NCBI GenBank assembly: GCA_947627975.1
Contig: CANQYB010000011.1
Span: forward strand, 3,762 to 35,761
Length of the DNA: 32,000 bases
Direction: 5' to 3'
Source of the DNA: an uncultured Bacilli bacterium
GTDB taxonomy: Bacteria; Bacillota_I; Bacilli_A; RF39; UBA660
Positions 1 to 32,000 of this stretch are shown here, one piece after another. The notes under the pieces were generated by a model that had not been told where the DNA came from, did not search any database, and worked only from the letters and a program-made list of their open reading frames with translations. The position numbers and the translations under genes are program-made. Every line of letters begins with the position of its first letter. Positions within the stretch are counted from its first letter, which is position 1.

Positions 1-124
1 GTTCCATCAATAATTTTTTTGCTTCTTCTTTTTCTATTTCTAAAATATTGCAAATATCTTTTAATGTTAACCCCTCATCACCTACTACAAAAAGTAAGCC
101 TTCTAATATTGCACATTTATCCAT
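1..124 (-). CDS. scpB: Segregation and condensation protein B (ScpB), first 41 codons only; the gene runs off the left edge
   Basis: Not in the ORF track because it is truncated. The reverse complement from the ATG at 124..122 reads MDKCAILEGLLFVVGDEGLTLKDICNILEIEKEEAKKLLME. This matches the conserved ScpB N-terminus (E-x-LL-F/Y-x-x-GDEGLT). It starts 4 nt after the scpA stop, the canonical scpA-scpB order. Confidence 0.7.
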   Translation of the reverse strand, partial: MDKCAILEGLLFVVGDEGLTLKDICNILEIEKEEAKKLLME

Positions 125-128
125 AAAA

Positions 129-842
129 TCACATCGCTTCTATAAATATTTCTTCAAATTCATTTTTTTGATTTAGTTTTATTTCTTTATTTTTGCTCAT
201 TTCTAAAATTGATAAAAATGTTACTATTAAATAATCCTTATTTATTATATCAAAAAGTTCATAAAAAGTTACTTTTTTCTTTTTTTTAATTATGTTTCTA
301 ACTTCATTAATTCTTTTTTCTATACTAAGTTCTTTTCTAGTTATTCTAGTATTTAAAGGTTTTATATACTTTAATCTATTTTGAAAATTAATAAATGCTT
401 CAATTAAATCATTTATATCTTGATGATTTATATCATTACTAGAATCATCTTTATAATTATTTAAATTTTCTGGATATTTTGTATATATTTCATTTCTTTT
501 TTCTTCTAATTTTTGAAAATTTAAAGACATATCTTTATATTTTTTATACTCAATTAATTTTTGTTTTAAATCATCTTCAGAGGAAATAGTAAAATCATCT
601 TCTTCTATTTCTTCTTTATTAATTAATTTTTTACTTTTTAAATGAATTAATTCTGCTGACATAACTAAGTATTCTGATGCAATATCAATATTTTTGTTTT
701 CTAATTTTTTTATAAATTCAATATATTCATCAATGATTTCGCTAATATTTACATCGTATATGTCCATTTTCTTTTCTTTAATTAAATGTAAAAGTAAATC
801 AAGTGGTCCTTCAAAATCATTAATATGGAAATTATAATTCAT
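129..842 (-). CDS. scpA: Segregation and condensation protein A (ScpA, kleisin)
   Basis: The N-terminus FEGPLDLLLHLIKEKKMDIYDVNISEI is the hallmark ScpA motif. Length is 237 aa and it is followed by scpB. Confidence 0.9.
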   Translation of the reverse strand: MNYNFHINDFEGPLDLLLHLIKEKKMDIYDVNISEIIDEYIEFIKKLENKNIDIASEYLVMSAELIHLKSKKLINKEEIEEDDFTISSEDDLKQKLIEYKKYKDMSLNFQKLEEKRNEIYTKYPENLNNYKDDSSNDINHQDINDLIEAFINFQNRLKYIKPLNTRITRKELSIEKRINEVRNIIKKKKKVTFYELFDIINKDYLIVTFLSILEMSKNKEIKLNQKNEFEEIFIEAM

Positions 843-852
843 AAAAATCCCC

Positions 853-1836
853 CTAATTACAAGTATATAAAGATGATTCTAATTCAAATTTTACTATACT
901 TGCAGATGTATTTTTTTTATAAAATCTATTATCATTTAATTCTTTATATTTAACTTTCGATAAATCAAATATAGCTTTATAAGTAAAACTATTATCATTA
1001 TTTGAAAATTCTATTTCAATATTTTCATTTTTATTATAATTTTGATATTTTTTTTGATAAATTTCCAATTCTTTAGAAAAATTTGTCGAAGTATTATCTA
1101 AATTATAATTTTCAATAATTTCAACTAATTTATCATCAACAAAAGTATATGTTAATTCATTATTTCCTTTTTGACAAATTAAATTAGCTCTTATACCTTC
1201 ATTGTAATTTAAATTAACTTTAGGATAATCAGTTGTATTTTTTGAGGAAATAATAACCAATTTAGCATTGTCAAATGCTTTTTGAGATATATTAACTTTT
1301 TCATTTATCGTTTGATTAGAACTTATATTAATTTTTCCAAGCATTATTCTTTCTATAAATGATTTACTATCTGAATATAATTCTATAAAATAATTACTTT
1401 TACTTGAAAAATTATTTTTCTCATTATTTGTTATATTAAAATTTAAATAATAACTATCTTCACTATATGAAGTATTTATATTATCTATTATTAAATTATC
1501 AACTGTAAAACTTTCTGTAGGATTTATCTCATAGTAAAATATATCCCCATCATTAGAAATTAAATAACTATCTTCTTTACTTGAAGAAGATGATGGTAAA
1601 TTAATTTTTATATTACTGTTTTCCTCTTTATTTAAATATTCAGTTATTTTGGGTAAGAAAAAAGCTACTAAAAATAAAATTATAAAAAAAAGTATAATCC
1701 CAATTGGTGAAGTATTTTCTTTTCTTAAATTACCAATTGTAACGGGATTAGGTATGATATTTTTATTTTGACTTTCATTAATTGCATCTAGTGGTGTTAA
1801 TTTTGGTAATTCCTTTTTACTTTTTTTGTTTTTCAT
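853..1836 (-). CDS. Hypothetical membrane-anchored protein (basic N-terminus, one TM helix, Asn/Ser-rich extracytoplasmic domain)
   Basis: Long ORF. I prefer the ATG at 1836, which has a GAGGGA RBS 5 nt upstream. The track start at 1938 would overlap spoVAE. TM segment: PIGIILFFIILFLVAFFLP. I recognise no family. Confidence 0.6.
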   Translation of the reverse strand: MKNKKSKKELPKLTPLDAINESQNKNIIPNPVTIGNLRKENTSPIGIILFFIILFLVAFFLPKITEYLNKEENSNIKINLPSSSSSKEDSYLISNDGDIFYYEINPTESFTVDNLIIDNINTSYSEDSYYLNFNITNNEKNNFSSKSNYFIELYSDSKSFIERIMLGKINISSNQTINEKVNISQKAFDNAKLVIISSKNTTDYPKVNLNYNEGIRANLICQKGNNELTYTFVDDKLVEIIENYNLDNTSTNFSKELEIYQKKYQNYNKNENIEIEFSNNDNSFTYKAIFDLSKVKYKELNDNRFYKKNTSASIVKFELESSLYTCN

Positions 1837-1907
1837 AATATCCCTCATATTCTTATCCCTTTTAATTATATCAAAATTAAAAAAAAAAGTATATATTATA
1901 CTTATAC

Positions 1908-2258
1908 TTAATTTTTGGGTTTGGAAAAAATAGCACAAATAAAAGAAAAAATAATTGCCGCAGTTATACCTGCTGATGTTGTTTGTAACATATTAGAAAA
2001 TATACCAATTATCCCCTCACTTTTATAACCATAATATGCAGCTTTATAAAGTAAATTTCCAAATGACATAATAGGAACACTAGCTCCGCTTCCAACATAA
2101 TAAGAAATTTTATCATATAAACCAAAAAAACCTAATAAAGCTCCTAAAATGACAAATATAGAAGTAATATGTCCATTTGTAAGATTTAAATTATCAAATA
2201 GTAATTGGGCAATTAAACAAACTAAACCAACAAATAAAAATGAATATATATATGTCAA
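1908..2258 (-). CDS. spoVAE: Stage V sporulation protein AE (SpoVAEb-type, 116 aa membrane protein)
   Basis: Size, hydrophobic profile and the GSGASVPIMSFGN / SEGIIGIF motifs fit. Position after spoVAD with a 4-nt overlap. Confidence 0.85.
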   Translation of the reverse strand: MTYIYSFLFVGLVCLIAQLLFDNLNLTNGHITSIFVILGALLGFFGLYDKISYYVGSGASVPIMSFGNLLYKAAYYGYKSEGIIGIFSNMLQTTSAGITAAIIFSFICAIFSKPKN

Positions 2259-3229
2259 TTTTCCACCTCCAAACTTACTGCATGAGCAATAGATGGAATA
2301 GTATTTTTTTGATTTACCATAACTGGTGTATGTAAAGATCCAGTACCAACAATTAATATTTTTTTATATTTTTTTTGGTTTAAAATTTTACTAAATAAAA
2401 CTAATGGCAATACAGTTGGCCCACTTGCTCCACTTTTTGCTTTTTCATTATTCATATTATATAAAAGAACACCAGCATCATTGTATTTTTTTAAATGAAT
2501 TTTATATTTAATTTCCAATATTTCTTTTAAAATATTTTTTCCACAAGCTCCAAGATCACCCGTCAATATTAAATCATAATAGTCTACACTACGATTTAAA
2601 TCTTTAAGATGTTTTGCAATTGTATTAGCTGCAGCAGGAGCCATTACCCCACCCATATCAAAAACATCTTTAATAGTGGAATTTATAACATTTCCAACTG
2701 TTGCTGATTCAATTTTTATTTTTCCATTCCTAGCTAATAATGCTCCAACAGCTCCTGTTGCAGTAATAGTTGTTCTAATAGGTTTATAAGAGCCATATTC
2801 TATGGGAAATCTAAATTGTTTTTCACTATTTAAATTATGAGATGAAGTTAAAGATATACCATTTTTAATAAAATTATTTTCCAGTAAACTAGCAAGAATT
2901 ATAATATTTTCAACAAAAGTAGCACAAGCTGAATAAGTACCCAAAAAAGGAATATTAAAATACTGCATATTATAATTTGTAAAAGAAATTTGATTTGATA
3001 AATCTCCTCCTACTACTAAATCAATATTGGAATATTTAATTAAATTATTTTTAATTAAATTGTTTAATACTGTATTTTGCATTTTAACTTCTGCTTTTTC
3101 TAATGTTTTACAACCAAAATAGTAATCGTTAAAAACATAATTAAACTTAAAATGATTAGTAAAATCATTTTTATAACACAAAGTATAATAATCATTTAAA
3201 AAAACATTTTTAAATTTAAAACTAGCCAT
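2255..3229 (-). CDS. spoVAD: Stage V sporulation protein AD (thiolase-fold DPA-binding subunit)
   Basis: 324 aa with typical SpoVAD segments (GGDLSNQI, GTYSACATF, ATGAVGALL, MAPAAANTI). Lies between spoVAC and spoVAE. Confidence 0.9.
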   Translation of the reverse strand: MASFKFKNVFLNDYYTLCYKNDFTNHFKFNYVFNDYYFGCKTLEKAEVKMQNTVLNNLIKNNLIKYSNIDLVVGGDLSNQISFTNYNMQYFNIPFLGTYSACATFVENIIILASLLENNFIKNGISLTSSHNLNSEKQFRFPIEYGSYKPIRTTITATGAVGALLARNGKIKIESATVGNVINSTIKDVFDMGGVMAPAAANTIAKHLKDLNRSVDYYDLILTGDLGACGKNILKEILEIKYKIHLKKYNDAGVLLYNMNNEKAKSGASGPTVLPLVLFSKILNQKKYKKILIVGTGSLHTPVMVNQKNTIPSIAHAVSLEVEN

Positions 3230-3656
3230 ATAAAATCACCTTAATTAAACATAATATAAAAGCTGCAACAACACCATATAATATTACACTTCCAGCTAAT
3301 TTAAATGCATTGGAACCAATACCAGTTACTAGCCCATCTTTTTTATAATCAAGAATTGAACTACAAATTGAATGGGCAAACCCAGTTATAGGTATAATTA
3401 AGCCACAAAAACACTTGGAAACTAAATCATCAAAAAATCCTAAAGAAGTAAAAAGTGTAGCCAAAAATATATATAAAATAAGTACAACTACTGTAGCATC
3501 TTTTATTGACATTCCCATTTTATTTAAAAAAGTAGTAATAATATTTGAAAAAAGTCCTAAAGCTCCACCTACTAAAAATGCAGAAATAGCATGTTTTAAT
3601 TTTTTTTCTTTAGGAGCATACTTTTTTACAATTTTTTTATAATTAATATCATTCAT
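3222..3656 (-). CDS. spoVAC: Stage V sporulation protein AC
   Basis: AFLVGGALG ... PITGFAHS ... KDGLVTGIGSNAFKLAGSVILYGVVAAF closely parallels Bacillus SpoVAC. First gene of the spoVAC-AD-AE trio. Confidence 0.9.
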   Translation of the reverse strand: MNDINYKKIVKKYAPKEKKLKHAISAFLVGGALGLFSNIITTFLNKMGMSIKDATVVVLILYIFLATLFTSLGFFDDLVSKCFCGLIIPITGFAHSICSSILDYKKDGLVTGIGSNAFKLAGSVILYGVVAAFILCLIKVILYG

Positions 3657-3675
3657 AAAAAAAATCCTCCAAAAT

Positions 3676-3704
3676 TATTATGAAGAATTTTTTTCATTTA
3701 ATAC
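3676..3704 (-). promoter_or_regulatory. Candidate forespore (sigma-G/F type) promoter for spoVAC-AD-AE
   Basis: The minus strand reads GTATT-N17-CATAATA. The -10 fits the sigma-G consensus CATxHTA 7/7 and the -35 fits GHATR 4/5. It lies in the sigF-spoVAC intergenic region. Confidence 0.35.
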
Positions 3705-4340
3705 TTATGAATGAATATATTTTTTTAATTTTTGTAATGATTTTTTTTCATATCTTGAGACCATTACTTGAGTAATGTTTAAACTTTTGGCTGTCTCACT
3801 TTGAGTTTTATCTTCAAAATATCTACATTTAATTATATCTTTTTCTATATCTTCAAGCATTTGTAAAGAATCATCAATTAATATTTTATTTTCAATATTA
3901 TCATCTTTATTATATATTTTATCTAAAATTTTAAATTCATCATTTCCTTCAATACTTAAAACTTTCTCAGTTGCCAACATAGCATCATTAATTATTTCTT
4001 CCTCAATATTTAAAAAATGAGATAATTCATTATTTGTAGGTATTTTTCCTAATTTTTGAGATAATAATTCTTTTGCTTTTATTATTTTTTTATAAAGTTT
4101 TAAGTTATTGGAAGAAATCTTAATCGACCGACTATTATTTACAAATTCATACATTTCTCCGTATATCCATGTATATGCATAACTTGAAAATTTTGCATTG
4201 TTTTCTTTTTTATATTTTTTATATGCTTTTAATAAACCAATACACCCTGCTTGATATAAATCATCAAAAGAGGCATTATAAAAACTTGCAGCAATTTTTT
4301 TTATTAGTTTATCATACATTTTAATTAAATTTTCGTTCAT
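3705..4340 (-). CDS. sigF: Group-3 sigma-70 family factor, sporulation sigma-F-like (short, 211 aa)
   Basis: Region 2 (DDLYQAGCIGLLKAYKKY, FSSYAYTWIYGEM) and region 4 (RYFEDKTQSETAKSLNITQVMVSRYEKKSLQKL) resemble SigF. Synteny is STAS gene upstream and spoVA downstream. About 35-40 aa shorter at the N-terminus than Bacillus SigF. Confidence 0.75.
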   Translation of the reverse strand: MNENLIKMYDKLIKKIAASFYNASFDDLYQAGCIGLLKAYKKYKKENNAKFSSYAYTWIYGEMYEFVNNSRSIKISSNNLKLYKKIIKAKELLSQKLGKIPTNNELSHFLNIEEEIINDAMLATEKVLSIEGNDEFKILDKIYNKDDNIENKILIDDSLQMLEDIEKDIIKCRYFEDKTQSETAKSLNITQVMVSRYEKKSLQKLKKYIHS

Positions 4341-4352
4341 TGTTAACCTTTC

Positions 4353-4682
4353 TTAAACTGCTAACAACTTTTTGGCAATTTCTTCATCTTTAGCAAATAT
4401 AACTTTAGAATTAATAAACTGATTGTAAATTTTATTTCTTACTGAACAAATACAAGCTAAGCCATTATTATTAAAAATTTCCGTGATATCACTTTGTAAA
4501 AGTATTATTCCAAGTTTACTAAAATATTTTAAATTATTAAAATTAATAATCATAAACTTAATTTTATAATTTTTTATTAAAAAATTTAAGTTATTATGTA
4601 ATTTATTTATTTTAAATTTATTTATATAGCCTGATAAATTTAATATTAATATTCCTTTTTCATATCTTATATTATATTTTAT
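4353..4682 (-). CDS. spoIIAA: STAS-domain anti-sigma-factor antagonist (SpoIIAA-like); start codon problematic (ATA or frameshift)
   Basis: The track ORF (4353..4553) is only the C-terminal 66 aa, but the frame is open up to 4697. The extension ETIKYNIRYEKGILILNLSGYINKF... supplies the STAS N-terminus. NFNNLKYFSKLGIILL aligns with the SpoIIAA phospho-Ser loop. An AAGGAG RBS lies at 4691..4696. Confidence 0.55.
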   Translation of the reverse strand: MKYNIRYEKGILILNLSGYINKFKINKLHNNLNFLIKNYKIKFMIINFNNLKYFSKLGIILLQSDITEIFNNNGLACICSVRNKIYNQFINSKVIFAKDEEIAKKLLAV

Positions 4683-4770
4683 AGTTTCATCTCCTTGTTA
4701 AAACAATATAATACTTTTTAATTCTTTTTTAAAGCATTTCGACAAAACCTCTAATAACTTCTATTTTTTT

Positions 4771-4800
4771 TCAAAAAAAAATAGGATTTTATTCCTATTT
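4771..4800 (-). terminator. Rho-independent terminator after the rhomboid gene
   Basis: The minus strand reads AAATAGGA-ATAAAA-TCCTATTT followed by a T-run. It overlaps the TAG stop at 4795..4797. Confidence 0.6.
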
Positions 4801-5934
4801 AAAGAAAACCATATATGATAAAAATAAAATTAATAAAATTAATACTATCCAACCATTTATTTTATCCATTTTTTTAGATTTATTACTAACCCCTACAGCA
4901 AAGGTTGCAATTGCTCCTCCAATTAATCCTCCTATATGAGCAGCATTATCTATTCCTGATATTAAAAAGCCTAAAATTAAATTTACAATTATAATTGGAA
5001 TTATTTGGGTTTTTAAAACACTTGATAAATAAACCCGATAGTAGTAACCAAAATATAATAATGAACCTAGTAATCCAAATATAGCTCCACTTGCTCCCGC
5101 CGATATATTATTGGAAAAAATTAAAGACATAAGACTAGCTGTTAAAGCACTTATTAAATATATAAAAATAAATTTAGCCTTTCCTAAAAAGCTTTCAATT
5201 TGTGGACCAATAATATATAAAGCATACATATTTAAAAGAATATGAAATATACCAACATGTAAAAATGAACAAGTTATTAAACGAAATATTTCCCCATTTT
5301 TTACTAAAGGACCATAGTTAGCTCCAAATTTTAATAAAGTTAAAGTATCATTACTTCCATTTCCAAAAATATACATAGCTATAAATAATATAACATTTAT
5401 TGTAATTAAAATTGGTGTTACTACTATTTTTTTCTTTTTAAAAGTATTTTCATATTTTAAATTTTCTTTTTCAGTTTTTTTGTTTATTTCATTAGTTGTT
5501 TTTATTATAAAATCTAAATTATCAACATTTTTATACTTTTCAGTTGTTATCTTAGGAAAACTACTTTTAAGATCTTTATATATATCATTTTCATTATTTA
5601 TAACAATTGATAATATATTTTTATCACTTTTAACATGAACATCTTCGTTTATGTTTAAAAAAATATTTAATGTATTAACTGATAAAGATAAAGTTTTTTT
5701 CTTAACTTGTTTTATGATATTTTTTATCTTAAATATATCAAATTTAAATTGCTCTTCGTTATGAATGTAATTAGAGTTTATTCTAATAATTTTGTATGGA
5801 CCCTCTGTATTTTCCAACCATATTTCATTTTTAGCACCATTTACAACTATTGGAGTATAATTTTCTTTAGTAATAAAATAATGAACTAATTTCATTGTAA
5901 TTTTATCTTTTTCATTTATTAATACATTATTCAT
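4795..5934 (-). CDS. Rhomboid-family intramembrane serine protease (GluP/YqgP-like, with cytoplasmic N-domain)
   Basis: C-terminal multi-TM core with the catalytic GASGAIFGLLG (Ser) and AAHIGGLIGG (His) motifs, plus FLHVGIFHILLNM. Confidence 0.85.
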   Translation of the reverse strand: MNNVLINEKDKITMKLVHYFITKENYTPIVVNGAKNEIWLENTEGPYKIIRINSNYIHNEEQFKFDIFKIKNIIKQVKKKTLSLSVNTLNIFLNINEDVHVKSDKNILSIVINNENDIYKDLKSSFPKITTEKYKNVDNLDFIIKTTNEINKKTEKENLKYENTFKKKKIVVTPILITINVILFIAMYIFGNGSNDTLTLLKFGANYGPLVKNGEIFRLITCSFLHVGIFHILLNMYALYIIGPQIESFLGKAKFIFIYLISALTASLMSLIFSNNISAGASGAIFGLLGSLLYFGYYYRVYLSSVLKTQIIPIIIVNLILGFLISGIDNAAHIGGLIGGAIATFAVGVSNKSKKMDKINGWIVLILLILFLSYMVFFK

Positions 5935-5997
5935 ATTTTTTCACCTCGTTTAATAGTATTTTAACATAAAATATTTTTTTATTAAAGAGGAGAATAA

Positions 5998-6390
5998 ATG
6001 AAAAAATTAACTATAATTTTATTATTTTTATTATTTTCAATTAATTTAATAACAATTAAAAATTCATATCTTTTTATTTTTACACTTATTATTAATATTT
6101 TAAATATTTTATTTTTTATTAACATTGTTAAAAATAATAAAATAGATAATAATAAAATTTTTTTAATCTTAACAAATTTTATTTTAAATCAATTTCTTTA
6201 TGTAATTTACAATTATTTTAAAGACTATATAATTTCTTTTATAATTGCCATATTATTATTTATAAATACTTATATAATAATTATTAAATTTAAAAAAAAG
6301 AATAAAAAATATTTATTACTATTCCCCTATTTAATACTTAATTTAATATTAATTTTCATGTCCTTAAGTAATATATTAAGAAGTTTTTAA
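5998..6390 (+). CDS. Hypothetical small polytopic membrane protein
   Basis: Strong GAGGAG RBS 5 nt before the ATG and about 4 hydrophobic segments. It fills an otherwise empty 450-nt gap. Composition is extreme (Ile/Leu/Asn/Phe) and I recognise no family. Confidence 0.5.
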   Translation: MKKLTIILLFLLFSINLITIKNSYLFIFTLIINILNILFFINIVKNNKIDNNKIFLILTNFILNQFLYVIYNYFKDYIISFIIAILLFINTYIIIIKFKKKNKKYLLLFPYLILNLILIFMSLSNILRSF

Positions 6391-7244
6391 TTTATTTTAC
6401 TTAAAAATTCAGTGAATTCTTTGGGCATTTCTGTTTCAAAAGTCATTTCTTTTTTAGTAATAGGATGAATAAAATTTATTTTCTTAGAATGAAGATATTG
6501 TCCATAATTAGTAGCTTTTTTATTAGCATATACCGGATCATTATATATTGGATAACCTATATAGGCAAGATGAACTCTAATTTGATGAGTACGTCCAGTC
6601 TCAAGGATTAATGATATTAAAGTATAATCTTTATATCTTTTTAATACTTTTAAATGAGTTTTAGCTATTTTAGAATTATCTTTTTTTACAATCATTTCTT
6701 TTCTATTATTTTTATTTCTTCCAATTGGAGCATCAATAAAGGCCTTATTATGAGGAAAAACACCATTAATAATTGCTATATACTCTCTTTTAACTTTTTT
6801 ATTTTTAAAATCTTCACTTAAAATTTTATGAGCTTTATTTGATTTAGCTACCAGCATTAAGCCTGATGTATCTTTATCAAGTCGGTGAACAATACCTAAA
6901 CGTTTTTCTCCTGCTATTTTTGATAAATTTTTAGTGTGATACATTAAGGCATTAACTAAAGTATGTTGTTCATGTCCATTACCAGGATGAACTACCATAC
7001 CACTTTTTTTATTTAATACAATAATATCATCATCTTCATAGACAATATCCAAAGGAATATTTTCTGCTTCAAATGACATTTCTTTTTTTAAATCACCTAA
7101 AATTTCAATTTTATCATTTTCATTTATTTTATAACTATTTTTAACTTTATGACCATTTACTAAAATTAAACCATTTTCAATCATTTTAGATGCTTCAGTT
7201 CTTGAATAGTCATAATTAGTTTTTATATACAAATCAATTCTCAT
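6387..7244 (-). CDS. rluD: 23S rRNA pseudouridine synthase, RluA family (RluD-like) with N-terminal S4 domain
   Basis: HRLDKDTSGLMLVAKS catalytic Asp motif and GRTHQIRVHLAYIGYPI. Sits downstream of lspA as in Bacillus (lspA-ylyB). Confidence 0.85.
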   Translation of the reverse strand: MRIDLYIKTNYDYSRTEASKMIENGLILVNGHKVKNSYKINENDKIEILGDLKKEMSFEAENIPLDIVYEDDDIIVLNKKSGMVVHPGNGHEQHTLVNALMYHTKNLSKIAGEKRLGIVHRLDKDTSGLMLVAKSNKAHKILSEDFKNKKVKREYIAIINGVFPHNKAFIDAPIGRNKNNRKEMIVKKDNSKIAKTHLKVLKRYKDYTLISLILETGRTHQIRVHLAYIGYPIYNDPVYANKKATNYGQYLHSKKINFIHPITKKEMTFETEMPKEFTEFLSKIN

Positions 7245-7716
7245 TTTTATTGCTCATTTCTATCTTTTTATCATCGCCCCTAATAATAGCTATAATAAGT
7301 AAAATTACTCCTAAAAATATTGAAGCATCAGCTACATTAAAAATAGGCATATTATAATTTCCAATTTTAAATGAAATAAAATCTCTTACATAAGTTAAAA
7401 ATAATCGATCAATAACATTTCCTAAAATTCCTCCAGTAATTAATCCAAAAGCAAAATTATTTCGTCTATTATTTTTAAAATTAAACATATTAGAATAAAT
7501 TAAAATTAAAACAAAAAAAGATATAATAAGTAAAAAAGGTGTAAAATTTTTCAAAATACCAAAAGCTGCACCATAATTATTTATATAATGTATTGAAAAA
7601 AAATTTTTAATTATACTTATACTTTCATTAATATTTAAAATATTTTCTATAACTAATTTAGTAGCTTGATCTATTATAATAACAATAATTGAAATTAAAA
7701 ATATTTTTTTATTCAT
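7234..7716 (-). CDS. lspA: Lipoprotein signal peptidase (signal peptidase II)
   Basis: NYGAAFGIL, GGILGNVIDRL, VRDFISF and FNVADASIFLG are the conserved LspA boxes. Confidence 0.9.
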   Translation of the reverse strand: MNKKIFLISIIVIIIDQATKLVIENILNINESISIIKNFFSIHYINNYGAAFGILKNFTPFLLIISFFVLILIYSNMFNFKNNRRNNFAFGLITGGILGNVIDRLFLTYVRDFISFKIGNYNMPIFNVADASIFLGVILLIIAIIRGDDKKIEMSNKNEN

Positions 7717-7761
7717 AATAATTCATTCCCTTGTATATTATAACAAAATTAATTAATTTTG

Positions 7762-7989
7762 TTAAGAAATATCAACTAATATAACATCTTCGCCAATTTT
7801 TACTATTTGGTTAAAATAAATAGTTATTTCTTTAGAAGAAATAAAATTTTTAAATATTTTTTTAGGTTCACAAATTAAATATTTTAATTTTCCCTCATTT
7901 ATATCAACTTCAGCATCAATTATTCTTCCCAATATTTTTCCATCTTGAGTAGAAATTATATCCTTTTCTTGTAAATCAGATAATCTCAT
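7762..7989 (-). CDS. ylmC: YlmC/YmxH-family sporulation protein (PRC-barrel)
   Basis: 75 aa. MRLSDLQEKDIIS..DGKILGRIIDAEVD...GKL is the family signature. It lies immediately downstream of sigG as in Bacillus. Confidence 0.75.
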   Translation of the reverse strand: MRLSDLQEKDIISTQDGKILGRIIDAEVDINEGKLKYLICEPKKIFKNFISSKEITIYFNQIVKIGEDVILVDIS

Positions 7990-8015
7990 AAATATTTCAC
8001 CTATAATAATTATAT

Positions 8016-8792
8016 TTATTTAATTAATCTTTTAACATTTTTAATAGCATTTTTTTCAATACGTGAAACTTGTGCTTGTGAAATATTTAGTTCATCCGCT
8101 ATTTCAGTTTGTGTTTTACCAATTATAAATCTTTCTAATAATACTTGCTTTTCTCTCATTTTTATTTTTTCTAATGCTTTCCTTAAAGATAGTATCAAAT
8201 CTTTATCATATTCTTTATCTTTTTTATCCATTATTTGGTCTACTAAAAAAATTGGATCTCCACCATCATTATAAGTAGGTTCAAAAATACTTAAAGGTTC
8301 CTTTAATGAATCAAGAGCACTAGAAATTTCGTATTCTTCAATATTAAAAAATGAAGCAATTTCGCTATTACTTGGATAAATACCATTAGTTGCTAAATAA
8401 TTGTCCTTATATTCTAAGATTTTATACGCTAAATCTTTTATACTTCTACTAACTCTTAAAGGACTATTATCTCTTACATATCTTTTTATTTCTCCTTTTA
8501 TTAAAGGTACAGCATATGTTGAAAATCTTACTTCATGAGAAAGATCAAAATTTTTTACCGCTTTTGTAAGCCCAATACAGCCCATTTGAAATAAATCATC
8601 TAAATTATATTTTTGATTATTAAATCTTTTTAATATACTTAATACTAGTTTTAAATTTCCCATAACTAATTTTTCTTTGGCCTTTTCATTTCCATTTTGA
8701 TATTCTTTAAATAATTCCACCATTTCTTCATGTTTTAATACTTTTAAATTACTAGTATTAATACCAGTAATATCAACTTTATAATTACTCAA
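8016..8792 (-). CDS. sigG: Sporulation sigma factor sigma-G (TTG start)
   Basis: The N-terminus KVDITGINTSNLKVLKHEEMVELF matches the SigG-specific KVEICGVDTSKLPVLK block. Other matches are FSTYAVPLIKGEIKRYVRDNSPLRVSRS, FEPTYNDGGDPIFLVDQI and GKTQTEIADELNISQAQVSRIEK. An AAAGGAGA RBS lies 8 nt before the TTG at 8792. Confidence 0.85.
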   Translation of the reverse strand: MSNYKVDITGINTSNLKVLKHEEMVELFKEYQNGNEKAKEKLVMGNLKLVLSILKRFNNQKYNLDDLFQMGCIGLTKAVKNFDLSHEVRFSTYAVPLIKGEIKRYVRDNSPLRVSRSIKDLAYKILEYKDNYLATNGIYPSNSEIASFFNIEEYEISSALDSLKEPLSIFEPTYNDGGDPIFLVDQIMDKKDKEYDKDLILSLRKALEKIKMREKQVLLERFIIGKTQTEIADELNISQAQVSRIEKNAIKNVKRLIK

Positions 8793-8814
8793 TAAAAAAA
8801 TCTCCTTTCAAACT

Positions 8815-8845
8815 TATTAAGCTCAAAAGCGAGATTATTTATTCA
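8815..8845 (-). promoter_or_regulatory. Candidate sigma-F/sigma-G-dependent promoter of sigG
   Basis: The minus strand reads TGAATA-N18-CTTAATA. The -35 matches GHATR exactly and the -10 matches CATxHTA 6/7. sigG is known to be transcribed from a forespore promoter of this type. Confidence 0.4.
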
Positions 8846-8850
8846 CAAAA

Positions 8851-9045
8851 TTATTTTATTGATAACAAACCTTTTTCAACTTCTTCCAAAGCTCGTCCCA
8901 ATTCTTTTTTATTTTTATATTCATTTTCTGGTAATTGAAGATGATTAGTTTTCATTATTTGTTTACTTCTATTTGCAGAAATATGAACTAATTTATATTT
9001 TGAATCAACTTTAAGTAAAAGTTTATCAATTGATGGGTATATCAT
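8851..9045 (-). CDS. rpoZ: DNA-directed RNA polymerase subunit omega
   Basis: MIYPSIDKLLLKVDSKYKLVHISANRSKQI matches the RpoZ N-terminal consensus. I prefer the ATG at 9045 over the GTG at 9054, which abuts the RBS. Confidence 0.85.
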   Translation of the reverse strand: MIYPSIDKLLLKVDSKYKLVHISANRSKQIMKTNHLQLPENEYKNKKELGRALEEVEKGLLSIK

Positions 9046-9125
9046 TTTTATCACGTCCTTACAATAATATTTTACTAAATATTAACTATAGTTTACAAGT
9101 ATTTCGATGCTATTCGACAATTATT

Positions 9126-10976
9126 TTACATTATTAACTTTCTTAATGCATCTAAAATTACAACCATAGCCCATGTATCTTGTTTGCAATATTCTACTAA
9201 ACCTTTATACTTTATATTATATTCTTCTTTAGAAAAATTATTATAATTAGCATATACTACAATTGCTTCTGTTCCATTTTTAACTTCTAAATTATCATAC
9301 GATAAATCACTGAAAACAGGAAGAGTTTTTTTTATAGAAAATGAACCACTTAAATTATTATTATAATAATTAATACGTGATGCTCTTTTTTCATCGAATC
9401 CAAGATCCATATATATTTTTTTATTGGTACTTACTAACCAAATAAGATCAAACCCTCTATTATAAATTTTCATTAGTTTTTCTTTATATTGTGGAAAAAT
9501 ATTTGCTAATTCTTTTATTCTCCCTTTTTCAAATGGAACATTTTGAGCAAGCAAAGTGCCTTTATTTGGATCTATATATTCTAATAATTTTTTTATTAAT
9601 TCTTCTCTTTCATCATTCATTGTTTTTGCTAAGAAGACATAATTATCTTTATCTTTGTCACAAACTCCAGGAGAGTGCTCTATATGTAATGAAAATTCAA
9701 ATGGTGATTGCATATATGGTTTTTCTCCTTTAAATCTTGGAAGTGGACATGGAAATGTTTCAAAATCTAAATGATATATAGGATATTCAATTGTATTAAT
9801 TAATGCTTTTATTTTTTCTTTATCAATAAATTCTTTATTAAAAATATAACAATCTCTTTGAATTTTATGATTTTCTTTTTCAATCCAACTTTCAGGAATA
9901 TCTAATAAATTTATATAGCCATCATTAATTAAATCAAGACCTTTTATTCTATCGCCATTTTCCATTTTAAATCCAAAGCCATTATTAATATAATTTAAAG
10001 AAGAATTTTTTAAAGGAATACAAGATGAACATATTCGTTTAAAAAATTTACATTCGCTTTTTTTCTTTCTTTCACAATAAGGTCCTAATTTATAAGAATC
10101 AATATTACTTTCCATAATATATTTTCTTAATTTTTTTTCATCTTCTTCAATATATTTTTGATATTCTTTTGTTACATTTGTCAAATCAATAAAAGTAATT
10201 AATTCATTTTTGTTATTATCTATTTTATAAATAGCTTTATCTTTTTCGTATGTGCCATCAAAAACATAATTATGATTTAAAATGGCTAAAAAATATTTTA
10301 TATTTGGAATTTTATTATGGCTTTCTTTATATTCATTTTCAATTATATACCTTTGAACTGCTAAATCATAAACATATTTTCCCGCCTCATGAAATCTATT
10401 AAATAAATTCATTTTATTTTGATTATATTTATCAATTGGCATATCAATATTATTCAATTCATCTTTTAAATAATAAATATTATTAATTTTGGTAAATATT
10501 GATTTTTTAACTCCTTTTATACTACACCCTAATTTTTCAAATTTAGATGATGTTGTTGCCTTAACTTCTATAATATTAATATTGTTTTTTGATTCATTAT
10601 AAATATCAATATAACATTTATATAAAATACCATCCTTACAAAAATCAAAACTTTCTTGATTTTTAGTATCTGTTGCATAAATTGAATTGCCTTTAAAATA
10701 TTTTTCAACAATTTTTCCAGCTTCTAATTCAACTTGCTTATAATATGGAAGCATAGCTTCAAGTTGAATGTCTAATTTGTCTATTAAATCAATTTCTTCA
10801 TTATCATTTATATCAATCATTTCACTATATAGTTCATTAATAATTTCCTCTTTTTCCTTTTTTTGATAATCACTATAAGAAATATCGGCTTCTAAATTTT
10901 CTTTTTTAACTTCTTCTAAACTAATATAACGTGGACATCGAGTATAATTTATAAAATCAGTTTTAGTAATTGCCAT
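9126..10976 (-). CDS. DUF2779-family protein (N-terminal PD-(D/E)xK-like nuclease module, C-terminal RNase-H-like DFET module)
   Basis: The N-terminus TKTDFINYTRCPRYISL and the later IYHLDFETFPCPLPRFKGEKPYMQSPFEFSLH are the DUF2779 signatures as I recall them. A central Cys cluster reads C-x8-C-x6-C-x2-C. Confidence 0.7.
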   Translation of the reverse strand: MAITKTDFINYTRCPRYISLEEVKKENLEADISYSDYQKKEKEEIINELYSEMIDINDNEEIDLIDKLDIQLEAMLPYYKQVELEAGKIVEKYFKGNSIYATDTKNQESFDFCKDGILYKCYIDIYNESKNNINIIEVKATTSSKFEKLGCSIKGVKKSIFTKINNIYYLKDELNNIDMPIDKYNQNKMNLFNRFHEAGKYVYDLAVQRYIIENEYKESHNKIPNIKYFLAILNHNYVFDGTYEKDKAIYKIDNNKNELITFIDLTNVTKEYQKYIEEDEKKLRKYIMESNIDSYKLGPYCERKKKSECKFFKRICSSCIPLKNSSLNYINNGFGFKMENGDRIKGLDLINDGYINLLDIPESWIEKENHKIQRDCYIFNKEFIDKEKIKALINTIEYPIYHLDFETFPCPLPRFKGEKPYMQSPFEFSLHIEHSPGVCDKDKDNYVFLAKTMNDEREELIKKLLEYIDPNKGTLLAQNVPFEKGRIKELANIFPQYKEKLMKIYNRGFDLIWLVSTNKKIYMDLGFDEKRASRINYYNNNLSGSFSIKKTLPVFSDLSYDNLEVKNGTEAIVVYANYNNFSKEEYNIKYKGLVEYCKQDTWAMVVILDALRKLIM

Positions 10977-11350
10977 TATTTTAACACTTCTACTTCTATA
11001 TTTTCAGTTTTAGGATTATATTCTAAATTTAACTCCAAATTATTTAAATATTTAGAATTATCACGAGGATCAATGTAATTACCATTTTTATCAACGTCTT
11101 TTAAACAACCAAAAGTAATTAAATCATTAACACTTACTTTCAAGCCAGTAACTGAATTTTTTACTTCATCTTTTTTAGACTCTCCATATTTTAAAGCACA
11201 TGTTTTTATTAATTTTAATTCATTTTCATAAGCAACCTTAGTTTTATCATCAAAAGCATAAGACATTCTATTGATGGCAAAAAAAGATATTACTCCTAAA
11301 AATAGTATTAAACAAACAAGTTCTATTTTTGTATAACCATTTTGATTCAT
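10976..11350 (-). CDS. Prepilin-type N-terminal cleavage/methylation domain protein (ComGC/pseudopilin-like)
   Basis: MNQNG|YTKIELVCLILFLGVISFF has a short leader, Gly at -1, Glu at +5 and a hydrophobic helix. The ATG at 11350 has an AGGTGA RBS 5 nt upstream. The stop overlaps the next gene's start (TAATG). Confidence 0.65.
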   Translation of the reverse strand: MNQNGYTKIELVCLILFLGVISFFAINRMSYAFDDKTKVAYENELKLIKTCALKYGESKKDEVKNSVTGLKVSVNDLITFGCLKDVDKNGNYIDPRDNSKYLNNLELNLEYNPKTENIEVEVLK

Positions 11351-11403
11351 AACTTTCACCTAAATAAATTATATCACTTATAAGAATTATTGTAAAATTC
11401 TTT

Positions 11404-11432
11404 AAAAAAAAATATCTTTAAAAGATATTTTT
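11404..11432 (-). terminator. Rho-independent (bidirectional-looking) terminator after the CotD-like gene
   Basis: A-run, ATATCT-TTAAA-AGATAT, then a T-run, directly after the TAA stop at 11433..11435. Confidence 0.55.
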
Positions 11433-11750
11433 TTAAAAACAACATTTATTGTCGTAAACATTACATACAACATTTTCTTCACAACAAGTAAAACAAGGAT
11501 CATATGAATGATGATATATGTGATGATTAACAATTCTTGTATTTACTGGACAAATGTGTCTAACTTGATGATTGATTTCTCTGTGGCATACTCTTTCTTG
11601 TGGACATTCATAAACTGGTGGACACATAACTCCAGGATAGCTTTCACAACATTGATTGTCTTTATTTTGATCCTTCATTTCGTGTTGATATGGTGTAGGT
11701 TGCCCTTGAAATGAATTTGATGGATCTATACAACGATAATTTTTAAACAT
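11433..11750 (-). CDS. cotD: Cys/His-rich CotD-family spore coat protein (putative)
   Basis: 105 aa, rich in Cys, His and Pro. The segment VRHICPVNTRIVNHHIYHHSY resembles the CotD (x)VHPxxxxVVNHxxxH repeat. AGGAAGGGAAG RBS. Confidence 0.5.
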   Translation of the reverse strand: MFKNYRCIDPSNSFQGQPTPYQHEMKDQNKDNQCCESYPGVMCPPVYECPQERVCHREINHQVRHICPVNTRIVNHHIYHHSYDPCFTCCEENVVCNVYDNKCCF

Positions 11751-11811
11751 TTTAAATCTTCCCTTCCTAATTTATATTATGTTAACCTTAATTTTCTGTT
11801 TGGGATATTTA

Positions 11812-11845
11812 CTTAAAAAAAAAGATAACATTAAGTTATCATTTT
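11812..11845 (-). terminator. Rho-independent terminator of the str operon (after tuf)
   Basis: The minus strand reads GATAAC-TTAAT-GTTATC followed by T9, starting 5 nt after the tuf stop. Confidence 0.65.
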
Positions 11846-11849
11846 TTTA

Positions 11850-13016
11850 TTATTCAATAATTTCTGTAACAGAACCTGCTCCAACAGTACGTCCACCCTC
11901 ACGAATTGAGAATTTAGTACCATTTTCTAAAGCAACATTGGAAATAAGTTCAACTGTCATATCTACATTATCACCAGGCATAACCATTTCAACTCCAGCA
12001 GGAAGTTCAATAACACCTGTAACATCTGTAGTTCTAAAATAAAATTGTGGTCTGTAATTTGAGAAGAATGGAGTATGACGTCCGCCTTCTTCTTTAGATA
12101 ATACATAAACTTTAGCTTTAAATTTATGATGTGGAGTAACACTTCCAGGTTTAGCAAGTACTTGTCCACGTTCTACTTGATCACGAGAAATTCCACGTAG
12201 TAATGCACCAGCATTATCTCCTGCTTCAGCATAATCCAATTGTTTTCTAAACATTTCAATACCAGTAACAACTGTTTTTTGTGTATCTCTTAAACCAACA
12301 ATTTCAACTTCATCATTAAGATTTAATCTACCACGTTCAACACGTCCAGTAACAACTGTTCCACGTCCTGAAATTGTAAATACATCTTCAATACTCATTA
12401 AGAATGGTTTGTCAGTATCTCTTTGTGGAGTATCAATATAACTATCAACAGCTGCCATTAAATCTTTAATAGATTGAACATCACTTTCATTACCTTCTAA
12501 TGCTTTTAATGCAGATCCTTTAATAATTGGACAATCAGCATCAAATTCATATTCACCAAGTAAATCTCTTATTTCCATTTCAACTAATTCTAATAATTCT
12601 GGATCATCAACTTGATCACACTTATTCATGTAAACAACAATTTTAGGTACTCCAACTTGACGAGCAAGTAAAATATGTTCACGAGTTTGAGGCATTGGAC
12701 CATCAGCGGCTGAAACAACTAAAATTGCTCCATCCATTTGTGCAGCACCAGTAATCATGTTTTTAACATAATCAGCATGTCCTGGGCAATCAACATGAGC
12801 ATAATGACGAGCTTCAGTTTCATATTCAACGTGAGCTGTATTAATTGTTATACCTCTTTCCCTTTCTTCTGGAGCACTGTCGATATCAGCATAATCAACA
12901 AATTTTCCAAAATATTTAGTAATTGCTGCAGTTAATGTTGTTTTACCATGGTCAACGTGACCAATAGTACCAATATTAACATGTGGCTTTGAACGATCAA
13001 ATTTTTCTCTTGCCAT
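11850..13016 (-). CDS. tuf: Elongation factor Tu
   Basis: Unambiguous: [22 protein letters not shown] and SALKALEG, full length 388 aa. Confidence 0.98.
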
Positions 13017-13087
13017 AAATTTTTCCTCCTTAATTTCTAATACATATTTATTTTATCTAATGCTTGAATTTTTTTCAAGTATTATTT

Positions 13088-15163
13088 TTAATTAACGCTG
13101 TTTTTCTTTATAATTTCATCAGCGATAGATTTAGGAACTTCTTCATAATGATCTTTAAACATTTGGAAGTTTCCTCTACCTTGTGTATTGCTACGTAAAC
13201 TTGTTGCATAACCAAACATCTCTGAAAGTGGAACCATTGCAGATATTTGTAATGAATTTCCACGTGATTCTTGACCTAATGGTCGCCCACGACGTGAAGT
13301 TAAATCACCCATAACATTTCCCATATATTCCTCAGGAATTGTTACATCTACTTTCATTATTGGTTCTAACAATATTGGTTTACATTTATTTTTAGCTTCT
13401 TTAAGTGCAAGGGATGCAGCAACTTTGAAAGCCATTTCTGATGAGTCAACATCATGATATGATCCATCGAATAAAGTTGCTTTAACATCTACCATAGGAT
13501 AGCCTGCTAAAATACCACCTTGCATTGCTTCTTGTAATCCTTTATCAGTTACTGGAATATATTCTCTTGGAACAACACCACCAACAATAGCATCTACAAA
13601 CTCATATCCCTTATCAGGATTTGGTTCAAATTTTACCCAAACATGTCCATATTGACCACGTCCACCAGATTGTTTAATATATTTTCCTTCACAATCTGCT
13701 GTTTGAGTTATAGTTTCTCTATAAGCAACTTGAGGTCTACCAATATTAGCATCAACACCAAATTCATCTTTCATACGACGAACTAAAACTTCTAAGTGAA
13801 GTTCCCCCATACCACTAATAACTGTTTGACCTGTTTCAACATCAGTTCTATATTTAAATGTTGGATCTTCTTCAGCAAGTTTTTGTAAAGCTATTCCCAT
13901 TTTATCTTGATCAGCTTTTGATTTAGGTTCTATTGCCTCATCAATTACTGGTTCTGGGAATTCCATACCATTCATTATAACTGGATTTTTTTCATCACAT
14001 AAAGTATCGGCAGTTGTTGTATTTTTTAAGCCAACTAAAGCAGCAATTTCTCCAGTGTATACATCAGTAATTTCTTTTCTTTGATTAGCATGCATTTGTA
14101 AAATACGCCCAACACGTTCTTTGACATTTTTAGTACTATTTAATATATATGAACCACTAGTTAAATGTCCAGAATAAACTCTAAAGAATGCCAATCTACC
14201 AACAAATGGATCAGTCATTATTTTAAAGGCCATAGCCATAAATGGCTCATTATCACTTGGATGACGCTTTACAATATTTCCATTACTATCTGTACAATCA
14301 ATTGCTTCAACATCAGTAGGTGATGGCATGTAATCTATTACTGCATCAAGTGCAAGTTTAACACCAGTATTTGAAAGAGCACTTCCACATAATACTGGGA
14401 AAAATTCTGCAGCAAGAACACCTTTTCTAATTGCTCCTTTAATTTCATCAACAGTAAGTTCTTCGCCATTTAAATATTTTTCCATTAAAGCATCATCAAA
14501 TTCAACAGCCTTTTCAATAAGTTCAATTCTTTTTTCTTCAACAAGATTTACTAAATCAGCTGGAATATCAATTTCAGTATAATTTTCATGTTCATCAGTT
14601 CGATCAAAATGATATGCTTTTTTAGTTATTAAATCAACAATACCATTAAATTCTGACTCAGAACCAATAGGCCATTGAATAGGTGCATAATTGACACCCA
14701 ATCTTTTACCAATAGTATCTAAAGTAAATTTAAAATCAGCTCCAAGTTTATCCATCTTATTAACAAAAATCATTCTTGGTACTTTATATTCTGTTGCTTG
14801 ACGCCATACTGTTTCTGATTGTGGTTCAACACCAGCATTTCCGTCAAGTAAACAAATAGATCCATCTAATACTCTTAAACTTCTTTGTACTTCAACTGTA
14901 AAGTCTACATGTCCTGGAGTATCAATTATATTTAAACGATAGCCCTTCCAATGGGCAGTTGTTGCAGCTGATGTAATTGTAATACCACGTTCTTTTTCTT
15001 GATCCATCCAATCCATTTGTGATTCTCCATCATGAGTTTCACCAATTTTATGAGTTATACCTGTATGAAATAAAACCCTTTCAGTAAATGTTGTTTTTCC
15101 AGCATCAATATGGGCCATTATTCCAATATTTCTAATTTTATCTATACTAACGTCTCTTGCCAT
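13088..15163 (-). CDS. fusA: Elongation factor G
   Basis: Unambiguous: [21 protein letters not shown] and GELHLEV, 691 aa. Confidence 0.98.
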
Positions 15164-15172
15164 AACATTCTC

Positions 15173-15640
15173 CTACCATCTATAATGAGCAAATGCCTTA
15201 TTAGCTTCTGCCATTTTATGAGTATCTTCACGTTTTTTAACGGCACCTCCAGTACCATCTGCAGCATCCATAATTTCATTAGCTAAATTAATAGCCATAC
15301 TTTTACCATTACGAAGTTTAGCATAATTTACTAGCCAACGTAAAGCTAAAGCTTGGCTACGAGATTCAGAAACTTCAATTGGTACTTGATAATTTGAACC
15401 ACCAACACGACGTGATTTAACTTCAAGTGCTGGTTTAATATTTTCTAAAGCTTTATTAAATACTTCTAATGGAGAAGTCTTTTTAGTTTTTTCAATTATT
15501 TCAAAAGCTTCATTTATTATTTTTTGAGCTGTACCCTTTTTACCATCAAGCATAACTTGATTAACAAGTTTTGTAACAATTTTAGAATTATATATAGGAT
15601 CTGGTAATACATCTCTTTTTTCTGCTCTTCTTTTACGCAT
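15173..15640 (-). CDS. rpsG: 30S ribosomal protein S7
   Basis: Canonical S7 sequence ending AFAHYRW. Confidence 0.97.
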
Positions 15641-15666
15641 TTTTTTTCTCCTTTACTTAATTATTT

Positions 15667-16080
15667 TTATTTTTTTGGTTTTTTTGTACCATATTTACTA
15701 CGGCCTTTTTTTCGGTCTTGAACGCCAGCAGTATCTAGTGTTCCTCGAACAATATGATAACGTACACCAATTAAATCTTTAACACGTCCTCCACGAACAA
15801 GTACTACACTATGTTCTTGTAAATTGTGTCCCTCACCTGGAATATAAGAGTTAACTTCTTTACCATTAGATAAACGTACTCTAGCATATTTTCTAAGTGC
15901 TGAGTTTGGTTTTTTTGGTGTCATAGTTCCAACTCTTGTACATACTCCTCTTTTTTGAGGACTTGTTGTTTTAGTAGCTCTTTTAATTTGAGTATTAAAA
16001 CCAACATTTAAAACTGGGCTTTTACTCTTTTTAGTTTTTTTTGCTCTTTTGTGTTTTACTAATTGATTAATAGTTGTCAA
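15667..16080 (-). CDS. rpsL: 30S ribosomal protein S12 (TTG start)
   Basis: (M)[11 protein letters not shown]... is the S12 N-terminus. The TTG at 16080 has an AAGGAAG RBS upstream and gives the expected 137 aa. The track's extra 30 residues are leader read-through. Confidence 0.95.
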
Positions 16081-16174
16081 TTTTATCTTCCTTTCTATAT
16101 ACACATTTCCTGGTGTATCGAAATAGTCTTTAAATAAAGCTCCACATATAATGGAACTAATCAAAAGCAAACAT

Positions 16175-16204
16175 AATATACCACTTTATTATATTTTATG
16201 TCAA
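16175..16204 (-). promoter_or_regulatory. Sigma-A promoter of the str operon
   Basis: The minus strand reads TTGACA-N18-TATATT with a TG at the extended -10 position (TGGTATATT), about 90 nt upstream of rpsL. Confidence 0.55.
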
Positions 16205-16215
16205 GTAAAATATTT

Positions 16216-17583
16216 TTATTCTTTAGATATTTTACTATTTATATTATCTATTAATTCCAAATATTCTTTTTTAATTTTTTCAAGTAATTTTTTTTCTTTA
16301 GCTTCAATTCTTAAAGTTATATTAGGTCCTGTATTTGAAGCTCTTAAACTTAACATATAATTATCATCTTCAATTCTTACACCATCAATATCTATAAAAT
16401 TAATACCATTATTTCGGCAATACTCACATATTTTATCAACTACTTTAAATTTAATATTATCAGGAATCTCAATTTTTATTTCTGGTGTATTTTTAAAAGG
16501 TATAATATCATCTAAATAATATGTTAATGGTTTTTTATTATTGGCTAGTATTTCAATTAATCGTAAAGATGAATATATTCCATCATCAATACCTAAATAT
16601 TTATCATTAAAGACAAGATGACCAGAATATTCACCACCAAAAAGAATTTTATCTTTATTTATTTTATTCTTAACAAAAGAAGCCCCTGTTTTATATAAAA
16701 TTGGATTTCCACCTAATTTTAATATTTCATTTTTTAAATTAAGTGAACATTTTACATCAAATAAAATATCTTTTTTAGATAGTTTACTTAAAATATTTTT
16801 AACAAAAATTATCATAAGTATATCAGCAGAAATATATTTTCCATTGTTTAAAACAACACCGACACGATCACCATCACCATCATAGGAAACACCTAAATCT
16901 GCTTTTTCTTTTATTACTTCTTTTTTTAACATCTCTAAATTTTCTTCAACAGAAGGATCAGGATGATGATTTGGAAAATTACCATCAGGAGTATCACAAA
17001 TTATTTTATAATTAATATTTAATTTACTAAATATCTTATCTGCAATTAAAGCAGTAGCACCATTTCCTGGATCAACAATTACTTTTAAATTATTATTTTC
17101 AATATGTAAATTATGAAGAATTTCCTTTATGTAATCTTTTTCTAAATTATAATATGTTATTTTACCTTTACCTTTTAAAAATTTTCCTTTATTTAAATAA
17201 TCATAATAAGTTTGTAACTCATCACCACATAAACTAATATTATCTTTCATAAAAAATTTAAAACCATTTTCATCTTTAGGATTATGTGATGCAGTAACCA
17301 TTAAAGAAGCTGTTTTAAAAAATAATGTTGCATAAGCACACATTGGCGTTGTGCATTCTCTAATTTCGATTACATCAATTGATGAATCACTTAGTCCTTT
17401 TAAAACATTATTATAAAGAGTATTAGAAGATAATCTAACATCTTTACCAATTATAACATTTTTATAATCTTGTTCCTTTAAAAAACTACCAAAAGAAAGT
17501 CCTACTTGATAAGCTACATCTTCATTAATTTCCTTAGGGTATTTTCCTCTAATATCATACTTTCTAAGAATATTTTGAATCAT
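16216..17583 (-). CDS. Phosphomannomutase/phosphoglucomutase (alpha-D-phosphohexomutase family)
   Basis: Active-site TASHNPKDENGFKF, metal loop YDGDGDRVGVV and sugar loop GGEYSGH. Confidence 0.85.
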   Translation of the reverse strand: MIQNILRKYDIRGKYPKEINEDVAYQVGLSFGSFLKEQDYKNVIIGKDVRLSSNTLYNNVLKGLSDSSIDVIEIRECTTPMCAYATLFFKTASLMVTASHNPKDENGFKFFMKDNISLCGDELQTYYDYLNKGKFLKGKGKITYYNLEKDYIKEILHNLHIENNNLKVIVDPGNGATALIADKIFSKLNINYKIICDTPDGNFPNHHPDPSVEENLEMLKKEVIKEKADLGVSYDGDGDRVGVVLNNGKYISADILMIIFVKNILSKLSKKDILFDVKCSLNLKNEILKLGGNPILYKTGASFVKNKINKDKILFGGEYSGHLVFNDKYLGIDDGIYSSLRLIEILANNKKPLTYYLDDIIPFKNTPEIKIEIPDNIKFKVVDKICEYCRNNGINFIDIDGVRIEDDNYMLSLRASNTGPNITLRIEAKEKKLLEKIKKEYLELIDNINSKISKE

Positions 17584-17612
17584 ATTATCACCATATTAAA
17601 TATATCATGTCT

Positions 17613-17645
17613 TTAAAAAAAGATAAAGTTAGTTTTTATCTTTTT
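17613..17645 (-). terminator. Rho-independent terminator closing the ATPase/VWA operon
   Basis: The minus strand reads AAAGATAAA-AACTAAC-TTTATCTTT followed by a T-run, 17 nt after the stop at 17662. Confidence 0.6.
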
Positions 17646-17661
17646 AGTTATCATCTAATTA

Positions 17662-19083
17662 TTATTTTTTTATACCTTTTGATTTTTCTTCATTTGTAAT
17701 ACAAAACAATTTATTTAATTGTTCTTCATTTATATAAATCACTTTGCCACCAGGAGGATTAATTTTTCTATTTCCAAAAACTATCCAAATTGCATTTATA
17801 ACTTTAGTAGGCATATCAGCACATCCATCCGTAAAAATAATTTTGTTTTCTACTCTATTAGAAAAAGCATTAATTGCCACATTAAAATCAGTACCACCTC
17901 GACCAACAAATTTCATTTTTTCAATATCGTTTTTATTTCGAATATCATTAAAACCATAAAATTTAGTGTCAAAACAGCCTACTTTAACTTTAGAACTTTT
18001 TAAAATATTTAAACATTCCATTAAAAAATTTCTTAATAAAATATCATTTATAGAGCCACTTGTATCTAGTAAAATTTCTGTTTCTGGCTCTGGAACATCT
18101 TCAATATAAGGACTAATTATTCCATCTTCTAAAGTAGGATTTTTAAATGACCAATCAATATCAATATTCACAGCTTCTTTTAGTAATCTTGTCCAATCAA
18201 TTAAGGGTTTTGATTTATCTATATTATTTATAGAAAAATATTCACTATTAGTTGTACTACCTGCTTTTGAAAATTGTTCTCTTAATGTTTTTTTTAATTC
18301 TTCCAAACGATCTTTTCTTTCTTTTCGCATTTTATCAAAAACATCTTTTTCTTTCATTTTTCCAAATTTTTCTATTTCTTCATTTATTTTTTCATCTTTT
18401 TCACTATTATCATTTTCCATTTGTTTTAATGCGTCTTTCCAAATTTTGTGCGTATTATTAGCATGTTCATTAGAAAATTTATTTCCCAGTTTTTTCTTGT
18501 CATTTTGATCATTAGAATTTTGAGATTGATTATTTTTTTGGTCATTTGAGTTATTATCTGAATTTTTAGAATTCTCATTTTCATTATCCGAATTTTGCAA
18601 TTGTGAACTACTTTGGTCACTCGATTCATCAGTAGAATTCTGAGAGTTTGAACTATTATCAGATTTTTGTTGATTTTGATCTTCTTGTTTTTCTTTCATA
18701 AGTTTATCGTAAATTTCTTCGGCACTAAACTTACTTGCTTCTGGCATATCAACAACTCCTGGAATAAATGGTAATCCATCTTTTTTTAGTTGAGCATTAA
18801 TAACTGCATCAGTAGCTATATTAAATAATTCATGTTCTTTTCCTTTGCTTCTTTTTATATGATCTAAAGCAATATGACTTATTTCATGTGCAAAACAAAA
18901 AGTTTGTTCATCTTCACTTAAATTATATAAAAATTCTGGATTATAATAAATTCTTTTCCCATCAGTACATAATGGAGCATCCCCTAGTTGATGTGGAATA
19001 AATTTTGTATTTGCTATAATATTACCAAAATCCTTATATTTTACTAATACTCTATTTATTATTTCTTTTTCAAGTGTATTCAT
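17662..19083 (-). CDS. HExxH metallopeptidase-like domain + low-complexity linker + VWA-like domain protein (DUF2201_N/DUF2201 architecture)
   Basis: AHEISH (HExxH) lies at 18874..18888 within CFAHEISHIALDH...NIATDAVIN. A Q/N/S/D-rich linker follows. The C-terminal VWA-like domain has the MIDAS-type ILLDTSGS (18052..18066) and GGTDF. I prefer the ATG at 19083 (AGGTGA RBS). An alternative GTG at 19092 overlaps the upstream stop. Confidence 0.8.
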   Translation of the reverse strand: MNTLEKEIINRVLVKYKDFGNIIANTKFIPHQLGDAPLCTDGKRIYYNPEFLYNLSEDEQTFCFAHEISHIALDHIKRSKGKEHELFNIATDAVINAQLKKDGLPFIPGVVDMPEASKFSAEEIYDKLMKEKQEDQNQQKSDNSSNSQNSTDESSDQSSSQLQNSDNENENSKNSDNNSNDQKNNQSQNSNDQNDKKKLGNKFSNEHANNTHKIWKDALKQMENDNSEKDEKINEEIEKFGKMKEKDVFDKMRKERKDRLEELKKTLREQFSKAGSTTNSEYFSINNIDKSKPLIDWTRLLKEAVNIDIDWSFKNPTLEDGIISPYIEDVPEPETEILLDTSGSINDILLRNFLMECLNILKSSKVKVGCFDTKFYGFNDIRNKNDIEKMKFVGRGGTDFNVAINAFSNRVENKIIFTDGCADMPTKVINAIWIVFGNRKINPPGGKVIYINEEQLNKLFCITNEEKSKGIKK

Positions 19084-19088
19084 GTGTA

Positions 19089-19499
19089 TCACCTAATATG
19101 CGCTACTAAAGAATAAATTTCTTCATTTATTAAATTCTTATCAATTTTCTTACATGTAATAATAATTTGACAATTATTAGGCAAATCTAAAGTTCCAATT
19201 TTATGATATTTTATTATATCCATAAATTTAATTTGTTCTTTAATTGAAATATCAGTTATATTTTCAATAATTAAATAGTTACTAATATCATTTTCTCTCT
19301 TTTTTACATTTAAATACCAACTTGGTGGCATAAAAGTACGATTATTAAAATAACCATTTAAATTACTGAGATCAATATCAGCTTTAATAATTGTACCAAT
19401 ATCTTTAAAAATATTTTCAGGTAAATCTTCAACTAAAATGGGAATTTCTTTAACTTTTAAATATTCGCTGATTAAAGATAATTTATCTTTGTTTATCAT
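19089..19499 (-). CDS. Small P-loop-less AAA+-like protein, paralogous to the core of the upstream ATPase
   Basis: MPPSWYLNV...YLIIENITDISIKEQ...DLPNNCQIIITCKK...IYSLVAHI aligns by eye with APPWYQRLV...ILFLDELTNASLNMQ...ELPKNCRVVAAGNE...LFNRFAHV of the 628-aa ATPase. There is no GxxxxGK[ST] and Walker B DE is replaced by EN. A 4-nt ATGA overlap joins it to the upstream gene. Confidence 0.6.
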   Translation of the reverse strand: MINKDKLSLISEYLKVKEIPILVEDLPENIFKDIGTIIKADIDLSNLNGYFNNRTFMPPSWYLNVKKRENDISNYLIIENITDISIKEQIKFMDIIKYHKIGTLDLPNNCQIIITCKKIDKNLINEEIYSLVAHIR

Positions 19500-21382
19500 A
19501 TTCTTGCTCCTTTCTTTGATTCTGACATTCTAAATTCCGCAATTTTTTCTAATCTTTTTTCATCATCACGACACCACAAAGTATCAAATAAAGCAAGGAA
19601 TTCCGGGTCTAAATTTGCAACAAAGTTTCTAATTATCTTAACATTTTTTTCATCAACAAATGATAATCCAACAACTGTAGCATGTTTTTCACTGATATCC
19701 ATTTCTAAATTAGATTCATTATAATTATTATTTATAACATCTTCTATAGTTATAATTTTTTTACTGCAAAACTCTACAAAATCGCTAGTTAATTCATTTC
19801 CAACTAATGATCTTAACATTTCTGGATTTTTAGTTTTATATAAAATTTTAGAAGCCATTTCCCATTTTCTAGGATCAGCATTTGGTGTTTCACCATTATA
19901 CTCGCTGCGTAAAGCATTTTCTCTTTTATAGGAAATAAAAGCTAAAATTGAAGGATGAATTTTAGGTAGGTTTTCATCTTCCTTATAAGTTAAACTTTTA
20001 TAATCTTTTGCTGGAGTCACAGCCCAATTAAGCCATGATTCAACTGTTGTTTCTATATAAACATGTGCAAAACGATTAAATAAAGGTTCAGCTATTTCAG
20101 ATGCTGCTTTACTATCGTTTATTTCATTTCCAGCAGCTACTACCCTACAATTTTTAGGCAGTTCAAAAAAATCGTTCACTTTACGATCTAATGCAATACT
20201 ATATCCATATTTTTGCATATTTAATGAAGCATTTGTAAGTTCATCTAAAAATAATATATGTATTTTATTAGGCTCTTTTTCACATTTATCAACTAATCTT
20301 TGATACCAAGGCGGAGCAATATATTCAACTTTTTTTTCATCATTATTTTTTAAAGCCATTCCAATTAATAATTCGGGAGATAAAGTTCCTATTGAAACAA
20401 TTTCACAATCAGGATCTATTTGTCTTACTCTAGCACTTTTTCCATCACCTGATTTACCATGGATAAAAACTGCAACTCCACTTTCGACAGATCCTTTAAT
20501 AATATCTTCTTCACTTACCATATCAAATGTAAAATTATAAGGATTTGGTATTTTATAATTCTCTTTATTTTCCAAATTTGTTTTTTTATAAGTATTATTT
20601 AAATTTAAATCTTTAGTAAGATATATATCCATATAATTATACATATTAGTTAATGAAAAATTTCCTGTATAATTACTTACTTGATTAAATTGAACACCTG
20701 CACATATTATGTTCTTACAAACGGCTATATTATCTTTCTTACTGGATAGCCATTTAACTGGTTCATACTTTATCCAAACATAATCTCCATCTTTATAACT
20801 ATTTCCATCAGAAAGTTTAAAATAATCACCATCAAAAGAAGAATTAACTTTAACTCTAACAAAGCTTTCCCCATTATATTCATATCTAATTAATTGTTCT
20901 GGTTTAAAATCTGTATTATAAACATTATATTTTTGAGTATCAATAGTTGGCCCTGGCAAAGTTGAAATACTTAATTTACCTTTTTTAAATAGTCTTTCTA
21001 ATTCTCTTTGATTTTTAGCGACACTTTGAGGATATTCTCCATATTCTATTTCATCATTAATTCCTCTCACTCTGTTCGAGGAGATTCTTGATATTTCTGA
21101 GAACGGTAAAGCTGGGCGACACCCAACATAGCGTAAATAAACATCATACCAGATCTTATCACCATCATCATCAACGACGCGGACATCATTAGATCCATCA
21201 TCAGTTTTAGTCCAATACCATCCAGTTCTATTTTTTAAATGATTTCCTTCATTTGTATAATTATCAGATACATAGCCACCTAAACAAATTGCAAAATCTG
21301 ATATTGCAGCTCTAGTACCATATTTTTCAAATATATCTAAACTATCAACTTGATCCATTTCTAATAAAGTTAATTTACTCAT
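19496..21382 (-). CDS. AAA+ ATPase (MoxR/AAA_5-like core, residues ~300-445) with a ~300-aa N-terminal non-ATPase module and a helical C-terminal domain
   Basis: Walker A HGKSGDGKS (20435..20458), Walker B ILFLDE, sensor-1 VVAAGN and Arg in LFNRF. The lid region carries IHPSILAFI...DPRKWEMAS. The N-module has the WYWTKT...VGCRPAL and YGEYPQ...EPVKWL motifs. Confidence 0.8.
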   Translation of the reverse strand: MSKLTLLEMDQVDSLDIFEKYGTRAAISDFAICLGGYVSDNYTNEGNHLKNRTGWYWTKTDDGSNDVRVVDDDGDKIWYDVYLRYVGCRPALPFSEISRISSNRVRGINDEIEYGEYPQSVAKNQRELERLFKKGKLSISTLPGPTIDTQKYNVYNTDFKPEQLIRYEYNGESFVRVKVNSSFDGDYFKLSDGNSYKDGDYVWIKYEPVKWLSSKKDNIAVCKNIICAGVQFNQVSNYTGNFSLTNMYNYMDIYLTKDLNLNNTYKKTNLENKENYKIPNPYNFTFDMVSEEDIIKGSVESGVAVFIHGKSGDGKSARVRQIDPDCEIVSIGTLSPELLIGMALKNNDEKKVEYIAPPWYQRLVDKCEKEPNKIHILFLDELTNASLNMQKYGYSIALDRKVNDFFELPKNCRVVAAGNEINDSKAASEIAEPLFNRFAHVYIETTVESWLNWAVTPAKDYKSLTYKEDENLPKIHPSILAFISYKRENALRSEYNGETPNADPRKWEMASKILYKTKNPEMLRSLVGNELTSDFVEFCSKKIITIEDVINNNYNESNLEMDISEKHATVVGLSFVDEKNVKIIRNFVANLDPEFLALFDTLWCRDDEKRLEKIAEFRMSESKKGARI

Positions 21383-21396
21383 AACTTATCACCATT

Positions 21397-22153
21397 TTAA
21401 TTATAACATTTAAAAATACTAATACAAATTTTATTATTACTTTTTGTAAAGTAAGGGTAAACTATTTTTTTAAAATTATTTTCTTTAGTAATTTTAATAT
21501 GATTATAAAAAGTATTATTTCTAATATTGATGTATTCTTCATAAACTTTATCTTTATATTTAATTTATTTAAAGTTTTAATATGTTTTTTCATCCTAATT
21601 TTCGATGACGCTCATAATTTCAGTTAAAGTAATATTATAGCCTAAAAAATCAATACCATTGGATACTTTACCAATTTAAGTTTTTTGATTTAACTCTAAA
21701 TTTAAAACATTTTTTAATTTTTGCTGTATTTCTCTTTTACAAAATTGTAAATATTTTTTATACTACAAATTATATATTTTTAACTTTTTTTTATAAATAT
21801 TTCAATATTGTTTAAATAAAATAAAGCAAACCATTGACTACTTTGGTTCCCTAGAGGAAAACCTATTTTCATCTGTTTAGGTTGTTCTTTAATTAATTTT
21901 TTAATAAACCACATTTCATCTTCAGTAAAGTTAATTTTTTTTAATAAATTAATTAAAATTTCATGATTTATACTATTAAAATATTTTTTAATGTTACACT
22001 TTAAAAAATAAATATTATTATTTTTTTGTTTTAAAAATTTTCTTTAATCTTTTTATTCCAAAAGAAGTTCCTTTGTTTTTACGACAAGCAAACATTATCA
22101 TATATTAATTTTTTTCAATTTTATTTTTTAAAACTTAATAAAAAGTTTTTCAA
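21397..22153 (-). pseudogene. Decayed DGR-type reverse transcriptase
   Basis: The longest open stretch reads NNIYFLKCNIKKYFNSINHEILINLLKK...KIGFPLGNQSSQWFALFYLNNIEIFIKK. The LGxxxSQ motif is at 21834..21854. Downstream fragments read REIQQKLKNVLNLELNQKT*IGKVSNGIDFLGYNI (GIDFLGY at 21637..21657, in-frame TAA at 21676..21678). The N-terminal fragment ACRKNKGTSFGIKRLKK is in another frame, with a shift in the run of seven T (A7 on the minus strand) at 22021..22027. About 85 aa of the fingers region and the YxDD box are missing. Confidence 0.7.
21400..21428 (-). promoter_or_regulatory. Candidate extended -10 promoter for the ATPase/VWA operon
   Basis: The minus strand reads TTTGTA-N17-TATAAT with TGT immediately upstream (TGTTATAAT), about 18 nt before the GGTGAT RBS of the ATPase gene. 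It is embedded in the tail of the RT relic. Confidence 0.3.
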
Positions 22154-22187
22154 CTTAATATCCTAACTTTTTTTTTAAATCTTTTAT

Positions 22188-22446
22188 CATCACTTTTTTT
22201 CCATGCTGAAATTAAATTGAATTTTATTATTAGAATTACTTAAACTTATAAAATTTGCTTGCAATAAAAATTCTAAAGTAACTAAACAATAATTTTGCAT
22301 GCGATTAACAAATACTCCCTAAATTTTTTGGGAGATTTTTCTATAATTGCAATAACATATGCTCCTAATTTTTTAACAACTGTTATAAGCATTAAATTAT
22401 TAGAATTAAAAGGTATTTTCGATATTACATCTACATCACTATCAAT
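22188..22446 (-). pseudogene. Decayed Avd-like four-helix-bundle accessory gene (tentative)
   Basis: An open 54-codon stretch ...LMLITVVKKLGAYVIAIIEKSPKKFREYLLIACKIIV* continues after a frameshift as VTLEFLLQANFI.... The pattern (y..i....PKkfr..L...i) resembles Avd and 23S-IVS four-helix-bundle proteins. It lies just upstream of the RT relic, as in avd-RT cassettes. Confidence 0.4.
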
Positions 22447-22666
22447 TTTTTACATCTCTTAATACTTTTTCATAATCTCCAATATATTCAATTTCTTCAG
22501 GAATAATTATTTCCTTAATTAATTTATTTTTTTATAACTATAAGTTTATTATCTTCAATTATTAAATTTTCGTCCATAAAAAGTCCCCTTTTGATGACGC
22601 TTGTTATACAAATTAAATGTTATTTTGTCAAATATAACATAATATAATAAAATAGGAGGCTTGTAC

Positions 22667-23020
22667 ATGAATCCATTTCCCCCAAATATTGATCCACAAA
22701 CTTTTTCTATAACAGCCGTTCTTGTTGGAATAGCCTCTATTGGCGATTATACTGCCAATGAATTAGATTCTATATCTAACTGGCTATTTTTAGTTGCCCA
22801 GTATATAGAAACTGTTTCCGTTCAACAAACATTAATAGAAGGTAGAATGGATAAAAATAACATAAATATTAATAGTAAAAAATATAAATCAGGAGGAAGT
22901 CCATATACAAGTTATCATAATAAAAGTAATCAATATACAAGAGATGAATTAGAATTATTAATTGATGCAGTTTCTAAAATGCAAAGAGAATTAGAAAATT
23001 TAAAAAGAAATAGAAATTAA
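22667..23020 (+). CDS. Hypothetical small protein (hydrophobic N-half, coiled-coil-like C-terminus)
   Basis: An AGGAGG RBS lies 7 nt before the ATG at 22667; the track's TTG at 22661 is too close to the RBS. The family is not recognised with confidence. Confidence 0.55.
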   Translation: MNPFPPNIDPQTFSITAVLVGIASIGDYTANELDSISNWLFLVAQYIETVSVQQTLIEGRMDKNNININSKKYKSGGSPYTSYHNKSNQYTRDELELLIDAVSKMQRELENLKRNRN

Positions 23021-23031
23021 AAAAGGAAGAA

Positions 23032-25368
23032 TTAATCTTCCCAATTCCAATTAATAATTTCATCCATATCAATTCCATTTTCTTTTATATATTCATTATG
23101 TTCAATTAATTTATCTTTACAATATTGAACAACTTCACTTCTTTTATCACCTAACATATCTAAATGTTTTAGAGAAAGTAATACTAAATTAAAACGATCA
23201 ATTTTATTTTTTACTCTCATATCAAATGGCGTAGTTATTGTTCCTTCCTCAATATATCCTCTTACATGTAAATTAGTGTTTATTCTTTTATGAGTAAGTT
23301 GATGAATTAAATCAGGATAACCATGAAAAGCAAAAATAATAGGTTTGTCTTTTGTAAAAATTAAATTATATTCTGTATCTGAAAGTCCATGTGGATGTTC
23401 ATCTTCTGATTGTAATTTCATTAAATCTACAACATTAACAAAGCGAATTTTTAAATTCTTAAAAAAATTCCTTAAAATTTTCGTAGCAGCTAATGCTTCT
23501 AATGTTGGTGTATCTCCAGCACAAGCCATAACTAAATCTGGTTCAGAAAAACTATCATTGCTTGCCCAAGACCAAATACCAATTCCTTGAGTACAATGCT
23601 TAACTGCCTGTTCAATTGACAACCATTGTTTACTCGGATGTTTTGAAGCTGTAATAATATTAATATAGTTTTTAGTATGCATACAATGATCAAAACAAGA
23701 AAGTAAACAATTTGCATCAGGGGGTAAATACATTCGAACTATACTTGCTTTTTTTGATACTAAATGATTCATAAATCCTGGATCTTGATGGGTAAAGCCA
23801 TTATGATCTTGTTGCCAAACATGAGAAGATAAAACATAATTTAATGAAGATATATCAGCTCGCCAAGAAAGTTCGTTACAAATTTTTAACCATTTTGCAT
23901 GTTGAGAAGCCATTGAGTCAACTATTCTTATAAAAGCCTCATAACAATTAAAGAAACCATGTCTACCCGTCAAAATATATCCTTCTAATAATCCTTGACA
24001 AATATGTTCTGAAAGAATTGAATCAATAACTCTACCATCATTACTTAAAAACTCATCATTATCTAAAGTTTTTGTATTCCACTGTCTATTTGTCACTTCA
24101 AAAATATCATTTAATCTATTTGATAATGTTTCATCAGGAGCAAAAATTCTAAAATTTCTTTTTTCTTCATTAAGTTTTACTAAATCTCTAACATAAGAGC
24201 CCAAAACTTTCATATCTTGAGCTATAACTTTTCCCGGTTTAGAAACTAAAACAGCATATTTTTTATAATCAGGAAAAGCTAAATCTTTTAATAATTTTCC
24301 CCCATTGGCGTTTAAATTTGCTGATATTCTTCTACTTTTTTTAGGAATTATACTTAAAATATTATCATTTAATTTACCATTTTCATCAAATAATTCTTCT
24401 GGGCGATAACTTTTTAACCAATCCTCTAATTTTTTTAATGAATTTTCATCTTTAATTTCTAAAGGAACTTGATGTGCTTTAAAAGTTCCCTCAACATCTT
24501 TAGGTCCTGTCCAACCTTTTTTGGTAATTAATATTATCATTGGCCACATGGGTCTTGACATATCATTTTCATCTCTTGCCTTTTTCCAAATATTTTTTAT
24601 ATCTTCTATAACATTATCCATTGTACTTGCCATTATTTTGTGCAAAAATTCAATAGATGAGCCTTCAACAAAATATGGTTTATAACCACATCCTGTAAAA
24701 TAAGAAGTAAGTTCACTTTTACTTATTCTAGAAAAAATAGTTGGATTTGCAATTTTATAACCATTTAAATGCATAATAGGAATTACAGCGCCATCATTTA
24801 CAGGATTAATTATTTTATTAATTTGCAAAGAAGCAGCCAAAGGTCCAGTCTCTGCCTCACCATCTCCTATAACACATGTTGCTATTAAATCTTTGTTATC
24901 TAATACAGCTCCATATGCATGTGCAAGACTATATCCTAATTCTCCACCTTCATTTATTGATCCAGGTGTTTCAGGTGCAGCATGTGATGGTATTCCTCCT
25001 GGAAAAGAAAACTGTTTAAATAATTTTTTCAATCCTTCTTCATCTTGTGTTATGTTAGGATAAATTTCAGAATAAGTTCCTTCTAAATAACTATTTGCCA
25101 CAAAAAAATTGCCACCATGGCCAGGTCCACAAACATAAATCATGTTTAAATCATATTTTTTCACCACTCTATTTAAATGCGCATAAATAAAATTTTGGCC
25201 TGGTACTGTTCCCCAGTGTCCAACTATTTTTTTCTTTATATCACTCATTTGTAATGGCCTTTTTAAAAGAGGATTATCTAGTAAGTAAAGTTGACATGCA
25301 GATAAATAATTTGCAGCTCTAAAATACTGATCTAAATTTTCTAAAATATTTTGATTTTCATTATTCAT
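23032..25368 (-). CDS. xfp: Xylulose-5-phosphate/fructose-6-phosphate phosphoketolase
   Basis: 778 aa with [32 protein letters not shown] and GDGEAETGP, the typical XFP signatures. Confidence 0.95.
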
Positions 25369-25386
25369 TTTATACCCTCTATTCTA

Positions 25387-26616
25387 TTAATATTTTAACC
25401 TTTTATACTTTTTTTTTAAATATTTTTTTGTAAATTTTTTTAAATTTGACAAAATAAATAATGTAAATAATAGAATTAAAAATAAAATTATAATTGTTAA
25501 AAATTTATTTCCCTTAATCCATTTAGCTATACTAAAAGTTAAACTTTCTTTTAAATAAGCATCTAATTTACCAACTAAATTATTATTGACATAAATGTTT
25601 ATTTTTCCTAATTTAGTATTTTTAGGAATTGATGGAGTAATAATTTTTTTACCTTTATAAATATATTTTACATTACTATTATTTTTATTTACATATTTTT
25701 TCAAGTTTTGATTTACAGTAATTTCAGCAAATTTTTCTTTAGCATATTTTGTTGGCAGTTTTAAAATTACATTATTTTTTTTGGCAATAATTTTATATTC
25801 ATAGTTATTTAAATAATATTCATATATTGTAAAAGCATCGTAAAAATTATAATATGCCTTATAATCAAAAGGAGTATTGGTAGTCACTAATAATAAATTA
25901 ACATTATTTTTTTTGACTATAGAGGCTAAAGCATAACCAGCTTTTTTAGTAGTTCCAGTTTTTCCGGCAATCATATAATTTTTTTTAGATATGCTTTTAT
26001 ATTTATTTAAAGTATTGTTTTTTAACAATACACCATTATTAGTATAATAATATTTAGATGTAATTATTTTTTTAAATATTTTATTTTCAATTGCATATTT
26101 AAAAAGTAAAGAAACATCATTTACTGTTGAAAAATGATTATCTTCATCATAACCAATTGGATTGGTAAAAGAAGAATTTTTCATACCAATTTTTTTAGAT
26201 AAATTATTCATTTTTTCTATAAATTCATCATATGAAGAAAAAGTATTATTTGCAAGTGCAAGTGCACACTCAGCTCCAGATGGAAATAATAATCCATAAA
26301 GTAAATCTTCATAAGTTAATTTATCCCCTATTTTAAATCCAGCTGTAGCAAGATTTAATTCTTCCACTTTAGCAAAATCTTTAGAGCTTAAAGTTAGATA
26401 TTTATTTAAATCTTTTTGATTTTCAATAACTGTCATTGCCGTTAATACTTTTGTAATACTTGCTATTGCTACTTTTTCATCTTTATTTTTTTCGTAAAGT
26501 ATTTCGTTATCATTTAAATTATAAAGTAATACATTATTTGATTTTAAATTAAAATTTTCAGCTTTGCAAAAAATAGGAAAAAATAATATAATTAAAATTA
26601 AAAATATTTTTTTCAT
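25387..26616 (-). CDS. Serine-type D-Ala-D-Ala carboxypeptidase (peptidase S11, PBP5/DacB/DacF-like) with C-terminal membrane anchor
   Basis: Signal peptide, SxxK (ASITKV), KTG (AGKTGTT) and a C-terminal TM helix. The second box reads PSGAE instead of SGND (see findings). Confidence 0.8.
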   Translation of the reverse strand: MKKIFLILIILFFPIFCKAENFNLKSNNVLLYNLNDNEILYEKNKDEKVAIASITKVLTAMTVIENQKDLNKYLTLSSKDFAKVEELNLATAGFKIGDKLTYEDLLYGLLFPSGAECALALANNTFSSYDEFIEKMNNLSKKIGMKNSSFTNPIGYDEDNHFSTVNDVSLLFKYAIENKIFKKIITSKYYYTNNGVLLKNNTLNKYKSISKKNYMIAGKTGTTKKAGYALASIVKKNNVNLLLVTTNTPFDYKAYYNFYDAFTIYEYYLNNYEYKIIAKKNNVILKLPTKYAKEKFAEITVNQNLKKYVNKNNSNVKYIYKGKKIITPSIPKNTKLGKINIYVNNNLVGKLDAYLKESLTFSIAKWIKGNKFLTIIILFLILLFTLFILSNLKKFTKKYLKKKYKRLKY

Positions 26617-27122
26617 TTTATTTTTCCTTTAGTTTGTTTTAATATTTCTTTTTGATTTTTAATTATCAAATCTAATTGATCATGTAACTCCTCTAAGATT
26701 AATTCACTTTTCAAATCAGTTTTATAATCATTTTTACTTCTTAAACTATCTTTTTTACTTTCTCTATTTTGACTCATCATAATTATAGGAGCTTGTAAAG
26801 CTGAAATACAAGAAAGTAATAAATTAAGAAGTATAAAAGGATATGGATCTATTTTTTTTATTAAAAAAACATTTAAAATCATCCAAGTTATTATAAATAA
26901 TGAAAATATAATTATAAATTCCCAACTACCAACAATATTTGTTATTTTATCAGCTAATTTATCTTTCCAGGTTGCTTTTTCCTTATCTAGTTTATCTACA
27001 TCTACTGCAATTGAATTATCAATTAATAAATCAATTAAATCATTTTCATTATCTAAAGATATATTTTGATTAAGCAACATTTTTACTATATCTTTTTTTG
27101 TTTTCTTTTCTATTTTACTCAT
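26613..27122 (-). CDS. DUF1003-domain membrane protein
   Basis: ADKITNIVGSWEFIIIF...DPYPFILLNLLLS...QAPIIMMSQNR is the DUF1003 core. ATGA overlap with the downstream gene. Confidence 0.8.
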   Translation of the reverse strand: MSKIEKKTKKDIVKMLLNQNISLDNENDLIDLLIDNSIAVDVDKLDKEKATWKDKLADKITNIVGSWEFIIIFSLFIITWMILNVFLIKKIDPYPFILLNLLLSCISALQAPIIMMSQNRESKKDSLRSKNDYKTDLKSELILEELHDQLDLIIKNQKEILKQTKGKIK

Positions 27123-27230
27123 AATATAACCTCTTTAAAATTTAATTATAACTTTATTATGTCTATTATATTTATAATTATAGCACATAAATATTTTTAT
27201 AAAAATAAAAATAAAAGACAATATAATCTT

Positions 27231-28091
27231 TTATTTCTTTTTTTTATTTTCTTTTTCCATAAGTATAATTTTAGCAGTTTGTAAAAAATTTATTTTTTCA
27301 TTTTGATAAAATTTATTTAAAATGTATTTTACTTTTTTTAAAATATCATCTTTTATTTGTTTTTTATTTTTTAAAGAAACAAAATCTTGATTAAATAATT
27401 CCTCAATTTTATTAAAAGTTAAATTTTTTTTCATTGTTACTATAGTTTTTTTTACAACTAAAAAATCATATTTAAGAACATAATCAATATATTCATCAGG
27501 TGTTAAATATCTAAAAATTCCATCTTTATTAATATTATCTATAAATGATTCTCCAAAATCATATGCGATAGGTATACTGCATCTTAAGGTATTTATATTT
27601 TGAATAATATTCATGTCAGATAAATTAGAGTTACAATTATTAATAATAGCGTTTAAAAAAATTATTATTTTTATTTGATTAATAATATTTTTTAACTCAC
27701 TATATGAAATACCCTTAATTAATAATAATTTTTTTTCTATGTATTGAAAATATTTAAAATAAACTTGTTCTTTTTTTTCAAAAATTAAATTTGGTTCTGA
27801 AATTTCAATATGTTTTTCGTCTTTTTTTAATACATAATATGAAAAAGCATAATGATTTTTTAAATTATCTTCCATAAGCGAAATAATTGCATGATTTACA
27901 TTGCATAATTCAAAAATTTGACTTCCTAACATTTCCCTTACATCATTATCATTTTCTTTAGTAGTCCCTACTTTTTTTAAAATACCATATTTATTATTCA
28001 TTTTATTGAAAGCAAAATAACAAACTGATTTACCACTTTTTATAAAAGAATAATTAATATTAGTTAATACATCTATATTCAACCTTTTCAT
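27231..28091 (-). CDS. Hypothetical protein (very weak HipA_C/kinase-like resemblance)
   Basis: Long ORF with a GGGGG-containing RBS region. I recognise no confident family. Confidence 0.5.
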   Translation of the reverse strand: MKRLNIDVLTNINYSFIKSGKSVCYFAFNKMNNKYGILKKVGTTKENDNDVREMLGSQIFELCNVNHAIISLMEDNLKNHYAFSYYVLKKDEKHIEISEPNLIFEKKEQVYFKYFQYIEKKLLLIKGISYSELKNIINQIKIIIFLNAIINNCNSNLSDMNIIQNINTLRCSIPIAYDFGESFIDNINKDGIFRYLTPDEYIDYVLKYDFLVVKKTIVTMKKNLTFNKIEELFNQDFVSLKNKKQIKDDILKKVKYILNKFYQNEKINFLQTAKIILMEKENKKKK

Positions 28092-28127
28092 ATTTACCCC
28101 CTAATAAAAAAATAATCTATAAAAAGA

Positions 28128-28430
28128 TTATCTCCTTCTTTTAGAATTATTAATAATTAATGTTACCCCAAGTATAATTAAAATTAATGGCCAAAAAATG
28201 TTATTTATTCCAGCAGGTAAAATATTTAAAGTTTCAAAAAAATACCATAATCCAATAAATGATATTATTGCATTAAAAGATGTTATTTTTTTCTCCTTAA
28301 TCATATTATATATACCTATTAATACCAAAGTTGCTGGCCACAATAAGTTCCAATTAATATTAAAATTAGGAATATATTCTTTTAATAAATATAATACCCC
28401 AATAACAACAGCAATAATTCCAATAATCAC
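28128..28430 (-). CDS. Small membrane protein (LiaI/LiaF-like TM region, DUF5668-like)
   Basis: 100 aa with four hydrophobic segments. IGVLYLLKEY...WPATLVLIGIY fits the pattern of that family. Confidence 0.5.
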   Translation of the reverse strand: MIIGIIAVVIGVLYLLKEYIPNFNINWNLLWPATLVLIGIYNMIKEKKITSFNAIISFIGLWYFFETLNILPAGINNIFWPLILIILGVTLIINNSKRRR

Positions 28431-28435
28431 TTAAA

Positions 28436-28756
28436 TCACTTCCTTTTTACTTTCATTAATATATTTTCAACTTTTTTAAAATATTCTTCAGTAGGTGGCA
28501 AATTAGTAGAATTTAATTTTTTAAATAAATCATTTAGTTCTTTTGCTATTTCAGGATTTCTTTGTTCAAGTTCATTAAAAAATTTATGTCCTTGCAAAGT
28601 TAATATACATCCATTATTTTTTGTCGTTTCTCCACCATTTCTCAAAGGTATTAAATGATGATATGTATATGGATTTTTCTTACTTCGTTCAAATCCCAAC
28701 CAATCAATTTTATCAGGCAAATATATTAATATTAAAAGTTTCAATATATCTTTCAT
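28436..28756 (-). CDS. Small HNH-motif protein
   Basis: YTYHHLIPLRNGGETTKNNGCILTLQGHKFFN has an HH...N...N...H arrangement typical of ~100-aa Firmicute HNH proteins. The usual N-terminal Cys pair is absent. Confidence 0.55.
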   Translation of the reverse strand: MKDILKLLILIYLPDKIDWLGFERSKKNPYTYHHLIPLRNGGETTKNNGCILTLQGHKFFNELEQRNPEIAKELNDLFKKLNSTNLPPTEEYFKKVENILMKVKRK

Positions 28757-28821
28757 ATTACACCACTATTCAAATATATTTTATATTTATTTTAAAATAT
28801 TTGCAACTATTTTGTAATTTT

Positions 28822-28850
28822 TTAAAAAAAAATATAGTTTTTAAACTATA
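28822..28850 (-). terminator. Rho-independent terminator after tRNA-Pro
   Basis: The minus strand reads TATAGT-TTAAAA-ACTATA followed by T9. Confidence 0.5.
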
Positions 28851-28887
28851 ATTTTATTTATTATTATATTATTAATTTTTAAATTAA

Positions 28888-28964
28888 TGGTCGAGAAGAC
28901 AGGATTCGAACCTGCGACCCCTTGGTCCCAAACCAAGTGCACTACCAAGCTGTGCTACTTCTCG
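28888..28964 (-). tRNA. tRNA-Pro (anticodon UGG), CCA encoded
   Basis: The reverse complement is CGAGAAGTAGCACAGCTTGGTAGTGCACTTGGTTTGGGACCAAGGGGTCGCAGGTTCGAATCCTGTCTTCTCGACCA. It folds as a cloverleaf: acceptor CGAGAAG/CTTCTCG, anticodon stem CTTGG/CCAAG, loop TTTGGGA and a GGTTCGAAT T-loop. Confidence 0.92.
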
Positions 28965-29094
28965 TTAATTACTTCTTTATTATAACATATTTAAAAAAAA
29001 ATAAAAGTAAAACTTTTATCTTTTTTTTATTATATGCAAAAATTTTATTTTTGTTTAAATTTATGATATAATTTTTTAATAAAGGAGAATGGTT

Positions 29095-29778
29095 ATGCAA
29101 TTAAAAATTAAAAGATTAGGAGCTTATATCATTGACATTATAATTATATCAATAGTTGCTTCTTTAATTAGTAATATTTCTTTTATAAATCCTAAGTTAA
29201 AAGATTATAAAAAAGATTATAATAATTATTTAAAGATATCCGAAAAATATCAAGAAAAAAAAATAACATCCAAAGAATACACAAAAAAAATATTAAATTA
29301 CTCATATTATCTTGAAAAAGACGCTATAATCACATCGATTATCTCTTTATCTTTAATGTTATTATATTTTGTTTTTTTTCAATGGTGGCAAAATGGACAA
29401 ACTTTTGGAAAAAAATTTATGAAATTAAAAGTTGAAAGCACCAATAACAAAAAAGTATCATTGGAAAGATACTTACTTAGATCTATCATATTATATAGTA
29501 TTTTATTTAAAATTACTAATATCATCACTATATCATCATTATCAATGGGCAATTATATAAAAGTTAATAATATTTTATATAATATTGAAACTGGAATAAG
29601 TTTCGTAGTTATTTTATCAATATTGATAAATAAAGAAGGTAGAGGATTACAAGATATTATTTGTTCAACAAAAGTTATTGATACAAGTAATAATAGTGAT
29701 AATAAATTAATAAAAGAAAAAGTTACTCAAGAAAATAATAAAACTAAAAATAAAAGGCCATTAAAAAAGACTAATTAA
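29095..29778 (+). CDS. RDD-family membrane protein
   Basis: RLGAYIIDIIIISIV, GQTFGKKFMKLKV and GRGLQDIICSTKVI fit the RDD pattern. I prefer the ATG at 29095 (GGAG 7 nt upstream). An extended -10 TGATATAAT lies at 29064..29072. Confidence 0.7.
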   Translation: MQLKIKRLGAYIIDIIIISIVASLISNISFINPKLKDYKKDYNNYLKISEKYQEKKITSKEYTKKILNYSYYLEKDAIITSIISLSLMLLYFVFFQWWQNGQTFGKKFMKLKVESTNNKKVSLERYLLRSIILYSILFKITNIITISSLSMGNYIKVNNILYNIETGISFVVILSILINKEGRGLQDIICSTKVIDTSNNSDNKLIKEKVTQENNKTKNKRPLKKTN

Positions 29779-29788
29779 TGGTTTTTTA

Positions 29789-29820
29789 TTATTTCAAAAA
29801 AAAAATAGTATTTTGAAATA
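29789..29820. terminator. Bidirectional terminator between the convergent RDD gene and rplT
   Basis: TATTTCAAAA-(11 nt)-TTTTGAAATA inverted repeat flanked by T/A runs. Confidence 0.45.
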
Positions 29821-29861
29821 ATATATACTATTTTTTAATTTGAATTAAATAATTTATTTTT

Positions 29862-30383
29862 TTATTTTAATTCTTTGATTAAATCATCTTTTTTCATTGT
29901 TGAATAGCCTTTTACTCCTTTTTCTTTTGCCATTGCTTTAAGCTCAGATAAAGTTTTAGAAGTTAAATCTTGTTTATCACTTTTTTCGGTTTTTGTAGTT
30001 TCATTTTTTACTTCTTTTTTTGGGCCATTTTTTAAAGCATTTTTAGAAATAATTACTAAATCTGCAAAAGATTTTTCATTATCTATAGCAAGTTCAGATA
30101 ACATTTTTCTATTAACTGTTATTCCGGCAATATTTAAACCATTTATAAATTTTGAATAACTTATATCATTAATTCTACAAGCAGCATTAATTCTTGTAAT
30201 CCAAAGTTTTCTAAAATCTCTTTTTTTAGCTCGACGATCACGGAACGCATATGCTCCAGAATGAAATACTTGTTCTTGAGCAGTTTTGTAAAGTCTATGT
30301 TTGCTTCCAAAATATCCTTTAGCCTGTTTTAATACTTTTCTTCTTCTGTTTTTAGAAACAGTTCCACCTTTAACTCTTGTCAT
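29862..30383 (-). CDS. rplT: 50S ribosomal protein L20 with a ~55-aa C-terminal extension
   Basis: Canonical L20 core ([21 protein letters not shown]...WITRINAA) up to about residue 117. An extra Lys/Glu-rich tail ends [29 protein letters not shown]. Confidence 0.95.
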
Positions 30384-30397
30384 ATTTTATCTCCTTA

Positions 30398-30592
30398 CTA
30401 GATAACAGATTTTAGTCTGTTAACTTCTCCTTTACTTAATGTTCCTTGTTTTCTTCTTTGTCTTACTACTTTAGAACTATCCTTTGCTGTTTTATGATTA
30501 CCACCGGATTTTTTATAACTAACAGTACCATTTGGTCTAACTTTTAATACTTTTTTAGTAGCCTTATGAGTTTTTTGCTTACATTTTGCCAT
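30398..30592 (-). CDS. rpmI: 50S ribosomal protein L35
   Basis: A 64-aa basic protein between infC and rplT with L35-like sequence. Confidence 0.93.
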   Translation of the reverse strand: MAKCKQKTHKATKKVLKVRPNGTVSYKKSGGNHKTAKDSSKVVRQRRKQGTLSKGEVNRLKSVI

Positions 30593-30609
30593 AATTTAAA
30601 TCTTCCTTC

Positions 30610-31137
30610 CTATTTTTTAGGTGCTAATAACATATGAATTATACGACCTTCTAGATGAGGTTTTTGTTCAATAGTCGATACTTCGCTTAAAGACAAAGCA
30701 AATCGGTTTAAAACTTCTTCTCCAAGTTCTGGATGAGCCATTTGTCTGCCTAAAAATCTAATAGAAACCTTAACTTTATGTCCCTTTTGTAAATAAGAAT
30801 ACGCATTTTTTCTTCTTGTTTCAAAATCATGGACATCTATAGTTACTGATAACTTATATTCTTTTATATCTTTATTAGCTTCTCTTTGACGTTTTTGTTG
30901 TTCCTTATTTTTTTTCTGTTTCTCATATCGATATTTATTATAATCCATAACCTTGGCAACCGCAGGTGTTGAATTACCATTTAACAAAACTAAATCAAGC
31001 CCAGCATAATTTGCTAAGGTTAATGCATCAGTTAAATTTTTAATTCCCATTTTTTCACCATTTGGACCAATTACCATTAATTCAGCTACATTAATTTGAT
31101 CATTAATAAGTAGTGAATCATTTTTAGACTTTGCTAT
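30610..31137 (-). CDS. infC: Translation initiation factor IF-3 (non-canonical ATA start)
   Basis: The IF-3 sequence begins (I)AKSKNDSLLINDQINVAELMVIGPNGE. GGAGG (31143..31147) lies a few nt before the ATA at 31137..31135. Rare start codons are the known IF-3 autoregulatory feature. The track start at 31185 lies inside the leader terminator. Confidence 0.9.
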   Translation of the reverse strand: MAKSKNDSLLINDQINVAELMVIGPNGEKMGIKNLTDALTLANYAGLDLVLLNGNSTPAVAKVMDYNKYRYEKQKKNKEQQKRQREANKDIKEYKLSVTIDVHDFETRRKNAYSYLQKGHKVKVSIRFLGRQMAHPELGEEVLNRFALSLSEVSTIEQKPHLEGRIIHMLLAPKK

Positions 31138-31273
31138 ATTTCGCACCTCCATACATATAAAAAAGTGAATATAATATATATCCACTTATAACCACATCAA
31201 AAATATTTTAATTGGCTTTTTACCTATTGAGATTTTCAATCAGGTGGATATATATCGCTTTCCTTTTTTTAAC
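31138..31273 (-). promoter_or_regulatory. L20-leader-like transcription attenuator of infC-rpmI-rplT
   Basis: On the minus strand, GTGGATATATAT can pair in two ways. It pairs with upstream ATATATATCCAC (12 bp, antiterminator-like long-range helix). Alternatively it sits in AAGTGGATATA-TAT-TATATTCACTT plus a T-run (31157..31187, terminator). An inner hairpin reads ATTGA-AAATC-TCAAT. Confidence 0.55.
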
Positions 31274-31280
31274 AATATTA

Positions 31281-31309
31281 ATTATATGTATTATTTTATG
31301 TTTTGTCAA
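31281..31309 (-). promoter_or_regulatory. Consensus sigma-A promoter of the infC operon
   Basis: The minus strand reads TTGACA-N17-TATAAT, a perfect match in both hexamers. Confidence 0.7.
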
Positions 31310-31343
31310 CAATTTTATGCATAAAAACTACTTAATATTTTTA

Positions 31344-32000
31344 CTATTCTTGTAAAGCATTATAATTTTTTAATATTTCAACTTCTGTTAATGCTTTGTT
31401 ATATACTTTTATATTGGATATTATTCCTTTAAAATATAAACTATTAGAAAATCCAAGTTTTAAATTTTCTGTCGTAGGTTTTATTTTTCCAGGAATAGAT
31501 GTAGTTTTTATAAGTTTTCCATTTACATATAATTTTAAATTTGTTCCATCATATACACCAGCTGCATGATATTTACCAATTGAAATTTCTGCTGGTGCAT
31601 ATAGATGATCATTAGTATTAAAAATAAAATCTGCATACATACACCCTTTTTTATTAAGAGATAATGAATAACCACCAATATTTTTATTAATACTAGATAT
31701 TATATAACTATTCTGTAGTTCACTAATTTTAAATTCTGCCTCAACTGTTACATAATCATAATTAAGATTTCCTATTTCTACATAATCATTTGTTCCATCA
31801 AATGAAAGTCCTTCACTTGTTTTTGTTGCACCTTCTACTTTTCCATTATATCTATTTCCTGATTTGTCTATTAATGTTTCATCGGCATTTTCTAAACTTC
31901 TTTTATTATATAATAGTTCTAAGCCTTCTCTTACTATACTTTTATCTTTTTCTTCATAGCTTCCACTTTCTTTTATTCCTATTGTTCCCTCGATTGTTAA
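31344..32000 (-). CDS. LamG/concanavalin-A-like lectin domain protein, C-terminal 218 aa (5' end outside the window)
   Basis: The frame is open from the window edge to the stop at 31344. GLSFDGTNDYVEIGN...YHAAGVYDGTNLKLYVNGKL...GIISNIKVYNKALTEVEI is the classic Laminin_G_3 pattern. The track lists only the last 98 aa. Confidence 0.7.
   Translation of the reverse strand, partial: LTIEGTIGIKESGSYEEKDKSIVREGLELLYNKRSLENADETLIDKSGNRYNGKVEGATKTSEGLSFDGTNDYVEIGNLNYDYVTVEAEFKISELQNSYIISSINKNIGGYSLSLNKKGCMYADFIFNTNDHLYAPAEISIGKYHAAGVYDGTNLKLYVNGKLIKTTSIPGKIKPTTENLKLGFSNSLYFKGIISNIKVYNKALTEVEILKNYNALQE

What the first reader, a model, noticed from the sequence alone, without database searches (positions are those of the whole stretch)
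17662..21382. Self-contained AAA+ / degenerate-AAA / HExxH-VWA three-gene operon: candidate uncharacterised NTPase-driven system
The three co-directional genes look like one transcription unit. Gene 1 and gene 2 share an ATGA overlap at 19496..19499, and only 5 nt separate the gene 2 stop from the gene 3 ATG. A candidate extended -10 promoter (21400..21428) precedes them and a clean terminator (17613..17645) follows. Gene 1 has a ~300-aa non-ATPase N-module plus a MoxR/AAA_5-like core (Walker A GKSGDGKS, Walker B ILFLDE, sensor-1 AAGN, NRF Arg). Gene 2 is a 136-aa protein that looks like a P-loop-less copy of that core. Gene 3 has an HExxH domain (AHEISH), a ~65-aa Q/N/S/D-rich linker and a VWA-like domain with a DTSGS MIDAS motif. 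MoxR-type ATPase + VWA pairs are established chaperone/activation modules (RavA-ViaA, CbbQ-CbbO, NorQ-NorD). They have also been proposed computationally as cores of biological-conflict systems. To my knowledge the DUF2201-type peptidase-VWA partner has no experimentally defined role. I also cannot match the combination of a sensor-like N-module and a split-off inactive AAA subunit to any named system. The operon sits in an accessory insert beside a dead retroelement, which fits a defence or conflict function.
Basis: partly seen in the sequence, partly recalled or inferred. Interest (0 to 1): 0.8.

Follow-up and report, generated by a model that had tools for sequence, protein, structure and literature searches.

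The report
Retroelement-diversified ATPase–protease module, diversifier now dead
The three genes are real, but they are the target module of a diversity-generating retroelement: in close relatives it rewrites a 27-codon patch at the front of the ATPase gene, and in this genome that retroelement has decayed and left the patch frozen.

Summary
Three translationally coupled genes on the minus strand encode:
- g1, a 290-aa N-terminal domain fused to a MoxR-like AAA+ ATPase;
- g2, a 136-aa copy of that ATPase's alpha/beta core without a P-loop;
- g3, an HExxH peptidase fused to a VWA/MIDAS domain (DUF2201_N + DUF2201).

The trio is not self-contained. The "dead retroelement" upstream (21400-22477) is the remnant of a diversity-generating retroelement (DGR: avd, template repeat TR, reverse transcriptase).
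- In 18 related genomes a 77-100 nt TR matches g1 codons ~67-93. Of 235 TR/VR mismatches, 205 lie at TR adenines (p = 2e-69).
- A ~96%-identical relative (L087) has the intact cassette avd-TR-RT-g1-g2-g3.
- The window has lost the TR, the first ~87 RT codons and the YMDD motif. Its g1, g2 and g3 remain intact, and g1 is under purifying selection (21 synonymous vs 9 non-synonymous changes).
- All 11 nucleotide differences between the two variable regions (VRs) sit at TR-adenine positions.

The closest known kind is the set of computationally predicted DGR-diversified MoxR-vWA conflict systems of cyanobacteria and gammaproteobacteria. This one differs in four ways: the variable domain sits on the ATPase, the VWA partner carries a zincin peptidase (phage N4 gp24/gp25-like pair), the third subunit is an inactive AAA copy, and the hosts are gut Bacilli MAGs. 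I rate it a new variant of a known kind. Function is inferred, not shown.

The parts
19496..21382 (-). g1: 628-aa protein. N-terminal variable-ligand domain (res 1-~255), linker, MoxR-like AAA+ core (res 291-445), helical C-terminal region (446-628).
   Evidence: ORF. More than 2,600 homologues, many full length at ~50% identity. PHROG 1297 at 7e-49. Foldseek top hits NorQ/CbbQ2. Invariant Walker A/B, sensor-1 and Arg. No TM segment or signal peptide by hydropathy.
21106..21185 (-). Frozen DGR variable region (VR) inside g1 (codons ~67-93, VRVVDDDGDKIWYDVYLRYVGCRPAL). Hypervariable core is codons 71-86 (21125-21172). G+C-rich edges GTCCGCGTCGTT and GTCGCCCAGCTTTAC (IMH-like).
   Evidence: Matches the TR of close relative L087 (947-1026) with 12 mismatches, 11 at TR adenines. 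All 11 differences from L087's own VR are at TR-A positions. Column entropy 2.95 bits vs 1.31 for the whole protein. Modelled as a beta-hairpin plus loop, pLDDT 76-88.
20618..21382 (-). g1 N-terminal domain (res 1-255), the VR-bearing ligand-binding module. Only distantly DUF6273-like.
   Evidence: AlphaFold pLDDT 85, pTM 0.84. No significant Foldseek match in PDB or BFVD. DUF6273 hit in 7 of 59 relatives, best E 2e-4. 1,460 representative clusters carry it, either alone or fused to AAA_5, ankyrin, pentapeptide or LRR_5.
20048..20512 (-). g1 AAA+ alpha/beta subdomain (Walker A GKSGDGKS, Walker B ILFLDE, sensor-1 AAGN, R437).
19089..19499 (-). g2: 136-aa degenerate, P-loop-less copy of the g1 AAA+ alpha/beta subdomain. 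No lid domain.
   Evidence: hhalign probability 96.6%, E 6e-10, with a gap at the P-loop and the Walker B DE lost. Present after g1 in 72 of 77 loci. Absent from N4-like phage loci.
17662..19083 (-). g3: 473-aa HExxH zincin peptidase (DUF2201_N, ~18511-18978), low-complexity Q/N/S/D linker (~18493-18672), VWA/MIDAS domain (DUF2201, ~17731-18075).
   Evidence: Pfam. PHROG 1314 at 1e-65. Conserved HExxH...H and DxSxS...T...D. Weak similarity to the minimal metallopeptidase MJ1213.
21400..22131 (-). Decayed DGR reverse transcriptase (residues ~102-352 only). Retains LGNQSSQWF. Lacks the N-terminus and the YMDD segment. Contains multiple stops and frameshifts.
   Evidence: tblastn and HMM fragments. 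Alignment to the intact L087 RT shows 14-, 32- and 20-nt deletions plus 1-nt indels: 13.4% differing columns, against 0.5-1.8% in g1 outside the VR.
22153..22477 (-). Decayed avd (DGR accessory four-helix-bundle gene) with a 128-nt internal deletion and stops.
   Evidence: The intact L087 orthologue hits NF033474 DivGenRetAVD at 7e-8 and Pfam bAvd at 1e-3.
22133..22135 (-). Deletion junction. 567 nt present in L087 (909-1475: the TR and the first ~87 RT codons) are missing here.
   Evidence: blastn of L087 against the window.
21400..21431 (-). Promoter-like TTGTAT-N17-TATAAT, with TG one base upstream of the -10 hexamer (the extended -10 reads TGTTATAAT), just upstream of g1. Unproven.
   Evidence: Read from the sequence. 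The RT-g1 spacer has 1 difference in 54 nt from L087. Motif frequency is not above shuffles.
17614..17645 (-). AT-rich hairpin plus U-run after g3. Plausible weak intrinsic terminator.
   Evidence: Fold of -7.2 kcal/mol, z -2.06.

Best explanation
The locus is the target and effector half of a diversity-generating retroelement cassette, avd-TR-RT-g1-g2-g3.

Shown:
- In relatives the DGR copies a ~80-nt template repeat into codons ~67-93 of g1, randomising positions that are adenine in the template. This rewrites a hairpin and loop in the N-terminal domain of a MoxR-like AAA+ ATPase.
- In this genome the TR, avd and RT have been destroyed by deletions. The variable patch is fixed in one 'ON' sequence, while g1, g2 and g3 remain intact.

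Inferred mechanism:
- g1 forms an AAA+ ring that displays several copies of the variable domain in the cytoplasm as a programmable binding surface.
- g2, an ATP-blind copy of the ring subunit core, joins or caps the assembly as a structural or regulatory subunit.
- g3 docks on the ring through its VWA/MIDAS domain, as NorD does on NorQ and CbbO on CbbQ.
- Ligand capture by the variable domain is coupled through ATP hydrolysis to the zincin peptidase of g3. Either the captured protein is handed to the peptidase, or the peptidase is switched on.

The most likely biological role is recognition of changing foreign (phage or mobile-element) proteins, that is, a conflict or immunity function. This last step is the least certain.
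For: DGR link (shown):
- RT with the DGR-type SQ motif and YMDD, plus an Avd-like gene, lie directly upstream of g1. Among 59 loci with enough upstream sequence, 19 have an intact RT and 10 have remnants.
- TR/VR pairs occur in 18 loci, with 205 of 235 mismatches at TR adenines against an A content of 0.32 (p = 2e-69).
- TR and VR differ in a fixed way at the 3' end: CCAGATTCAC vs CCAGCTTTAC.
- Relative L087/L088 is ~96% identical at the nucleotide level and carries the intact cassette. The window's VR differs from it at 13.1% of positions, against 0.5-1.8% elsewhere in g1, and only at TR-A positions.
- One TR serves two g1 paralogues in L015.

Decay in the window (shown).

Trio maintained:
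- No disruptions in 3.7 kb. 21 synonymous vs 9 non-synonymous codon changes in g1 outside the VR.
- The identical frozen allele occurs on 6 contigs, and the three places shown come from three different samples.

MoxR-VWA logic:
- Foldseek top hits are NorQ, NorQD complexes and CbbQ2.
- MIDAS and HExxH residues are conserved.
- The homologous adjacent pair is found in N4-like phages.

Specificity-module behaviour: tandem g1 paralogues keep 92-98% identical ATPase halves but only 43-89% identical N-domains (43-77% in most pairs), and share one g2-g3.

Cytoplasmic location: no TM segment or signal peptide.

Precedent: DGR-diversified sensors in MoxR-vWA systems (PMC7159879; PMC10907252).
Against: - No experiment exists on any member. 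ATPase activity, ring formation, g2 incorporation, g3 docking and proteolysis are all inferred.
- No PADLOC hit.
- Neighbourhoods are housekeeping, not defence islands.
- About half of the loci with enough upstream sequence show no DGR nearby.
- The N-domain model finds no C-type-lectin or any other significant structural match, so the usual DGR scaffold is not confirmed.
- In the window the diversifier is dead, so any 'adaptive' property is lost here.
- An intact DGR elsewhere in the genome acting in trans cannot be excluded from 32 kb.
Confidence: 0.6

Rival explanations
1. Programmable proteolysis or remodelling with a non-defence purpose. The variable domain is a substrate adaptor that lets the AAA+/peptidase machine capture endogenous proteins, or proteins delivered from other bacteria. 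Its role would be regulation, detoxification or turnover rather than anti-phage immunity.
For: The anatomy is the same as in the best explanation. Contexts are housekeeping, with no defence or mobile genes adjacent. No PADLOC match. The trio is retained after DGR loss, which suits a fixed, useful specificity.
Against: Continuous hypermutation and divergent N-domain paralogues fit moving targets better than fixed endogenous ones. Distribution is patchy, at 270 of ~185,000 species genomes.
Confidence: 0.2
2. Phage-derived module. The ATPase/VWA-peptidase pair works as in N4-like phages (gp24/gp25, function unknown) and belongs to a prophage or satellite. The DGR would then serve the mobile element, for example in superinfection exclusion or host takeover.
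For: PHROG 1297 and 1314 hits. The adjacent pair occurs in Schitoviridae and some jumbo phages. One IMG/VR contig carries the full cassette. DGRs are common in gut phages (PMC10743442).
Against: Only 1 full-length relative in 2.9 million viral contigs, against 270 in genomes. The N-domain has no hit in GenBank phages. No phage structural genes flank the cassette in the window, L084-L086 or L092. Phage pairs lack both g2 and the N-domain.
Confidence: 0.08
3. Housekeeping MoxR-VWA chaperone that matures or inserts a cofactor into one metalloenzyme, as NorQD, CbbQO and RavA-ViaA do.
For: Best structural matches are NorQ and CbbQ. MIDAS is conserved. Neighbours are housekeeping genes.
Against: No conserved client gene sits next to the trio in 77 loci. 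The ATPase is the target of a hypermutation device. Tandem paralogues have divergent N-domains. The partner carries a peptidase domain. The phyletic pattern is very patchy.
Confidence: 0.05
4. One reading: a self-contained three-gene NTPase system, with the dead retroelement an unrelated neighbour.
For: In the window itself there is no TR and no intact RT. About half of related loci have no DGR nearby.
Against: The window's VR is an adenine-mutagenised copy of the TR that its ~96%-identical relative still carries. RT and avd are always in the same position and orientation next to g1.
Confidence: 0.03
5. In this genome the operon is a relic on its way to decay after losing its diversifier.
For: The adjacent DGR is heavily degraded. 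Some relatives carry stops or a deletion in the VR.
Against: All three ORFs are intact with every conserved motif. g1 shows 21 synonymous vs 9 non-synonymous changes. The identical allele occurs in several samples.
Confidence: 0.04

Closest known systems
DGR-associated MoxR-vWA 'ternary' conflict systems (VMAP and iSTAND types) predicted by Kaur et al. 2020 (PMC7159879) and Dore et al. 2024 (PMC10907252)
   Same: A MoxR-like AAA+ ATPase, a vWA/MIDAS protein and a third component, linked to a DGR that hypermutates a ligand-binding domain proposed to act as a sensor. All are computational predictions without experiments.
   Different: - There, the variable FGS/C-type-lectin domain is C-terminal on the vWA protein. 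Here it is N-terminal on the ATPase, with the VR near the 5' end.
- The third component here is a P-loop-less AAA copy, not a VMAP (no Pfam hit).
- The vWA protein here carries an N-terminal zincin peptidase (DUF2201_N).
- The hosts here are uncultured, low-G+C gut Bacilli/'Tenericutes' MAGs, not the cyanobacteria, actinobacteria or Chromatiales for which a link to multicellularity was argued.
Phage N4 gp24 (AAA ATPase) / gp25 (DUF2201 VWA-metallopeptidase) pair of Schitoviridae
   Same: Homologous adjacent genes in the same order (PHROG 1297 at 7e-49, PHROG 1314 at 1e-65; family HMM E 1e-19 to 1e-35).
   Different: Phage ATPases are ~340 aa and lack the N-terminal variable domain. They have no g2 homologue and no DGR. 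Identity is ~25-30%. Their function is also unknown.
NorQ-NorD, CbbQ-CbbO and RavA-ViaA MoxR-VWA chaperone pairs
   Same: Best structural matches of the g1 ATPase. The partner has a conserved MIDAS. They serve as the model for how g3 could dock on the ring.
   Different: These pairs serve one fixed client enzyme. They have no peptidase domain, no variable domain and no inactive AAA subunit, and their sequence identity to g1 is 13-15%.
Tentaclins and DUF6273 targets of gut-phage DGRs (PMC10743442)
   Same: A rare arrangement with the VR near the 5' end of the target, in an N-terminal globular domain where the VR forms a beta-hairpin. The g1 N-domain family shows weak DUF6273 hits.
   Different: Tentaclins are extracellular phage receptor-binding proteins with Ig-like domains. 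Here the domain is fused to a cytoplasmic ATPase. DUF6273 similarity is below Pfam's threshold, and no lectin-fold match was obtained.

Membership tests
Diversity-generating retroelement (DGR) cassette | Reverse transcriptase of the DGR type (SQ motif in place of group II QG..SP; YxDD) | tested here: met
   Relatives have ~350-aa RTs with LGNQSSQWF and YMDD and RVT_1 at 7.5e-19. The window has only a degraded remnant that keeps LGNQSSQWF and lacks YMDD.
Diversity-generating retroelement (DGR) cassette | TR/VR repeat pair whose mismatches fall at TR adenines | tested here: met
   18 pairs, with 205 of 235 mismatches at A (p = 2e-69). The window VR against the L087 TR has 11 of 12 mismatches at A. 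No TR remains in the window.
Diversity-generating retroelement (DGR) cassette | Accessory variability determinant (Avd) | tested here: met
   A ~194-206-aa protein upstream of the TR. NF033474 DivGenRetAVD at 7e-8 over the full model but below the curated cutoff; Pfam bAvd at 1e-3. Remnant in the window.
Diversity-generating retroelement (DGR) cassette | VR lies in a C-type-lectin (or Ig-like) scaffold | tested here: inconclusive
Diversity-generating retroelement (DGR) cassette | Ongoing mutagenic retrohoming (activity) | not testable with these tools
   Indirect evidence only. Loci sharing the same TR carry different VRs (L032, L036, L039; L028, L051, L081). Two metagenome pattern scans found nothing.
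MoxR-type AAA+ ATPase | Walker A/B, sensor-1, Arg; MoxR-like fold (AAA_5 / helix-2-insert clade) | tested here: met
   The motifs are invariant. Foldseek top hits are NorQ and CbbQ2. AAA_5 hits 7 of 25 homologues, best 3.7e-8, but not the window protein itself.
MoxR-VWA pair | Adjacent gene for a VWA protein with an intact MIDAS | tested here: met
   DUF2201 VWA-like domain, with DxSxS...T...D conserved in 68 sequences. Adjacent in 69 of 77 loci.
VMAP ternary system (Kaur et al. 2020) | Third gene encodes a VMAP protein (vWA-MoxR-associated, N-terminal peptidase, cyclase or EAD plus VMAP-C) | tested here: not met
   The third gene g2 is a 136-aa degenerate AAA core with no Pfam hit. No further conserved neighbour was found.
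Phage N4 gp24/gp25-like pair | Homology of both proteins, and adjacency | tested here: met
   PHROG 1297 and 1314. Annotated N4-like loci. Family HMMs. The N-domain and g2 are absent from the phages.
Known anti-phage defence systems (PADLOC-DB v2) | Match of any component to a defence-system model | tested here: not met
   No hit for g1 or g2. g3 has only a spurious ZorA hit at E 0.05 on its low-complexity linker.

The most novel reading that the evidence does not exclude
A compact, cytoplasmic, DGR-programmable recognition machine in unicellular gut Bacilli. A hypermutable binding head is mounted directly on a MoxR AAA+ motor, which drives a VWA-tethered zincin protease, giving an antibody-like 'generate-and-select' sensor-effector against phage or other intruding proteins. 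It would also have a built-in ON/OFF switch, because most template repeats encode in-frame stop codons that only adenine mutagenesis can remove. If true, retroelement-based adaptive sensing is not tied to multicellular bacteria. The natural pair of near-identical strains with a live and a dead diversifier would make it directly testable.
Probability: 0.3. Interest if true: 0.9.

Novelty: new variant of a known kind. Interest (0 to 1): 0.75.

Why it matters
DGR-diversified NTPase systems are among the few candidates for anticipatory, antibody-like immunity in bacteria. None has been tested experimentally, and they have been tied to multicellular lineages.

This family puts the variable head directly on the motor protein. 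It needs only about 5.7 kb (avd-TR-RT plus three genes). It occurs in hundreds of gut Bacilli species, and it exists in nature with live and dead diversifiers in nearly identical strains. That makes it a small, tractable model for three questions:
- what DGR-variable cytoplasmic sensors bind;
- what MoxR-VWA-peptidase pairs (including the conserved but unexplained N4 gp24/gp25) actually do;
- whether DGRs can also act as ON/OFF switches through template-encoded stop codons.

For annotation, it shows that a 'pseudogenised retroelement' beside an operon can be the key to that operon's function.

Tried and rejected
- Searching the window for a TR copy of the VR found nothing. The reason is a 567-nt deletion.
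- PADLOC gave no hit. NCBIfam gave nothing meaningful for g1-g3.
- PDB sequence searches gave nothing for g1, only a weak minimal-metallopeptidase hit for g3, and nothing meaningful for the N-domain profile.
- Foldseek of the N-domain against PDB and BFVD gave no significant match, so I do not claim a C-type-lectin fold.
- tblastn of the N-domain against GenBank phages found no match.
- Two VR-allele pattern scans of JGI metagenomes gave no matches.
- An alternative genetic code as the cause of 'split' g1 genes in relatives is rejected. All three stop types occur inside VRs, they correspond to stops in the TR, and other genes are intact under table 11.
- A prophage context for the one IMG/VR contig is unclear. 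PHROG hits on its neighbours were an ABC transporter, an endolysin-like protein and unknowns, with no structural genes.
- A g2 equivalent between gp24 and gp25 of phage JWAlpha was not found.

Full report
**1. What is in the window**

The window is about 22% G+C, and almost all genes lie on the minus strand. The finding's three ORFs are there:
- g1, 19496-21382, 628 aa;
- g2, 19089-19499, 136 aa;
- g3, 17662-19083 from its ATG, 473 aa.

g1 and g2 overlap in ATGA, preceded by AAAGGAG. g2's TGA is followed by 5 nt and the g3 ATG, preceded by AGGTGA.

Pfam assigns g3 to DUF2201_N (putative metallopeptidase, 1e-30) plus the DUF2201 VWA-like domain (4e-14). It gives g1 only a weak Sigma54_activat hit, and g2 nothing. 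PADLOC and NCBIfam give nothing useful.

PHROGs recognises g1 residues 292-618 as phrog_1297 'ATPase' (7e-49). It recognises g3 as phrog_1314 (1e-65); that family is labelled 'HNH endonuclease', but the phage records themselves describe it as DUF2201 metallopeptidase/VWA.

The proposed extended -10 (TGTTATAAT, 21400-21408) exists, but promoter-like motifs are not enriched over shuffles. The 'terminator' is an AT-only 11-bp hairpin with a U-run: -7.2 kcal/mol, z = -2.06.

**2. The trio is a conserved family**

g1 has more than 2,600 homologues, many of them full length at ~50% identity. A scan of one genome per species found 270 relatives. These are almost all uncultured gut Bacilli, 'Tenericutes' or Clostridia MAGs from human, mouse, rabbit and Hadza samples.

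In 77 fetched loci, g1 is followed by a g2 homologue in 72 and by a g3 homologue in 69, in the same order and usually with overlapping or near-touching stops and starts.

Conserved catalytic residues:
- g1: Walker A (G314 K315 S316), Walker B (E381), sensor-1 (N419) and R437 are invariant.
- g3: HExxH...H and the MIDAS residues DxSxS...T...D are >=95% conserved in 68 sequences.

None of the three proteins has a hydrophobic segment or a signal-peptide-like N-terminus, so all are probably cytoplasmic.

**3. Gene 2**

- BLASTP aligns g2 56-135 with g1 354-441 (E 2e-4).
- Most g2 homologues hit g1 by phmmer at 1e-5 to 5e-10.
- Profile-profile alignment of 73 g2 sequences against the g1 family gives 96.6% probability (E 6e-10). 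It covers g2 8-135 against g1 293-441, which is the entire alpha/beta subdomain. There is a six-residue gap exactly where g1 has GxxGxGKS, and the Walker B DE is lost.

g2 has no lid domain. N4-like phages, which carry the ATPase and the VWA-peptidase, have no g2.

**4. The ATPase and its partner**

The AlphaFold model of g1 (pLDDT 73.5) finds as best PDB matches NorQ, NorQ-NorD complexes and CbbQ2. After those come sigma-54 activators, McrB and dynein. AAA_5 is detected in 7 of 25 homologues. So the motor is MoxR-like, and its partner is a MIDAS-bearing VWA protein, as in NorQD, CbbQO and RavA-ViaA.

The same adjacent pair is the conserved gp24/gp25 of N4-like phages at ~25-30% identity.

**5. 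The neighbouring 'dead retroelement' is the key**

Clustering the flanking ORFs of the 77 loci gave only two recurrent neighbours, both upstream and co-directional:
- a ~353-aa reverse transcriptase (25 loci), carrying the DGR-type LGNQSSQWF motif and YMDD;
- a ~194-aa four-helix-bundle Avd-like protein (21 loci).

About 340 nt of non-coding DNA lie between them. The Avd of the closest relative matches NCBIfam 'diversity-generating retroelement protein Avd' (7e-8, full model length, below the curated cutoff) and Pfam bAvd. The RT matches RVT_1.

In that spacer lies a 77-100 nt repeat of g1 codons ~67-93. Over 18 such pairs, 205 of 235 mismatches are at template adenines. Adenine makes up 32% of the templates, giving a binomial p of 2e-69, and 43% of template adenines are substituted. 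The 3' ends differ in a fixed way, TR CCAGATTCAC against VR CCAGCTTTAC, as expected for IMH*/IMH. This is the signature of mutagenic retrohoming, so g1 is a DGR variable protein with its VR near the 5' end.

Supporting observations:
- In the family alignment, VR core positions 71-86 have mean entropy 2.95 bits against 1.31 overall, and they supply 12 of the 25 most variable columns. G74 and R84, whose template codons lack adenine, are conserved.
- Loci that share the same TR carry different VRs: L032, L036 and L039; and L028, L051 and L081.
- One TR matches two g1 paralogues in L015.

**6. The window itself**

The region 21400-22477 contains the following:
- fragments of avd (HMM positions 57-193);
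- fragments of the RT (positions ~102-350), with stops and frameshifts, and no YMDD.

A ~96%-identical relative (L087/L088; g1 97% identical at the protein level) carries the intact cassette: avd 259-879, TR 947-1026, RT 1215-2243, then g1, g2 and g3.

Alignment shows what the window has lost:
- 128 nt inside avd;
- 567 nt containing the TR and the first ~87 RT codons;
- a further 14, 32 (including YMDD) and 20 nt, plus single-base indels, in the RT.

Differing columns by segment:

| Segment | Differing columns |
|---|---|
| RT remnant | 13.4% |
| g1 before the VR | 0.5% |
| g1 after the VR | 1.8% |
| g2 | 1.0% |
| VR | 13.1% |

Eight of the 17 amino-acid differences in g1 fall in residues 71-83. 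All 11 VR nucleotide differences are at TR-adenine positions. The window VR differs from the L087 TR at 12 positions, 11 of them adenines.

So the window's VR was written by this DGR before the DGR died. Since then the trio has been kept:
- there are no disruptions, and g1 outside the VR shows 21 synonymous against 9 non-synonymous codon changes;
- the identical frozen allele is found on six contigs (the three places shown come from three different samples), and all places shown carry the dead configuration.

Among 59 loci with at least 2.1 kb upstream, 19 have an intact RT, 10 have remnants and 30 have none. DGR loss is therefore common in this family. Even RT-less g1 genes keep a G+C-rich VR: 0.44 against 0.31 for the rest of the gene, with CGN Arg codons.

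**7. The N-terminal domain**

Modelled alone with 65 sequences, it folds confidently (pLDDT 85, pTM 0.84). The VR forms strands 67-70 and 76-79 plus the loop leading to 91-93.

Foldseek finds no significant match in PDB or BFVD; the best hits are at E 0.1-0.3, one of them a phage DUF6273 protein. A profile search of PDB sequences finds nothing meaningful.

Pfam DUF6273 hits appear in a minority of relatives, below threshold. DUF6273 N-terminal domains are reported as lectin-like, 5'-VR DGR targets in gut-phage 'tentaclins' (PMC10743442). I therefore treat the lectin scaffold as unconfirmed.

The domain family is large. There are 1,460 representative clusters, 961 of them below 1e-10. It occurs alone (~260-420 aa) or fused to AAA_5, ankyrin, pentapeptide or LRR_5 regions. 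It was not found in GenBank phages.

**8. Context**

The cassette sits among housekeeping genes:
- in the window, between phosphoketolase and PGM/PMM-rpsL-rpsG-fusA;
- in L086, between rpsF-ssb-rpsR and rplI-dnaB;
- other sites are seen.

Only one full-length relative occurs in 2.9 million IMG/VR contigs, and its neighbours are not clearly viral. So this is neither a defence-island nor a prophage context. The chromosomal position does vary between genomes.

**9. Mechanism**

Shown:
- DGR-mediated rewriting of the g1 N-domain in relatives;
- death of the DGR in the window;
- conservation of the ATPase, MIDAS and HExxH sites;
- g2 as an ATP-blind paralogue of the core.

Inferred:
- g1 rings present multiple variable heads in the cytoplasm;
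- g3 docks by its MIDAS as NorD and CbbO do;
- g2 is a structural or regulatory ring partner;
- ligand capture is coupled by ATP hydrolysis to proteolysis by the g3 zincin domain.

The behaviour of tandem paralogues supports the 'exchangeable specificity head on a constant motor' view. Their ATPase halves are 92-98% identical, their N-domains only 43-89% (43-77% in most pairs), and they share one g2-g3. A role in conflict with phages or other invaders is the most economical reading of continuous diversification. It parallels proposals for DGR-diversified MoxR-vWA and STAND systems (PMC7159879, PMC10907252), but nothing here tests it.

**10. Comparison and novelty**

The kind of system, a DGR-diversified sensor in a MoxR-vWA conflict system, is already described computationally. 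This family differs in four respects:
- where the variable domain sits (on the ATPase, N-terminal, 5' VR);
- the vWA partner (a zincin-VWA of the N4 gp25 type);
- the third subunit (an inactive AAA copy instead of a VMAP);
- the hosts (gut Bacilli MAGs rather than multicellular cyanobacteria, actinobacteria or Chromatiales).

The large DGR surveys I could read do not mention ATPase-fused or vWA-linked gut targets in their main text. Wu et al. note only a Midasin-like AAA match for one class of unclassified CPR targets, and three N-terminal VRs. I rate it a new variant of a known kind.

**11. Side observation**

Eleven of 18 TRs, and the L087 TR, contain TAA, TAG or TGA in the VR reading frame. 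In VRs these positions are usually converted to sense codons; in the window, TAG became TGG (Trp78). In five species-representative genomes, however, a stop remains inside the VR and splits g1.

[quoted passage not shown] It suggests that this DGR could also toggle g1 OFF and ON.

Noticed in passing
L008, L009, L012, L017, L018, L019, L027, L037, L040, L068 and L087 TRs; window 21149-21151 (Trp78 codon TGG): Most template repeats carry in-frame TAA, TAG or TGA in the VR reading frame. Only adenine mutagenesis converts them to sense codons (Trp, Leu, Ser and others). Five species-representative genomes (L008, L009, L018, L019, L027) keep a stop inside the VR, which splits g1. This is a possible DGR-driven OFF/ON switch, and it is contrary to the usual AAY 'no stop possible' design.
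   Followed up: partly
L025, L029, L038, L053, L058 (tandem g1 copies); L068 (four near-identical copies): Tandem g1 paralogues have ATPase halves that are 92-98% identical but N-domains only 43-89% identical (43-77% in most pairs), and they share a single g2-g3. This points to gene conversion of the motor or diversification of the head. The L068 copies may be an amplification or an assembly artefact.
   Followed up: partly
L015 11852-13223: A second g1 paralogue downstream of g3 carries a VR (12092-12165) that matches the same TR at 88%. One DGR therefore serves two ATPase targets.
   Followed up: partly
L021 ~5050-5250: The RT and avd are intact, but g1 has an in-frame deletion of the VR segment (…DNDARSSNGVRG…). 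The target has been lost while the diversifier persists.
   Followed up: no
window 18193-18705 (g3 linker) and g3 homologues: The Q/N/S/D/K-rich low-complexity linker of g3 varies strongly in length. g3 ranges from 400 to 558 aa across the family, and there are 18 gap columns even against the ~96%-identical relative.
   Followed up: no
window 22661-23020 (+): A 119-aa ORF on the opposite strand, between the avd remnant and the phosphoketolase gene. It has no Pfam hit. It is called as a 117-aa gene on the other contigs of this lineage (L089-L091).
   Followed up: no
P0007, P0021, P0004 (g1 homologues): Variant architectures exist: duplicated ATPase modules (P0007, P0021, ~930-1,020 aa) and a duplicated N-domain (P0004, 914 aa).
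   Followed up: no
L001 (Klebsiella phage KpCHEMY26), L002 (Achromobacter phage JWAlpha): RefSeq and PHROGs label the N4 gp25-type DUF2201 protein 'HNH endonuclease', while the notes on the same records say metallopeptidase/VWA. This is a likely propagated mis-annotation.
   Followed up: partly
window 9126-10976 (-): A 616-aa protein with a C-terminal DUF2779 domain lies among housekeeping genes. It is unrelated to the finding.
   Followed up: no

Follow-up and report, generated by a model that had tools for sequence, protein, structure and literature searches.

A gene-free interval in the window

The window considered here is the whole stretch of DNA analysed, i.e., 32,000 nucleotides (32 kb). 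Its widest gap between ORFs of at least 100 aa measures 1279 bp, with a GC content of 17.7% vs. 24.2% window-wide. What does this interval contain, and how is it related to the genes next to it? An initial annotation had described positions 21397-22577 as devoid of ORFs of 60 aa or more, which is correct (the longest has 55 aa), and had read them as a decayed diversity-generating retroelement (DGR) cassette with Avd-like and reverse transcriptase (RT) parts. In a DGR, a reverse transcriptase serves to rewrite a single short segment of one particular gene. The decayed-cassette reading is borne out by: (i) an intact syntenic copy with template repeat (TR) and variable region (VR); (ii) an RT that, among solved structures, is nearest to the bRT of Bordetella phage BPP-1; (iii) adenine-specific differences between TR and VR at seven more loci of the same RT clade. 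It is very likely that positions 21437-22575 (minus strand) are what is left of a dead DGR cassette on the chromosome, in the order Avd-like gene, TR, spacer RNA and RT, that its target is the gene immediately downstream and that the VR is, most likely, frozen.

An intact relative of the cassette

An intact syntenic copy with TR/VR and target, which had been proposed as a check, was found in the metagenomic contig L001, 95-98% identical in DNA to the window. L001 carries an intact cassette (Avd-like gene, 77-nt TR, structured spacer and 342-aa RT) followed by the same three-gene operon. Its TR (947-1023) and VR (2495-2571) differ by 10 mismatches, all at TR adenines. The first 430 bp of L001, upstream of the well-aligned part, have no similarity to the window. 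Relative to L001 the window has 14 indels.

The decayed allele was found in samples ERZ27249541, ERZ27249283, ERZ27249530 and DRR848907, and the intact allele in ERZ27249317 and ERR10663744; the sister strain with the intact DGR comes from samples with adjacent accession numbers. The corresponding sequence was also recovered in four other independent assemblies, three of them from ENA samples and one from a Logan run of another study; it has equal length there, with 0-2 substitutions over 3536 nt. The host had been guessed to be a spore-former, and the SpoVAD gene and sigma factor genes of the window are consistent with this guess.

The reverse transcriptase relic

RT fragments are present where they had been reported. 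By tblastn, residues 88-341 of P0001, an intact RT homologue, map to 22134-21442 in three frames. The remnant and its lesions, all placed by alignment with L001, are as follows.

21437..22134, minus strand: RT pseudogene, codons ~88-342 of a 342-aa protein (tblastn with P0001)
22134..22135, no strand: junction of a 568-bp deletion (gap at L001 909-1476 in the alignment), by which the TR, the structured spacer RNA and RT codons 1-87 were removed
~22116, minus strand: deletion of 1 nt
~22092, minus strand: insertion of 1 nt
~22044, minus strand: deletion of 14 nt
21993-21995, minus strand: Asp replaced by Asn
~21789, minus strand: deletion of 1 nt
~21775, minus strand: deletion of 32 nt, removing YMDD
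~21764, minus strand: deletion of 1 nt
21676-21678, minus strand: CAA changed to TAA
~21621, minus strand: deletion of 20 nt
~21562, minus strand: deletion of 1 nt
~21446, minus strand: deletion of 1 nt

The Asn of NIYFLKCNIKKYF does stand where the intact relative P0001 has Asp (FLKCDIKKYF), the fragment NIYFLKC... being the counterpart of the Asp-bearing RT motif. The [I/L]GxxxSQ motif is also found as described (LGNQSSQ, 21834-21854), as is the in-frame stop, for which the intact relative has CAA. The YxDD box had rightly been called lost. Two points of the initial annotation have to be amended. A frameshift had been ascribed to the A7 run at 22021-22027; this run is A7 in the intact relative too, and the frame is shifted by the 14-nt deletion. 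An apparent deletion of ~85 aa corresponds to RT codons 1-87, which are indeed gone; it is not internal but part of the 568-bp deletion, which also took the whole TR and the TR-RT spacer.

The relic is 95.6% identical to L001, and its dN is 5 times that of the neighbouring gene. YMDD is deleted, the motif Asp is replaced by Asn, codons 1-87 are missing, and eight further frameshifting indels and one stop interrupt the rest; the window therefore holds a relic and not a functioning DGR.

The pseudo-translation obtained by joining the fragments matched 395 database proteins, the best of which covered 94% of the query at 75% identity (E 3e-94). With Pfam it matched RVT_1 alone (E 0.002). The Pfam and NCBIfam matches together (RVT_1 and group II, both weak) allow no assignment to a clade, and it is the homologue search and synteny that settled the question.

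The Avd-like relic

Upstream of the RT remnant lies a second one.

22163..22575, minus strand: Avd-like pseudogene, aligned to L001:259-879, where the orthologue encodes 206 aa
~22452, minus strand: deletion of 2 nt vs. L001
~22320, minus strand: deletion of 1 nt vs. L001
~22219, minus strand: deletion of 134 nt vs. L001
~22170, minus strand: deletion of 1 nt vs. L001

A broken ORF had been noticed in the position of avd. It is homologous to the gene for the 206-aa accessory protein of L001, which matches the relic with E 1e-22 (tblastn); the identity is 96.8% from L001 position 428 on, and the 5' part is diverged. This accessory gene is conserved (~193-206 aa, upstream of TR). The Pfam family bAvd-like (PF22296) is matched over the full model by six orthologues out of six, all of them below the curated cut-off (best E 7.5e-5; 19.9 bits for the L001 gene, the cut-off being 40 bits). 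No Avd was retrieved from the PDB with the accessory protein, whether by single-sequence or by profile search, and PADLOC gave no match for it.

DGR clade and TR/VR pairs

The best solved structure for P0001 (75% identical to the relic) is 8ub7_A, with E 4.8e-32, the next match having E 4.9e-12. As 8ub7_A is 100% identical to BPP-1 brt (tblastn), it is bRT. The nearest phage relatives of the RT include the DGR phages nd12 and VP585 and Faecalibacterium phages.

Eight loci (L001, L004, L005, L006, L023, L024, L029 and L031) have a TR and a VR whose differences fall almost exclusively on TR adenines, and adenine-specific mismatches are found in the remote target L018 as well. In one MAG a single TR (L005) serves three paralogous targets, one of which (L018) is on another contig. 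The TR/VR finder returned no pair in L020 or L030, though both have an RT. The GC-rich end common to TR and VR, a candidate IMH, is GTTGGGTGTCGCCCAG, and a fixed mismatch (CCAGATT in TR vs. CCAGCTT in VR) is observed in most loci examined. A TR matching the VR of the window would be expected to have the flanks CGCGTCGTT...GGGTGTCGCCCAGATT. In ten loci the cassette and operon lie at different chromosomal sites. On sequence grounds, the clade to which this RT belongs is that of DGRs.

Target gene and variable region

It had been suggested that the neighbouring genes, or a lost target gene, were once part of the DGR locus. The first part of this suggestion holds, since the neighbouring 628-aa gene is the target; the target is not lost.

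19496..21382, minus strand: intact DGR target gene, 628 aa, the same gene as directly downstream of the RT in L001; variable domain at aa ~1-100, beta-rich part at aa ~110-260, MoxR-like AAA+ ATPase at aa ~290-628
21109..21185, minus strand: VR, 77 nt, codons 66-91
21062..21082, minus strand: candidate target-site hairpin, ~27 nt 3' of the VR, stem (T)CCTC / GAGG(A), 11-nt loop

The VR of the window has 11 mismatches to the L001 TR and all of them fall on TR adenines, the chance of which is 3.7e-7. Its variable residues are DDDGDKIWYDVYL. The target protein is 97% identical to its L001 counterpart, and 8 of the 17 amino-acid differences lie within aa 71-83, i.e., the hypervariable block across 42 family members. 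The VR sequence is identical in the four further assemblies. It must be noted that an invariant VR consensus alone does not prove inactivity, because L001 and L002, both with an intact DGR, also share an identical VR and encode the same target protein.

The dN/dS ratio of the target is 0.10 outside the VR, and the RT and avd relics reach 0.32 and 0.92, respectively. Judged by these values, the target operon is intact and under purifying selection.

The AlphaFold2 model of the target has a mean pLDDT of 82. Its top Foldseek matches in the PDB are NorQ and CbbQ, which are MoxR AAA+ proteins, and its top viral structural matches are AAA_5/MoxR-like proteins, e.g., gp566 of Bacillus phage G (BFVD). 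AAA_5 is matched by 25 of the 42 family members, and the Walker A (GxxGxGKS) and Walker B (DE) motifs do not vary within the family. Foldseek, AAA_5 and the Walker motifs thus all place the target among MoxR-family AAA+ ATPases. The family has more than 2600 database members and is essentially cellular, with 1 match in 2.9 million IMG/VR contigs. This family of « hypothetical proteins », represented here by 628 aa, can now carry a DGR-target label.

The N-terminal variable domain faintly resembles DUF6273, which is C-type-lectin-like. DUF6273 is weakly matched on the VR stretch (aa 53-95 vs. 122-168 of the 172 profile positions, E ~3e-3) and in 6 of the 42 family members (best E 4.8e-4); Fib_succ_major is matched in 3 of them. 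With hhalign, the VR domain of the window aligns to the C-terminal part of the nd12 DUF6273 domain with E 1.4e-3 and 17% probability. The isolated N-terminal domain (aa 1-110) gave a poor AlphaFold2 model (pLDDT 63), for which Foldseek found nothing in the PDB below E 0.5, and the matches of the full-length model in PDB and BFVD are swamped by the AAA+ domain; for these two reasons a C-lectin fold of the N-terminal domain stays unproven.

The candidate hairpin appears in DNA folds of several loci. Its covariation among 13 related sequences is 0.526 vs. 0.254 +/- 0.054 for shuffles, none of 500 shuffles reaching the observed value, and slid controls give 0.15-0.30. The pair types seen are CG/GC, CG/UA and UA/AU/CG. 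The hairpin is only suggestive, since the stem is short (4-5 bp) and located inside coding sequence.

Partner genes of the target

The target is followed in its operon by two genes.

19089..19499, minus strand: 136-aa gene, conserved as the middle gene of the operon, at the same position in related loci
17662..19092, minus strand: metallopeptidase-vWA gene, DUF2201_N followed by a DUF2201 VWA-like domain

The middle gene has 133-136 aa in L001, L021, L023, L029 and L030, and two small genes (159 + 122 aa) are found in L031. The 136-aa protein has no match in Pfam, NCBIfam or PADLOC. In the metallopeptidase-vWA protein Pfam recognizes DUF2201_N (E 9.5e-31) and DUF2201 (E 3.9e-14), and the translation holds HEISH (i.e., HExxH) and DTSGS (i.e., the DxSxS MIDAS motif). 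A VWA-like domain with its MIDAS motif is thus present in the partner of the ATPase, and every related locus checked has the metallopeptidase-vWA gene after the target. No PADLOC model matches any of the three operon proteins, so a defence role is an analogy only.

Alternative explanations

The initial annotation had assigned the promoter region of the ATPase/vWA operon to the tail of the dead element. Two features of the following spacer bear on this.

21383..21436, minus strand: RT-target intergenic spacer, 53 of 54 bases identical to L001, with a GGTGA ribosome-binding site
21400-21408, minus strand: candidate extended -10, TGTTATAAT, a pattern match in the spacer with a presumed promoter function

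According to this explanation, the relic is kept as a co-opted promoter or 5' regulatory region of the operon. A terminator-like hairpin (23024-23042) follows the upstream xfp gene, so the operon needs a promoter of its own, and TGTTATAAT is located just upstream of the target start codon in this well conserved spacer. However, promoter-like sites between 21300 and 23100 are at chance level (18 vs. 16.7 +/- 4.3 in shuffles) and the TGnTATAAT pattern is not significantly enriched (four in the window vs. 2.45 expected). Moreover, TGTTATAAT belongs to the native RT-target spacer, which intact loci have too, and not to RT-derived sequence or to the RT tail, and the relic evolves faster than its neighbours. 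Co-option is thus an unlikely explanation.

A second explanation accepts that the cassette is dead and holds that an intact DGR elsewhere continues to diversify the VR in trans, the locus being an orphan remote target. Remote targets do exist in the family, as seen for the L005 TR and its three targets. The flanks of the VR and the candidate hairpin are intact in the window, operons without an adjacent RT are common (L009, L013, L014, L016, L019, L021 and L022), and only 32 kb of the genome are visible, so that a matching TR and an intact DGR elsewhere could service the VR. On the other hand, neither a second RT, nor a second TR, nor any TR-like copy of the VR is found in the 32-kb window, and the VR shows no change in the four further assemblies, which come from different samples, whereas the relic gained 2 substitutions in one of them. 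Diversification in trans is accordingly considered quite improbable, and a frozen VR beside a dead cassette is the reading retained.

The relic might also derive from an RT of another kind, i.e., a group II intron maturase, a retron or an Abi/UG defence RT. The best NCBIfam match of the pseudo-translation is indeed a group II intron RT/maturase model (E 1.5e-6), in the PDB the relic matches 8bgj_A best (E 1.6e-8), with bRT not far behind (5.4e-7), and PADLOC RT and DRT models match the intact homologue. These scores are, however, far from the cut-offs (27.6 vs. 300 bits for TIGR04416 and 19.8 vs. 235 for retron_St85_RT), and for the intact homologue bRT is the best solved structure by 20 orders of magnitude. 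Group II intron and retron RTs carry QGxxxSP, whereas DGR-clade RTs carry [I/L/V]GxxxSQ; both the relic and P0001 have LGxxxSQ. The intact RT is flanked by the Avd-like gene with its TR and by the VR-bearing target with adenine-only mismatches, and the Rfam search of the window and of L001 returned a tRNA only, with no RNA of a group II intron or a retron. The fragments do not fall in a non-DGR clade, and the TR/VR evidence refutes this explanation, to which practically no weight is left.

Finally, an artefact of sequencing or assembly in AT-rich, homopolymer-rich DNA, with an RT that is intact in the organism, has a negligible probability: even if the 14 indels include 7 deletions and 1 insertion of a single nucleotide, in a region of 18% GC, the deletions of 568, 134, 32, 20 and 14 nt and the nonsense substitution cannot be homopolymer errors, and every indel is reproduced in the four further independent assemblies, so that the relic is not a sequencing error and no read correction can restore the ORF.

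Proposed mechanism and significance

On the BPP-1 paradigm, the RT of the intact relatives would copy the TR-spacer RNA together with the Avd-like protein, and template adenines would be randomly miscopied in the course of this copying. The resulting cDNA would then take the place of the VR (77 nt, target codons 66-91), whereby ~12-13 residues of the small N-terminal domain of the target would be rewritten. This variable domain is fused to a MoxR-type AAA+ ATPase, itself co-operonic with the 136-aa protein and the Zn-metallopeptidase-vWA protein. In the window genome the diversifier has been destroyed by the deletions of TR, spacer, RT N-terminus and YMDD, further frameshifts and the stop having accrued, and because of this destruction the VR is most likely frozen in one variant. 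By analogy with DGR-linked MoxR-vWA conflict systems, the operon is probably a ligand-sensing ATPase/vWA-protease module, whose specificity would here be fixed and not programmable.

No description was found of the combination of a MoxR ATPase with an N-terminal variable domain, a 136-aa gene and a metallopeptidase-vWA gene. A broader reading is put forward tentatively, with less than even confidence: the relic may mark a family of DGR modules that is widespread on the chromosomes of gut Bacillota and apparently undescribed, with the variable ligand-binding domain N-terminal on a MoxR ATPase that works with a metallopeptidase-vWA partner and a small third protein, acting as a programmable intracellular sensor-ATPase-protease device in a plausibly anti-phage or other conflict role. 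If so, the window strain would be a natural « specificity-frozen » mutant next to a sister strain with an intact DGR.

To our knowledge, the decay of DGRs has rarely been documented. Here the loss of a DGR is caught in progress, since the retroelement is riddled with deletions while, at a distance of 55 nt, the target operon remains intact and, as judged above, under purifying selection. As a near-identical strain with an intact element exists, VR diversity and fitness can be compared with and without the diversifier. The six-part module is compact, i.e., small enough for the function of a cellular DGR target to be tested in a heterologous host. With its variable N-terminal domain and its metallopeptidase-vWA partner, this MoxR ATPase extends the view that DGRs generate diversity in the sensors of ATPase/vWA conflict systems; its domain syntax is not that of the published cases, and its hosts are sporulating gut Firmicutes, not reported as multicellular.

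Comparison with known systems

In its intact form, the element shares with the BPP-1 DGR: (i) an RT of the same clade, bRT being the best solved-structure match of the intact homologue; (ii) the [I/L/V]GxxxSQ motif; (iii) an Avd-like accessory gene upstream of TR; (iv) a TR and VR differing only at TR adenines, with AAY-rich TR codons; (v) a structured spacer RNA between TR and RT; (vi) a GC-rich 3' end of the VR, the boundary being marked by a fixed TR/VR mismatch. It differs from the BPP-1 DGR, whose target is Mtd, in that: (i) it is located on the chromosome of a sporulating gut Bacillota and not in a phage; (ii) the arrangement is avd-TR-RT-target, the target following the RT; (iii) the target carries its VR close to the 5' end (codons 66-91 of 628) and not at the C-terminus; (iv) the target is a cytoplasmic-type AAA+ ATPase and not a tail fibre; (v) in the window the element is dead.

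The gut phages nd4 and nd12 have DGRs with N-terminal DUF6273 targets, the « tentaclins », and in nd12 this domain is a C-lectin-like DGR target (PMC10743442). With 40% identity (E 2e-70), the nd12 RT ranks among the nearest relatives from phages and is directly followed by a target whose VR sits in this domain. On the contrary, tentaclins have an Ig-like and Fn3 receptor-binding body in place of a MoxR-like ATPase with its metallopeptidase-vWA partner, and their variable domain has ~220 aa vs. ~100 aa here.

DGR-diversified sensors have been described in MoxR-vWA systems (PMC7159879, PMC10907252). As in these ternary systems, a DGR-diversified ligand-binding domain is associated here with a MoxR-type AAA+ ATPase, a vWA and a peptidase, and the proposed logic, i.e., a hypervariable sensor feeding an ATPase/vWA/protease module, is the same. 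In the ternary systems the FGS domain invariably follows the other domains on the C-terminal side (PMC7159879): the FGE/C-lectin domain forms the C-terminus of the vWA component or of a separate target, whereas here the variable domain is N-terminal on the ATPase. Moreover, VMAP is the typical third component there and an unrelated 136-aa protein takes its place here, the vWA protein of the window bears an N-terminal Zn-metallopeptidase (DUF2201_N), and the hosts are mostly multicellular cyanobacteria and gammaproteobacteria there, gut Bacillota MAGs here. The operon thus resembles VMAP ternary systems in outline and is not a member of them, having neither VMAP nor a C-terminal FGS on the vWA protein.

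A chaperone pair of MoxR and metallopeptidase-vWA is also found in jumbo phages (PMC7824862). In this pair, as in NorQ-NorD and CbbQ-CbbO, the ATPases have no DGR-diversified N-terminal domain and no link to an RT; they nevertheless share with the target of the window the AAA+ fold and a partner in which metallopeptidase and vWA follow each other in the same order.

Nature of the relic

The relic (21437-22575, minus strand; an Avd-like gene and a reverse transcriptase, RT) is a dead member of the diversity-generating retroelement (DGR) family. As the initial annotation had claimed, 21397-22577 contains no ORF of at least 60 aa; it forms the largest gap between ORFs of at least 100 aa in the window (1279 bp), and its GC content is 17.7% vs. 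24.2% for the window. The RT features already located there were recovered by minus-strand translation, at the coordinates given:

21993-21995, minus strand: Asn codon (FLKCD>FLKCN motif)
21834-21854, minus strand: LGNQSSQ
21676-21678, minus strand: TAA stop (CAA>TAA nonsense)

The relic gives a weak Pfam match to RVT_1 (E 0.002, 18 bits) and 27.6 bits with the NCBIfam group II maturase model (cut-off 300). The protein search with the joined pseudo-translation retrieved 395 proteins, headed by P0001, a 342-aa RT (E 3e-94, 75% identity, 94% query coverage). This homologue search is decisive, the profile libraries alone being weak.

P0001 is encoded on L001, a 6.1-kb metagenomic contig on which a 206-aa gene is separated by a 336-nt gap from the RT, itself followed by 628-, 136- and 473-aa genes; the 473-aa protein contains DUF2201_N and DUF2201 domains. 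The 628/136/473-aa operon is the counterpart of that following the relic in the window:

19496-21382, minus strand: 628-aa target gene
19089-19499, minus strand: second gene of the operon
17662-19092, minus strand: third gene of the operon

A 77-nt repeat is present in the L001 gap (947-1023, template repeat, TR) and again within the 628-aa gene (2495-2571, variable region, VR), with 10 mismatches, all at adenines of the upstream copy. Such an adenine-restricted TR/VR pair is what defines a DGR. L001 is the intact syntenic copy, with TR/VR and target, that the initial annotation had suggested looking for.

The best solved-structure match of P0001 is 8ub7_A (E 4.8e-32; runner-up 4.9e-12; group II RTs at ~1e-10 to 1e-11), a chain with 100% identity to Bordetella phage BPP-1 brt. 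The relic itself could be aligned to bRT, as had been proposed (ACRKNKGT vs. ACRPDKGT; IGFPLGNQSSQWFA vs. VGIPIGSLTSQLFA). Among phages, the nearest relatives are nd12 and Faecalibacterium phages, which are gut phages bearing DGRs, and VP585. Adenine-specific 77-nt TR/VR pairs of the same design occur in related loci (L004, L005, L006, L023, L024, L029, L031), and no group II or retron RNA was found with Rfam. The assignment of the decayed RT to DGR, and not to another RT class, is thus supported.

The Pfam bAvd-like model is matched over its full length by the upstream gene of L001 and by its five orthologues (6/6; best E 7.5e-5). Since all these scores are below the Pfam curated threshold and a PDB profile search with the Avd-like protein found nothing, its identity is probable rather than proven; the broken avd formerly reported upstream of the RT is present with this qualification.

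Lesions and decay

The lesions were mapped on the alignment of L001 to the window.

Lesions of the relic (minus strand)
Avd-like gene: deletions of 2, 1, 134 and 1 nt
22134/22135 (junction): 568-bp deletion of TR, whole TR-RT spacer and RT codons 1-87
~22116: RT, -1 nt
~22092: RT, +1 nt
~22044: RT, -14 nt
21993-21995: RT, Asp>Asn
~21789: RT, -1 nt
~21775: RT, -32 nt
~21764: RT, -1 nt
21676-21678: RT, CAA>TAA
~21621: RT, -20 nt
~21562: RT, -1 nt
~21446: RT, -1 nt

The frameshift had been ascribed to the A7 run at 22021-22027; this run is also A7 in the intact copy and is therefore not the frameshift site, the real source being the 14-nt deletion at ~22044. The deletion estimated at ~85 aa is real, its extent being in fact the 568 bp mapped here. 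The loss of the YxDD box was correctly recognized: the 32-nt deletion removes YMDD.

The identical target protein was found in four further independent assemblies (three from ENA samples, the fourth a Logan run of another study). The relic has the same length in all four, with 0-2 substitutions over 3536 nt. Sequencing error as the cause of the lesions is excluded because these assemblies reproduce the relic.

With respect to L001, nucleotide identity and dN/dS are, respectively, 95.6% and 0.32 for the RT relic, 96.8% and 0.92 for the Avd-like relic, and 98.3% and 0.10 for the target gene outside VR. These values suggest that the relic evolves faster than neighbouring genes; the counts being small, they are supportive only.

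L001 shows no similarity to the window over its first 430 bp, which hold the upstream gene and the beginning of the avd-like gene. The space between xfp and the relic contains, on the opposite strand, a 119-aa ORF (22661-23020, plus strand) that has an AGGAGG ribosome-binding site and no family assignment; four other assemblies call it as a gene of 117 aa. The only terminator-like site in 21300-23100 is a hairpin (23024-23042, minus strand; 7-bp stem then T-run) overlapping the end of xfp (phosphoketolase).

History of the target

21109-21185, minus strand: VR, codons 66-91 of the 628-aa gene
21062-21082, minus strand: short hairpin CCTC/GAGG (11-nt loop), ~27 nt 3' of VR, within the coding sequence

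The window VR differs from the L001 TR, which is rich in AAY codons, by 11 mismatches, 11/11 at adenines (P 3.7e-7), at positions other than those of L001's own VR. Among the 17 amino acid differences between the two target proteins (97% identical), 8 fall in residues 71-83, the block that is hypervariable among 42 family members and has the conserved ARVV and G(A/C)RPAL on either side. The target is present and intact, and its dN/dS outside VR indicates purifying selection. The initial annotation had suggested that the neighbouring genes, or a lost target, once belonged to a hypermutation locus: the neighbour is the target, and it was not lost. The DGR interpretation is supported, with corrections to (i) the frameshift source, (ii) the deletion extent, (iii) the fate of the target and (iv) the promoter role proposed for the relic's tail, which is to be read as hypothetical.

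Since its DGR machinery is all gone, VR is most likely frozen as DDDGDKIWYDVYL in the window strain. The main caveat is cDNA supplied in trans, the view being limited to 32 kb of genome. The site would probably still accept such cDNA, because the VR flanks are intact and the 3' hairpin shows compensatory changes between loci (CCAC/GTGG, GCTC/GAGC, CTCT/GGAG). This hairpin, degraded in RT-less L007 and L009 and kept in RT-less L022, is a candidate DGR target-recognition element. L005 (JAZQBG010000019) has two targets beside its DGR, and L018 (JAZQBG010000008), another contig of the same MAG, has a remote one; these three paralogous MoxR-type targets match a single TR, with 9/9 mismatches of the L018 VR at adenines. 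Trans-targeting thus occurs in this family.

In-frame stops are found in TRs (TAG in L001, 947-1023, where both VRs have TGG, Trp78; two TAA in L004, 4619-4695), so unmutated homing would knock out the target. The L004 VR (6210-6286) contains in-frame TGA and TAG, and the L030 target (7154-9090) is called as two ORFs (111 and 533 aa). On/off switching driven by the DGR could account for such stops, as could an artefact in the assembly of consensus sequences.

Spacer RNA and proposed mechanism

Anatomy, lesions, adenine-specific VR history and conservation are direct observations. According to the BPP-1 paradigm, the RT of intact relatives, with the Avd-like protein, would copy the TR-spacer RNA into cDNA, misincorporation would occur at adenines, and the cDNA would then take the place of VR.

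The TR-RT spacer (~200 nt), wholly deleted in the window, was aligned from L001 (1020-1214) and its equivalents in L004, L005, L006, L020, L023, L024, L029, L030 and L031. This RNA is structured and conserved, and of its 50 predicted pairs 18 show compensatory changes; DNA identity reaches 84-94% between loci whose RT proteins share only ~64-67%. It has no Rfam match at the gathering threshold. Directly 3' of TR, TTCACTTT pairs with AAAGTGAA ~75 nt downstream, which may be analogous to the TR:Sp duplex of BPP-1 (mentioned in bioRxiv 10.1101/2023.10.23.563531).

Host and distribution

The window is chromosomal (rpsL-rpsG-fusA-tuf, infC, rplT), and the module is flanked by glmM-like and xfp genes. 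The presence of a gene for SpoVAD (E 5e-94) and of two for sigma-70-family factors (2255-3229, 3705-4340 and 8016-8792, minus strand) is consistent with a sporulating Bacillota host, as first proposed, despite 24% GC and MAG-only relatives. The L20 gene (29862-30383, minus strand; 173 aa) has a C-terminal Rho_N-like domain (Pfam E 1.6e-11) after a complete L20 domain, which looks like an unusual fusion.

The target family has >2600 members at E 1e-5 or better, with only one relative in IMG/VR. Genome matches, the closest 79% identical, come from rabbit, mouse, human and goat and are MAGs of uncultured gut Bacilli, Clostridia and Oscillospiraceae. The module is complete (Avd-like, TR, RT, target, small gene(s), DUF2201) at ten loci, which lie at different places in the chromosome, surrounded by housekeeping genes. 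Many other copies of the operon lack an RT within 6 kb (L021/L022, 6032-7775; also L009, L013, L014, L016, L019); L021 and L022 carry an IS605 OrfB (TnpB-like) gene and a RhuM gene in the upstream position. No RT relic was found there; therefore that of the window looks like a comparatively recent decay.

Target architecture and comparison with known systems

The AlphaFold2 model of the target (mean pLDDT 82) best matches NorQ and CbbQ, two MoxR-family AAA+ proteins, in PDB, and also phage AAA_5/MoxR-like proteins, including those of jumbo Bacillus phages. AAA_5 is matched by 25 of 42 family members, and Walker A and B residues are invariant. In the downstream 476-aa protein, a metallopeptidase domain with the HExxH motif (HEISH) is combined with a VWA-like domain whose MIDAS motif is DxSxS; the same MoxR/metallopeptidase-vWA couple is described in jumbo phages (PMC7824862). 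The variable N-terminal domain (~100 aa) gives weak DUF6273 matches in 6/42 members (best E 4.8e-4), falling on the VR stretch; with hhalign, the nd12 target's DUF6273 domain aligns to it at E 1.4e-3 and 17% probability. In gut phages, DUF6273 is a C-lectin-like domain targeted by DGRs (PMC10743442); structural confirmation of the N-terminal fold was sought and not obtained. By analogy (PMC7159879, PMC10907252), the operon may be a ligand-sensing ATPase/vWA-protease, possibly involved in phage conflict; PADLOC has no model for it.

A pseudogene is ordinary in itself, but this one brings to light a DGR target of unusual architecture and a natural strain pair, intact vs. decayed. In described DGR-MoxR/vWA systems the variable domain is C-terminal on the vWA protein, a placement called a strict syntax (PMC7159879), whereas here it is N-terminal and fused to the ATPase. 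N-terminal VRs are reported as rare (3/372 in Wu et al. 2018), also among phage DGRs (PMC10743442). Large DGR catalogues may already contain this family without annotation. Moreover, unlike in those systems, the vWA partner bears a metallopeptidase, the VMAP component is absent, and the hosts are gut Firmicutes instead of multicellular cyanobacteria or gammaproteobacteria.
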